From Epithemia pelagica (taxonomy: Eukaryota; Protista; Bacillariophyta): 64,000 nt of DNA. Position 1 is the first letter of the stretch, and every line of letters begins with the position of its first letter. Of this stretch, positions 1 to 64,000 are shown piece after piece. Below the pieces are notes generated by a model. It did no database searches. It was not told the DNA's origin and was given only the letters and a program-made list of their open reading frames with translations. The translations under genes and the position numbers were made by a program. The stretch lies in assembly GCA_946965045.2 (NCBI GenBank), contig OX337241.1, positions 1 to 64,000 of the forward strand, in the 5' to 3' direction.

Positions 1-589
1 ACCCTAACCCTAACCCTAACCCTAACCCTAACCCTAACCCTAACCCTAACCCTAACCCTAACCCTAACCCTAACCCTAACCCTAACCCTAACCCTAACCC
101 TAACCCTAACCCTAACCCTAACCCTAACCCTAACCCTAACCCTAACCCTAACCCTAACCCTAACCCTAACCCTAACCCTAACCCTAACCCTAACCCTAAC
201 CCTAACCCTAACCCTAACCCTAACCCTAACCCTAACCCTAACCCTAACCCTAACCCTAACCCTAACCCTAACCCTAACCCTAACCCTAACCCTAACCCTA
301 ACCCTAACCCTAACCCTAACCCTAACCCTAACCCTAACCCTAACCCTAACCCTAACCCTAACCCTAACCCTAACCCTAACCCTAACCCTAACCCTAACCC
401 TAACCCTAACCCTAACCCTAACCCTAACCCTAACCCTAACCCTAACCCTAACCCTAACCCTAACCCTAACCCTAACCCTAACCCTAACCCTAACCCTAAC
501 CCTAACCCTAACCCTAACCCTAACCCGAACCCGAACCCGAACCCGAACCCTAACCCGAACCCGAACCCTAACCCTAACCCTAACCCTAA
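1..589 (+). repeat. Telomere, (CCCTAA)n = (TTAGGG)n on the minus strand, about 98 units, with six CCCGAA variant units at 524-565
   Basis: Uninterrupted hexamer array from base 1, in the orientation expected for a left chromosome end. Confidence 0.99.
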
Positions 590-1068
590 TGGTTGGGACG
601 GGATCCCAATCCCATCGGGCGTGGGGTGGGGGGTGCTGATTTTAGATCGGCTTAAATAAAATCCCGCCTACACGGAAAATGTCGGCGCGCTCTATAATGG
701 CCTCTCCGACTCTAACCTAAAAAGTACAAAAAATTGACCAGAATTGACCATCGCCAGAATAGGATCTTCTACAGACTTTTCGCTTTCCCGCCAAAAAAGC
801 AAAAATCTAGCGCTAGTAGCTTTATGAGCCAATGAACAAGTATGGCCATATTGAATATGACCACTTGAGAAGTAAATAGAGGGCATAGGTAAATTCCTGG
901 CTCAATCGCAACGGGGGTTATGAAAAATTGCAGCTCATCTGCAAAATGAGCATAACAAATTTGCTCATATGCAACAAAGCACTGTAGGATATTCTGCTCA
1001 TATGCACACGTTCAAATCCTACGGTCTCTAGTACTAAAACATGCCAAAAAAGGGGAAAATACTTAGGG

Positions 1069-1597
1069 CATTCTCCAACGTGCCAGGAATCATATTACTC
1101 AGTACATCGGGCCACCTTCCCAAAGTGTCGCTTGGATGCAATAATGGTTCAATCGAACTTGCAAACTCGTTGGGTAACCTGCTGCAGGGCGGCGGCATGG
1201 TGAATATTGAATTCTCAACTTGAATTATTGGGGTCCAGTTGGTTTCTTGCTGCATGGTTTCTCTTTGGGGCCTTGGCATGAAGCATCCACACTTCAGCTT
1301 GAGGAAAGTCTTGGCAATGACTTTGGCACTAGCGCAACAACCAGCAACGTGCTTCTCGCACAAAAGCTTCACATGAAACATCTTGTCACAGTCACTACAG
1401 AAATACTTGATTCTTGTATCATTTGACTCATGAATGAAACAATCAAACGGTTGGTTGTTGGCATTCTCCACAAGAGTGTGTATTTTGTTACCAAGATGTC
1501 TCCCAGGAAAGCGAAAGGACACCCCATGAATTTTGGAGCAGGTCTTGGCGTGGCGGGCAAGACACTTCATGTTTGCTCAGAAACCACCACCACAGAG
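1069..1597 (-). pseudogene. Truncated, diverged duplicate of the 5' part (zinc-finger region) of the subtelomeric gene at 1488-3503
   Basis: Colinear with 2912-3440 (same 1843-bp offset at both ends). Near-identical telomere-proximally, more diverged distally. ORF 1034-1570 translates to a paralog of the zinc-finger region (MKCLARHAKTCS...LSNMIPGTLEN). Confidence 0.9.
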
Positions 1598-3503
1598 CTT
1601 GTGGAAAAAATCTCCTTGTATTGGGCCCATTCCAAACTTTCAGCACCACAACTCTGTAGAGAAATAGACACCTTGCTATGATCCGAGGCATCTTGTGTTC
1701 AACGGGGGGTCGATCATAAGCTTGCAGTTTGGGTTGTTTACGACTCGGTGCAGAAACATATAAATCTTGGTAGTTTGTATTTTTCCACCGAAGCTGAGTC
1801 ACATCGAGACAATGGACCTCTGAGAACCGATCTGCACCACAGCCAAAACCATGGATGGCAAATTCCATCAAGGCAGTTAGTCGTTCGAACTGACTTTTCA
1901 CCAGTTCCTTGCATTCCAAATCTTGTGTGTTGGTACCATCTGGCAGCGATCCCAAACCCTTGGACCACTCCACAATAGTCAAGTCACCATCTAAGCAGAG
2001 GAATTTCTCGTATGCCTTTCCGACAAAGCATGCATCAAAAATACCGTGGGCCTTTTCCACAACCGTAGGAACGACCTTAGACCAATGTGCTTTTTGGAAT
2101 GCATGTCCATCAACAATGATATTGAAGAACTCATCGACCACAACCTCCCTTTTAGGAGGCTTCTCTTGATATTGCTTCCTCAAAGAATAAATCTTAGGAC
2201 AGAGAAAGTGTATTGTAGGACAATGTCTGTACCGTTCCATGACCTGCTCGACCAACTTGCCCTGCCCATCATAGTATTTTAAGCCAGCCGCAACCCCACA
2301 GCGAAGCAGATGTAAAAGGTCAGCTAGAAAGAGATGAAAGAAGACATGAGATTTGAACAACCAAGTATATTCATTGACAGGGGGAAAGGGGGACTCACCG
2401 AGTTCTTGAGCGGCAACTCCACATGATTTCAACCTCAAGCCATTCTTCGTCTTAGTGAACAACCTCTGCCGAGAGAACAGTAACACTACCCCTGAGTTGG
2501 ACCAACAAGAAATCTCACTGTCGAGTACCAACTCTGTCAGGAGTGACCCAAGAACACAATTTTGGAATGCAGTGTCCACAGAGAATCCATCACCTTCAAC
2601 CTGGCGGCAAAAATAGTTCCATCTCTTCCACTGCCTCTGATGCAGGAAACACAAGAGAGAGAGGAGTAGAGGTTTCACTCGTTTGTCATAATCATGTCGA
2701 TGGCTGAAATTCCATGAGTGATCCACATCACCATCATGGAAAGCAAACTTAGCAATCCGACTCCGAATGTCTGCTGGAATCCCCATTACGATCGAAGCCA
2801 TCCTGTCCAGAAGGTAACAACCAACCTGATAGAGTCGGTTGATTGCAGTGTTATTTCCTCTCTTATGATACTCGGCTTCAAACATAATTCCTTGTTCAAT
2901 GTCTCCAAGGACATTCTCCAACGTGCCAGGAATCATATTACTCAGTACATCGGGCCACCTTCCCAAAGTGTCGCTTGGATGCAATAATGGTTCAATCGAA
3001 CTTGCAAACTCGTTGGGTAACCTGCTGCAGGGCAGCGGCATGGTAAATGTTGAATTCTCAACTTGAATTATTGGGGTCCAGTTGGTTTCTTGCTGCATGG
3101 TTTCTCTTTGGGGCCTTGGCATGAAGCATCCACACTTCAGCTTGTGGAAGGTCTTCGGAATCACTTCAGCATTGTTGCAACAACCAGCAGTGTGCTTCTC
3201 GCACAAAAGCTTCTTGTGAAACATCTTGTCACAGTGACCACAGAAATACTTGATATCTGTTTCCTTGGACTCGTGTATGAAACAATCAAACGGTTGGTTG
3301 TTGGCATTCTCCACCAAGTCGTGTATCTTTTTTCCAAGATGTCTTCCAGGGAACCGAAATGACACTGCATGAACCTCAGAGCAAGTCTTGGCGTGACGAG
3401 CAAGGCACTTCATGTTTGCTCGGAAACCAACACCACAGAGTTTACAGACCAAGCCACAGGGTGTGGCAAAGTCCACAAGCCCCAAGTAATCGTCAAACTC
3501 CAT
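1488..3503 (-). CDS. Subtelomeric zinc-finger protein with a putative tyrosine-recombinase-like region, resembling the N-terminal half of fungal telomere-linked helicase proteins; C-terminus truncated near 1600
   Basis: Long ORF, first ATG at 3503. Cys/His clusters CKLC...HAKTC and CGHC...HTAGC. Motifs IHGFGCGADRFSEV and HKMPRIIARCLFLYRVVV. A 75-nt GTGAGT...TCTAG intron (2324-2398) is in frame and gives AAQELADLLHLLRCG when spliced. The last ~35 codons come from the duplicated copy read in another frame. Confidence 0.7.
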   Translation of the reverse strand: MEFDDYLGLVDFATPCGLVCKLCGVGFRANMKCLARHAKTCSEVHAVSFRFPGRHLGKKIHDLVENANNQPFDCFIHESKETDIKYFCGHCDKMFHKKLLCEKHTAGCCNNAEVIPKTFHKLKCGCFMPRPQRETMQQETNWTPIIQVENSTFTMPLPCSRLPNEFASSIEPLLHPSDTLGRWPDVLSNMIPGTLENVLGDIEQGIMFEAEYHKRGNNTAINRLYQVGCYLLDRMASIVMGIPADIRSRIAKFAFHDGDVDHSWNFSHRHDYDKRVKPLLLSLLCFLHQRQWKRWNYFCRQVEGDGFSVDTAFQNCVLGSLLTELVLDSEISCWSNSGVVLLFSRQRLFTKTKNGLRLKSCGVAAQELGESPFPPVNEYTWLFKSHVFFHLFLADLLHLLRCGVAAGLKYYDGQGKLVEQVMERYRHCPTIHFLCPKIYSLRKQYQEKPPKREVVVDEFFNIIVDGHAFQKAHWSKVVPTVVEKAHGIFDACFVGKAYEKFLCLDGDLTIVEWSKGLGSLPDGTNTQDLECKELVKSQFERLTALMEFAIHGFGCGADRFSEVHCLDVTQLRWKNTNYQDLYVSAPSRKQPKLQAYDRPPVEHKMPRIIARCLFLYRVVVLKVWNGPNTRRFFPQALWWWFLSKHEVSCPPRQDLLQNSWGVLSLSWETSW

Positions 3504-3570
3504 GGTGGCTGTTGTCGTTCCTATGGTCAAAATAGGTTTGGGACGTATGACCCTTTGCAGCCAAAAAAGA

Positions 3571-4182
3571 GGCCCTAAAGAGGGTCATTCACCTCAAAAA
3601 CTGAAAAGGCCCTAAAGAGGGTCATTCACCTCAAAAACTGAAAAGGCCCTAACACCAGAGATCATTCACCTCAAAATCTTTGAGCGACAAGAAGGAATAT
3701 GGTTTACTATGGAGAGTTAATGTAGGTTCTGAAATCGACCTTTTTCCGGTCGAAATCGACCTTTTTCCGGTCGCACTAAATATAGCACGCAGCAATACAG
3801 TGATTTGAAATCGACCTTTTTCCGGTCGCGCATGTGATTCTACAGAGTGAACTTAGTGCGCACCGGAAAAAGGTCAATTCCTAGCAAAACTATTAGGGTC
3901 ATTCACCTCAAAAACTGAAAAGGCCCTAACACCAGAGATCATTCACCTCAAAATCTTTGAGCGACAAGAAGGAATATGGTTTACTATGGAGAGTTAATGT
4001 AGGTTCTGAAATCGACCTTTTTCCGGTCGAAATCGACCTTTTTCCGGTCGCACTAAATATAGCACGCAGCAATACAGTGATTTGAAATCGACCTTTTTCC
4101 GGTCGCGCATGTGATTCTACAGAGTGAACTTAGTGCGCACCGGAAAAAGGTCAATTCCTAGCAAAACTATTAGGGCCTTTTC
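3571..4182. repeat. Subtelomeric repeat block: 37-bp tandem units, then two 277-bp tandem copies, with internal GAAATCGACCTTTTTCCGGTCG repeats and a 13-bp inverted repeat GAAAAGGCCCTAA/TTAGGGCCTTTTC
   Basis: Direct reading: 3621-3898 repeats at 3898-4175. GGCCCTAAAGAGGGTCATTCACC recurs at 3571 and 3608. Inverted-repeat arms at 3917-3929 and 4170-4182. Confidence 0.9.
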
Positions 4183-4720
4183 TGAGGCCACCACCTCTGC
4201 TCCTCTTCCATCGTTCATTCCCTTACCCCTTGTTGTTGTGTTTTTGCTGCATCTGGGGTGGTGAGGGCGATGAGGGATGGCCATTCCTCTTGCCTTGGCC
4301 CTGCAGATGGGGCAGTCGATGTCGGACTCAAAGATGACCGAAAGGTCCATCTTTCTCCAACCTGAACGCTTCTTCCAACTCTTCTTTGGCCAACGAGAGT
4401 ACTGATTTCCGTATCGTTGCGACTGTGGCCCCATGGCCTTGGCCGCTGTGAATTGTGCTGCAGAACTCATGATCTCTATTTGTTATTCTAACTTATTGAA
4501 GTGTATCCTCTTTTCCAGGCTTCTGACCATGCTCAAAAGGGTCATGAGATGGTCAGAAGAGGACTTGTCGCAATGGTCGACTTGGCCATGCTATGGGCGA
4601 CCGTGAAGGACCGACCGGATCGGCTGATGGAATCTTCCCTCCATGTTTTTTGTCCGTGATTCGATGGGTTCCCGGGACACGGTAAGACACTTGTAACGAC
4701 ATTTGTTTCCTAAGTGATTT
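4183..4720 (-). pseudogene. Decayed reading frame with a CxxC...HxxHHxxC cluster, cut by the repeat block
   Basis: ORF 4117-4470 (CPICRAKARGMAIPHRPHHPRC) runs into the repeat block at 4182. The same frame continues upstream through isolated stops (KNMEGRFHQPIRSVLHGRP*...FNKLE*QIEIM). Confidence 0.35.
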
Positions 4721-7156
4721 TTTGTGAAACGACATTTCTAACCCAATCATATTGCTGCCTTTTGAAACTAACACCCCTTCAGTGTGCGACACTATCAGTA
4801 TTGGACAAGAATACATGGTGCTTTCGTCGACTGTTCTACGAGCAGCAATCGAGCAGATTGAATCATTCTCTGAAAGGATCGTCGGGAGATCGAGATGTCA
4901 ATGTTTGCTACCATGACAAAGGCAAAGATGCAACTTGAAATGCACAACACGTTGCATCCATATCCTTCAATGGTGAACCTATATAATTATCATTTGGGTC
5001 TCAAACAATTGTCTTGATTTCTGCATAGAACTGTTACCTTTTGCGATATCCTCGTAGTGTAAACAATGAAATCATGTGTGATACGGCGTGGGCATGACAA
5101 TTCTGTTCTCCGCAAACTCGCGGCGTGCTAGGGTGGATGGTGATGGTAAAATTCGTCACTGTGTGGTTGGATCGATCATATTATCCTGCTACGGAAGATG
5201 GCAGTTTGGCCATGAAACACGTACAAGGAAAGTCCCGACGTGTCTCCTTCTTTCTTCTTATAGGTTGCGTCTCCTTCATCTGCTGGGGAGTTGGTTTCGT
5301 CTGGTGTGTGGACAAGGACGACTCTTTGTTGAAAACATAATATTCACTCATTGTGTCGTCCATGTGGCACTGGGATCATTCGAACGGCAGTGCATGTCTT
5401 TATTGGCGTGACGCTACTTGAGTCCTCTCCTTTTGTTCATTGGATGGAGTGTTGTCTTGACACCACAAAACTTGCATTTTGTTGTAGTGGAAGCACTAAT
5501 GTTGGGGTTGGTGACTGCAGTGGTTGAAAAGCTGGAGTTTGTGGTACAATCCCGACGGCAGAATACGGGTGGCCTGTGGTGATTAGACAATGGTGCTCCA
5601 GTCCTCCAGCCCACTCTGACCAGAGATAATAATGAAACACTTCCCACTGCTGATTGCAACACAAGGCACTTGAGCATGCGTCCAGTTCACAGCTGTTACG
5701 CAGAAATGGTGCATTCAGATCGAATGGTCCACCAAGTTGGAATGAACTCCACGTCTTATTGACGCACACCATAAGGCTTCGCTCAAGGCTTTCACTCCAT
5801 TCACAGAAGGAAACCGCACGTTGGAGATCTCGAAGTAAGTCCAATGGGTATTTTGCTGCATTGTTGCTGCACTACAGCATGTGCTGCTCTCACAATACCA
5901 CTGATCCAACGGAGCGATAGCTAATCAGCAAGATCTCGCAGGACGGATTCTGATCGAGAGCATTCACCACAGAACCGGCGTTTCGTCCAGAGCTTTTACA
6001 CCACTTCATGACAGCTCGGGATCTCGGTTTGAAGTGGCTTTGACAAATGCATGGGCGAGCGCTTCAATGCCCACGTCATCGATATTCGTATGGTCGATCC
6101 TCGGACCGGACAAAATCCCGAATGACTTGTGCACCTCGATTCTTGACGTTTGCTATTGACCAAGCTAGACAACAACAATAGGTTCACAAAGTGGTCTTTC
6201 ATTTTTCGTCGCATGTTGTCGCTGACCTGGGTGCCACACAATTCCATGGCAAAATCTCTGCTGATTTCACGGTTGTTTAGCGCAATCCTCATAGAGACCA
6301 CATGTTGGTCAATTTCCTCGTCGAGGTCAATCGTCGTCGTGTTTTTTCCTGTAGTTTGACGTTGCCACTGGCTTTGCTCTTCAAAATACAAATTTTTCAC
6401 AATTCATCGTCCTCTTTTGGTGGGTCTCCTGGTTGAGCGCGGTCTGCAAGAGTTGTTGTGTGTCTCAATCCTATTCAAAAAGAGACACAACTCGTTTGAC
6501 CAAGTACAAAGCATCAATGGACATGGTTTGCGCGTAGAAGTAGATAAGCGTTCACTCGAGACCTGGAGTACCTGCATAAAGCTTTCAACGGAGAGCAAGA
6601 CAACAGTGTATAACCATGGATCCGTCTTCTCTTGCGAGGATGTTGGTTGATGTCATAGCGATCCTCTTGGACGTCCATTGGCTCGCCTCTCGATCACAAA
6701 CACGAGAGTGCTGTCATTCATATTGATCGCAACGGTCCTGGATGTGTCATGACCAGCGTCTCTCTATTTGGGATACGAAGATGTCGATGTATAGAGCATA
6801 GAACAATGCGTGTGGATGTGGCGCATCCGATGTGGATCATTGGGCTGACAACGAGCGTTTTGGGGGATTCGTATGGACGACATGCGCTCTAATACTTAGA
6901 GACCATTCTCTCGCTAAACGTGACGCCAAGACCAAATGACGGTCTAAGCAAAGTGCGTGCACGTGCCAACGGGTGGGCAGCCGCCAAACAAATTACACAA
7001 CGTCTCTACTTAGACAAACCGTTCTGCGCGCGACGAGCATTGAAGGATGGAGAGCATGAGTCCATCTTATTGTGGGAAACACATCTTGGACCACAAAGGA
7101 AACGAGAAGCGAGAACCCAGCCGAAGAGTCCAACCAAAGAGCCGAACGATAACACC

Positions 7157-8527
7157 ATGAACCGTCACGAACAAGAACTACCACAACACCAATGGATGCT
7201 TCACGTTGGAGTGGCCAAAGAGACGGAGAAAGAACGACACATTGACTTTGGAGGCGAGAGGAGATTGAGCGATCGAACGGGTCGACGTTGCTGGATAGGA
7301 TGGACGTTGATCAGTTTGTTCCTAGCTCTTGTTCTGATCCACAACTGTCTTCCGAATCATGAACATGAGCATGGACCTCTGCTGTCCATATGGCGTTCAG
7401 TCTCACATCCAAGCCGTGTTCGTGCTCTTCGACGACACGCAGCACCTGCAAGTCTTTCCATCAATGGGCCAATTCAAGAGGAACGACAACCAAGGCGACA
7501 ACTTTCCACAACAGAAATCAATCGCATTTATTTTGATCCCTTTTCGTTGGAACTTGCCATGCCATTGCCCATTCCCTGCACGACGGATGGAATGGCCTTG
7601 ACCGTGGCCAATGAAGCCAACGCTGTGTTTCGCAGACAAATTGTGACACTGCATGGTTGCAACTCGTGGTTGCCCTTGCAACCCTCGAATGTCATTTTGG
7701 GTACAGCTTCCTGTGGGTCTGCAACGTCAGGTGTGGTGGAATTGCAAGGTGGACTCTTGGAATTTGACAGTGCAAGTAGCGCCGCAACAGTCTCGTCCAT
7801 TTCTGCCGATTCTGTGGAACAATGCGTCCAATCAGTCCTCACTTCACCAGACATGTTGGTGGCACTTCAAAAATCATACCCCTATGTGTCCCAAATTGAC
7901 TATGTACCCTTGGTGACTGAAACTCCATCGTCCTCTCCTTCCATGTCACCAACCTTTGGGTCCATTGTGGGAGCCAATACTGTGGCGGCCGTCCAAACCG
8001 ACACTACTACAGAAACACCCACCCCGGCTCCGTCCATGGCGCCCACTACTCCTACCACACCATTGGGCGCACAAACATCCCCACTGGCAGAGGATAGTAG
8101 CACTGCACGGTCCAACACCAACCAAAACGACGCTTCTTCTTCTCCCGAAGCGGACGCAGTCGTCCAGTCCCCACGGTTTTGGGTCATTTTGGCCTTGGTG
8201 ACAACGGTTGCCCTGTGCATACTCCCCTACCTGGTCATGATGGCCCTGGCCTACCGTCGTCGTAGCAACAAGGATTATGATGCCAGTTTGAGCGGCGACG
8301 ATTATTACGACGACGACCACAAGATTTACAAACGAAACAATAAGACCACCGAAGGTGTTCAGAGAGTCGATCCGTACTACATCAGCAACAGCAATGATGA
8401 TGAAATCCCCACCAACATTGAATGGAATGATACCATGGTTACGCAAGAAGAAGAAGACAGTTATTTGGATGGCCAATTAGGATATCAGTGTGATAACGTT
8501 TATGGACCGTGTGATACTGCCAGATGA
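7157..8527 (+). CDS. Hypothetical membrane protein with two hydrophobic segments and a Thr/Pro/Ser-rich stalk
   Basis: ORF 6920-8527, first ATG at 7157. Hydrophobic WTLISLFLALVLIH and FWVILALVTTVALCILPYLVMMALAY followed by RRR. Confidence 0.7.
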   Translation: MNRHEQELPQHQWMLHVGVAKETEKERHIDFGGERRLSDRTGRRCWIGWTLISLFLALVLIHNCLPNHEHEHGPLLSIWRSVSHPSRVRALRRHAAPASLSINGPIQEERQPRRQLSTTEINRIYFDPFSLELAMPLPIPCTTDGMALTVANEANAVFRRQIVTLHGCNSWLPLQPSNVILGTASCGSATSGVVELQGGLLEFDSASSAATVSSISADSVEQCVQSVLTSPDMLVALQKSYPYVSQIDYVPLVTETPSSSPSMSPTFGSIVGANTVAAVQTDTTTETPTPAPSMAPTTPTTPLGAQTSPLAEDSSTARSNTNQNDASSSPEADAVVQSPRFWVILALVTTVALCILPYLVMMALAYRRRSNKDYDASLSGDDYYDDDHKIYKRNNKTTEGVQRVDPYYISNSNDDEIPTNIEWNDTMVTQEEEDSYLDGQLGYQCDNVYGPCDTAR

Positions 8528-9050
8528 AGCCCCTGACAGTGTGTCATGCATGGAAATGGTGGATACCACACAACAAACAAAGATCTTTGTGCCACAACAA
8601 TTGAAATACCCCTCTCAAACAAGGGGACAGGAGGCCTCTACGACGAGACGGTATGCAACGAACCGAACTACCTACCTGACCATCAACATGCAGGCCCAAA
8701 AGTCCGGACACGGTCGACACTACAGCAACAAAAGTCGCTCTCGAGGACAATCGCCACACTCACTAGCTACTACCAGAACACAAAATGCCATGATTTTCTA
8801 CGTGAACTGTTACTACAAGTGAAATTCCTTCACAACAACAATGACAAATCACAACAAACGAACCAATGCTGGCGACATGTTGTTCCGTACCAACAACAGA
8901 GAGTGAACGAGGGTACAACTCGTCCATATTTGGAGATAAGCATTTGTTTTCTCTTGTGGTCATCTCCTCCCAAATGCTGAAACTAGGAACGGGGTGTCGC
9001 AAAACAAGCCACTCTTGGTGTTGTAATTGTGTAGTACCCCATATAGAATT

Positions 9051-11834
9051 CTAATCCTTCGACTTGGACTTTTTGGACTTTTTCTTTTTCTCCTTATCAC
9101 TGTCCTTTTTGATCTTTTTCTCCTTCTTTTGTTTCTTCTCCTTGCTGCTTTTCTTCTTTTTGTGCTTCTTGCTTCTGTTACCATCTTCATCCAAGGCTGC
9201 ATCTGAATCTTGATCGGAATCGTCCGAGTCATCCTCGTCATCCTCATCATCATCCAAATCGTTTGAGGACAAGGTACCCGTTGTTTGGCTATTCATGGAT
9301 TTGTGTCGTTCGGCGCCACGATATCGCGTCGACATGCGAACCGTTTTCTCTTCTTCACCTTCGGATTCGACCGAGGAATCGTCTTCTTCGTCCTCATCAC
9401 CTTCTGGAATGCTCGGCGCTGTTCCACCGGCGGGCCAACTATTATGGTTGGCGTCCAACACGACCGAGTCGTGCTTGACGTCCTCGGGAGTCGATGACGC
9501 CACAGCCGCCGCCGCAGCTTCCGCGCCTTGCGCCACGGCATCGGGATTCTTTCGGGTGGCCGCACGAGAGGCTTCCTTCTTGATCTCCCGTTCCTTTTCC
9601 AGTTCCTTTCCCAGCATTTCAATCTTTTTCATGGCCCCCTGGTATCGTTCTTCAATCTTTTTGAAATCTCGTTGGGCGGCTTGCTGAATCATGGGGATCA
9701 ACATGGGATTGGGTTCCCGATGACTCTTGCCAATATGGTCCACCACCTCCTCGGCCGAAATTTGTACCAAATTCCGAATCGATTGTTCCGTTTCAAAGCG
9801 CGTTTGGGCTTCTTCATGGGCACCTTCGTACTGGGCAAATTTCTTGTTGAAAATGGCATCAATCTTCATCAGCTTTTCATTGTCCCCTTGCAATTTGGGC
9901 ATGGCCTTTTTGAGTTCGGCCAAGTTGCTGGCCATTTTGGCATTGGCCCTGGTCAAATCTTTATTGTGGGAATGAATTCGTTCCGCTTCGTGACGCAAGG
10001 TCTCTTGTTCAATCCGCAACTTTTTGTTTTCGGACCGAAAGTCTCGCATTTCTTCTTGATGCAATCGTTCCTTTTCTTGCTTTTTCTTATCCTTGGACTG
10101 CTTTTTGACACCGTCCGGTGCATATTTGGCATGGATTCGTTTTTGTTCTTCAAATTTCCACTCCTCCACTTGTTGCAATTGTTCTTGTTTTTCCACATTG
10201 AGCATGCGGAGCTGATATTCCAACCGGGGGATAATGACATGTTGCCGGGCGAGCCACATGCGGGCCACGGTTTGGATCCGAATGGCCGTCTTGGATCGTT
10301 TGAGCCACCGTTGGGCCAACAGGCGTCGAATGGAGGATTGCAATCGCACCGAAGCATTGTACTTAAGTTCATTGGCTTTGCGTTCCGCCTCGACGCGTTC
10401 TCGTTCGGCCTGTTCCCGGGCCAAGCGTTCTCGTTCGTCTCGAATGTGTTGCAATTTCTGCTGCACTCGACGTCGGGCCAAGAATCCTCGAATCATGGCT
10501 TGAATTTCAATGGCCGGTCCCTTGTACTGTCGCAACATGACGGGCGACATGTCGGCAAAGGACGAATTCATCCACGACAATTTGGAATTGGAATCGGATT
10601 GTTTGGGCGAGGGACGACCCCCCGCACCACTGCCACTGGGAACCTTTTTGGCCGAACCACCCCAAAATCCAAACGAGGAGGTGGACGACGGCGCTTCAAT
10701 ATGGGCCGGTGTACTGGCCTTGCCGCGGGGTGACACGGGTGGCTGAAACACGCTTGTTTTGTGGTGGTTGTTGGGGGAACCACTACCAGCATTGTTGTTG
10801 TTCGGTGGCAGTTTGGAGGTGGCTGTCGGGGAGGAGGGACTCGTCACCCATCCCGCACCCGTCGAAGCCCGCCGCATGGACTTGGCCTGAAACGACGATG
10901 GCGTGTTGCTGTGGTCGAGATTGGAACTGCTCTTGTTCATGTACGATCCACCATAATGACTAGTGGGTGGTTTGGGCACATAGGAGGACTGTGTCGTGGT
11001 AAAGGAGGAAGAACCATACCGTTTGGTGGTGGGTGATTTGGGGGTGGTGGTGGTGCTTTCTTGTCCTTTGGAAGAGGATTCGTCCGGTTTGGTGCTTGTT
11101 GCTGCCTTGGGTTTCTTGAAGGATTGATTTCGTTTCAAGGCACTGCTGCTACTGTCGGCCGATTTGGTTGACGTGGTACTGGTGGATTTCTTGTACGAGG
11201 GTGACTTTGGGGTGGTTGTGGCAGTGTCGGTCGTTGTCGTCGATGGCTTTTTGACCTTGAAGGATTGTGCCTTTTTCAAATTTGTGTTGGTGGACGACGA
11301 CGACGACGAATCTTTGGTGTTGGCAGTAGTCGTACTACTAGTAGTGTTGTCGTTGGTCCGCTTGACCACCTTTTTGAAGGACGGTGCCTTTTTGAGAGTG
11401 GTGGCGGCCGATTTCTTGGTCCCTGTTGTGGTTGTAGTGGTTGTGGTGGACGAACCCTTTTTTTCCTTGCCACTGTCTGCCACGGAAGAAGCCGCCGCCG
11501 CGACATTTTTGCCCGAGGAGGCCACTCGTTGAATGCGTCGTCGTCCCACGGAAGCACTTCGTTTCTTCTTGTCATCTTCTGTCGTACTACTACTTGTCGT
11601 ACTATTGCTGGGAACGACACTGGAATGCATGCTGCGTCGTCGTTGGACGGGTTGTTCTTTGGTATTGCTAGTGTCGTTGTTGTTGGTGTCCATGCGTTCC
11701 AAGGTGGAACTAATAATGTTGCCATCCTTGTCTTTTTTGACCACGCGTCGCATGACCTTTTTGACAATCTTTTTCTTGGTGGGAGAGGGCGGAGCATCGC
11801 CTGCCGAACTGGCGACGGCTGCAGTAGGTGCCAT
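9051..11834 (-). CDS. IQ-motif coiled-coil protein with low-complexity Ser/Thr/Lys N-terminus and acidic/Lys-rich tail
   Basis: 927-aa ORF from ATG 11834. Three IQ-like motifs (IQAMIRGFLARRR, LQSSIRRLLAQRW, IQTVARMWLARQH) followed by heptad repeats. Confidence 0.85.
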   Translation of the reverse strand: MAPTAAVASSAGDAPPSPTKKKIVKKVMRRVVKKDKDGNIISSTLERMDTNNNDTSNTKEQPVQRRRSMHSSVVPSNSTTSSSTTEDDKKKRSASVGRRRIQRVASSGKNVAAAASSVADSGKEKKGSSTTTTTTTTGTKKSAATTLKKAPSFKKVVKRTNDNTTSSTTTANTKDSSSSSSTNTNLKKAQSFKVKKPSTTTTDTATTTPKSPSYKKSTSTTSTKSADSSSSALKRNQSFKKPKAATSTKPDESSSKGQESTTTTPKSPTTKRYGSSSFTTTQSSYVPKPPTSHYGGSYMNKSSSNLDHSNTPSSFQAKSMRRASTGAGWVTSPSSPTATSKLPPNNNNAGSGSPNNHHKTSVFQPPVSPRGKASTPAHIEAPSSTSSFGFWGGSAKKVPSGSGAGGRPSPKQSDSNSKLSWMNSSFADMSPVMLRQYKGPAIEIQAMIRGFLARRRVQQKLQHIRDERERLAREQAERERVEAERKANELKYNASVRLQSSIRRLLAQRWLKRSKTAIRIQTVARMWLARQHVIIPRLEYQLRMLNVEKQEQLQQVEEWKFEEQKRIHAKYAPDGVKKQSKDKKKQEKERLHQEEMRDFRSENKKLRIEQETLRHEAERIHSHNKDLTRANAKMASNLAELKKAMPKLQGDNEKLMKIDAIFNKKFAQYEGAHEEAQTRFETEQSIRNLVQISAEEVVDHIGKSHREPNPMLIPMIQQAAQRDFKKIEERYQGAMKKIEMLGKELEKEREIKKEASRAATRKNPDAVAQGAEAAAAAVASSTPEDVKHDSVVLDANHNSWPAGGTAPSIPEGDEDEEDDSSVESEGEEEKTVRMSTRYRGAERHKSMNSQTTGTLSSNDLDDDEDDEDDSDDSDQDSDAALDEDGNRSKKHKKKKSSKEKKQKKEKKIKKDSDKEKKKKSKKSKSKD

Positions 11835-13806
11835 GGTGAATCCGAAATCGAACACGGGTATTTACAAGAGATGGAGTGGAGTGTGTGTGTGTTGGCAGTG
11901 CCACTGGGACTGCGATTCTTGCTTCTTCTTGGAACAACGGTCTTGGTCTGGTGCAAACGAGCGATTCGACACTTTTCCTTTGCAATAAGACAAACAAGCA
12001 CCAACGCTTGTATCCCAAAAGCCAACAAGGTCGACAAGGACAACAACAACAAGAGACAGAGTTGGGGGATGGGGGAGACAAGAAAGCCGCTCAAGGGTCT
12101 TTTTGGATGGGCGTTTTGCGTCTTTTCCCAATACATATACTCGTATATTCCAAAAGTTACCGATTCGACTTGCTGTACAGCGCGCGTGATGGCTGGCGTA
12201 CCAAGATCAAATGAAATTGCCCCCATCTCACTGAATGGCCCAACCAGAAACGACCCAGTGAAAAAACAAGTCCCAGCCACAACAAGAATTGGGAGAAGGC
12301 TGTCATCTCTCGTCGACACACCACAAAACAAGCCAAACCATCCGTCCGATATCGACCGACCGACCATGCACCGATCCGAGCAGCATCCTACAGTGATGGA
12401 TGGACTCTCCACTCTGCAGGAATGGGGAATCGACAGGAAAGAGGCCAAACGGTTCTATTGTATTAGGTAGTCGGTCCAAACATTGAAGAGTACCAAGCGC
12501 TTGACGACATGGCGGAGGTTGGGTTTGGCCGATATATATATATGGCATGAGTACAACAACGATAACAAGAGACTGGACAAGAAAGCTCTTGCCGCCGCAC
12601 GTTCCAGAATCTCGAACATTAAACACAATCGACCACACATTCGACCATTGATCCACAAAGCGCGCTCTTCTCTCCAAGAATCGAAGGGGGCCCTCCTCCT
12701 CCTCCTCTGTGTGTTTGTGGTTCCCCAATGCGGCACCACAAACCCGACATGAGTCCCCTGTGAGGCTTGTTTCGGACCGGATCAAGCACAAGCAACTCTC
12801 CGTGGAGACATGGTACAGCCTTGTTCCAAGGATGGGAACACTATTGCGCAAAAAACTCTGGGGGTGCTTGTGAAAGCCACTCCGGAACAGCCGGTGGTGA
12901 ATGTGGAGTCCGAACAGATGCTGCTACCCCTTCCAAGCGCATCCCATTCCAACTGTACAACCAGCAGTAGCAGCACCATCATCCTTGTTACCGCCACCCG
13001 AGGAAGACCCCTGGCAAACTGCGAGCGACCACGAGTCAGACTCGGCGTCTTCTGCTACGACAAGAGCAGAGCCACCACCACTGTCTCTCTCATGCGCGCT
13101 CGCATGGCCTAGCTCAAGGGCAATTTGGGACCGGGTTGTTTGAATTTGCCCCATGCCTTTGCCTTAATGGCTGGAAATAATGGATCGTCGTCGTCGACCT
13201 TGGCTTTGTATGGACCGGCACTGGCCTCATTTGTGCCCAACGCATCTTCAGCACGTGCTTGTTGTTGGAGTGTCAGGCCTGGTGGAACCAAGTCTATCAG
13301 TGCAATCGCATGTGTGTGGTGTAGTAGCTCAAGGTGTGGAGCATGAACCATGATTGGCACAAGCCATGACGCCATGACTCGGGTTTGGAACGACCGCCCC
13401 CCTGGTCAATCCGAGACAAACTCAGACGAAATATTCCTCCCATTTACTACGTACTCGCCTCAGAATTTCGACGGAGAATAAAAGTTCTGTGGCTCATTCA
13501 TGTCGTGTTGCCATGTCCAACCTTTCGCCTTCCACGTCCAAATGCAACGTTTCATCATGCTCAATAGTGGCTCATGTCGTGGTGCTGCACTCATCCACCG
13601 GACCGACGGTTGGCTTTGGGGACAAGGGCGAATGTGATGATGCAACAAGGAACAGGAGCGACGACCCACTAGACTCATCATCATCGTCCTCATTGGTCGC
13701 CTTGCCGTCGTGGTCCTTGTTGTCCTTGATTGAAGCTAGGAGTAGGTAGTCTACTGTGTACAGCTCTTGGTGGAAAGCCCGCTCGCGACGTCAACGCGGC
13801 TGTACA

Positions 13807-14222
13807 ATGAACGGGTGAGGCGACAGGACATCAATGGATGCCTGTCAGGCAACTATATGGCACACCCCAGAGGCTAATCAGAGGAGCCCCCAAACTCGTA
13901 AAGGGTAGGCTAATCAAGAGGTAGCCTGAATCTCTAGGCTAATCAAGAGGTAGCCCGAATCTCTAGTTTAATCAAGAGGTAGCCCAATCTCTAGTTTAAT
14001 CAAGAGGTAGCCCGAATCTCTAGGAGAACATACCGCAATTTGAACGGTGGAGGCGACAGGACGTCAATGGACGCTTGTCAGGCAACTTTATGGCACACTT
14101 CACGCCGTATTGTATGTAACTCCTGAGGCAATCAGAGGAGCCTCTAACTCGTTGCTCGTCCCCACCTTCTGAACACGAGTGCCCAGGGTGAGTAGGCTAA
14201 TCAAGAGGTAGCCCTAATCTCT
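13807..14222. repeat. Compound minisatellite: four 28-29-bp units (TAGGCTAATCAAGAGGTAGCCCGAATCTC-like, 13906-14024), a fifth at 14193-14222, inside a ~230-bp imperfect tandem duplication
   Basis: Units are directly adjacent with no spacers. A ~60-bp block (TGAACGG...GGCGACAGGAC...GGCAACT.TATGGCACAC) recurs at ~13808 and ~14041. Confidence 0.85.
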
Positions 14223-16922
14223 GTAGCTAACCACACGACCTTCCAACCGTCTCGACCGACGCACACCACCGACCGGCTGTGAGTCGTCAGCCTGGTCTAT
14301 TCGAGCCTCAATGTGTTCCCCTTCTGCTTCCGCCTGCTCATTGTCAGTAGCTGATGGAGGAGCCATAGTCGAAGGAGCATTCATGGAAGACTCTGTCTCA
14401 TCAAGTTCTTTCGCCATCTTTTGAAAGTCCTCTTGAGCTGCATCCAGACGAAGCTGGGTGAAGCGCAACGCTGTTTGTAGGGATGTGTTTTCTGCTGACA
14501 GCGATTCAAGCTGCAGCTCAAAGCGGCTTTCTGATTCAAGCAATTTGCTTCTTGTTCGCTCGTAACTTTCAAAGGACAAACGCGCTTGCTCGTTACTTTC
14601 CTGGAGCTTCTGCTGCAGGGCTGATCTTTCGTTCTTAAGAGCTGATATCGCGGCACCAAGCTCCTGTTCTCGTACTTTGCCTTCACTTTCCGAGATTTCC
14701 AGCAATTGCTTCGCATTTGCTGACTCCTTCCGTGATAACTCGAGCAAATCATGGAGAGAGATCACTTGATCAGCCCGCTCCTTGCACTCATCCTTAATTG
14801 CGTAAAGCTTCCCATTGACGATTTCAATCTTGTCTGTCAATTTTGCAACATTCCCTTCTAGTTTTGATTTCCCTTCCTCAAGGGTTACAATTTTTTCCAT
14901 GAGTGCCCTGGCCTCGACAAGTTTGGTTTCTAAGTCTTGTTCGCACTTTGTTGTGGATTCTTTAAGTTGCCTGTTTTCCTCTAAGACTTGGTTTTTCAAC
15001 GTGGATTCTTTGTCGAGCGACAACACGACTGCTTCATGTTCATCTCGATAATGGGAGCATTCCTCCTTGGTTTCTTGAAGTTGAGATTCTAACTTCTTGA
15101 TCGAGTCCATCTTCTGCTGCACCACAAGCGTGTGATCATCTTTTTGACATTTCAGTTGAGTTCTTGCCTCGGCTAATTCTACATGCAACAAGTCGTTCGC
15201 AATGCTGAGTCGATCAGCCTTCTTCACAAATTTACGTTTCGTCATTTCAAGCGCATCATGATGTTCCTTAGACATTTTTTGCATCCTCTCCTCATAGGAT
15301 GAAATCTGTTCATGAGCTTTGGCATGGTCTGTCAACACCCGATCGCGTTCCATTGAAAGTGATTTGTTGTCAACTTTGAGATTTTTATTCTCGACTTCAA
15401 GAAGTGAAAATCGAGACTGAAGATCGTTGTACGCTGATGTGTTTTGGTCCAATTCACTTCGCAAAGCGTCGCGGCACGAAATTGCCTCGAGGACATCAGA
15501 TTCGGACTTCTCCTGGTGGTGTTGAAGTTCCTCCTTGGTTTCTTGAAGTTGAGATTCTAACTTCTTGATCGACTCCAAATTGTGCTGCACCACAAGCGTG
15601 TGATCATCTTTTTGACATTTCAGTTGAGTTCTTGCCTCGGCTAATTCTACATGCAACGAGTCGTTCTCAATGCTGAGTCGATCAGCCTTCTCCACAAATT
15701 TACGTTTCGTCATTTCAAGCGCATCATGATGTTCCTTAGACATTTTTTGCATCCTCTCCTCATAGGATGAAATCTGTTCATGAGCTTTGGCATGGTCTGT
15801 CAACACCCGATCGCGTTCCATTGAAAGTGATTTGTTGTCAACTTTGAGATTTTTATTCTCGACTTCAAGCAGTGAAAATCGAGACTGAAGATCGTTGTAC
15901 GCTGATGTGTTTCGGTCCAGTTCATTTCGCAAAGCGTCACGGCACGACATTGCCTCGAGGACAGCAGATTCGGACTTCTCCTGGTGATGTTGGAGTTCTT
16001 CCTTTGTTTTGTAATATAGCTCTTGAGCAGCCTCTGCTTTCTGTGCTTGGTAGCAGGCTTCATGTTTTGCATCTGCTAGGCTTTTTTCCAATGTGGCTAT
16101 TTTCATGTTACAGTCCTTCATTTGTTGTTCGACGTGTTCCTGTTCCTCTCTTTCATTAGCGATGACACCACGTGCTTCTATAATGAACCCTGTAATTCTC
16201 GCGACTTGACTCATTATGTCCCTTATGTTCTTTCGATAACCAAGTTCATCCAGTCGACCTTCCGACGTTTCAGTATCTGAACCGAGGATTCTACTGCAAA
16301 CAGACTGGTCTCGGCCCTCGCCCGATCTCGTTAGATGAGAAACTTCCTCTTCACAAACCACAAGTTTTCGCGAGATCTCCGAAAGCGCATCATTCAGATA
16401 CTCTGTCAACCGATGTGCTTTTTCTTTGAGAAATTCCACTTCGAACGAAAGAACCGAGTTGCCTTCAATAACGTCTCGCCTTTTTTCATGTGCCGCTTCC
16501 AGTTCTACCACAAGGCTTGCATTACGGCAAGCAAGTTCTGCTGCTTCTGGATGGTGGCTGTTGGTTCCGTCGTTGTGGCTAGAACGGGCATTGCTGTTGT
16601 TGTTGGTTCCGAGGCCACTGCCACACTTGTCGTCGTCGTTGTTGGTGGTGCAAAGGGTTGGACGGTCGTCGTTTCGGGAGGCGGTACCGATGCGGTCTCC
16701 TACTCGTTCGCGTTCGTGTGTAGAATCAGAAATGGGTGGCGGTGGTTCCGTCGTAGTGTTTGTCCGATCTTCTTTGATTTGTTTGGCCAAGGAGGGTTGC
16801 ATGGTGGCCGGTGGTTGAGTTGGTTTCTCGTGATTCCACGGGCGCTTCTTGGAGGCAGACGCTCGTGGAACCGCGTTGCTTGTCGGTGGCGGAGTGCCGT
16901 TGACGTTCTCCTCCTTGTTCAT
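14214..16922 (-). CDS. Long coiled-coil protein with a 156-aa internal tandem duplication
   Basis: ~902-aa ORF from ATG 16922, Glu/Lys/Leu heptads throughout, intronless. Confidence 0.8.
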   Translation of the reverse strand: MNKEENVNGTPPPTSNAVPRASASKKRPWNHEKPTQPPATMQPSLAKQIKEDRTNTTTEPPPPISDSTHERERVGDRIGTASRNDDRPTLCTTNNDDDKCGSGLGTNNNSNARSSHNDGTNSHHPEAAELACRNASLVVELEAAHEKRRDVIEGNSVLSFEVEFLKEKAHRLTEYLNDALSEISRKLVVCEEEVSHLTRSGEGRDQSVCSRILGSDTETSEGRLDELGYRKNIRDIMSQVARITGFIIEARGVIANEREEQEHVEQQMKDCNMKIATLEKSLADAKHEACYQAQKAEAAQELYYKTKEELQHHQEKSESAVLEAMSCRDALRNELDRNTSAYNDLQSRFSLLEVENKNLKVDNKSLSMERDRVLTDHAKAHEQISSYEERMQKMSKEHHDALEMTKRKFVEKADRLSIENDSLHVELAEARTQLKCQKDDHTLVVQHNLESIKKLESQLQETKEELQHHQEKSESDVLEAISCRDALRSELDQNTSAYNDLQSRFSLLEVENKNLKVDNKSLSMERDRVLTDHAKAHEQISSYEERMQKMSKEHHDALEMTKRKFVKKADRLSIANDLLHVELAEARTQLKCQKDDHTLVVQQKMDSIKKLESQLQETKEECSHYRDEHEAVVLSLDKESTLKNQVLEENRQLKESTTKCEQDLETKLVEARALMEKIVTLEEGKSKLEGNVAKLTDKIEIVNGKLYAIKDECKERADQVISLHDLLELSRKESANAKQLLEISESEGKVREQELGAAISALKNERSALQQKLQESNEQARLSFESYERTRSKLLESESRFELQLESLSAENTSLQTALRFTQLRLDAAQEDFQKMAKELDETESSMNAPSTMAPPSATDNEQAEAEGEHIEARIDQADDSQPVGGVRRSRRLEGRVVSYRD
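15063..15998. repeat. Two near-identical 468-bp in-frame tandem copies inside the coiled-coil gene
   Basis: 15063-15530 vs 15531-15998. The protein repeats KEELQHHQEKSES...KKLESQLQET. Confidence 0.95.
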
Positions 16923-17609
16923 CGTGGCTGCAACCAACGTTTCCAAATGGAGGAAGAATGGTATAGAGAGTCCGTTTTGTGATTTGTGACACCCAACAAA
17001 GTATCATGTGGTGGTCGGGTTCCTTTTCCATGTGGTCTGCGCGCACGTCGGACGGGGGTGGGCGTTGGGCGTGGCTCCACAAATCGTGAATCATTCGCGT
17101 CTCATTCGCACTTGTCCCTTGTCCCAGAAGCAACATCTCGATTTTGCCGGTCCCTGAAAACTTAGACGAATAGAACCACATAGAAAACATAGCAGTAGGT
17201 AGAGAGTCGATGGCTTGTTGATTAGTTGGAGGATCAAGGGGTCAAGAATATAGTCATAAAAGCGAAAATGGATTGGAATGGTACTTGTGTGTGTGGTTTG
17301 GATTCTCAGAAGTGTGTATGGCGTGTGTGTGGTGGATGGAGAAGGTGGAACCTGGCCATCATCATCATGGGTTGTTTGTCGAACGGAAGAACGTCGACCA
17401 TATCAATGCTGAATGACATTGATACGGCATGACGTGTTGCTGTTGTAGAAAAGAGTCACCAACGACTCGTGTAGAAAAGGAGGAGAAATGCAGTGCGATG
17501 ACAGACTCTATCGAGAGGCAGAACGTGGGCCGACCCGAACGGAAGGTAAACCGGATCGCATATCAGATTGAGTACTACAGCCAGATAGAGCATCCTTGGA
17601 TGGAAACCC

Positions 17610-18812
17610 ATGAAGCTCGAGTTCCCATGTGGTCAAGCAAGACTTCCATTTCCTGTGACTTTACGGAATTGCACAAACGAACCATGTTTCAGGGGAAGGA
17701 GGAACAGGACTTTTATCGACACCGTCAGGAACTGCGGAGAACGATTTGCAGTCACTAAGGATGGAGTTGACCACGACAAAGAGGACAAGGATATTACCGT
17801 GCGTTACGTGGATCGTCCTCATCTAATGTTGGGGATTCGACGCGGTTGTCTGTCTATCTCTCCGCCAATCGAGCTCACCCACGAACCAGCACATGATTTG
17901 TCCGGTCACTTGTTCAAGAATCCATCCCTGGTCCAAGAATTATGTCGGGGATTGCAACATACACGGGCTCCCTTGCAAGAATTGTACTTGCACAGTTGTC
18001 TCTTGAGTGAAAGTAGTGCTCAAAGTATTCTGGACAGCGCCTTGTTGCAAGATACTCTCCAAGTTTTGGATTTGGGTGCCAATGACCAATTTGGACCCAA
18101 CTTGTTGACACACCATGTGGCTCTTTCTTTGCAACAAACCCAATCCTTGCAAGGCTTGCTTTTGGATCATTCCAGTACCATGTTTGCTGCCCCTACGGCC
18201 GTTGAGGAGTTGCAACCCTTTTGGCAAGCCCTGTCCGGCAATACGACCTTGCAACGATTGAGCTTGCGCTATTGTCGATTGACCCACGCCATGGGGCACG
18301 CTCTGTTGCGGGCCGTGGCATCGGGATCCAATCCAACGTTGCGGGAATTGGATTTGGAATTTACGGGATTTGGCTTGCGCGATACGGCCAATGAAACCTT
18401 GATTCATTTGATTCCCCACATGACAGCCTTGCGGACGCTCAAACTGTATACCGTCTATTCAACACCCTTGATTCCATCCCTCTTGAAAGCGTTGCATTCC
18501 AATACCAGTTTGCAATCCTTTCGACCCCGTCTCGTCGTTGGATCAACGTCGTCCGGCGGCAACCACCACAAGACAAACATCATCATCATGCCTCGTCGAA
18601 CCAGTCACCCGCTTCGTGCCGAACAGGTGATTCGAACCATTTTGCATCGCAATCAAACCTTGGAGACCAGTCACTCCTTGCTAGTCGCATCCAGTGTTGC
18701 TCCGGCCCTCTTGCCACGGGCCTTGGCCCATTTGCAAGCGACGGCACCGACTGCCTCGTATGCCGTCTTGGAGCATTGCTTGCCCGAAGCTTGGCTAGTC
18801 CCAAACATCTAA
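17610..18812 (+). CDS. Leucine-rich repeat (RNI-like) protein; 5' end uncertain
   Basis: Repeated LxxLxL units (LQELYLHSC, LQVLDLGAN, LQRLSLRYC, LRELDLEFT, LRTLKLY). An overlapping upstream ORF (17429-17758) may be a spliced first exon. Confidence 0.8.
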   Translation: MKLEFPCGQARLPFPVTLRNCTNEPCFRGRRNRTFIDTVRNCGERFAVTKDGVDHDKEDKDITVRYVDRPHLMLGIRRGCLSISPPIELTHEPAHDLSGHLFKNPSLVQELCRGLQHTRAPLQELYLHSCLLSESSAQSILDSALLQDTLQVLDLGANDQFGPNLLTHHVALSLQQTQSLQGLLLDHSSTMFAAPTAVEELQPFWQALSGNTTLQRLSLRYCRLTHAMGHALLRAVASGSNPTLRELDLEFTGFGLRDTANETLIHLIPHMTALRTLKLYTVYSTPLIPSLLKALHSNTSLQSFRPRLVVGSTSSGGNHHKTNIIIMPRRTSHPLRAEQVIRTILHRNQTLETSHSLLVASSVAPALLPRALAHLQATAPTASYAVLEHCLPEAWLVPNI

Positions 18813-20110
18813 CGAGACGACAACGACGAAACGACGAAACGACTGACTGACTGACTGAAGGTCAATACAAACGAGACGTTGGACAACTGTGCACCAAGTG
18901 TACTGTTGCATGATTGGACCGCTAGGGAACAACATGAAAGCCAATGATACCGTTCGAGTTTGTACAGCCATGTCATTCTCTCAGCACGATACTCGATTTG
19001 GGTTGGAACTGGACCATGACGCGCAAGGCATGTGGATCGCCTTGCATCCAGACATGAATTCGTCCAAAATTCCACGCCTCGGTTGGTCTTGTGTGTTTTT
19101 CGTGATGGTCCGTCTCGTCGTGTGCGGGTGCTCACGGCAGCAGGAGTAGGGGAAGTTACGCAACCGAGGAGTCGGATCTTGTTCGTTTCGGCCTGGAGTG
19201 TGTCGTCGTGTCGCCCTCCTTGTACGTCGGTCTCATGTCAGTGAGATGGGGTAGATCTACGAATATACAATAATAGAAGCGACTCACAAGCAGTATGATC
19301 TAGCTAGCTGTTCGACCAAGCAGAACAAACTCCAGAAAACAAAGAGCAAAAAACAATGGTTTGTTGTGATTGTGGTTGGTCCATCAATGAGAGACATCAT
19401 GGCACTCCCTTGTTTTTTGGTTCTCGCGGGACAACTAGGTAGCTCGAAAATTATTCCTTCTCGCTGGGAGCTCCATGAGAGGAGTGCTGCGGAAGGTTGG
19501 ATTCGTGCGCATGTCGTGTGGTATCATACTTGTATATATTGCGTGATTGGGAGGAGAGAATGGCCATTGGCGTGGTATGCAAGAATAATATATGGAGGCA
19601 CTTGCTTCCCGTCGTCCTACACATTACGGAGGAGGACATGGGATGTGGCGTAAACATCCAAATATATATAGGTAGTTGTGGTCGTCTGGCAGTGAGCTTG
19701 GTACACTATAGTGCAACGCAGGATCCTTCCGCCCAGCAAGAGACTCGGGGTGGCAATGGCTCGCATTGTGTTGCGTTTCGCCATGTGAAGCAGATGAAAC
19801 AACACATGCATGCATTCAGGTATCGTAGGATGGCATGGCGCTGTCAGTGTCATGGTGAGCGTGTAGGTTAACACAAAATTCAATTTGTGAGCGAAAGAGC
19901 ATCTCGAGATTCGAACTGGGAGCTGGGGTAATCCTGAGCAGCTCGCTGTCATTCCAGGCAAAGTCTGACTACAAAGCGGAACACGACCAGAACGCTTAAT
20001 CGATGTACTATAGCATAGACTATGAACATGGACAAATAGAGAACTAATAGAAAGATTTAGGCCCACCACCACCCGGTTTTTGCAACCGCCCCAAATCATA
20101 CTACATTAAT

Positions 20111-21051
20111 TTACAGACGCACCATCTTGTGCTTCATGCCGCCTTCAAATTGTGCGTCCGGCTCATGTAGGGAAATCAACAACGCTCTGAATCCGTTTGT
20201 TGTGTCGTACATAAATTCGTAGTCGAACCTGCTTTGGACCATGAAAGGAAGAGAAAGAGAAAACTTTGACCTGACAAAGTCTGTTTCTCTTTTTCGCATC
20301 TGATTCATGGCGTCTTCCAAAGCAAGTTTCATTCGTAGGTTTTTCTCCTCGACATGCCACTCTCTGTGCATGTGTTGGGTTAGATAATGGATATGAGTTG
20401 CGTTGTCAGGCCAAATTACCTTCACATGTACCTGTAGCTGGCTCGGATCCACTTCAATCAAGCAATTTGTTGTGTCTTCATGTGCAATACCTGTAGGCAA
20501 CACCACCAAAATCACCAAATGACGCTGTTTCTTGTCGTCGACCCACTGTGTCAAGACATGAGGAGGCTCCCAATTCCTCATCATGTCATTACCACTGTCT
20601 TCTTCATTCGTCTTTTTCCTCTTTTGTTGTAGTTGTACCTGTAGTGTCTCCTGTAATGGCATGGATCCTGCCGCCCTTTTCTTCACCATAGCCTCGTCAC
20701 TGACAACAGACTCAGGAGCGACCTTGGCAGCAACACCTGGTCATAAAAGACAATAAACCACAACAGGTAAGGACAGTGACTCAACAATCAAACAAACTGT
20801 GTACACTGGCACTTACCTTGTCCTTTGGACGACCCAAACAAAGAAGGAGCTGGTTTGAGATCTCCATCATTGGGGTTCCTTACCTTTCCATCCATAGATG
20901 GGGCCGTCTCACCACGACCCAACAACTCATGACCAGTCTCTCTCTCATGTTGATCCTTCAAGTGGACTTGGTATTTTCTTTTGGCTTTGTTGAGTGCCGA
21001 CCTGAATGATTCCAATTTGTACTTTTGGAAAACAGCGTGTTCCAACCACAT
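20111..21051 (-). CDS. Harbinger accessory protein (two exons; short helical N-terminus, beta-rich C-terminal domain)
   Basis: Exon 21051-20817, intron 20816-20737 (GTAAGT...ACCAG, 80 nt), exon 20736-20111. Splicing joins ORF 20788-21069 in frame to ORF 20111-20689. Lies wholly inside the TIRs. The true start may be further upstream. Confidence 0.75.
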
Positions 21052-21217
21052 GCTCAACTGACCAGCCAATCAAATGAACGTGATGAAATTCCAAAAAACC
21101 TGTTCCAATGAACTGACAGTACTACACACAGACAGACCGAGATCAAAGTAAAGGTGTGGTCAGCATCGCGACACACACTGAGCAAACATAAATTTTCCAA
21201 AGCGGTTTTCTCCCACC

Positions 21218-22156
21218 ATGTTGGTGACACAACGAACATTCATCAACTTGGCTCTGCCAATGCTTGGTAGAGCAAGACACTCACACTCACTTGATTTCTC
21301 ACGTGCTTTTCGTTCTTACTTTGGAATGTCTCCTTTGCTCTGTGTTCATGTGTGGGATGAATTGGACAGTTCATTGCCCAAAGGTGCATCGCCTTGTCAT
21401 TTGTTGTGGACACTGGCTTTTCTGAAAGTCTATGCTACAGAGGATGTTATGGTCTCAATAGCCAAAACAACGAGGAAGACCTACAGGAAGTGGGTCAAAG
21501 TGTTTGTAAATTTGTTGTATAGTGGTCTTAATTATGTAAGTACATGGCCCTACATGAATTTGCCATGAAGTCGTCCTCCTCATATCTGACCATTGCTGTT
21601 GTTCTTATAACAGGTTGTATGGGACAATAGGTTTGATTGTTGTGTACCTGGACAGGTCTGTTTCATTAGTTTGGATGGTACTGACTTCAGGATTTTGGAG
21701 CCGTCACCTTTTGATCCAAAATGGTACTCGCACAAGTTTAAGGGAGCAGGTGTGAGGTATGAGGTGGGAATCTGCCTGAAAACTGGCTGGATAGTGTGGT
21801 GGAATGGTGCATTCCCTTGTGGCGCTTGGCCAGACCTACAGATTGCCAGAGACTGGCTTGTTCAAGAGCTACTACCGAACGAGAAAGTGATTGCTGATGG
21901 TGGTTACAACGATTCTGGATGCTACTTTGTCACACCTACTGGAGGAAATGACTATCAAGACAAGATGATGGCTGATGCCAGGGCGAGACATGAAACTGTC
22001 AACAATTTACTGAAACATTACAATATCTTAAAGGAGAAATATAGAGGAGATCTGGATGGGCATCACAAGGTGTTTGGAGCAGTGGTGAATCTGGTTCAGA
22101 TGAAGATTGAAAATGGTGAGGCGAAAGTGTTTCAGATCGAAGTGGAAGATGACTAG
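21218..22156 (+). CDS. PIF/Harbinger DDE transposase (DDE_Tnp_4-like), 286 aa, two exons, intact
   Basis: Exon 21218-21535, intron 21536-21613 (GTAAGT...AACAG), exon 21614-22156, in frame. Motifs SLDGTD, YSHKFK, IADGGY, RARHETVN. Confidence 0.93.
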
Positions 22157-22742
22157 CAGTACAAATATGTAGCGGTTATGAACCGGGTGGTGGTGGGTTT
22201 TAATAGTACTAGCAGTAAGTATATCATCTTTTGTCGCTAGAGTGTTCTTTATTCAGAAAAAGCGTTCGGTAACTCCTATAGGTCACAGTCAGTATCTGAC
22301 TGGTAAGGTAGCGACCTGCTCAGGATTACCCCATCTCCCTGTGCGGCGTGTGCGTGGGGGCTTTTAGTTTGGGTCGAAACCATTGGGCCCAAGACGATTC
22401 TCGTTCGTCGAAGGGCCCAATGCGCGGCGAGCACGACAATGACGATCGAATCGATCACCAACCCACGAGGCAAACGAATCGGCGAACCGTCGTCTTCTTA
22501 TCATCCTCTTTTTCTAATAGCGGTTCCTAGCCACGCAACGAAACAGGAAATTGCGTGAGTGAGCAACGTTCGAAACCAAGCGGAAGAAGAAGAAGAAGAA
22601 TCATCCCACAATCGACAATCATCCAGAAGTGTGGACAGCCTACTACGAACGAACGCTACAAGAATCGGGAAAAGGAGAACCACATACTACTACTCTCTCC
22701 GTCTGCACCTTGCCAGTCGATCGAGAGTCCAACGACGCCATC

Positions 22743-23597
22743 ATGACAACTCGTTCCCTACAGGCAAGTCCTGTCGACCAGGACAAGGAACCGGAATGGA
22801 TGCCGTACGCCCGTACGCATTTCCGAGACTTGTCGTGGGGCGAACCCTTGCACTTGCCGGAATGGTCTGCTGGTAGTCCTTTGTGCCATGACAACAATGA
22901 CACTGATGACAACAATGACCAGAGCCACGTGTATCGACGAGACCAGGGCTGGCAGGGCCGTGATTTGTTGCATGACACGCAATCTCCGATTCGCATTACC
23001 CATTATTTTGTCCGATATGGCTCGGGTGGACCCGATTGTGGTTTGCCCTTTACATCTTCCAGTGTGCGTGGCGGAGTCGGAACCCTGGTCACGGGCTTGG
23101 TTCATTTTACGGCACGTGCTGAATCGCATAAGGGCAAGTGTCATGGCGGAGGCTTTTGCAGTGTCATGGACGATGTCCTGGCGTGGTGTGGCATGGTCGT
23201 CAGTGGCCGTTGTTTGCCCTGGTCCGGAGTGACGGTCCAAGTCAATACCACTCTGTTGGCGTCCATTCCACTCGATTCTCGACTCGTTGTGCAAGCCTGG
23301 GTCACGCGCATTCAAAAGAGTCGCAAAATTTGGGTCCAAGCCCGCTTGTTCAATCCCCAAACGATTGAAACCTTGCAAGCCTTGTCGTCGTCGTTGTCTC
23401 CTTCTCTACTAATGGAACCCACATCTCTGGACCCTTCCACCACAAAACCGTGGATGGCACAGAGTAGTCACCATGGAGAAACTGTGCATGCCGTTGGAAC
23501 TGGATTGGTTCTCTTGAATAAAAATGTCTTGCCGAATGACACCGACTTGATGATGAACAAGCCAACTCGTCCTGGACGAATCCAGAGTCGACTCTGA
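22743..23597 (+). CDS. HotDog-fold acyl-CoA thioesterase (PaaI/THEM4-like)
   Basis: Motif ESHKGKCHGGGFCSVMDD, followed by GVTVQVNTTLLASIP and KIWVQARL. Confidence 0.85.
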   Translation: MTTRSLQASPVDQDKEPEWMPYARTHFRDLSWGEPLHLPEWSAGSPLCHDNNDTDDNNDQSHVYRRDQGWQGRDLLHDTQSPIRITHYFVRYGSGGPDCGLPFTSSSVRGGVGTLVTGLVHFTARAESHKGKCHGGGFCSVMDDVLAWCGMVVSGRCLPWSGVTVQVNTTLLASIPLDSRLVVQAWVTRIQKSRKIWVQARLFNPQTIETLQALSSSLSPSLLMEPTSLDPSTTKPWMAQSSHHGETVHAVGTGLVLLNKNVLPNDTDLMMNKPTRPGRIQSRL

Positions 23598-25112
23598 ACA
23601 CTCTCTCATGGACTTCTGCTGTATGTCTTGTCGCGGCGGTCAGAGTTTCACACATGGTGTTCTGGTGGCTTGGTGAGACCAAGCGCCGTCATTTTGGCTT
23701 GGTACCAAATTCTCCGTGTGCCAAGCATATGGCAATCGTCCATCGATACTCGCTGGCGTGTTGGATGCGATCCTACGAGCATCGTCATGTCGCTTAGTGG
23801 AGACTCATTCTTCCCAGTGGGGCCCATCCTGCACCGTGGGATAAATGGTTTTGGAGTGTGGCCTAGCAGAGATTACGCTTGTTCGAACGCCCCTATTGGC
23901 ACACAACAGTCAGTCGTCCCACCACTCTGGAGACAGGGGTCGCCTTTTTGGAAACATGAAATGGAGTGTTATGGACCAACAAAACAAAAACAAAAGGGTT
24001 GGAGAGTGACCGCTGTGATCTAACTAGAAACGAGCACCTTTTGGAATTCGGACAATTCCCTAGTGTAGGATACCTTGCGTAGCTGGTTCCCTTGAGTAGA
24101 ATACCGCAAGGTTGTTGGTATTGGTCAAACAGTCTGGGGATGGCTGCCAAAGATGATGATTCGAACAGTACTGTTGTTACCATAGGTTATGGAGCTAGGA
24201 GTAACTCTGTTGGAAGTTGACAGGGTAGCATTCATAGTCGAGGTAGCATTGGGGAGGAGCTGGCCGGCGCAATCGTCGCCGGGGGATACCATAGCAACAG
24301 GCAACGCATTCCGAAAGAACACAACAAGAGTTGGGTCCAAGAAACAAGGCGGCACCACACGTTTGTGGTTGCGCGTGGCAACCGTCCGTCCAGTGGGCTG
24401 CTCTACGAATGACAAGCAATACGCAGTCTCTTTCTGCAACGGATACGCAGTCTCTTTCTGGAACGGATCCAGTTTAAAAGATGCTTTCTATTACGATTGG
24501 TGGATGGAGGTCACGGTTGTGAAACCATCATGTTGTAGTTGTTCTTCTTTCACTTTATTCTTTTCTTCAATTCCCAAACAAGCAACCATCCAGTCAGTCA
24601 TGGACACGTGAACTGTTGTGAACGACCCAGAATCACACCAACGACAGCTGGTTGTTCCGCGTTCGTTGTGTGGTTTGTGGCGTCGTTCGTGGATCCGGTC
24701 CGGATGACTGCTTGGGTGCTGCTGACACGAGACTCTGCTGTGGTACGTACCGCATATTCGTCCACCTCCCCCACCATTAGGCGAGAGAGATGGGTCTTCT
24801 TTCTTCTTCATTGTCCATAATTGCATTTTAAAACATACAAATAATGATTGTATATTGTCGTGGAGAAGTAGGACGTTCCAACTAGTTCCAACGCCAACAA
24901 TGAGATCGGACGGTGTCCTTCCAGCGACTGAGCGGAAAGATGGTAGGGATGTTGGCAATCTTGGGCCATACACGAGAAATGGAGAAAGAGCTCGGCCCAT
25001 ACAAGGGAATCACGGATATGGGACTGATCGAACTGTACTTTCGTTCACAGTCCCTCTTGCAGGCAATTGTCGAACGATTTGTGTCTTCACCTTCTTGGAA
25101 CGAACGAATGTG

Positions 25113-25458
25113 ATATAAGACTGGTCTGTTCAAACAGAAGGATTTTTCAAAAATCCTTCTCTCGAGATATCGCGCTCCAAAGTTTTATGGTTGCGCGCGG
25201 CTCGTACCCCTAAGGTCATTCACACGCGAGACTCACGTAGTCTTCTTACACCTGTGCCACACAAACCCCATTAGGGTTTTCAGTACTAGAGTTTCGTTGG
25301 GCAAACTTTAACCAAATATTCAACGATCTATATCTCAATTTCGCAAGACATATACAGGCTCAATCGAAAGAGCGCTGAAAGACGATTCGATCTATGGGCT
25401 TATCTCGAATCCGACACATACAATTTGATCCCTCCCTTTGAACAGACCAGTCTTATAT
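25113..25458. mobile_element. MITE, about 346 bp, with perfect 22-bp terminal inverted repeats
   Basis: ATATAAGACTGGTCTGTTCAAA (25113-25134) and TTTGAACAGACCAGTCTTATAT (25437-25458), non-coding interior. The outer bases could be a TA, AT or ATAT TSD. Confidence 0.8.
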
Positions 25459-25866
25459 GTGACAGGGGAGTCATTCCCGGTACGCCAGCAACCCAAGAGT
25501 AAGAGTGGTCAATTCTTATGGATCAAGGGCCATAACTGTCGCGACGTCTGGCATCTTGGGTGTCTCGTTTGAGAGTTGGTAGGGAATCTTGCCAAACCCA
25601 AACAAACTTTTTGCTCCCACAAAAAAAGACCACACACGGCAACCAACCGAGTTTCCAGTGTGCAACAACGAAACAAGAACAAGCAACAACTACACCTCTC
25701 AAATACGGCCAAGCAAGTGCTGACGGTTCTTCTCTTTTCGCTTGACAGAAAGGCCCAACAACACCGACAAATACACCTCCTCCTCCCGAAAAACCAGAAA
25801 CAACCTGGCACAACCCAATTCTCCAATCAATACTATCCAGTATCCTGTATATGATCGATTACTACT

Positions 25867-27699
25867 ATGGAGTTTCCAGCCTCTCCGCAACGACCCATTA
25901 CGGGCTTTCGATCCGTGACGGTTCCAGCTCATTGCGAAGACACGTTTGCGGATGAATTGGAATGGAACATGTTGCAATTGAAACACGATGACAACATGTA
26001 TCAGTTGCGATACGACGACGACGATGATAATGACAATGATACGCGCAGTACCAGCAAGAGTGGACGCCGCAATCGACCACCACGACGAAAAAGCAACAGC
26101 AGTAAGGGCAGCAAAGGCAGTCAAGGCAGTAAAACAAGTCGCAGTCGCAGCAAGAGTCGTCGACGAAACAGCATGACGTATGACGATGCGAATGAAACCG
26201 ACGATGAAGATTTGGCCATGGCCAAGGCCATTGCCAACAAGAGCAAGCAACTAACCTTGAAGCGACGACAACAAGATACAAACTCTAACAAGAAGAAGAC
26301 CAACAAGAAGCAAAAGGACAAGAAGGACAAGAAAAAGTCCAAAACGAAAAAGGACCAAAAGGACAAAACAAAGAAACGCAAAATGCCAAAGGGTGCGTCT
26401 TCTCCAAAGCTTCATTCGAGCAGTAGTTGTACCGGGACCGTTGCCACTGAGAGTAGTGCCGGGAGTAGTTCTCATCGTCTCAGCCTGGGCAGTACCAAGT
26501 CGGCTGCTTCCTCCTTGAAACGACCTCGAGCACAAGGATCCGATTCGCCAGCGGCCAGTCCCAAATCCACCAAACGTACCACAGGAAAAAGCAGCAGCAA
26601 AAAGACGGCGCGACCCAAGCAGGGTCGACGCCACTCCACCTCCATGGTGGTGGATGAAACTCCCGAAGATCGTTCCATTGCAAGCAACTTGGCTCGATCC
26701 TATTCCTCTTTGTGCTCCTCCACCAAACAAGAAACGGAATACGCCTCGGACCAAGAAGAACCAGACGAACACGAACCACTCAAAGAACAGACTGTTGTTG
26801 GGTATACCGAATTGGACCATGGTGCTTCGGCCCTCGTGTTGCAACGATGGTTGCGGGGATGGTGGGCCCGCTTGCAGTACCGGATTCGATTCTTGCAGGC
26901 CAAACTCGACTATTACAACAATCTGGAACCACCCACAGTGCCTCCAGTCGATCCTTTTCACATGCCACACGAAATCCAATGGACCACAGCCATTAGTAAG
27001 GAGGAGGATTCCGCCAACGATACCTATGCCATGATTGTGGACAAGATGGAAAATATGGTGGAAGAATTGCAAGATGACAATGAATACCTGCGCTTGGAAC
27101 AAACCAAATTGAAAAAGGCCATGGACACGATGCGCGAACAAAATGACCGATTGGAAGCCATTCATTCCAAGGTGTCGACCGAAGTGCAAAAGTTGCAACA
27201 ACACTATCAACAAATTCAGGAAACTCATACCAAACTGGTCCAGGCCGATCAAGTCTACCGGGAACGAGTCGAAACGCTTCAACAACAAGTCGATGCCAGT
27301 CATGCCACGTACCGGGCCGATCAACGAGTCAAGGCCTTGTATCAAACCAATGTCGAGCGTATTTTGGACAAGATCCAAGAACGAGACTTGATCGCCTCGC
27401 AACCACTCCTCGTGCAATCCCTTCAAGATTCGGTTCAAGACATGGTGTCGGACAAGACGACCTTTGACATGCCAAAATCGCTCCTACCCGCTTCCGCTGT
27501 AGCGGCTGCGTCGTCCAAGACGGAGGACGACAATGAGAGTGATGACGACGAAACATGTGGTTCAGAACATGACGACGACAACAACGATGACGAGGAGGAT
27601 GACGATGAGGATTCCTGTTCCAGTGACGACGATTCGTACTGCAGCTCCGACGAGGATTCGGACTCCGAGTCGGAGGGTGCTTCCTTCTTTGAAGGATAG
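25867..27699 (+). CDS. IQ-motif coiled-coil protein with Lys/Ser-rich N-terminus and Asp-rich tail; probable paralog of 9051-11834
   Basis: 610-aa ORF. LQRWLRGWWARLQYR followed by a coiled coil, the same layout as the gene at 9051. Confidence 0.8.
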   Translation: MEFPASPQRPITGFRSVTVPAHCEDTFADELEWNMLQLKHDDNMYQLRYDDDDDNDNDTRSTSKSGRRNRPPRRKSNSSKGSKGSQGSKTSRSRSKSRRRNSMTYDDANETDDEDLAMAKAIANKSKQLTLKRRQQDTNSNKKKTNKKQKDKKDKKKSKTKKDQKDKTKKRKMPKGASSPKLHSSSSCTGTVATESSAGSSSHRLSLGSTKSAASSLKRPRAQGSDSPAASPKSTKRTTGKSSSKKTARPKQGRRHSTSMVVDETPEDRSIASNLARSYSSLCSSTKQETEYASDQEEPDEHEPLKEQTVVGYTELDHGASALVLQRWLRGWWARLQYRIRFLQAKLDYYNNLEPPTVPPVDPFHMPHEIQWTTAISKEEDSANDTYAMIVDKMENMVEELQDDNEYLRLEQTKLKKAMDTMREQNDRLEAIHSKVSTEVQKLQQHYQQIQETHTKLVQADQVYRERVETLQQQVDASHATYRADQRVKALYQTNVERILDKIQERDLIASQPLLVQSLQDSVQDMVSDKTTFDMPKSLLPASAVAAASSKTEDDNESDDDETCGSEHDDDNNDDEEDDDEDSCSSDDDSYCSSDEDSDSESEGASFFEG

Positions 27700-27976
27700 G
27701 AAACACGTACTTCATAACTGCCCTATTAGCTAGTAGGTAGTTTATGAAACTCACAGTGGTCCTACTACGGACAACACTAATCTCTAGCACCATAATTTTG
27801 TAATCCACACCGAGAGCAAACAAATTCCAGTATATACAGTAGAGAGTTTTATAAACTTGATTATACGACTCTTGCAAGTGTCAAGGCACAGCATGCCTTT
27901 CCAGTCGTCCACACTGAGAGTGGCTTTGTGTGTATGAACGGACGGTCGTTGTCACGTGGGTATCCTCCCATTCCAT

Positions 27977-29206
27977 TCAATTATGATGAGTCGAGGACGT
28001 GGACGACGACGAGTAGGTTCTCCACCGTTGACTGGCATTTTGACAGACAAACCTATGGAGCAGTGTCTTGTTGTTCGTGGAGGAGGATCGTTTCGCCGTG
28101 TTGGTTGGTCGCCGTTGCTCCAGGGCAGCTGTCCTGTATGGTTCCACTGCATTCCATGGTTCTTTCTGTGGTTGTTGCAGGAAGTCCTCCTCTTCATTGT
28201 GATCGTCGCGGTCCTCAATTCCACTACTGGCTGAATGTTGTATCCTTTCTGTATCTTGTATTTCTCCTCCAGAGGTCTCTTGGTGTGTTGCTTCTTGCGA
28301 ATGAGTGCCAGTGTCCACCATGGAGTAGGAGGAATCTCCTCCTCTTCCTCCTCGTTCGTCTTGCTCTTCGTTTCCGGGAAAACCCACCCAACTTTGTGCA
28401 CTCATCTGTGATGAGGCGGAACACAAGCGTGGTCGATTCTTTGGCGTTCGAGAGTCGCGACTTGTTGTTCTGGTGTGGGAATCCGCCGCAGCATGGATCG
28501 AAAACGACGAATCCACCACGGAAGATAGGGACACGGCCCGTCGAATGCCTTGTTGTCGGAGAGAACAAGTAGTTGGTGATGAAACAGTAGGAGAAGGAGA
28601 TGCAGATGGCACGGCAATGGTGGTGGGGAAGAAAAAGACCCCACGATCCTTGGCACTGTCCTTGAGAGGCAATGATGGTTGCGTCGTTGCAATGCTTTGG
28701 TTGGTAGTACTAGTACGACCATTGCTGGCAGGCACAACTCTGGTGGTTCCCACTAGCACCGGTACACTGAGTGACCGTGAACTCTGCGAGAGACGACCCT
28801 GCAAGATGTTTTCATCGTCCAGTTCCTCCTCCTCCAGTTGCTCTTGTGAGCTACGACTGGACCTCCAACTACGCCAGGAGTTGCGACCAAGTCTTCTTCT
28901 CCGTGTTGTAGTTTGGTGAATCGCATTGCTTTTGCTGGAAGTGGTGGTGGTTGCTGGTGTGGTGCCTCCTGCACTTTCCAACGAAGAAATGGAGAGGGAG
29001 GACGTGGAGGAGGATCGCAATCGGAGCCCCGTACGCATTCTCCTTGTTGTGGTTGAAGCTGCCTTTTTGGTTTGTCCACTGCCGAATTTTGGTTCTTCGG
29101 GGCCAAAGCCAGCTCCGTACATTACCATGGTATCGTGGCATGTCCGTGGACCGTGGTCGATTGGTACCACTTGAGCTCTCGGCGTTGTGGAGGATGAGAA
29201 TACCAT
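27977..29206 (-). CDS. Hypothetical low-complexity Ser/Thr-rich protein
   Basis: 409-aa ORF with the codon style of neighbouring genes. No recognisable domain, start uncertain. Confidence 0.45.
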   Translation of the reverse strand: MVFSSSTTPRAQVVPIDHGPRTCHDTMVMYGAGFGPEEPKFGSGQTKKAASTTTRRMRTGLRLRSSSTSSLSISSLESAGGTTPATTTTSSKSNAIHQTTTRRRRLGRNSWRSWRSSRSSQEQLEEEELDDENILQGRLSQSSRSLSVPVLVGTTRVVPASNGRTSTTNQSIATTQPSLPLKDSAKDRGVFFFPTTIAVPSASPSPTVSSPTTCSLRQQGIRRAVSLSSVVDSSFSIHAAADSHTRTTSRDSRTPKNRPRLCSASSQMSAQSWVGFPGNEEQDERGGRGGDSSYSMVDTGTHSQEATHQETSGGEIQDTERIQHSASSGIEDRDDHNEEEDFLQQPQKEPWNAVEPYRTAALEQRRPTNTAKRSSSTNNKTLLHRFVCQNASQRWRTYSSSSTSSTHHN

Positions 29207-30097
29207 ACTGTGGTTTCCAATTCAATTCAATTCAATCCAATCCGATCGTCGTCACTCACTCAGTGACTAACAGCCAGACTGTTCACTAGCAACGCCAAAT
29301 TTTCAATGGCACTCTCTAATACGAGCGACAACCACCAACGCCAACAGAGGGGGTCTTGTTTGTGTTGTTGTTGTGGTTGTTGTGGTTGTCGTCCCCCAAC
29401 ACAACGGCCAATGTGGTGGCTGCTGTGGGGGTCGTGGAGAATCGCCTTTTTGTGCCGGGTCGTGGAATCGCCTTTTGTGGTTGTCTCTCCCCCAATCACA
29501 CCCACGCACAACAACAAGAAGAGGAACGACAATGACAACAAGAGGGTGTTTGGTTGGTTGGTTGTAGCAAGCAAGAGATTGTGTGAGACTGTGTGGCATC
29601 GGTTGGTGTCCCGGTCGGCGTGTGGGTCCGGCAAACCTCCGTTAGCGCCGTGTCTCAACCGTCGCCAAGAAACGTGCTGGGCGATCTATCCCGGTACACA
29701 ACAATGAGAGATTCGTCGGTCCCAACGCACAATCTTACAATTTCCATGGACACAAAGCGAGCCAGTCGCACTCACCCCGATCCGGGATCTCTCGCCAAGA
29801 GAGAGAAGGGGCGACACATCATAGCCATGGTAGCTGACGTTTGGATCGAACTACTCCTCTAACATATCGCCGCGTGTGAGAGATCCAGTTTTTGTTCCTA
29901 TTAGTCATAGTACCTCTTCGAAGAATGGATTACCATATGGAACATAATAATATCATGCAGTGACTTCCAAGCCTGGTCACAATGAAGACGACATGGTATT
30001 CTAACGAATCGAGTTCCATGCCATTCTGAAATACGGAAGGACACGCCCAAAAGAGTGGAACGAAAGACAGACATAGCCAAGGTAGCCAAGTCTTCGG

Positions 30098-31783
30098 ATG
30101 AATCGTGCTGCTCCAACCTCGTCAATTTCATATTCCTCTAACACCAAAGCAAGCAGAATGGCATGTCATCCGGACGATCATGATGATTATAATGAGGAGG
30201 AGGATGAGATCGACGAGGAACCTTGGACCCTGTGGCAATGGGAACCAGTCGACGGTTCGGACCATGACAACAATCACCATGAATGGATCCTCGAACATTC
30301 GGGGGGCGACAACCATCCCAACAACAGCAACAACGACAATGAGGATTCGGAACAACACTTGGTGGTGAATTCCCTCCACGAACCGCAGCTGAATGCCGCT
30401 GCATGTCATCACCACAACACCACACTACAAGACTCGTCGTCGTTGTCCTCCTCGAGTAGTAGAAATGGCATTACCATTCTCTCCTCTGTTCCATCCTCGG
30501 TCCCCAACACCACACTGCACAATGGTCCTTCCTCGGCGAATGCCTCGCGGTTGTCCCTGGATCCCGAATCCTTGGACAGCTCGCAATTGCTACAAATAAT
30601 ACCGCCACATGATTCGTCGGAATCGTTGCGTTCCCACAATAACCACCTGGGCCCTTGGCAGCACAGCCCCCCACAAATCCTATCCCACAACCCACACGAG
30701 ACTACAACAACAACAAGTCTATCTTCCTCCTTGACCATGTCCTCCCACAGAACGACAGATGCAGCCGTTGCAGCAGAGACACTCTTCTCCCCGGCATCTG
30801 GCGGCTTGCTCACATGCTCCTCCATTATGGACGCCTCCATGAGCAGTCGCAGCAGTATCTCCTTGGTCGATTCTTCTTCTTCTGCTTCTTGTGTGTCGTC
30901 ATCCTCCTCCGAATCATCATTGTCTGCGTCGTCGTCGTCGTCCAGTACAAGAAGTGGGGACAATCTTCGTGGGGACGGTGTGGCTCATTCTTCATTGTCG
31001 TTCCTTCGCGACCATGACCAGCAGCAGCACACCAGGACCCAACAAGAAGAGGAGTATGCAGTCGGGACATTGGTACCAGCCACCAGCACTCCCAAACGGT
31101 TAGTAGTCGAGGACGATGTGGCGCAGGTAACTGGGTTGGGTTCGAATCCACCACAACAACAAGAAGTACAATCCGACAAACCAAAAGAACCGGAACCGAC
31201 TCTTTCACAAGAACAACAACAACAAGAACAACCACAGCCCAATCATGATGATGGTGATTCGTGTTGGTATGTCAATCTCCAGACCGAACAGGAATGGGAT
31301 GCCTGGCGTCACACTCTCTTGTCCATTGTCCGCCAACAGGAGCAGGCAGAATCTACTACTACTGCGAGAACTGACAACGACGACGAGGATCATGCCCTGG
31401 CCTTGCTGTTGGAGCAACAAGAAAACTTGTGGGAACAGCACCAACGGATCCAAGAGCGACGACGCCACTGGAATCGACTCCAAGGCATGCCTCGACAATG
31501 GTATCGAACCCTGGTTTCGTCCACACGAACAAGAACACCAGCAGCAACAACACACAAGGAAGAACCAACGAACGAGACCCCAATCGTCGTGGCGGAGCCA
31601 TTGGCTTGTGCCGAGACGAACCAAGCCACGACAATGACAACGATGACCCCATGGGCCACCAGGATGGTAGGAGGGTTGGTGGTTGTGACAGCGGCCTCGG
31701 CTGCGGCGATCGCTAGCATGATGCTTTTGGCACACCACAAGACCCAGTCTCGACCAACACCCGAACGACGACATGACGCATAA
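30098..31783 (+). CDS. Hypothetical low-complexity protein with C-terminal transmembrane anchor
   Basis: 561-aa ORF, hydrophobic MVGGLVVVTAASAAAIASMMLLA near the C-terminus. Confidence 0.65.
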   Translation: MNRAAPTSSISYSSNTKASRMACHPDDHDDYNEEEDEIDEEPWTLWQWEPVDGSDHDNNHHEWILEHSGGDNHPNNSNNDNEDSEQHLVVNSLHEPQLNAAACHHHNTTLQDSSSLSSSSSRNGITILSSVPSSVPNTTLHNGPSSANASRLSLDPESLDSSQLLQIIPPHDSSESLRSHNNHLGPWQHSPPQILSHNPHETTTTTSLSSSLTMSSHRTTDAAVAAETLFSPASGGLLTCSSIMDASMSSRSSISLVDSSSSASCVSSSSSESSLSASSSSSSTRSGDNLRGDGVAHSSLSFLRDHDQQQHTRTQQEEEYAVGTLVPATSTPKRLVVEDDVAQVTGLGSNPPQQQEVQSDKPKEPEPTLSQEQQQQEQPQPNHDDGDSCWYVNLQTEQEWDAWRHTLLSIVRQQEQAESTTTARTDNDDEDHALALLLEQQENLWEQHQRIQERRRHWNRLQGMPRQWYRTLVSSTRTRTPAATTHKEEPTNETPIVVAEPLACAETNQATTMTTMTPWATRMVGGLVVVTAASAAAIASMMLLAHHKTQSRPTPERRHDA

Positions 31784-32688
31784 ATCCTGTTTTCTCCATC
31801 CGGAACCAACAAGAACAACAATCACAAAACCACTCGTCCTAGACGTGCGAGCCGTGGGGATCCAAGAACACACTATGCTTTCGAATCATTCATTCCACTC
31901 TAATGGTTCTAGTTCACGAAACGAACCGCACGGGCTCGTTCCCTTTCCAAAACAAGTCCTCTTACCATAGTAGATAAAAATGGACATTCTTTCTTTCTTC
32001 TTCCGAACGAAACAACAATAGTCACAAAGCTCTTTCGTGTTCGGGATTCTCTAGCTATATACTTCTATAGCAGATAGCACAGTGCTGCGGGAACCTAGCA
32101 GCATGTCGGTCGCTTTGATTTAGATTTACACGCAGATAGGTCGGCCCTTCTTCCAGAGTCTCAACGGACGGGCTCGCGTACACTTTGGACCACACTCCAC
32201 GGATTGAGCGAGTTTCCAAAGAAAAAGATTGGAACGAGACGACGACCATGAGTGTTTGTGGATGAGGTGCTTGTGGTTCCTCCTGTCCGCTTCTGTCGTT
32301 GTTACCTCCTGTCCTTTCTCTGTACTCCGACTTTTTTCTTTGCTTGATCCGAGCAGATCACAAAGACGAGCGCCGTAGAAACAAGGTCCACTTGGTTTCC
32401 TACTCTGCTGGTTGTGTTGCTCTGTTGGTGTGAGGACTGTCTGTCGTCTGTGAAAAGAGAGAGGTTCGTACCACAGCAGATTTGACGGGCGTAAAAGGTA
32501 CGGGGACACAGTTTGCTGCTGGATTCTCTAGTATATACTCAAGAGTGAAAGCCCGCAAGACAAAAAAAGCATTGACTGTCACGAACCGATTCACGACAGG
32601 ACTCTATTCGAACGAAATTTGGACCAGCATTCCGACATTCCACAAACAGTGACTCTTGGATCCAATTTGCGCAACTATTACAAACACC

Positions 32689-35600
32689 ATGGTCACTCTG
32701 TTTAAACGCAAACCGGCACCCTCTTCTTCTGTATCTGCTTCGCAACCATCTTCTCAGTATCCCTCCTCAACATCATCCTCATCGGGTCGATCTTCACCCA
32801 AACCACCCAACTCTTCATCATCAACGACCAGTAAATCACCGTCCTCTCCTCGACCACCTCCGCCACGACCCGAACGACCTATTGTCGCTCCTCGTGGCCC
32901 GCAACAGCAACAACAACATCAACAACAGCATGGTTCTACATCGTCTTCCGGAACCACCACAAAACCATCCTCTGCCAACAGTCTGGGCGAACCGCCAGGT
33001 CTCATTGGTGACCACCACCACAGCAATCACAGCAATCACAGCCAGGGCAAGACAACGACCAAATCCAAAAAATCCAGCCATTCGTCCAAAAAGTCCAAAG
33101 ATGGCAAAGAGTCGAAACGGAAATCCAGCAGTACCAAGGCACCCCCCGAATCCTCCTCTTCTGCCGCAAAACAACAACAACAACAGCCTCCCGGCAAACC
33201 GCCACCCGCTCCAGTGTCGTCGTCGTCCGTCGCTGCGGCTGGACCCGCACCACCACCCACCATGGCTGCCACAACATCCACTTCTACGACAACGACAACA
33301 GTCTTGAAAAAACAATCGCCATCCCTCAATCATTACATGGGTGCCACAACGCCCATTACGGCGCATTATCAATTGAATGCGCAAATCTTGGCCGCCTTTG
33401 AATCGCATTACCAAGCCAAATTGTATCAAGTGGCCTATGCCATGGGATTGCAATTTGTCGAAACGGCACTCTTGGAAATCCCCAAGCATGGCTATTATTC
33501 CTCCAAACGACATGAACGCGAACGCATGCAATCTTCGTTGGATGCCGTCCGTGTCGTGGCATTGTTGCAACAAATTCAAAATGGAACGGCGGGAGACGAA
33601 CAGCAACACTCGTCGGCTTCCTTCTCGGGCGGCGCTGCGTCCTATGGCGTACCCAATCAACCCGCCGATCGCAATCGAGTCGAACGATTGCAAAGCTTGG
33701 CCTTGGAACAAGTCGAACAGGCCAGTGAAGATCAATACGAAGCCCAACGGCGAGCCACGGAACACGAATTGTGGCATTCGTACCAGAACCACAACAACGA
33801 CGACAACCAGTCAAATACGAATCGATCCACAACAACAACAACCACAACAACGACAAGACATGCCGATTCCAAGCCCTCCCATGCTGCTCCTTCACACAAA
33901 CAGCAGCAGCATTCGTCCCACAAGCGACATGGTTCGTCGTCCTCGACCGGAGACTCGAGACTGTCCCAAGAATGGGTCTTGTTGGAACCCTTTTTGTCCT
34001 GTCAAGAGTCCATTTCCTCGGCACTCTGTTCTCCCACATCTGCTGCCTCCACCACCAAAGCCAGTACAAGTACGACGGCAACCAAAAAACCAGCTAGCAC
34101 TGCAAGGGAACCGACCACCGATACAAAACCAGTCTCCAAAAAATCATCGACTAGTACCAAACGATCGTCCAAATCGTCATCGTCGTCCAAATCCTCGTCG
34201 TCGTCCAAAACCACCAACCACAGCAACCTTCCCGTCGGACGCCGCAGTCATGCCAGTCTCGAAGACGATTGGGATGAACAAGAATCGCAAAATTATCAAG
34301 GGCATCAACCACCCACCGCCCTGGCTACAGCGACTGCCATGACATCCAATGTCCAAGATCCACAACAACGACACGCCGATTTGGCTCATGTCTTGCCCAT
34401 GGCTGTGGCCGTACCATTGGAACGACAACATTATTCCGCCTTGGCATCGACCACGGCAGCTGCAAGTGGAGTATCCTCACAAGCCCCCGTCCTGGTCCAA
34501 GCTCATGCCGTGTCTCCCTCCTCGCGAGCACACGACGACTCGTCCGCAGCATTGCCGGAATCCTGGATCCATGTGCCACCAGCCGCAGTAGCTTCTGCCG
34601 CTCCTCCGATTGCGGCAGCACGACGGTATTCGGCCGGTGATCCCGCAGCGATACGACGACAAACCATGTCGACGGAAGATTTGCTGTTGGAAAAAGCCTT
34701 GTTCTTGTCGGGCTTGGAAATTCTTCCCTCCTCGTCCGTGGTCGTTATGGAAGACGACGACGACAAGCCGAAATGGATGACACCAGATCAAGAAAAGTTG
34801 GAACGAGAAAAAGAACAAGTCCGACAAGTCAAGGAAGCAGTTGGAACAGCGGCCGCTGCCGCGGCTGCCGAAAGGATCCTGGAGCAACAACAGCAAGAAG
34901 AAGAACAAGATGCCTTGTATCCCGGTGCACGACGCGTGAATGGCGGCAAGGCCCAATTGGAATTGGCCACCTTGTCCAAATTGTATCGCGAAGATTTTGA
35001 TTCCCTCCAAGTCTATCACGACACGGATACGGCCCAGGCGGCTGTCTTGGCCGCCACGACGGGTGCCTCGGAACGACCCCCGCGCATCTTTATTCGGTAC
35101 TGCGATACCTATCAGGGTCGATTGCCCGGTTCCATGAATGGATGTACCGTGATTGCACCCTTGCTTTGTATTCACCACTTGATTGAATCCAATCAGTTGC
35201 CCGACAATGATGGATTGGACAATGGAACGATTCGGCAAGTGATTGATGAAGAAACGCCCATCATTTTACAAGAATTGCGCCACTCGTTGGGCTTGTCGGA
35301 ACACGCCTTTTTGATTCCCGCCGATGTGCACGATTACTTGATTGCCAATGGTCAATTGCACACGTCGCAATTTGTCACGGTCAGTGGCGGTAATTTGTTG
35401 GACGATGGTCATTTGCAAACGTTTGTGGCCGCCCTTCAAGACAATCCCCACAAGTTGGCCGCCACCTTGTTTTTTCACGAACATGTCGTGGCCATTTTGA
35501 AAATTCGCAAGGCTCCCCGACACCACCACCATCATGCGGCCGGACGATCCGACCATGCCAACCAGGATGACGATGTGGCCTATGATATTATTGACAGTTT

Positions 35601-35985
35601 GCCCCTCAAAAAGACGGTACGTCGACACGGCAATGGTTCGTCCTCCCCCCACCAACAGCAACACGAGCGAGCCCAAGTCGACTCCTTTCTCTTGAATGGG
35701 GACATGCTGGATCTCCATTCCTTTCCCGACTACCAATCGAATTATAATAATGACTTTGACGACTTTGACGACTTTGACGACGAAGGCCGGACCTTGACGG
35801 AAACGGCCATTTTTCGGTGTAGCAATGCCGATGCTCTCATGGCCTGTTTGCGCTGGTATGCCTGTTCCAAGTTTACCAAGGAAAATATGCAGTACATTGA
35901 TACCTATGAATGGGACGATGGGACGAGTGATTTTGATCCCCGCGTCTTTCAAGCCTTTGTCTGGGGCACGCCGCCCACCATGTAA
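32689..35985 (+). CDS. Protein with a USP8/AMSH-type N-terminal MIT-like domain and a C-terminal putative Cys-His-Asp peptidase-like domain
   Basis: ~1098-aa ORF. HYQLNAQILAAFESHY...AYAMGLQFVETALLEIPKHGYY matches the USP8-dimer/AMSH N-terminal pattern (IPKHxxY). C-terminal NGCTVIAPLL, FFHEHVVAILK and YDIIDSLP. Confidence 0.75.
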   Translation: MVTLFKRKPAPSSSVSASQPSSQYPSSTSSSSGRSSPKPPNSSSSTTSKSPSSPRPPPPRPERPIVAPRGPQQQQQHQQQHGSTSSSGTTTKPSSANSLGEPPGLIGDHHHSNHSNHSQGKTTTKSKKSSHSSKKSKDGKESKRKSSSTKAPPESSSSAAKQQQQQPPGKPPPAPVSSSSVAAAGPAPPPTMAATTSTSTTTTTVLKKQSPSLNHYMGATTPITAHYQLNAQILAAFESHYQAKLYQVAYAMGLQFVETALLEIPKHGYYSSKRHERERMQSSLDAVRVVALLQQIQNGTAGDEQQHSSASFSGGAASYGVPNQPADRNRVERLQSLALEQVEQASEDQYEAQRRATEHELWHSYQNHNNDDNQSNTNRSTTTTTTTTTRHADSKPSHAAPSHKQQQHSSHKRHGSSSSTGDSRLSQEWVLLEPFLSCQESISSALCSPTSAASTTKASTSTTATKKPASTAREPTTDTKPVSKKSSTSTKRSSKSSSSSKSSSSSKTTNHSNLPVGRRSHASLEDDWDEQESQNYQGHQPPTALATATAMTSNVQDPQQRHADLAHVLPMAVAVPLERQHYSALASTTAAASGVSSQAPVLVQAHAVSPSSRAHDDSSAALPESWIHVPPAAVASAAPPIAAARRYSAGDPAAIRRQTMSTEDLLLEKALFLSGLEILPSSSVVVMEDDDDKPKWMTPDQEKLEREKEQVRQVKEAVGTAAAAAAAERILEQQQQEEEQDALYPGARRVNGGKAQLELATLSKLYREDFDSLQVYHDTDTAQAAVLAATTGASERPPRIFIRYCDTYQGRLPGSMNGCTVIAPLLCIHHLIESNQLPDNDGLDNGTIRQVIDEETPIILQELRHSLGLSEHAFLIPADVHDYLIANGQLHTSQFVTVSGGNLLDDGHLQTFVAALQDNPHKLAATLFFHEHVVAILKIRKAPRHHHHHAAGRSDHANQDDDVAYDIIDSLPLKKTVRRHGNGSSSPHQQQHERAQVDSFLLNGDMLDLHSFPDYQSNYNNDFDDFDDFDDEGRTLTETAIFRCSNADALMACLRWYACSKFTKENMQYIDTYEWDDGTSDFDPRVFQAFVWGTPPTM

Positions 35986-37069
35986 TCCAGTCATCACAAC
36001 CAAGTGTTGTAGTGTACAGTGTGTGCGTGACACATGCACGGTATCCGTGTGCCTCGCGCACACTCTATTACTACAGTGGCAAACACAATAAGAACGAATG
36101 CCAGGCAATTGGAAGGTGGCACCACCGTGTGTGTCCGACCACTGAGATGTTGCTCTCTAGCAAGCGACGTTGCGAGTTTGGTCCAGATTCCGTATGATGA
36201 ACACAACAGAATCGTCGTGCATCTCGGATGCAGGGACCACGCGTTCCATGCGGTTCTTGTTTGGACCTACCTACTACTAATCCTAGTAGAACCCGGAACG
36301 TTATTATGATGATAAGGTTTCTCGGTTGCTTCGATCCGAGGGTGTTGCGTTCTCGGCTTTTGTAGTAGACCAAAAGAGGCTGGAGGAACGATCTACGTAG
36401 TTTAGTATTGTGGAGGGGGCTATAGCCGTTTCTCCGATCCCGCTCTCGCAGACTCGCAGATCAGTCGCGTGGAAATCGCGTTCCAGAGATATCGTCTTTG
36501 GTCGCGGTGAGTACCGAGATTCCAGATTGATGGTTGGGCATTTGGACGTCCCACGTCACAGAGAGTCACAAATCCCATCGGGGAGTCATTGCGTGTGGTT
36601 GGTGTGTGGGGCGACCCCAAACCCAAAGAGACATTCTCCCCAAACGCCTTTAGACCCCCAACAAGAGACAGACACTGGAAATGACTTTGTGGTTGGAAGG
36701 GGTTTTCCCGAAACAGAGTCTCTAAAGAGAGAGAGGCCGTTCCTTATTGAGCCGCAAGAGAAGCAAAAGGCATCATCATCGTCTCCCAAACAGGCACAGC
36801 ACCAAGACAACAACAGTGTCGGAACTTCCCCTCTTGTTGTTGCTGCTCTAGAACGATTGGATTCCAAGAGGGCGACGGCGAATTTGTAGGCTTGGTTGTG
36901 TGGTTGTTGCATGAATCTTCTTCCTGGATAGTGGTGGTTCTTTCTATCTTCAATTCACCGTGTCTTTCTCCCCCACCAACGGCTCTTTGTGGCAACAGAG
37001 GTGCAGGAGGCCACAACTGGAGTCGACGAGTGGAAGTTGTTGTGGTAGATCTCCCAAGCAGCAGGCACA

Positions 37070-40000
37070 ATGATTGTAGCCGAAAGTCGACCCTTGGCGG
37101 AAAACAATAGTCCTTCTTCTCCATCGGCGACTGGTAATACTGCTACCAATACTACCGACAATAACAATACCAACAACAACATGACGGAAAAAGAAGTCTT
37201 GGTGCTCGAAACCAGTACCACCACGACGAGTCCGAGTACCAGTACCAGTTCCGACGGCTTGCAAAAGGAATCCACCGGCGTGGAGCAACCCGTCAGTACC
37301 AGCAAACCATTCGTGGAACAACCAGAAGGACCTGAAGCCGATGATTTGGTCAATTCCTTTTCCAATCATAGCCTTCCGGAATCAACCTTTGATGACGAAC
37401 CGCAACAACCACAAGAGGAATCACCTCCCGTGGTGGTGCGCGATCCACCAACAGCCGTAGACGATCCTCCAACTCATGAGGATGACAAAGCAGCCCCTGC
37501 ATCCGAGCCTCCCTCGGCCGAATCCTTTTCTCCCGTGGAGACTTCGTGGGCACATCAACCCGACCCAAATGACGACAGTGACGATGATGAGGAGGAGGAT
37601 GAGTTTGCCACGGGCAATCATCATCAAAATGACAATCCGAATGACAATGACCCGGCCGATGAAACGACCAATCACGAGGAGGAACTCTTGGATACCTTTG
37701 ACGATGCGACCGAAGCTCCTCCTCCAGCTCCCAAACCGAGCCTGTACGAAGACGATGTGTCCATTACCCTGTCGATGCAAAGCAATACCAAAAACAGCAC
37801 AGCAGGTGGTGGTGGTCCCTGGAAAGCTCCTTTGGCAACGCCAGCGTCTCCCGCTGCCACTTTAGAATCGTACAATCCCTGGGCGGCAGCCACTCCTCAA
37901 ACTGCCAACAATAACAACACCAACAACCAATCTTTGGATCATTCGGCTCGGACAGCTCCTCGCATGGTGTCCTTTTTCAACACGACGGAACCTCCTCCGC
38001 GCAGTGGCAACAATGGCAGTCATATTCCGAGCAGTGGTGATTCCGTCCTGTTGGGCGGGGTCGAGGATGCCATGAGTGTTCGGTCGCAGTCGACCCGGCA
38101 TACGGCCGTCACGACGACGACCAACAATATGGACTTGTTGGCCCGACCCTTGGTGGAAACCCACATGGCGGTCCGCGTCATGAAGGGTGAAATTCACAAT
38201 GTCTTGACCGTCATGCGGAGTTCCGAACATTCCCTCTATATGAGCGCACAACGCTTTACCGAAGAATTGACCGAAGAATCGCATCCCCTCGTGCAACAAT
38301 TTCAAGATTTGCACTTTACCCTGTCCGATTGGGATTTGCAAATGGCCGCCCATGCCTTGTATCGACGACAACGATCGGCGGCCACGGCCCTGAGTACCGC
38401 CGGTGGTGGCGCCAGTGTCATGGGTGGCGCTGGTGAATCGGTCGTGAGTCAAGCCGTGCACGATGCCTCGTCCTCGCCCTTGGTGACCCCACCGGATGCC
38501 TTAATGTATTTGCCACCCTTTTGTGTTGCCGTCACGACACGCGAAATCAATGCGCCCGTCACGGGCGCCTGTTTGACGGCCCTGCACAAATTTTTGCTCT
38601 ATGGCTTTGTCCATCCCGCCAAGGATGCGCAAGCCGGCATGACCATGATTGCCAAGGCCTTGTTGCATTGTACCTTTGAAGAAACAGCCGCACCGCCGCC
38701 CAATACGACCAACACTGCCGCGGCCGCGGCCAAACAACGACAACAATCCTGGCGCAAACAAATGCAACAGCATCAACAACAACAACAACATGGTTCACTC
38801 ACCAACATGGGGAGCAGTGATCATAGTGACGATGGATCGGCCACCGTGTCAGCCCAAAATACCACAGGAGGCACCAACAACACGGCCAGTACCAACAACA
38901 ACGCCAATAACAAACGTGGCACCCGCAAGGATGCCGAAGCCGCACAACGCGAAGAACAAGCGGCCTATTACCATCCCACTCGGGTCAATGACGAACAAGT
39001 CGTGCTCAAATTGTTGGATTTGGCCGCCTTGGTGGTGCGATGTTCCTTTTTGGGAACCTACGTCAATGGCAATAATGCCATGATGGAACAATTGGCACCC
39101 ACCACACCCACGGGATGTTTGCTCGATGCCGATTTGGTTGTCGGATTGCTCGATACCTGTCTCCATGTCTCGCACATTGCCAAGTCGGCCTCACCACTCT
39201 TGAAATCGGCCGCCTCCGATGCCTTGGGACAAATTGTCCTTCAAGTCTTTTCCCATCAAAAACAACCACCACAATCCATCCCCGCACCGATACCCGTAAA
39301 CATTGGATCCAGCAGTCGATCGCTCGGTGCGGCGAGTGCGGCCGCAATGCCCGGTTCCGATTCCCCCCGACAACAAGTCTTGGCCAAACTGGCCTCCCTG
39401 CTCAATCCAGCCAATCACGACGAACAAGTCATTGTCAGTAGTTTGACAGCCGTCAATATTGCCTTGGAAACCGCCAAGAATGAAGACAACATGAGTCCCC
39501 AAGAAGTCTCCATTTTGCAAAATGACTTGTTCAAATATTTGCTTCAATGGAGTACGACGAGTGATTTGCACATTTTGAGTTTGACCCTGCGGGTCATTTT
39601 CAATTTGTTCCAGTCCATTCCCAATCACCTCAAGGTCCCCCTCGAAGTCTTTTTAACGTCTGTCCATTTGCGCATCTTGGATGCGGGCAACAATGCCACG
39701 GCGGCCGCCCTGCGATCCAATGGCTTGAGCAAATTGACGGGTGCCTCCTCCTCGACCGTCACGTCGGCGTTGGGCAGTAGCCCCACTGGTGCGGGAGCGG
39801 GCAATACTCCGTCGGCCAATCACGAAGAACGCGAAGTGGTTTTGGAATCCATTTTGGAATATTGTCAAGAACCGGCCCTCATGCAAGATATCTACCGCAA
39901 TTACGATTGCGATGTGGCGTGTTCCAACTTGTTTGAACTCATTGTCAGTGCCTTGGGCAAGACGGCCATGCCCAATGACTCGACGCATCCCTTGTTGGTA

Positions 40001-43000
40001 GCGGCCGCCACGGGAGCATCTTCGCGAACCGTGACGGCGACCGACAGTGATGGGAGTAGTGGCCGACCCAAATTGGAGTCGGGAGAAAGCATTTCCAAAT
40101 TGGCCATGACCTATTCGACTCCCACACCAGCACGAACCTCCTTCTTTACCGTCAACACCACGACGCCCACACCCTTTATGCAACTCAACAAGTTGGCCCT
40201 CGAAGCCTTGTGTGCCATTCTCAACTTGATTGCGCGACGCGTCCATGCCGACCGGTCGCCCTTTTTGCGAGAGCTGGGCTTGACGTCCATGTCCATGGAC
40301 AATAGTATGGGTATGATAGATTCCTTCATGATGAACTCCATGGCCGACATGAGCATTCAAAACCAGTCCGTCACGGGATCTGTAGCACAAATGTCCGAGG
40401 AGGAGCTCCATCAACGTCGACAACGAAAAAATGCCCTGGTTCAAGTCGCGCAACTATTCAATGAAGACTTTACCGGACAGGGCTGGCTCGACATGGCGGT
40501 CAATTTGGATGTACTGGATGCCACCGACAATGCCAAGGGAGTCGCCGAAATTCTCTATTCGGCCTCCGGCCTGGACAAGGCCAAATTGGGAATTTATTTG
40601 AGCAAGGGTCCCGAATCCTCCTTCCCCTTTCACACCAAGGTTCGCCAACAATTTATTGAACTGTACGACTTTACGGACCTCAACTTTTCCGCCGCTCTGC
40701 GCTTGTTCTTGTCTCGGTTCCGTCTCCCTGGAGAAGCACAATGTATTGATCGCTTCATGGAATCATTTTCCAGTGAGCTGTACAAACAACAAAGCGGTAA
40801 CATGTCTACGTTCAAAGATGCCGATGCCGTCTATGTTCTGTCCTTTTCCACTATTATGCTCAACACGGATCTGCACAACCCTACCATTAAAGAAAGTAAC
40901 CGCATGACCAAGGAACAATTCATCAAGAATAACCGTGGAATCAATGCGGGCGAAGACCTTCCGGTCGAGTACTTGTCGGACTTGTACGACCAAATCAAGG
41001 GAAATCAAATTCAAGTACAACGAGAAGTCGGCGAGTTTATGAAGAAACAAGAGTACGACAAGGATTTCCGATCGGCGTGGGACAGTATCTTGGCCAAACA
41101 CAAAGAGGTGGCCACGGCGTTCTTTACGCATGCTGGAGATGCTCGTCGAAATATTTACAAGACGGGAGTGCACGACAAGGAAATGTTTACCATTTTGGTG
41201 AAATGGGCACTGGTGGCGCTTCCCGCTGTATTCAACAGGTCATGGGACGATGCGATTGTTTTCCGAAGTTTGCGTGGGTTCAAGCAAATGGCCATGATCG
41301 CCGATCATTTTGGTATGGATGATGTGGTGAACGAAATCATTGAGCTGTTGCTTACAAAGGGACGTGACTATGTGATCAATTGTATCATGTTGGATCATAA
41401 CCCCAAGAATCACATCGAAACAGACGGTGAAGATGAAACAACAACGCAAGGCGAGACTCATGGAGACAGTGAATCACAGATTCCTTATAGCTTGCTCTCT
41501 TCCGGCAAGGGATACACTGAGGTTGACTACACAGGTGCCGCTCATCATCGTGGCTTGTTGGCTTTGGACACTGGATTCTTGCTTGTTAGAAGATATGCAC
41601 GTAAGGTTGTTTCCGCGTGGCCACTGTTCATCGAGTGTCTCTGTGCCATGCGTGACGCTCGGGCTCTTCCATCTGGCTTGTCCGATTTGGATGACTTTGC
41701 GGATAGCAATGGTAATGTTTTGCCATTGTCACCATACGCAAAAGTCTCTCAGCGGCGCCTGGACCATTTCTATTCCAGCAAGGCCATGGCAAATGCCCGT
41801 GGAGCAGCTGCCACAACAGAAGGTCAACCTCAACAAGAAGGCTGGTTTTCCAAGCTATTCAAGACAACCTCCACCACAAAGGTTCCTACCGCAGAGGAAC
41901 TAGAAAAGACAGACGGACGTCGAACAGAAGGCGTCTTGTGTGCATCCACCCGGGCGGTTCTAGCTGTTGCAGAGTCTGCCAATGTTGAAAAGATTGTTCA
42001 AATGGGATCCACCAAGCTGCCAGTGGCGGAACAAACAATTCGTTCGTTATTGGACGTGGTGGACGCCTACCCTTACGACGACGACCCGGTGAACGAACAG
42101 CATGCAATCTTCTCCCTGGAGCTTGCAGCACGCGCTTTGTTGTCGAATAGGGACCGTGCCGTTGATATTTTCCCCGTCTTCTTGTCCAAATTTGAAAACA
42201 TCTTGGGGCAGGTCTCAGACAAGGGTGTACCATCTCCCTTTGTCATTGAGCGAATTGTTGTTACAATTCTACGTTGCAGCATTCACTTGTATGATCTTGA
42301 AGAGCTGCGTCCAAATCTCCGAGTTTCCTTGCATTTGCTGATCATGTCAATCCCGCGCTCATTCATTCGGGATGTTGCGGACCGCATGGCCTGTGGATTG
42401 GCGATTATTCTTCGGGCATCGTTCCCGTTTTTCGAAAGTCACAACGAATGGACATTCATGAGAGATACACTTGATACTCTTGCTAATTTTTCGAGTGCCC
42501 GTGTCTTTGTGTTTGATGGGATTGCATCCACTGTGGAATGTGCAGTCCCTCACCAAGGCAGAGACAAGGATGAATCCGGATACGGAGACGACGAGTATGA
42601 AAATGAGACTATCGACGATTCGAAAACCGGAGATGACATTCAACAGCAGTTCGCGCTCACAAAGGAAGCTTGTGGCGCCTTGTCTCGTATCCTTATTCGA
42701 TTCGTTCTGGGATTCTATCAGTCTGATTTCACGTTGTCAGTTCCTGCATCGGTTTGTTTAGAGAAGCTGTATTATCGCATGAACTCCCTTGCATTGGACG
42801 AAAAGATTGCTGCTGCTGCCAAGGCTGGCAACCCAATCGAGCTGACGGAGAAGGAACGTCGCTCCAAGGTACCAAACAAGGACTATTGGCAGAATGTTAC
42901 TGTCGCTTTGTATTCGGTATGTCGATCGCCAGACCCTGACGTCTCAAGACACGGATACGAAATTTGTCAACGCGTGATATTGCGGACGTCACTACGTGAA

Positions 43001-43591
43001 ATACCTGCCGACAAGTGGCTTGGTATTTTATACCTCATGGTCAGCAAACAGCCACCAACTGCGGCTGATCTTAGTCGTGCAAATACTTTTGTTCTTCTAG
43101 GCAACATGCTCATGCGGCTGTTACCATACTTGTCGAAGAAACAAAAGTCTCCGAGCGGCAACGGTGCGAACGAGGAGAAGGATGAAAACTTTGTGGATGC
43201 AGAAGACCTCACTGACGTCGTCCGACAGACAGCATCGTTGGCGGGCGAGAACTTGCGCAACGGACGTCGTGGACGGGTGTCGCCCTTGTTTGAAAAGACC
43301 TTGCAAACGGTAACATATCTCTCTAATCACATGCAAACAGATGAATGGAAAGGTGACAGAGAGTTCGGAACTTGGGCGAGCGAGGCCTTGTTGGCGGAAC
43401 TAGAAAAGGTGGGCGCGGCGGGTGCTTCCCTTCAGAATCAGGTTGCAATTCAAGAGAAATCCAGAGACGATGATTATGAGAACAAACCGGAAGTACTAGA
43501 AACTGAATCACCGATTGTGGCAGGAGGGCAAACGAGCAAACCATCAGAGGTCATAGATCAAGACGAAGACGAGGATGATGACGAGGATTAG
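37070..43591 (+). CDS. GBF1: Large Sec7 ARF guanine-nucleotide exchange factor, GBF1/GNOM/Gea type
   Basis: 2173-aa ORF. DCB-like ITREINAPVTGACLTALHKFL, HUS box YRNYDCD, Sec7 motifs FRLPGEAQCIDRFME and SFSTIMLNTDLHNP. Confidence 0.92.
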   Translation: MIVAESRPLAENNSPSSPSATGNTATNTTDNNNTNNNMTEKEVLVLETSTTTTSPSTSTSSDGLQKESTGVEQPVSTSKPFVEQPEGPEADDLVNSFSNHSLPESTFDDEPQQPQEESPPVVVRDPPTAVDDPPTHEDDKAAPASEPPSAESFSPVETSWAHQPDPNDDSDDDEEEDEFATGNHHQNDNPNDNDPADETTNHEEELLDTFDDATEAPPPAPKPSLYEDDVSITLSMQSNTKNSTAGGGGPWKAPLATPASPAATLESYNPWAAATPQTANNNNTNNQSLDHSARTAPRMVSFFNTTEPPPRSGNNGSHIPSSGDSVLLGGVEDAMSVRSQSTRHTAVTTTTNNMDLLARPLVETHMAVRVMKGEIHNVLTVMRSSEHSLYMSAQRFTEELTEESHPLVQQFQDLHFTLSDWDLQMAAHALYRRQRSAATALSTAGGGASVMGGAGESVVSQAVHDASSSPLVTPPDALMYLPPFCVAVTTREINAPVTGACLTALHKFLLYGFVHPAKDAQAGMTMIAKALLHCTFEETAAPPPNTTNTAAAAAKQRQQSWRKQMQQHQQQQQHGSLTNMGSSDHSDDGSATVSAQNTTGGTNNTASTNNNANNKRGTRKDAEAAQREEQAAYYHPTRVNDEQVVLKLLDLAALVVRCSFLGTYVNGNNAMMEQLAPTTPTGCLLDADLVVGLLDTCLHVSHIAKSASPLLKSAASDALGQIVLQVFSHQKQPPQSIPAPIPVNIGSSSRSLGAASAAAMPGSDSPRQQVLAKLASLLNPANHDEQVIVSSLTAVNIALETAKNEDNMSPQEVSILQNDLFKYLLQWSTTSDLHILSLTLRVIFNLFQSIPNHLKVPLEVFLTSVHLRILDAGNNATAAALRSNGLSKLTGASSSTVTSALGSSPTGAGAGNTPSANHEEREVVLESILEYCQEPALMQDIYRNYDCDVACSNLFELIVSALGKTAMPNDSTHPLLVAAATGASSRTVTATDSDGSSGRPKLESGESISKLAMTYSTPTPARTSFFTVNTTTPTPFMQLNKLALEALCAILNLIARRVHADRSPFLRELGLTSMSMDNSMGMIDSFMMNSMADMSIQNQSVTGSVAQMSEEELHQRRQRKNALVQVAQLFNEDFTGQGWLDMAVNLDVLDATDNAKGVAEILYSASGLDKAKLGIYLSKGPESSFPFHTKVRQQFIELYDFTDLNFSAALRLFLSRFRLPGEAQCIDRFMESFSSELYKQQSGNMSTFKDADAVYVLSFSTIMLNTDLHNPTIKESNRMTKEQFIKNNRGINAGEDLPVEYLSDLYDQIKGNQIQVQREVGEFMKKQEYDKDFRSAWDSILAKHKEVATAFFTHAGDARRNIYKTGVHDKEMFTILVKWALVALPAVFNRSWDDAIVFRSLRGFKQMAMIADHFGMDDVVNEIIELLLTKGRDYVINCIMLDHNPKNHIETDGEDETTTQGETHGDSESQIPYSLLSSGKGYTEVDYTGAAHHRGLLALDTGFLLVRRYARKVVSAWPLFIECLCAMRDARALPSGLSDLDDFADSNGNVLPLSPYAKVSQRRLDHFYSSKAMANARGAAATTEGQPQQEGWFSKLFKTTSTTKVPTAEELEKTDGRRTEGVLCASTRAVLAVAESANVEKIVQMGSTKLPVAEQTIRSLLDVVDAYPYDDDPVNEQHAIFSLELAARALLSNRDRAVDIFPVFLSKFENILGQVSDKGVPSPFVIERIVVTILRCSIHLYDLEELRPNLRVSLHLLIMSIPRSFIRDVADRMACGLAIILRASFPFFESHNEWTFMRDTLDTLANFSSARVFVFDGIASTVECAVPHQGRDKDESGYGDDEYENETIDDSKTGDDIQQQFALTKEACGALSRILIRFVLGFYQSDFTLSVPASVCLEKLYYRMNSLALDEKIAAAAKAGNPIELTEKERRSKVPNKDYWQNVTVALYSVCRSPDPDVSRHGYEICQRVILRTSLREIPADKWLGILYLMVSKQPPTAADLSRANTFVLLGNMLMRLLPYLSKKQKSPSGNGANEEKDENFVDAEDLTDVVRQTASLAGENLRNGRRGRVSPLFEKTLQTVTYLSNHMQTDEWKGDREFGTWASEALLAELEKVGAAGASLQNQVAIQEKSRDDDYENKPEVLETESPIVAGGQTSKPSEVIDQDEDEDDDED

Positions 43592-44386
43592 AATCCTTCG
43601 ACAAGCATTCCTTTTAAAAAGAACAACTTGTTCTTCACAAAAATGTCTGTTTAAATCCCAGTCGTGGGACTGGTTAAGAGTTTCATTTTAATTGTACCAA
43701 CTTAGCCAATCATCATTGATAACTTTTTTCTATTAAAAACGAAAGAGAAATAGCCGCGTTCATGTTAGGATGGGATAGCACCGGTAGGAAGTTCAGCTGT
43801 CGCGGAAGATCTACTTAGGTAGGCCTTCTCGACCCACTCTTTCGTAGTACTACAGCTCTTTCCTTTTTAACCATCTAGAGAGAGACAGAGACCCGCTCCC
43901 CGTATGCTGTATAATTATTTTTCATTTTGTCATAGTTGTAGTAAGGAGTAAGTTGTAAGGCTTTATGCAATCTCAACAATCAACTCTCCGAGCTCAGTAC
44001 ACACCCGAAGTTCTGGGCGTGGAAGTGGTTGAAGGGTAAGGGGTAAAGGGTGAACTGTCTGTGTACTCCCAAGCAGGGGTGAGTGAGTCCTGCGCGATCG
44101 AATACGCTGCGCTCCATGAGAAGGAGAATGCACATCGTGCATTCAATCACAACTTGAAATACTCATGACTTACCCCCGCTGGGGCGCAGTGAAGGGTGAA
44201 CTTGGTGAGGAGGAGGCGAGAAGCGAGACTGTGAACTGTGAACGGTCACGCGGGACAAAGACCAAAGAATTTTCTTTTACCCAGACAAGAAGGACAGGGA
44301 CAGCTTCTGAGTCCTGAGCCTCATTCGAGATTCTAGATTGGGAGATCCACTTTCACTCCTACTCTCCTTTTGATATCGTTTGTACT

Positions 44387-45250
44387 ATGAATCACGCTGC
44401 CTCGTTGTCCTCGAGTACGTTTGTGGAAATGAACAACATTGGCATTTGGTATATGCAACATGGTTTGTATGATCCGGCCGCACAGGCATTTCGATCCGCA
44501 CTACATCAAGTAGCACGACGCATCGGGTCTCCCTCTCCTGCTTCCTCTTCTTGTATGGAATCGAGGGAATGTCCTCCAACGGCTGCGACAAGAACTGATG
44601 GCAAAGTGGAGCCAATGAGGATGGATGAACCATCGCCACCTACACTGCCACCACCTACATGCGCTGGTTGGAACGTCACTTGCGCGAAGCCATGCATTTC
44701 AGATATGGAGGGGATTTATTCAGATCACAATACGCTGATGATCCACTCATCTCCCTTTCTAATCGCGGATGCGAAACGGAATTGGAACATGTCTTCCTAC
44801 ATCTGCGACGATGTGGAATCTCGAATGATTTCAAGTGCCCTGATCTTTAACCTTGGTTTATCCTATCATTTGAGAGCACTCTGCTATGGTCGCGAGAGAA
44901 GACAACGACAACTAGATCACCGAACTACCCGAGATATCGATCTAAGTCGAGCTCAAAAAGCCTATGACTTGGCCGCCCTTTCCCTCCAAAGTTTGTGTCT
45001 ATCACACCTAAAATCAGACGATGAAGGAAGGATTGTCATGGCCATTTATAACAACAAGGCCCATACCAACTATCATTTCTTTGATGTGGTCTCTGCTCAA
45101 CATTCCTTGCGGACCTTGAATCAGTTACTTTCTCAGAGAGAGGCCATGAACCAGACATACAACGATGAGCAATGGAAACTAGTGGATCAGCACTTTTATC
45201 TAAATGCTGGCCATGTCACGAATCTGGCAACTTTCTCACCCGCCGCTTAA
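44387..45250 (+). CDS. Hypothetical TPR-like helical protein
   Basis: 287-aa ORF. MNNIGIWYMQHG...AAQAFRSAL, SALIFNLGLSYHLRA, MAIYNNKAH. Confidence 0.75.
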   Translation: MNHAASLSSSTFVEMNNIGIWYMQHGLYDPAAQAFRSALHQVARRIGSPSPASSSCMESRECPPTAATRTDGKVEPMRMDEPSPPTLPPPTCAGWNVTCAKPCISDMEGIYSDHNTLMIHSSPFLIADAKRNWNMSSYICDDVESRMISSALIFNLGLSYHLRALCYGRERRQRQLDHRTTRDIDLSRAQKAYDLAALSLQSLCLSHLKSDDEGRIVMAIYNNKAHTNYHFFDVVSAQHSLRTLNQLLSQREAMNQTYNDEQWKLVDQHFYLNAGHVTNLATFSPAA

Positions 45251-46423
45251 TATCAATGTTATCTAGGCCTACGGTCGACGGTACTTCCATCTTCTATCCC
45301 TGTTTTTTGACATAACTTAGTTCTTCGGACCTTTTTGTTTGATCACAACATCGCGTCCAATAGGGTTATGGGTCATGGCATGGCCCATGGCCCATGGTCA
45401 TCATGGATCATGGAGGATAGTCCCGCGACAAAACCACACCCGAAGTTGGTAACTCGAGACCCTGCCGAAATAAAAATAATGGCCATACTCATGACTCATC
45501 GATCATCCATGACACGTGACACGAGATAAAAATTCAGATGGGCCACGCTTCTCCACGCGCTATGCTGACTACCCAGTGAGGAAAAATCTGACAACATGGG
45601 CAACAGTTTTGAATATCTCTCCTATTGTATTTAAAGAGAAGAAATACTCCAAGGCTATGGTAGTACTTGGTACTCGTAGTAGGTAGTCGTTAGTCTAGAG
45701 GTAGTCAGAGGCCAAATCCGACCAATGACGCTAACAAGGTTCCGTTTTCAATAACAATTTAAACGAGGGGGCGTGAAGAAAGGTCAGATGCCGACTCCAA
45801 ACAGCTACTATGTTGAATCATGATGAGACGGAGAAACTGAAACAGGCTTATTGTGGAAGTTCGAAGTTATAGGGGAATGGCGTCCTCCGACTCAGGTGTG
45901 GAGTCACGATCATAGGGGCGCCCTGACATCCCATAACCTGACGGCCTTGAGAAATTCTAATAAATAGTAGCTGACAGAAACGGAGCCACATGTTTTGGAT
46001 CTGACTTCCGATGAACGGCGCATTCAAACTATAATCAAACATCACCAATATACGTCGTCTTTCTCTGTTCTTGTTTTTTCTTTATTACTCGTACTAAGCC
46101 ATCATTTCTCATGTCAGAAGTCAGACAGAAACAAGAAAACAGACTCAGATTCCCGAGATTCAGAAAAACTATCTGGTCCCGGACGAAGCTGTCGTAAGCA
46201 AAGAGTAAGCTACTCCGAGTAGCTAGGAGTAGGAGTGGCTAGGACAACACTTAAGGAGTAGAAGTACTCCTAGTAGATACTCCTAGGAGTAGTTTATGTG
46301 TGTTCTGACACAGAAACGGATTACGAGGTCGTCCAAAACAAAAACCGGATGTGTTCCGACGTTCCCAAGAACATCACACACGATGAAAGCCGCCCATACA
46401 AACAACACTGTTTCTGCCATTGG

Positions 46424-47344
46424 TCATGCCGATGGCGATGACTCGGCAATCTTGCACATCATGGCATTCCACAAAAAATGTCCATCTCTCTCGTCCACTT
46501 TGTGTCCCGGGTCTTGAACAAGTCGGTCTTCACGATGGCGGTAATGCAGAGACAATAATGATCGCAACATAGCTAAATGACGTTGGGTTTCTTGAACATC
46601 AAAGAAATGAAAGCATGTATGAGCCATATTGTTGTGAATGGCAACAAACACGCGTTGTTCATTCCAACTCAGCTGTTGATAGACACTTGGGGGCGTTCGA
46701 TCAAAGACACGCTTGGCATTCCAATAGATTTGTCGGGCTCCCGCAAGGTCCTCTTGTTGGCTTCTTCTGTCATTACCGGGAACTATCACAAGAGCTCGGA
46801 GGTGAAAGCATAGCGCCATGTTGAACAAAAGAATCCCTGAAAGAACAGTCGTCAGGCAGCTCTCACATTTGAGGCAAGGATCGTCAAAAGGGACAGGATT
46901 TGTTCCTGAATTCTCTCGTGCGATACCCAAGCAGTAAAACGCGCTGCTATGGAGAACTAACGTGTTGTGATCCGGGAAACAAGCATCGTTGTCCTTGTTC
47001 TTCAATCCGTGGCTCAAAGCCATTCGTATATCCTCAGAACTTTGAAGAGTGACACGACTCCTCAAGTCGTTGTTCGACGGGAAACAGCCAACGTTTTCTT
47101 GTGACTGCGCCTCCAGTCCATTGGCAAGTTCTCCGAGCGCAAACCGGAAATGGGAAATGGCTTGCTCAAACATGCCATTTCTCATGAAGGCTATGCCGGT
47201 GTTGTTGATACGTTCAAAGTTGATACGATTACTCATTGGTTCGTGCCTTGGACTGAGAAAATTATGAGAGGATAAGTGCTTGACCTTGTACGCCTCCTTT
47301 TTTCCGAATAATTGGATAGCCCTCTCAAATAGTGAGAGTAGCAT
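46424..47344 (-). CDS. Hypothetical TPR-like helical protein, paralog of 44387-45250
   Basis: 306-aa ORF. INNTGIAFMRNG...AISHFRFAL, shared DHNTL, GILLFNMALCFHLRA, VAIHNNMAHTCFHFFDV. Confidence 0.75.
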   Translation of the reverse strand: MLLSLFERAIQLFGKKEAYKVKHLSSHNFLSPRHEPMSNRINFERINNTGIAFMRNGMFEQAISHFRFALGELANGLEAQSQENVGCFPSNNDLRSRVTLQSSEDIRMALSHGLKNKDNDACFPDHNTLVLHSSAFYCLGIARENSGTNPVPFDDPCLKCESCLTTVLSGILLFNMALCFHLRALVIVPGNDRRSQQEDLAGARQIYWNAKRVFDRTPPSVYQQLSWNEQRVFVAIHNNMAHTCFHFFDVQETQRHLAMLRSLLSLHYRHREDRLVQDPGHKVDERDGHFLWNAMMCKIAESSPSA

Positions 47345-47396
47345 CGTACATCATAAAAATACTTATAGCTAGTGTACTTTGGTATTTTCCGATAGC

Positions 47397-48118
47397 AGAC
47401 AGCAGAAAAGTTAAGTATTATAATCGGATTATTGTATCGGTTACGTAGCCCTTAAGCCTAGAAACTAGAAAGTAGAAAGTGCGCCTGATAACTGATAATA
47501 TATAATATCCTTTGAAAACAGCTGGGATGACCATCAATCTTCAGCGTGTGAAGCTGCTTTGAGACTGAGACGGATCTACCCAGAGAAATAGCTCTGGAGA
47601 GGAAAGGTCAATTCTCAACTGGAAACTTAGAACTAGCACTAAGTATGATCTGAATTGTCGATCCAGTCGTCTTTCGATCCTCTAGGGTTTCAGGTTTTCC
47701 AGATTCTATGATCAATTCTCAGTCCCACTTCTTGCCGAGTGACGAGTGACCATTGATTCTAGGACTAAGGACTACCAATACTTGTGCCGAAAGTGCTCCG
47801 TCCCGTAATGAAACGTCAAAGTCACCTAATAACTAATAAAAGAAAAAGACAGGCCCTATGCGAATTGGGATTTTCGTCTCGGTTTCGGTTCTCTTATTCG
47901 ATAGACGAGAGTTAAAACCTTTCCAGTTTGCCATAATTTGAGTCATGTGTGTGCGTGGGTCCCGAGCCCCTGAGCTACCTCTCCGCCTCGACACTCGCAT
48001 AATCTGACGGACTACTGCGTAGTGTTCCTGCTGCCTCTCTCTATGTCCATGGCAACAACAACAACAACAAGCATAAAAAGCTTTTCAAGGACTCTATATT
48101 TCTGGAATGGTTGCTCTA
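47397..48118 (+). repeat. Duplicated segment A (upstream region between the TPR-like gene and CHMP1); second copy at 57644-58369
   Basis: 47397-47826 reads identical to 57644-58073. The remainder aligns with substitutions and indels up to GTTGCTCTA. Confidence 0.95.
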
Positions 48119-48355
48119 TTAACCACACCCAGTTTTTTGGTCGCTTTCAGTCGCATAAGAACTGACCCCATCTGCATTCCCACGCCTGTCAGCACCCCAT
48201 GCTGCCGCTCCAGGCACGTGTCAAGGCACGTGTATCAACTGTCCCCTCTTCCAACGGTCTCCCGAAGAAAATCACCTACTACCTTTGTACTTGCATGTTG
48301 CATGAGATGGGCCAAAAAACCCACTCTCATAGCCTTTCCTTCCTTTTCCAACACT

Positions 48356-48696
48356 CTCTCCTACTACCCTTGATAACTTTCTACATGTAAGTCGGATTTC
48401 AACATTGAATGGCTCGTTGGAAAGCCCTTTGCAAGACCGTTCTAACAATACCTTGTTTGGTTTGATTGCGTTGGTCCTTCAGAAGCGATTTGATTTTGAA
48501 ATTTGGGGTCTTTTTGGTGGCTGCTCCAGCACCCTCTCCTACTACCCTTGATAACTTTCTACATGTAAGTCGGATTTCAACATTGAATGGCTCGTTGGAA
48601 AGCCCTTTGCAAGACCGTTCTAACAATACCTTGTTTGGTTTGATTGCGTTGGTCCTTCAGAAGCGATTTGATTTTGAAATTTGGGGTCTTTTTGGT
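48356..48696. repeat. Tandem duplication with 178-bp period near the left end of the MULE
   Basis: 48356-48518 repeats at 48534-48696. Confidence 0.9.
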
Positions 48697-48814
48697 TGTC
48701 TACATCAGGATTTGTCATGGGTGATGTCCAAGGAAGCCCTCAAGGGAGGTCGTTTAGAACCAGACCATAATGGTCAGGCTCTCACCGCCCAGTGCTTAGG
48801 CAGTACATCTTCAA

Positions 48815-50010
48815 ATGTACATGCCAACAAAAGTACGGGGGGGGGGGCTTGCACGGAGATTAACTCAGGATGAGATTCTGCAGAACATAGCTGAAGAACA
48901 TACAGGCTTTGATGTTACTAATGCTTTTCATGTGTTCAAGTCCAATAAACCATGTTCTCAAAGGACACAAGTTGCTGCTTTGGTTGCCAAAGCATCTTCC
49001 ATGCCAAGGTCTTCTGCACAACGATATCGCCGGAATAAGAAGAGACAAAAGCAGGAAGACGCATTGAAAGAGATTACCGAAGCACCTGATTCTTTGAAGA
49101 TTTCTTCTTCTATTCTACACAAGTTCTGCCTAGTCTTCACAAATGACCCTACCGATGGTCCGCTGGAGCTATCCAAATGCACTCCAAATGTCCCCCACCC
49201 TGTTTCCTTGTCAAGCTGGAAAGTAATTGGAGAGTCTGGTGACCAAGGAAGTATCTTTCGTCCAGATAAACAGAAACTACCTGTGTTTCTCAAACCGCCA
49301 CGTCAAATTCTAACAAGTGATAATGTGACACAGAACCTACTTGATGTTCTTGAGAAGTTGGAGACAACATGCAACCATCAATCACGTGGCAAGTCACGTT
49401 ATGTCGGATGTGATGAACACAAGACAAACTACATCACTCTTGGTGTCCATGCAAATCGGGGAAGAAAAGGGCTGGTAGATTCAAAGTTTTCTAAGTTGAA
49501 AGCAAAGGAGAAACGGGTAATCTTACAATTCATCAAACAGCTTGAGACACAGCTGGAAAAATGGATTGACTGGTCTTATTCTTTTGCGTTCGAGAACTCT
49601 GCAAGAAATGGTGAATTCAAGTTGTGGTCCCACAAGGGGAAAGTACACATTTCTTCTCCTCTGTTGCGTTCGGACGAAACGTTTTCCTTCAAGCCCATAC
49701 AGACAACGACTTTGGTCTGTCCATTTCTGTCGTCATGCTTGTGGAACCAAGTAACAAAGACAAGGATGAAGTTTTGGCTCAATTTGTCTTCCCAGAACAT
49801 GGACAAGTTGTGGCGTTACGACACCTCGACATCATCATTTTCAATCCTCTTGAGTACCATTGTGTCTCCAAGAGGGCAACCAAACATGAAATCTTTTGTC
49901 TGACATGCTATTTGAAGACTGCAGTGGTGGGTAAGAACGACAACACAATTCCTATCACGGACAATGAAAAAGCAATTTTGGCAGCTGCCAAGAACAAAAC
50001 TAGTCATTAA
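48815..50010 (+). CDS. TET/JBP-like Fe(II)-dependent dioxygenase, split by one frameshift at the G4 run 49636-49639
   Basis: Adding one G joins ORF 48815 (...FKLWSHKG) to ORF 49624 (ESTHFFSSVAFGRNVFLQAHTDNDF...FVFPEHGQVVALRHLDIIIFNPLEYHCVS...CLTCYLK). HxD at 49696-49704 and distal His at 49858-49860 sit in a double-stranded beta-helix pattern. Start codon uncertain. Confidence 0.72.
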
Positions 50011-50076
50011 AGTAAACCATATGTTGCATAAACAAACGCTAAATATTGTTTAGATCTGTTATAGGAGTTTTACAAT

Positions 50077-53000
50077 CTAGGTGAAAGACGTCAGACCTAA
50101 TGTGGCACCACGGAAACGACGTTTATGCTGGGTTTGTTCAGCATTTGCCGAAACCCATTCCTGACCTTGGTTGTGATGTCCCCGTTCTGCCATTTTCCGG
50201 CGTATGTCTCGACGTAGTTGGCGAAATGACTCAAGATGGGATAAAAGATTGTGATCAGAAGCGACATAGTTACCAGACCGGAAAAGATCCTGTAGTTCTG
50301 AAACCTCTTCGCGAATACATGAAATGAATTGTTGTGTTGTCATTTGCTCCCCAGCTTCTTCTTCAATTGCCTGCAGGAAAATTTCATTCTCCTCACTCTC
50401 CTGGGTGGAGAAATGCGCGTCGTACGTGCCTTGGCCATCTGTGTCATAGTCTTCTTTTTCTTCTGGAAACGAAGGAAATGCTGGCATTTGGGTTGTATAA
50501 GCATTGTTTGTGATGTCATCATTTGTGACAAAACATTCTTGGGACAGATATCCAGGATCGGGACATATCTCCCTTTCCCTTGTTGTTGTTGTTGCTGCTG
50601 TTGCATTTGAGACAAGACTTCCTCTAAATGTATTGATAGCACGCAGTATTTGATCTTCTGTATAGTTGACACAACTACTTTTTGGATCAACGTGCAGATG
50701 TTTGAATTTGATGGGATTGTCTCCCGTGTTGTACGGGCCTTCTGTCCAGCCATCTATATTTTGAAGGGGAAGGGGAAATTTAGGTCCCGATATGTCGTTG
50801 TCCAGCAAGTGCTGGATGCACTCATCAACATTGTTATTCCCGTCACGGAGACCAAGGAAGACATGTTTCTTCCACCACACAATACTCACATCATGGTGGG
50901 TAAATCCTTTGTAGCTAGGATACTCGTGCATAAGCACAGCTGCTTGGTGAGCACATGGTATCCCGCGTCGTTCAAAAGACATACAGGTGCACTCCAGGCG
51001 TCCCATTTTGTTCAGATGTACACATCGAGTGCGATGCCACACAGGAAGCAAATGTTTTTTTTTCATTGTTGACAATAGAGGGGTCGCTTATAACAACGTG
51101 CCATTGCCATGGAGAAAAGGGGACAGGTGCACGACGGACACTATAGTTCTTCCCAAAATTCCATGATTTTGTTGCCAGATCAAGACACAATTCTGTGACA
51201 AAACCGTTGACTGGGAGGTGGTTTGTCCAGGTGGCCGTTGCTTCTACACTCGAGGACGCACAACGCATCTGTTCATCAATGGCCATGTCAGACTGGAGCT
51301 TGAGCATAGCTGCATTGAATGCAACAGTTCTGTTGGCCAACACTGGTGCAGAATGTTCCTTTAAGCCAAGATTTGTGCCTTCATGACTGCTGTTTGTCGA
51401 TTCTTCATAATAGCGGATTCCTTTACGATAATGGAAGCACAAGTGCCTGTTGTGAACAAAGACATAGCCAATAAGAAAGTTGTGGATAACTTTCCGGAGC
51501 TGGGGGGTCAAGAAAGTGCGAACAGGCCTGGAGTAAACAAAGGCAAGAAGAAGACATTTTGAGATATGGAGTTCCTGTTCACTTTCACAGTAGCGTGGAT
51601 ACATGAATGAGTAACACCACTTCTTTACAGTGGTTGCAAATTGCCGGTATGTGCGTTTGTATTCCCATGGAATTGCTCCCTCAATGGAGCACTGCCTACT
51701 CCAACCCTTGAAAATGATATGCCAGCCACAACGGATTCTGATGCAGTGTGGCATGTATCGACGCATCGATTCTTCCAATTCTTCAATTTCATGGGAGTCT
51801 CCATCAGTTACTATGGCCTTGACCCGTGCTATCCATTGTGTTCCAAGAAGAGTCGGGAAAGCAATGCAGAAAACCCATCGAAATGTTGTTCTTCTCTCAT
51901 TGGATAGAAACATTTGCATGATGACAAGATATTTTCCATAGGCCGTGCGCATTGACACAGTCATTAAGGGGCGGTTTTCTCTATTTGTTCCTTTGGTGAC
52001 ATCAATCTTCAGTGCATGCGGAAACAGTCGAAACATTCGCCGCTCTTTATTCGTGATCCAAGCACAAGCAATGAACATATTCTGGTCAACATCAAGTTTC
52101 AGATTTTCCATTTCAGTAGTATATTCATGGAGGATCTCTTGACAAAAGTGAGTCAAGTCTGAAACACTGTGGTTCCCATCTTTGTCTTTGTTCTCATTGA
52201 AGATTTACCCTGACTGCCGTTCCATATGAGCATCGGTAACACTGTCTGGGCGCGCTCCCCAAATGCAGTAGCTTAAACTTTCAGCAGTACGAAGCCATTC
52301 AACTACGGCTTCTGCAGATGCACGTATTCCATCAAAGTGGTACATTCCTGTTGTGTCAGTTACACAAAAAGCATATCGCATTTGATCACGAGTAATGGTC
52401 AAATTGCCATTTGCGTGGAAGTAGTTGCGACCAGCCGCTGGTCCTGTAAATGCATTACCAAGTTCACCCGCACGTTTGCGTTGTTGAGCAGTAAAGTTCC
52501 TAATGCAAAATGGAATGTCAGATGACATCTTCTTCATGTGGTTGCAGTGACATGCATTCCCGGCGACTCTGGTGATATAGAAACCTTTGGAATTGGCAAA
52601 GACCGTGAAATGAAAAGAGCAAGTATGATCACGATGTAGTGCTCGGTTGGTGATGCGTTTACGCGCTTGTTTCCTACCCTCCGGTCCTCGACTATTAGCT
52701 CGTTGATCGTTGTGCAGAGAAATGCCACGGTATTGCTGAATGGAAGGTTCATCACTTGCTTTACGCTTTTGGTAGACTCTGTAACGTTCACATCGAAAGG
52801 TTCTTGAAAAAAAGGGAGGGGAACTTCCTTCAGGGAAGTGTTTACGGGAAGCAAGCGAAGAATTCTTGGTGGAGTTACCGTTGCTCACAAGAACAAAACC
52901 GGATGTTAAAGATTTTGTAACTAAATCTTGGTGAAGATTTGCCATTGAATTGCCTTCCTTTGAGAGTTCATCTGCAGATTGGAGAGGAGGGTATGTGCTA

Positions 53001-53395
53001 CAATCAAAGTATGCGTACTTGCCCTTGATGCCATTCGCTGCTTGTAGTCGGCCAAAGAAGGCACAAATGTCCAGTTCTACAGTTGTGTCACTGTTGGCAC
53101 AATTGTTGCCTACATGCATTTGGAATTGAAGTGGCGAGTGCCATTCTTTGTCCAATGATGCAAAGAGATCATCCAGGTATTGTTGTGTTAGATCTTGGAT
53201 AGGAACCAGGTTATCCTCAGATAGGGGCTGAGCGTCATTGTCCACCATGATAGGATGCAAACTATGTGACGGTTTTTGAACTGGAAATGGATTTGAATTT
53301 GTCCAGCGCGGGGTGGCCAATTTTATGGTCACGATGAAAGCGTGTTGTTTGTCTATATATCCAATGCTCTTTGGAATACATAGGCGACTAGTCAT
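50077..53395 (-). pseudogene. MULE transposase with N-terminal FAR1/WRKY-GCM-like zinc domain, DDE core and SWIM finger; one in-frame stop (52205-52207) and one frameshift (A9 run, 51055-51063)
   Basis: TCSFHFTVF...GNACHCNH, KIDVTKGTNRENRPL, IVTDGD, RCGWHII, STNSSHEG, SWIM CTCMSFERRGIPCAH. ORFs 52205- and 50972-52156 are in the same frame across a single TAA. Confidence 0.88.
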
Positions 53396-53481
53396 TGGCC
53401 GGGGGGCGTGCGTGATTGGAAGGGTACCCGGAGTTTTAAAAGGAAATGGGATTGAAAAACTGGGTGTGTTTAATCGGGAGT

Positions 53482-53817
53482 AGATCCGTCCGCTTCGACA
53501 GCTATTTTTCGCGCTATCCAGTCTACCTCTTCCGCAAATACGCCAAGGCGTCCTTGATGATCCAGAATCATGGTTCGATTTCGAAAGGAAATGTGTGTGG
53601 ACGAGAGGAATTTGCACGACTCGGAAGAACGACCAACGAGTCCCACAAACGAAGGCCAATCGCTCGCGATTCTTCTCGCATTGCTCTCTCAACGCCAACA
53701 ACAACAACAACCAACGACGACAACGACGTCGCCTACTTGAACCTACCCAACAAAAGAAAAGAAGCAGTCAAGCAACAACAACAACAGTCATCATGGGAAA
53801 CAAAGTGAGCTTGGAAG
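53482..53817 (+). repeat. Duplicated segment B: CHMP1 upstream/5' UTR region plus first 8 codons; native copy at 58567-58911
   Basis: Sequence ends in ATGGGAAACAAAGTGAGCTTGGAAG in both places. The distal ~290 bp read identical. Confidence 0.95.
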
Positions 53818-53954
53818 TGACTGCTTCCAAGCGATCGGTGACACGCTGCTTAAGAGTGTACAAGGGGTCCTGAAGGTTGCATTTTCCTCTTAGATCCGTT
53901 GTATCTTCCTTTCTCGTTTCCATACTCTTCGTTACGTTCTCCATTCCGTAGCGT

Positions 53955-54570
53955 GTGTGTTGTGGTGTCAGGTGCGCCCAGAATGCAGCACTTGTGGTAG
54001 GATGAGCAAGTCTCGAAGGCTCCGCTTCGCGAGCCTTTCGAGATGGGATATCCGGGTACCCTTCGGGTAACCCGGATTCCCAGCTTCACACCACAACACA
54101 CCAGTAGAGAATACGTAGGATCCAGAAGAGGACGGAAGCGAGAGGCGCCAGTTGGCTATCTTCGATAGTCTAACGTAGACGGCAGCAAGGACGACTCATC
54201 GGATCTAGAATCACGTCGATGACCAATCGGACACGTCACACGTTAGGCCGATTGGCATTCACATCAGCCGCAGGTCAACCAAGCACCATAGCTTGTTGCA
54301 CCTGGGGAAGAAAGAGACGCTTGCGTAGAAAGCTTAATTTCTTTCTTTCCCGCCCACCACTTCCCTTTCTAGGTCATCTGGTTGTTCCAACTACGTGACC
54401 TGGTAGGATGAGCAAGTCTCGAAGGCTCCGCTTCGCGAGCCTTTCGAGATGGGATATCCGGGTACCCTTCGGGTAACCCGGATTCCCAGCTTCACACCAC
54501 AACAACAACACACCAGTAGAGATCCAGAAGAGGACGGAAGCGAGAGGCGCCAGTTGGCTATCTTCGATAG
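53955..54570. other. Highly self-complementary ~147-bp element (53955-54101) with a partial second copy (53995-54168 repeated at 54401-54570)
   Basis: 14-bp perfect closing stem GTGTGTTGTGGTGT/ACACCACAACACAC enclosing three hairpins, one with a C(TTCG)G loop. Confidence 0.7.
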
Positions 54571-54732
54571 GCCTTCATATTGTGGTAGTCATTTTCCACT
54601 GGCCCGTTCGGTTTCTGGGAGAAACTCAAATGCCACAAAATCTTTCATGTTTCTCAGTGACTCAAAAACAAGTGCTTTGTGCTTTGTATGAGCAACCAGC
54701 AGCTATAGGCTCAACGCGTATCATTTTTCATC

Positions 54733-55413
54733 ATGGGTAATTCCGCTGCCAAAGAACTCCAAGAATCGCTCGTCCTCGTGGACGGAAGCATCGATGAATC
54801 TACGGGCATTGTTCCTTCCGTCGTGAGCAAGGAAGCCCTCGTTGCGAAGGGCAAAGGCAAATATTGGTCCACAAAGGCTGGTGAAAGTCTCTTCGTCCTG
54901 CATTCGAAGGGAATGATGAAATGCCATACTCTTGTCGAGACCCCTGACGGAGTCGTTGCGACCATTATCACGAAAAAGCTGGGTATGGCCTCCGCGACAT
55001 CGTACATTTGCAAGTCCGAACCCGCTTTTGACGGTCAAGATCCCTTGACCAGCGAAGAATTGAAAAAGTCTGGCATTGAAGAAGGCACCACACTTTATCC
55101 TGTTGGAGTGGTTAAAGTCAAGAAAACCATGACTGCCGGAACTGGCACTTACGGTATTGTTACCGGAACAGAAGACGGTGAACTTGTAACGAAGGAAATT
55201 TACACTGGCGAAAAAGCTTCTGCTATGAACTTTTATGCCACTTTCAAGGAAGGAGATAACGCTGTGGCCAAGGCATGTACCAAGGGTATGAGCATGAATC
55301 CTACCTTGGAAGTCAGCAAGGGAGTGGACATTTTGGCCATTGTTTGCATTGGCAACGGTCTTGCCGGTGATGGTTCTTCCGCAGGAGCCCTCGCTGGTGC
55401 TGGAGTTGTTTAA
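54733..55413 (+). CDS. LURP-one/Tubby C-terminal-like protein with possible N-myristoylation
   Basis: Intact 226-aa ORF starting MGNSAAK, beta-strand-rich, ending in the LEVSKGVDILAIVCI helix motif. Confidence 0.65.
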   Translation: MGNSAAKELQESLVLVDGSIDESTGIVPSVVSKEALVAKGKGKYWSTKAGESLFVLHSKGMMKCHTLVETPDGVVATIITKKLGMASATSYICKSEPAFDGQDPLTSEELKKSGIEEGTTLYPVGVVKVKKTMTAGTGTYGIVTGTEDGELVTKEIYTGEKASAMNFYATFKEGDNAVAKACTKGMSMNPTLEVSKGVDILAIVCIGNGLAGDGSSAGALAGAGVV

Positions 55414-56786
55414 ATGTGACAGCTATGATATTGAAAAAGAAAATACTTTTAAGGTTGTGAGGAGTGAGGAGGTTTCCAGGAGCCACCGAGAGAAGGAAAT
55501 CTCGGATTTTAGCTTTGAGCATTCTGTTAGAATCGTCAGAAAACGGCGCATTGCGCTATCAAAAATGCGCATTTGTAGCATTATTTTTTTAAAAAATAGC
55601 GCAAAAGCTGGTATTTTTAATTTTACATATATTTTATGGGCGTGATTGTATTTTTTGCCTAAATTGGGTAGACCAGTTGTTTTCATCTGCTATTTCGTTT
55701 ATGGATAATAACGCGCTTGTGGTAGCGATGGGACGGACACGGCGGGGGTTTGAGATGGGCATTTTGCGCTGTGTTGTGCATATTAACGCGCAAGCAAAGC
55801 AAGGCGCAACGCATACACATCTCTGCTCTTTTTTTTTTCCTGGCTCGTAACTCCCATCTCGAACCAAACTCTGCTTAAGAGGAACAATGAACACTGCAAT
55901 ACAACGTTCAAGAAAGCAAGAATCTTTTGATTTTGATGAGCGCGACACGTCCCAAGAAAAATATCACTTCACAATGCTGCACGATGCATTGATGTAAGGT
56001 TGTGTAGCAACTCATTTATCCGTAAGGGGCGTGTGTCATTCTACTTCGTGGACGTCTTATTTTACCTCGTGGTGTGATCCTGCGGTTGTTGTCTCCATTG
56101 TTTGCCAAAATCATTCTATTGTTGAGTCCAGATGTCGCTTGAGTGTTCATCTGACTATTCCACACGCAAAGCCTTGCATCTTCTCCAGCTGTCAGGAAGG
56201 TTGACGACGACAGTCTACTCCAAGAACGAACAACGCCTTTATGGCCACCACTAAGATGGTAGACTGGCTCGATGTCGGTTTCTCCTACCTGGAAAGGGCT
56301 TTTTCCACACTTTGTGCTTCGAAATTCCGTTGTGAAAAACTTCGATTATGGAGTGATGATTAAGACTGCGCGTGCATGGAAAAACCCATATTCGAAGTTC
56401 CTCCGAAATGGAATCTTGGTGTTTCAACTTCGATTTTGAGGAACTTCGAGTTTGATCATTAAGACAGCCTCTTAGTCCAATGGAGAATGCAAACGGTGCA
56501 TCACGCACGGAATTGAAAATGTAGTCTGTCCCTCTGATCGGTTTCAGAAAAATTGGTCCATCCAAAAATGGACAAAACATGAGCTGTGAACGCAGTGCAA
56601 TTTTTTTTTGCACATTGCACACGTACCGTATGGACAGTAATGGATAAACTTATCCCATTTCAAACAGTCATCACCGGTTTTCATCCAAAGACAAGCGTTG
56701 CATCGGATCGCCAGTCAAGTCAGGACTATTTTGACGAGGGAAATTGGGTTTTATGTGTTTCAACAACTAAGAGATGGATTGGTTGT

Positions 56787-57225
56787 GCAATGGATGTAGG
56801 TCCGCTGGTGGGTCCAGAGCTTGGGCTTGAAGTTGGACTCGACGTTGGACCGGAACTTGGAGCAGATGTGGGACCAGAGGTAGGCCCACTGGTAGGTCCT
56901 GATGTAGGAAGAGATGTTGGTCCACCGGTTGGTCCGGATGTTGGGCGACTTGTAGGTCCAGATGTTGGTCCAGATGTTGGCTCAGATGTTGGACCAGAAG
57001 TAGGTCCACTTGTGGGTCCCGATGTGGGTCCACTAGTAGGGCCAGATGTTGGGCCAGTTGTTGGTCCGGACGTAGGTTCACTTGTTGGACCACTTGTTGG
57101 GCCAGATGTTGGGCCACTGGTAGGTCCAGATGTAGGACCGCTGGTAGGTCCACTAGTAGGGCCAGAGGTAGGTTCACTGGTTGGGCCAGATGTAGGTCCA
57201 CTTGTAGGTCCGTCAGTAGGACCAC
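56787..57225 (-). repeat. 12-bp coding-type tandem repeat translating to (GPTS)n, a fragment of a PT-repeat extracellular protein
   Basis: About 36 units with wobble-position variation, which indicates protein-coding origin on the minus strand. No native N-terminus. Confidence 0.8.
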
Positions 57226-57643
57226 GATTGGAAGCAATGCCTTTTCGCACAGCAAAGCTCTAGCCAAGCTGAAACTTCCTTCAACTTTGCGAGAGATTTC
57301 GGAAAATGTCTTTTTCGAGTGCCTTGGTCTAACTTCAATTGACCTTCCAGTGGGTCTCCAAATGATTGGCGAATATGCGTTCTACAGCACAGGCTTACAG
57401 TCTCTAGAAGTCCCTCCTACGGTAAACAAAATAGGAGGAGGTGCGCTTTCAATGTGTCACAATTTGGAATCCATTGTGCTTCCACCAAAACTCCAAGTGA
57501 TTGAGCACAACCTTTTCTATGCTTGCCGCAAATTAGAAGAGATCAAGATTCCGGAAACAATAAAGGCCATTGGGTATTATGCTTTCTGTGGATGCTGGGT
57601 GTTGGAAAATTTGGATTTTTCGCTTTGTACTGTATGCATGACA
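57221..57643 (+). pseudogene. Fragment of a BspA-type (LRR_5) leucine-rich repeat gene, truncated at both ends
   Basis: TIGSNAFSHSKALAKLKLPSTLREISENVFFECLGLTSIDLPVGLQMIGEYAF...IPETIKAIGYYAFCGC. Bounded by the PT repeat on the left and duplicated segment A on the right. Confidence 0.85.
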
Positions 57644-58369
57644 AGACAGCAGAAAAGTTAAGTATTATAATCGGATTATTGTATCGGTTACGTAGCCCTT
57701 AAGCCTAGAAACTAGAAAGTAGAAAGTGCGCCTGATAACTGATAATATATAATATCCTTTGAAAACAGCTGGGATGACCATCAATCTTCAGCGTGTGAAG
57801 CTGCTTTGAGACTGAGACGGATCTACCCAGAGAAATAGCTCTGGAGAGGAAAGGTCAATTCTCAACTGGAAACTTAGAACTAGCACTAAGTATGATCTGA
57901 ATTGTCGATCCAGTCGTCTTTCGATCCTCTAGGGTTTCAGGTTTTCCAGATTCTATGATCAATTCTCAGTCCCACTTCTTGCCGAGTGACGAGTGACCAT
58001 TGATTCTAGGACTAAGGACTACCAATACTTGTGCCGAAAGTGCTCCGTCCCGTAATGAAACGTCAAAGTCACCCAATAAAAGAAAAAGACAATCCGTTTG
58101 CACCTTAGGCCTTGTTAGGCCCTATGCGAATTGGGATTTTCGTCTCGGTTCTCGAAGAGAGTTAAGAGTTTGCAGTTTGCCATTATTTGAGTCATGTGTG
58201 TGCGTGGGTCCCGAGCCCCTGAGCTACCTCTCCACCTCGACATTCGCATAATCTGACGGACTACTGCGTAGTGTTCCTGCTGCCTCTCTCTATGTCCATG
58301 GCAACAACAACAACAACAACAAGCATAAAAAGCTTTTCAAGGACTCTATATTCTGGAATGGTTGCTCTA
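57644..58369 (+). repeat. Duplicated segment A, second copy
   Basis: Matches 47397-48118. Confidence 0.95.
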
Positions 58370-58886
58370 GAAGTGCTTCTCGATTCTTGCTGGATGTCTC
58401 TTTCTTCAATTAATAACCAATCCAGAATGACCCTCACATCAGACACAACTCTGCTATTAGGAGGGAGTCATGATGCACTGGAAGACTTGTTCCTGGGGCT
58501 TTGGAATACTTTGACAGTGCTACTGGTGTGGCACATTGGGTGGTTGTCAGAGATTGAGAGCGAGGGAGATCCGTCCGCTTCGATTGCTATTTTTCGCGCT
58601 ATCCAGTCTACCTCATCCGCAAATACCGCAAATACGCCAAGGCGTCCTTGATGATCCAGAATCATGGTTCGATTTCGAAAGGAAATGTGTGTGGACGAGA
58701 GGAATTTGCACGACTCGGAAGAACGACCAACGAGTCCCACAAACGAAGGCCAATCGCTCGCGATTCTTCTCGCATTGCTCTCTCAACGCCAACAACAACA
58801 ACAACCAACGACGACAACGACGTCGCCTACTTGAACCTACCCAACAAAAGAAAAGAAGCAGTCAAGCAACAACAACAACAGTCATC

Positions 58887-60028
58887 ATGGGAAACAAAGT
58901 GAGCTTGGAAGAGAATATGATTGAATTGCGTTTGGTTTCCAAACAAATGGTAGGTCAAGTCGTTGTGGCTTGTGGCGCTGTTGTCGCTTTTGGTCGGTCG
59001 CAAGTCGTGCTTCTTCTTTATTTGAAATCGTTGTTGGTTTGAAGCAGAAAGAAAGGAGATATAATCGCCATGAGTGAGGAATCTTCCCCAATCAAGGACT
59101 TGTGGTCGTTTTTCATTGGCCTTTCTCGCTCTCTAGTGACTGACCATTCTATTTCTTTTCCTGAATTGTGCGCGTTTGGTTTGCCCCTTTCTGGCATTGC
59201 GACGTACCTTTCTTGGTGATACACCACTTTGGATCCGAAATGGTTAGGTTCGTTCTTCGAAAAAGTGCGAAAAGAATGAAAAGGCGGCCTTGGAAAAATT
59301 GAAAAAGGCGATTCAACAGGGCAATCACGAAGGGGCTCGCATTTATGGACAAGATGCCATTCGCGAAAAGAATCAGGCCCTCAATCATTTGCGCATGGCC
59401 AGTCGATTGGACGCCTGTTGCTCACGGATTGAAACTGCTGTGCGCATGAATCAAGTCTCGTCGGGTATGAAGGGTGTCGTCAAGGGAATGGACAAGTCCC
59501 TGGCCTCCATGAATATTGATCAATTGTCGGCCGTCATGGACAAATTTGAAGCCCAATTTGAAGATTTGGATGTCAAGGTATGTAGTTTGAGTATGGGTGA
59601 AGGTTGTGTTTGCTCTACTTTTGCGGATTTGGGACCAATGCTCACGTCACGGCTGCTATCTCGAATTTGTCGCTCCATTTCTGCTCTCATTGCACTGAAT
59701 TGTGTGCTGCCATATCTCTTGGATCCTTGTTGGCACTCGACACAACTATCTTCCTGATTCGACTGCTACCTCTACTGTAACTACTTTTGATTCAAAACAG
59801 ACGCAATATATGGAGGGTGCCATGAATGCGACAACAGCCACGTCCACTCCGGCCGAACAAGTGGACAGTTTAATCAATCGCGTTGCCGATGAAAACAATT
59901 TGGAATTGGGCGAAGCCTTTTCGCAAGCAGGACCTGTGGGCAAAAAGACACCGGAAATCTCTCAAAAAGAACCGGCCAAACCCGAAACGGAAGATTTGGA
60001 AGCCCGATTGGCCAATTTGCGATCGTAA
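58887..60028 (+). CDS. CHMP1: ESCRT-III protein CHMP1/Did2/Vps46; exons 58887-58949, 59248-59577, 59801-60028
   Basis: GT-AG introns join in frame. ARIYGQDAIREKNQALNHLRMASRLDA, MDKFEAQFEDLDV, STPAEQVDSLI, and C-terminal MIM DLEARLANLRS. Confidence 0.95.
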
Positions 60029-61012
60029 GCGACATGCTGGGGCGTATCGCTCGTCTACCGATATTATACTATAGACCTACACACACACAAAACACACAAC
60101 AAGGAGAAGCAAGCAAGGACTGAATCCGCAAGAGGATAGCGTCTTTGCATCACAAAAGGGTGATGCGATTGGATACAAAAGGATGAAAAGGATGGTAATT
60201 TCAATCATCGATCCGCAGGATACAAATTCTGCGAACTGTATATTTTCCCCTTGGAGGACAGGCCTTTGCATTCGGATTGAGTTTGTTCTCTGGTGTATTA
60301 TAGTCGTTGTTATTCCGTCCCATCTTGCTTCTCTGTTCCATTTGTATAGCTGCCAGGCGTGTAGTGGATCGTCAAACTGTGGTCCTCTCTTGTGTAGGAC
60401 CACTCACTCCATCCGTTTGTTTGAAATGTGAATGGAAGTTTGATGCTCCAATGCTTCCATACTTCCGTTGAACCTGTATTGTGTGTTGCCTTTGTTGGTC
60501 AAGAGATGGCACGAACGATGGTTCTTCGCCTTTCGAAAGCTATGATATCTTATTCCACTCCGTACAAGACATTCTTCCATTATTCTCTTTTGCCCGTGAG
60601 AAACCTGGACCGGTGGGGGAGAAAAACTCTCTCGAATCTCACCCAAAAACAAAGAGACCAAACCTGAAAGTCCACGAATGGATGTCCATCGTCAGCAGCA
60701 CCATTGGCACACACAAACACTCTCTCAAGTTTCGCCCGAACCATTGCAGTCCATTCACATGCTGGACCGCAAAATCATGGAGCTATCCCTCTTGGAAACA
60801 ATGGCAAGAGGACTGAGGATGGTGTCCATGAATGGTGACGGTTGTTGCCCGAACCCCCTGTTGGAGAAGTGGCTGCTGTTGTGTGATCCCATTCGTTTCG
60901 TTCCTCCAACCTTTGGTCGTAATGTTTGGTTGGACTCCACAGTCCGCCACACACCACCAGAAGGAGCAACGAGTGCTGCTGCACGAGAGAAAGGAACCAT
61001 TCCTTCCTTACG

Positions 61013-62233
61013 TCATTCCTTGTCCATGGTGGTAGTAGAAGAGCGGTCTGTCATAGTTGCGGCTCCTGTCTCCTTGTCGTCCTTGTTGTTGTCAGTTGGT
61101 GGTTGTTCTTCTTCTTGCTCTGGCTGCTTGGTCATGAAGGACGAGGATCGTTCTTCTTCTTCAAAGACGGTAAGAGTGTTGTTGGATGATACGGTTGGAG
61201 GAGGAGCACGAGTCTGGCGAGTTTGGGACGAGGAGGGAATGGACTCTGTCGTTCGGGCCCGTGGTTGGTTTCGTGTCATTCGGGGAAGCGGTGGTGGTAC
61301 AAAAGAAGGTAGTACTACAGAGGGAGTCGTGGAGGCAATGGAAGTGGTGCGTCGCAACGCACCACTCGCAGGAGGAGGAGTTGTACTTGTCCCAACAACC
61401 GGACAATTCGCAGTGTCATTCTTGGCGCTATTCGTAGACGGAGGAGGAGGACCAGCTACTGGCAGTGCTGGGATAGTGCTTGTGGTTGTACTTGCCCCAA
61501 GAACCGGACAAGTCTCAGTGTCCTTCGTGGTGCGATTCGTAGACTGAAGAGGTTGAGAAAAAGAAGAAGGAACAGAAGACGAGGCCGCAGAAGCAGCGGC
61601 CACGAGAACTGGATCCAGAGTGGTACTGGAGGAATGTCGTCGAAGCGAAGAAACAGAAGACGATGCATCAAATACTAACGACAAGGTGGAAGAAGAGGAT
61701 AGGGGTTGCTGTTGGTCTTGTTTGGAGGAAGGAGAGTCGTTCGAATGCTTCTTGTGTTCCAGGTCTGGATTCGTTTCTGCGTCCGGATGGTCCAGTGTTC
61801 CACCATTATTGTTTCTTCTTCTTTTTCTTCGTTTTCGTCGTCTTGCTGTTGGGGATGATATTTGTCGTTGATCTTGACGATACTTCCAAACGGCCAATGC
61901 CACGAGGCCCATACAGCACAGGAATAACAGACCCACCACTCCAAACGTTCGAGCCATGGTGGCCAATTCCCATCGTTGTTTGTCGTCGTGATCATGATCC
62001 TGCGTATCATGGTTGTTGCCATGAGCATGGGAATGCACATGCTCATGGCCGTCATGAACATGAGAATGAGAATTGCTGGAATCCTCCTCCTCCATTTTGT
62101 CGTCATCGTCGTTGTGCAGGGTGAGAAAGAGCAAGCGAAACTGTGAGGACCGCATTATCTTGGATAGCGAGAGAGTACGTAGTATCGTCAATACACTGGA
62201 AGTAAAGCCACACTGGGCCACACCAAACACCAA
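61013..62233 (-). CDS. Hypothetical membrane protein with His-rich segment and Pro/Ser/Thr-rich cytoplasmic tail
   Basis: 406-aa ORF. HSHVHDGHEHVHSHAH, TM segment FGVVGLLFLCCMGLVALAVW followed by KYR. 5' end uncertain. Confidence 0.55.
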   Translation of the reverse strand: MVFGVAQCGFTSSVLTILRTLSLSKIMRSSQFRLLFLTLHNDDDDKMEEEDSSNSHSHVHDGHEHVHSHAHGNNHDTQDHDHDDKQRWELATMARTFGVVGLLFLCCMGLVALAVWKYRQDQRQISSPTARRRKRRKRRRNNNGGTLDHPDAETNPDLEHKKHSNDSPSSKQDQQQPLSSSSTLSLVFDASSSVSSLRRHSSSTTLDPVLVAAASAASSSVPSSFSQPLQSTNRTTKDTETCPVLGASTTTSTIPALPVAGPPPPSTNSAKNDTANCPVVGTSTTPPPASGALRRTTSIASTTPSVVLPSFVPPPLPRMTRNQPRARTTESIPSSSQTRQTRAPPPTVSSNNTLTVFEEEERSSSFMTKQPEQEEEQPPTDNNKDDKETGAATMTDRSSTTTMDKE

Positions 62234-63446
62234 GGTCTACGAGCTAGCGACACCGTATTCGAATCGTCGTAACAGAGAGTGCACCTTTCCCAGTGTGTCT
62301 TTTTGCGTGATGCCGAGGATGATGGTGTCTTTGACCAATGTTCGCTGTTGTTTCTTCTTTTTATTATTAGTTTGTGTGTGGAAAACGAGAAATCTACACA
62401 GTGAGAAAGAAGACAGTGAGACGACTCTCTAATAGGATGTTGTGTTTGTGTTTGTGTTTTGTGTTGTTGATGGTGTGTCGATTGGTCCAACATACGTCTG
62501 AATTCCGATGGACACGCAGGCTGTTTTGCCGTTTCTCTCGAGTTTCTAGTTCCTCATTTTTTGTGCTAACAAATCTAAAGTCTAACTAAAAGGTCGACTT
62601 ACATTTGCATAGAGACAAAAAGTGATCGGTTCAATTATGTCTACGTCAAAGATCATAGAGGATGATAGATGAGACAGGTTCATGAGCTTGCTGCTGGCTT
62701 GCTACTAGCTGCTCCTAATAGTAGTAAGGTAGAGGGCTTCTGTTCTTCTCTCGCAACTCGGAACTCGGAATGGCGCGACGTTCCCAATTCCCACTGTTAT
62801 GAGTAATGAGTATGTTGTAATACTCCTATTTGCTATTATTGAAGTAGGTGAAAGACGCAGAGGCTTTTGTGTCGCAACATCAATTATGCCCAGACGGCGA
62901 ACAAAGAAAGAAAAAGAAGGTCCATGGAATGAGATCAGCTTCCGCGTCTGGATCGCGACTTGGAATGCGACCACTGCATCCGTCTGGAGGCCTAGTAGCC
63001 ACACTAGGGCTGCTAGAGGGAGGAATGTGTCCACAAACCAAAACGATACAGCGAGACGCACAAACACAACTCCTACTAGAATCATCACCATCCTCACGAT
63101 CCGCACATGGATCCTTGTCCAGAAAATGGCAGTGCCTTGGAATACAACGACAAGGTCCCTGTCAAAAATAATGATATCTCTGTGGTGCGTCCAACATGGC
63201 CACAACAACTTCGAACAACAGGACCCAATCGCGAGAGTCATTTAGATGCAGACGGAACGAGAACAAACGAGAGAGAATTATCACACAAGTTTCCAAAACC
63301 ATTCTTTTTACGAGATCCATTTGGATTGGTTCGTTTACGCTGTGTTTGGTGATTTGGGGGGTTTGGATACGGAACAGTGCACTTCCATTTCCTAGCATGA
63401 TCCTCCTCCGTTACCTCTTTTTTCCTCGAATCCGTCTGTTTTACAG

Positions 63447-63944
63447 TTACATTCGATCGGCTTGTACCTTTTCCAAAAGTTCTCCCAATTCACCACTTTG
63501 GTACATTTCAATCATGATATCGGATCCGCCAATAAATTCTCCATCAATATACAATTGGGGAATCGTCGGCCATTGCGAGTATTCTTTAATGCCTTGTCGA
63601 ATCGCTTCATCGCTCAAGACATCGACCGTTTCGTACGTGGTCGTGGAGGCCAACAAATTGTTGAGAATTTGAATGGCCGTATTGGAAAAGCCACATTGAG
63701 GAAATAATTTACTCCCCTTCATGAATAACAAAATGGGAGTTTCCGTCACCATGGTTTGAATGCGTTCTTGTGTCGCATCCGTGTCCACAATGTCGTCGTC
63801 GTCACTCAGCGGAGACGAGGCCAGAACCAGGCCTGCTGGTAGTCGAGAGGTCACGGTCGGAGCCATGACTCCAAACGCGGACACCACAGGGACTTGCGCA
63901 GCCACCACGAGCAAGATTCCCACCACAATGTACCGCCAACCCAT
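63447..63944 (-). CDS. Monothiol CGFS glutaredoxin (GrxD/GRXS14-like) with bipartite plastid-targeting presequence
   Basis: FMKGSKLFPQCGFS, IKEYSQWPTIPQLYIDGEFIGGSD. N-terminal hydrophobic signal ending VVSAF, then a Ser/Thr-rich transit-like stretch. Confidence 0.93.
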   Translation of the reverse strand: MGWRYIVVGILLVVAAQVPVVSAFGVMAPTVTSRLPAGLVLASSPLSDDDDIVDTDATQERIQTMVTETPILLFMKGSKLFPQCGFSNTAIQILNNLLASTTTYETVDVLSDEAIRQGIKEYSQWPTIPQLYIDGEFIGGSDIMIEMYQSGELGELLEKVQADRM

Positions 63945-64000
63945 GAATGTAAGTTGCATTTGGGACATGATCGAAACGGTTCTCCCTTTTTCTTTGGTGT

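Follow-up and report, generated by a model that had tools for sequence, protein, structure and literature searches.

A Mutator-type transposon in a diatom with a second gene for a predicted TET/JBP-fold dioxygenase

A discrete insertion of 5,364 bp occupies positions 48118-53481 of the window, the 64-kb stretch of DNA analysed here. The initial annotation had described one unit bounded by terminal inverted repeats that holds a MULE transposase gene and, tail to tail with it, a second gene; both genes and the inverted ends were located. The features of the locus are listed in window positions.

48118-48137, plus strand: left terminal inverted repeat, ATTAACCACACCCAGTTTTT, the element start in the window copy
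48347-48696, no strand: 178-bp tandem array that separates the left end from the TET-like gene, with 2.0 units in the window
48724-50010, plus strand: gene for a predicted TET/JBP-fold dioxygenase, a pseudogene in the window, with the HxD...H triad encoded at about 49690-49860
50011-50076, no strand: spacer of 66 bp between two convergent stop codons
50077-53251, minus strand: gene for a MULE transposase whose domains include an RNaseH-like DDE core and a SWIM zinc finger; a pseudogene in the window
53455-53481, minus strand: right terminal inverted repeat (53455-53474) followed by the conserved terminal CGGGAGT (53475-53481)
57644-58911, plus strand: paralogue of both flanks, lacking the element (57644-58369 and 58567-58911)

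The inverted repeats of the window copy span 20 nt and are complementary at 19 of these (48118-48137 against 53455-53474). This pattern is found at only these two places in the 64 kb, with a chance expectation of 0.01. In L001 and L004, two further copies from the same assembly, the inverted ends reach 27 nt at most and include 2 mismatches. The limits of the element agree across six copies, and in L003, an independent copy, homology to the window element begins at 48118. Of the span first proposed (48118-53474), the left end stands, but the right end reaches 7 nt further, to 53481, in all copies, every one of which has the terminal CGGGAGT. The two genes do converge, and the spacer between their stop codons (50008-50010 and 50077-50079) measures 66 bp instead of the 67 bp first given.

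Homology to the paralogous flanks ends exactly at 48118 and restarts at 53482, and the paralogue holds 197 unrelated bp (58370-58566) where the window has the element. Because these flanks lack the element and have another 197 bp in its place, the unit is a real insertion. The left end of the window copy seems to be truncated along with 197 bp of host DNA. A read-contig joint from 48118 to 53482 was considered as an independent empty allele and rejected, as it is the paralogous flank and has the paralogue's T>A at 53530; the paralogous-flank junction is also present as a contig in runs X1-X3, which appear to be DNA. The host is a diatom, judging by a flanking Sec7 protein whose best match is to Epithemia (62%), followed by Amphora, Nitzschia and Pseudo-nitzschia.

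The transposase has an intact form of ~1056 aa; the intact L003 ORF used for comparison has 1177 codons. Pieces of the window transposase match PF10551 MULE (35.7 bits, cut-off 27.6) and PF21056 (46 bits, cut-off 27.2) in Pfam, and the ORF at 50077-51075 matches PF04434 SWIM (24.9 bits, cut-off 19.6), which places the SWIM zinc finger C-terminal to the catalytic core. Relatives at 31-49% identity have the same Pfam domains. The window copy is interrupted by an in-frame TAA at 52205-52207 and by an additional nucleotide in a T-run near 51055, and read contigs show variants at 52206 and 51055. No TET-like gene was found beside the close transposase relatives L009-L011, whose convergent second genes show no relation to the TET family or to one another. 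The initial assignment to the MULE type is borne out by the Pfam domains and the inverted ends, but the MULE hallmark of an 8-11-bp target-site duplication is missing at four independent sites, where no direct repeat of at least 8 bp was found under several boundary choices. By eye, the flanks of L003 and L012 have a 6-nt repeat that matches at 5 of 6 positions, which may be chance given that the boundary was chosen post hoc.

The TET-like gene starts at 48724 and not, as first annotated, at 48815, and it is broken by two frameshifts where a single one had been assumed: a run of G11 instead of G7 at 48836-48846, and the loss of 1 nt in a run at ~49636-49642. The peptide on which the annotation was based, FSSVAFGRNVFLQAHTDNDF...FVFPEHG...LRHLDIIIFNPLEYH, was located in the plus-strand ORF at 49624-50010. 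The intact protein has ~427 aa and is supplied by L001 (P0002), which is 96% identical to the window version. A search for RNA runs from the organism returned none; a single 151-nt metatranscriptome contig matches positions 49425-49573, which is too short a match to serve as evidence of expression.

Both genes also lie inside the same ends in five more copies from this assembly (L001-L004 and L012), which with the window copy brings the total to six, spread over four independent sites. The co-occurrence of the two genes within the same inverted repeats in multiple copies, which the initial annotation had proposed to look for, was found; the contrary case, in which other copies never carry the gene and homologues are never linked to transposons, does not apply, as the copies have both genes and homologues are so linked. 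Decay is widespread. The TET-like gene is intact in only two of the six copies and broken in the other four, the transposase is intact in only one, and L003 is the only copy in which both are intact. L003 is the autonomous form, with convergent transposase and TET/JBP-fold genes between inverted ends of 20-27 nt.

Between element lineages, both genes are under purifying selection (dN/dS about 0.2-0.4). When L003 is compared with other lineages, dN/dS is 0.18-0.31 for the TET-like gene (Fisher p 6e-5 to 2e-3) and 0.26-0.39 for the transposase. In pairs from the same locus the transposase value is ~0.8, and the TET-like gene has only 6-9 differences, which are uninformative for dN/dS. Changes of the type C>T/G>A fall at consensus CpG in 54 of 90 cases, with CpG making up 7% of positions, and the observed/expected ratio of CpG is 0.70 in the element versus ~1.0 in host ORFs. 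This signature of CpG-to-TpG decay points to CpG methylation of the element copies.

The product of the second gene is predicted by structural modelling to have a TET/JBP fold. A single-sequence AlphaFold model was discarded (pLDDT 35) in favour of an AF2 model built on a 70-sequence alignment (pLDDT 86.4, pTM 0.86). The best 26 Foldseek matches in the PDB are all CcTet, CMD1, TET2 or NgTET1 (E 1e-8 to 7e-6), with Tpa1, FTO and AlkB ranking behind (~1e-5). In VIA-align the Z scores are 18.1 for TET2, 15.8 for CMD1, 15.0 for CcTet and 14.9 for NgTET1, as against 11.5 for FTO and ~10.5 for AlkB among other 2OG oxygenases, and the best 16 PDB entries are all TET/JBP-type folds. The best 17 matches among Swiss-Prot models are JBP2, JBP1, NgTet1 and S. 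pombe Cif1, 16 of them annotated as JBP/Tet; the AFDB clusters matched bear JBP1/TET or Tet-like names; and Atlas neighbours of the enzyme carry PF12851 or PF20515 (Tet-like), the latter a family whose Atlas clusters are mostly from Basidiomycota. The structural comparison with TET, JBP1, NgTET1 and CMD1 that had been proposed thus returned only TET/JBP enzymes as best matches; a non-nucleic-acid 2OG oxygenase is not the best match, and FTO and AlkB are clearly lower.

The HxD...H pattern that had first drawn attention to the gene is conserved. H324 and H378 are invariant among 70 relatives, at least 90% of which also have D326; in the 12 closest relatives none of the three residues varies, and the triad is present in the window ORF at 49624-50010. 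Curated Pfam thresholds for the Tet families (PF12851 and PF20515) are not reached: PF20515 reaches 14.9 bits, below its cut-off of 27, and does so on a C-terminal fragment only, the full-length intact protein has no Pfam match, and PF12851 Tet_JBP is matched by just 2 of the 70 relatives (E 0.002). A profile search against PDB sequences gave no relevant match. The enzyme has the HxD...H iron site in common with TET2, NgTET1, CcTet, CMD1 and JBP1/2, and its predicted fold aligns with theirs over ~230-290 residues (Z 14-18), but its identity to them is 9-13%, and its family is set apart from characterised TET/JBP enzymes by the motifs HTDxD(F/Y), FNPxEPHxxSS(R/K) and YLKTAVVGxNDN.

The predicted co-substrate pocket may be unusual. 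TET2 and NgTET1 bind 2-oxoglutarate at its C1 and C5 carboxylates through an arginine pair, R1261/R1896 and R224/R289 respectively. In the alignments of 70 and 12 relatives, the canonical Arg for the C5 carboxylate is not evident at its usual place, leaving the diatom enzyme without an obvious counterpart of TET2 R1896 or NgTET1 R289. Beyond the distal His, conservation is limited to R/K383, Y395 and K397 (Y395-x-K397); together with R365, which precedes that His, these are candidate substitutes. R192 and R220, upstream, are nearly invariant among relatives.

The enzyme family is large. An exhaustive HMMER search yields 621 clusters at 50% identity (E<=1e-3), whereas a word-index protein search for relatives returned only the copies from the same genome. 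Large ORFs adjoining 80 metagenomic homologues include 8-9 Helitron Rep/Hel, 4 Plavaka and 1 MULE of the same clade. By these gene neighbourhoods, the enzyme family is linked to transposons of three superfamilies: MULE, Helitron and Plavaka.

KDZ elements of fungi reportedly carry TET/JBP genes, as Iyer et al. are said to have described in 2014. TET-carrying transposons of fungi have since been described in 11 lineages, with MuDR not among them (Kojima 2025, PMC12730594). In the searchable literature, no description was found of a TET/JBP gene paired with MuDR, nor of TET-carrying transposons in diatoms. The diatom element resembles the fungal ones as a DNA transposon (cut-and-paste or rolling-circle) with a TET/JBP-fold dioxygenase as second gene, kept intact in active lineages and with a proposed role in escape from methylation silencing. 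As in fungi, the enzyme appears to move between superfamilies, its homologues here adjoining Helitron and Plavaka genes. Unlike the fungal elements, it has a diatom host and a MuDR/MULE carrier, neither of which is in Kojima 2025 (PMC12730594), and its protein is very divergent, PF20515 being the sole Pfam trace.

The window probably holds a decayed copy of a low-copy MULE family of a raphid pennate diatom, with an enzyme that would act on the element's own 5-methylcytosine or other methylated pyrimidine and counter silencing. Transposable elements are the methylated fraction of diatom genomes (PMC12344493). The TET-like enzyme would oxidise the methylated base on the element's own DNA, the oxidation would counter methylation-based silencing, and the transposase and the enzyme itself would thereby stay expressed, a model that follows the proposal for TET-carrying DNA transposons of fungi. 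Any protection would be at best partial, because the CpG decay shows that the copies were methylated anyway. The window copy cannot perform anti-silencing, since both of its genes are pseudogenes, and for the same reason could be mobilised at most in trans. A more elaborate form of this model, which we consider unlikely, is a self-contained and sequence-targeted epigenetic escape. The predicted enzyme would be drawn to the variable 178-bp array of the element itself, in the manner of VANC, and would erase CpG methylation or write a modification new to diatoms, maybe with a co-substrate other than 2-oxoglutarate given that the usual Arg is not evident; in aquatic protists the family would have passed among MULE, Helitron and Plavaka elements. 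The array is longer in two other copies (L001, 6.7 units; L003, 6.0 units), and identity is 98% within each of these arrays.

It is doubtful that the enzyme is instead a base hypermodifier that hydroxylates thymine, as JBP does, or adds a group to 5mC, as CMD1 does, thereby marking the element DNA and altering its transcription, repair or recognition while cytosine is not restored. JBP2 and JBP1 are the top Swiss-Prot structural matches, CMD1 is second in both PDB structure searches and takes vitamin C in place of 2-oxoglutarate (PMC7854593), the Arg that usually binds 2-oxoglutarate is not evident, and hypermodification is an option left open for divergent transposon TETs (Kojima 2025, PMC12730594). 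However, the element lacks a glycosyltransferase or any other partner gene, the top Z score is that of TET2 over 281 residues, and the CpG decay points to 5mC, the TET substrate, on the element.

Two further explanations appear improbable. The second gene might, like mudrB, directly help transposition, for example by opening methylated donor or target DNA, and have no role in expression. MuDR shares the convergent two-gene layout between the ends, the transposase relatives too have convergent second genes, of differing kinds, and constraint on both genes is similar; yet the same enzyme family rides Helitrons and Plavaka, which differ in transposition chemistry, suggesting a function independent of transposase type. 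The gene might also be a passenger captured from the host in Pack-MULE style, without benefit to the element, or its substrate might be RNA or protein and not DNA. Inactivation in four of six copies and the very low identity to proven TETs (9-13%) would fit a passenger, but its dN/dS of 0.18-0.31 between lineages is like that of the transposase, the catalytic triad is invariant or nearly so across 70 relatives, the association with three transposon superfamilies is recurrent, and the nearest folds all belong to DNA-base enzymes.

The element would extend TET/JBP-carrying transposons, held to be fungal, to a diatom host and a Mutator-type carrier. Diatoms rank among the major primary producers of the sea and have their cytosine methylation mainly on transposons, and the element is a concrete reason to seek oxidised methylcytosines in their DNA. 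Purifying selection, the methylation-decay signature and the homologues beside Helitron and Plavaka genes together suggest that counter-silencing by DNA-base oxidation may be a recurrent transposon strategy across eukaryotes. If the sequence-targeted escape model holds and the family has spread between these elements, transposon-borne DNA-base oxidation would be general in eukaryotes and not a fungal peculiarity. The 621 clusters also represent a large unannotated branch of the predicted TET/JBP fold, with a co-substrate pocket that may be unusual.

The layout has precedents in other Mutator elements. Maize MuDR has a transposase gene, mudrA, and a convergent helper, mudrB, between inverted ends of ~200 bp, with 9-bp target duplications. 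The diatom element likewise has a MULE transposase and a convergent second gene between its ends, but these ends are 20-27 nt and no target duplication was seen at the four sites. VANDAL elements have tandem repeats in their non-coding parts, as does the diatom element. A passage of PMC12730594 describes VANC, encoded by VANDAL MULEs of Arabidopsis, as the element's own factor against DNA-methylation silencing, and another mentions a SET-carrying MuDR of Phytophthora, a chromatin-modifier gene in another stramenopile. Unlike the products of maize MuDR and the Phytophthora element, the diatom cargo is predicted to act on DNA bases and not histones, and it is not MURB. The diatom element resembles VANDAL in being a Mutator-superfamily element with an encoded candidate against methylation silencing; VANC is no oxygenase and binds sequence-specifically, whereas the diatom candidate is a predicted TET/JBP-fold enzyme.

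The element in the Epithemia pelagica window is delimited by inverted ends and carries two genes. Its two features outside the coding regions are as follows.

48118 to 53474, both ends: 20-nt inverted repeat, 19/20 complementary, bounding this span
Between the left end and the plus-strand gene: tandem array of a 178-bp unit, 2.0 repeats in the window copy

The inverted-repeat motif does not occur elsewhere in the 64-kb window, where chance would give 0.01 matches. Within the repeat, the minus strand encodes a transposase in three consecutive ORF pieces that match PF21056 (ZSWIM1-3 RNaseH-like), PF10551 (MULE), and PF04434 (SWIM), all above the curated Pfam cut-offs. The plus strand carries the TET-like gene as two overlapping ORF pieces, the second of which contains the HxD...H peptide. 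The two genes are arranged tail to tail, with 66 bp separating their ends. The initial annotation's observation of a MULE bounded by terminal inverted repeats and carrying a TET/JBP-like gene is confirmed. Its interpretation is supported in part, as regards structure and linkage, the activity of the enzyme being presumptive; the window copy itself is dead.

The element is repeated elsewhere in the genome. A word-index search recovered one intact relative of the TET-like protein (P0002, 96% identity), and five further copies of the element were drawn from the P0002 cluster and the transposase cluster (representative P0186), all in the same assembly (ENA ERZ21939226). One of them, L002, represents the window locus on a second contig; the collinearity extends over >13 kb at 97.6-99.3% identity, so L002 is a haplotig or a very recent duplicate. 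Copies L001 and L004 have ~300 bp of flank in common on each side, which reflects either an element inside another repeat or a 6.7-kb segmental duplication. These two copies (L001 6442-13171 and L004 7296-13255) lie on one 1.19-Mb contig. The remaining copies, L003 and L012, have flanks of their own, so the comparison of flanks yields four independent sites. At all four, the same ends enclose the array and both genes, TET-like and convergent transposase, although L012 has lost 1.1 kb spanning the ends of both genes. Array length varies between copies from 2 to 6.7 units.

The limits of the element are set by a duplicate of its surroundings. Both flanks are present twice in the window (47397-48118 versus 57644-58369, 93%; right flank 53482-53817 versus 58567-58911, 97%), and in the flank copy at 57644-58911 the 5.36-kb unit is replaced by 197 unrelated bp. 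This copy without the unit defines a discrete insertion with limits at 48118 (left) and 53481 (right). The extra 7 nt at the right, CGGGAGT, are counted as element because they are present in every other copy. The duplicated flanks total ~1.07 kb (722 bp left, 336 bp right) and lie ~10 kb downstream at 93-97% identity. The 197 bp may be filler DNA, or else ancestral sequence that was lost where the element now sits. No direct repeat flanks the element at any of the four independent sites. At the left end, the 7 terminal nt vary from copy to copy; those of L001 and L004 extend the inverted repeat to 27 nt with 2 mismatches. The window copy is most simply read as having inserted beside AGATCCGTC and then suffered a deletion, which would have taken ~190 bp of host DNA along with the left tip and the left duplicate.

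Coding capacity differs among the copies. Lesions, scored relative to intact gene versions, are listed below.

Window, TET-like gene: G11 in place of G7 at 48836-48846; 1-nt loss near 49636-49642
Window, transposase: TAA in place of TTA at 52205-52207; extra base in a T-run near 51055
L002, TET-like gene: 1-nt loss as in the window copy
L002, transposase: TAA stop as in the window copy; 1-nt deletion
L001: TET-like gene intact; transposase with a 1-nt insertion, an in-frame 24-nt deletion, and a TGA stop
L003: TET-like gene intact; transposase intact
L004: TET-like gene with an 8-nt deletion; transposase stop near the C-terminus
L012: 3' end deleted in the TET-like gene and in the transposase

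The 1-nt loss in the TET-like gene and the transposase stop are common to the window copy and L002 and are therefore real mutations and not artefacts of assembly. Only L003 qualifies as a candidate autonomous copy.

Profile searches say little about the TET-like protein. The full-length protein has no match among Pfam profiles, and PF20515 (Tet-like) matches only a C-terminal fragment at 14.9 bits. An exhaustive HMMER search gathered 621 clusters at 50% identity (E<=1e-3), 333 of them at E<=1e-10. Across a 70-member alignment, H324 and H378 are invariant and D326, D328, R192, R220, S381, Y395, and K397 nearly so. An AlphaFold2 model built with this alignment (pLDDT 86.4, pTM 0.86) retrieves TET/JBP enzymes at places 1-26 in a Foldseek search of the PDB (CcTet, CMD1, TET2, NgTET1; E 1e-8 to 7e-6), followed by Tpa1, FTO, and AlkB homologues near 1e-5. 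VIA-align gives the same order, with Z scores of 18.1 for TET2 (281 residues), 15.8 for CMD1, 15.0 for CcTet, and 14.9 for NgTET1, against 11.5 for FTO and ~10.5 for AlkB-type enzymes. Among Swiss-Prot models, places 1-17 fall to JBP2, JBP1, NgTet1, and S. pombe Cif1. AFDB clusters are named JBP1/TET or Tet-like oxygenase, one being a KDZ-transposase-associated protein, and the Atlas neighbours are diatom hypothetical proteins first, then basidiomycete clusters with PF12851 or PF20515. The PDB, VIA-align, and Swiss-Prot searches agree that the best structural match of the predicted fold is not a non-nucleic-acid oxygenase, which supports the TET/JBP-like identity originally proposed.

Both genes carry a signature of constraint between lineages. 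Comparisons of L003 with the other lineages give 14 synonymous and 9-15 non-synonymous differences in the TET-like gene (dN/dS 0.18-0.31, Fisher p 6e-5 to 2e-3), and dN/dS is 0.26-0.39 for the transposase (p 3e-5 to 3e-3). In pairs from the same locus, dN/dS of the transposase approaches neutrality (0.77-0.84), as expected post-insertion; the TET-like gene shows 0/6 synonymous differences in the window-L002 pair and a ratio of 0.57 in the L001-L004 pair, differences too few to tell.

The copies also bear a mark of methylation. The six copies show 186 minority substitutions, of which 90 are C>T or G>A; consensus CpG, 7% of positions, accounts for 54 of these 90. Some substitutions are common to same-locus pairs and hence counted twice, leaving the proportion unaffected. 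The CpG observed/expected ratio of the element is 0.70, compared with ~1.0 for three host ORFs in the window. The substitution bias is the footprint of 5mC deamination, the copies being CpG-methylated now or formerly. This footprint agrees with a model diatom in which methylation is confined to transposons (PMC12344493).

The function of the enzyme can be weighed against what is documented here: the element's anatomy, the enzyme's fold and iron site, the selection acting on both genes, and the methylation of the copies. In the favoured reading, the enzyme would oxidise 5mC on the element's own DNA and thereby counter silencing, a role that for fungal TET-carrying transposons is likewise a proposal (Kojima, 2025). 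In a less probable rival reading, it would be a hypermodifier of the JBP or CMD1 type. CMD1 possesses the aligned 2-oxoglutarate-binding Arg, oriented away from the pocket (Li et al., 2021); the alignment of the TET-like family shows a basic residue, R/K383, five positions after the distal His and Y395-x-K397 at the end of the last strand. Less probably still, the gene might be a neutral passenger, or its product a direct helper in transposition. The dN/dS values between lineages indicate that selection kept the enzyme gene during family diversification, as strongly as it kept the transposase.

The host is a raphid pennate diatom. A neighbouring Sec7 protein is closest to Epithemia clementina (62%); entries from Amphora-like, Nitzschia, Bacillariaceae, and Pseudo-nitzschia sources come next. 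The three sequencing runs that hold the element (X1-X3) resemble DNA of the same organism. In a subsurface metatranscriptome (X4), a 151-nt contig matches the TET-like gene at 49425-49573 with 2 differences, too little to use; it may be environmental RNA of a near-identical element or carried-over DNA.

Relatives of the transposase (31-49% identity, other assemblies) also have a convergent second gene. These second genes are related neither to the TET family nor to one another, so the TET gene is an acquisition of this lineage. At one such locus (L009 329-8980; ENA ERZ23491984 scaffold_1355), a MULE transposase 49% identical to that of the element has as its convergent neighbour a 1081-aa gene that matches no Pfam family, and a SET-domain gene (E 6e-7) lies beyond it. 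This arrangement recalls the SET-carrying MuDR known from the stramenopile Phytophthora (PMC12730594).

Relatives of the enzyme are likewise found beside transposons: Helitron, Plavaka, and MULE neighbours all occur in metagenomes. The second outcome that the initial annotation named as refuting it, homologues never linked to transposons, thus does not hold. The family, which has a Cyclotella protein as one member, is encoded on 260 metagenomic stretches. Among 64 large neighbouring ORFs in the best 80 of these 260 loci (L013-L092), 8 or 9 encode Helitron Rep/helicases and 4 encode Plavaka transposases, and 3 contain UCH (ubiquitin C-terminal hydrolase) peptidase domains. At one locus (L060 843-6025; JGI Ga0208177_1000264), a TET-like gene is accompanied by a 764-aa ORF that has no annotation and by a convergent transposase fragment that belongs to this MULE clade. 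The fragment is C-terminal, includes the SWIM region (34% identity there), and is truncated where the contig ends; the locus may come from a second organism that pairs MULE and TET. Another (L006 2536-9881; JGI metagenome Ga0210366_10000122, a contig that is also L013) has a 1589-aa Helitron Rep/PIF1-helicase ORF followed directly, on the same strand, by a 626-aa TET-like family member 34% identical to the diatom protein, which makes the locus a candidate for a non-fungal Helitron with TET cargo.

The carriers listed by Kojima (2025) form 11 lineages from three fungal groups, with no MuDR and no non-fungal host. No description of the MULE/TET pairing was found in full-text literature on JBP/TET and transposons combined with diatom/alga or Mutator-like, a scope without Iyer et al. 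(2014). Inside the Mutator superfamily, VANDAL with its VANC protein comes closest as a functional analogue.

The window holds further repeats. Two long arrays of a 12-nt unit lie at 1-650 and 56784-57236, the second open in several frames that would encode (GPDV)n- or (GPTS)n-like repeats. Local direct repeats occur at 3618-4171, 15060-15827, and 1065-3207; the set comprises a perfect tandem pair of 277 bp and two 300-nt pairs, one separated by 468 bp (98%) and the other by 1.8 kb (94%).
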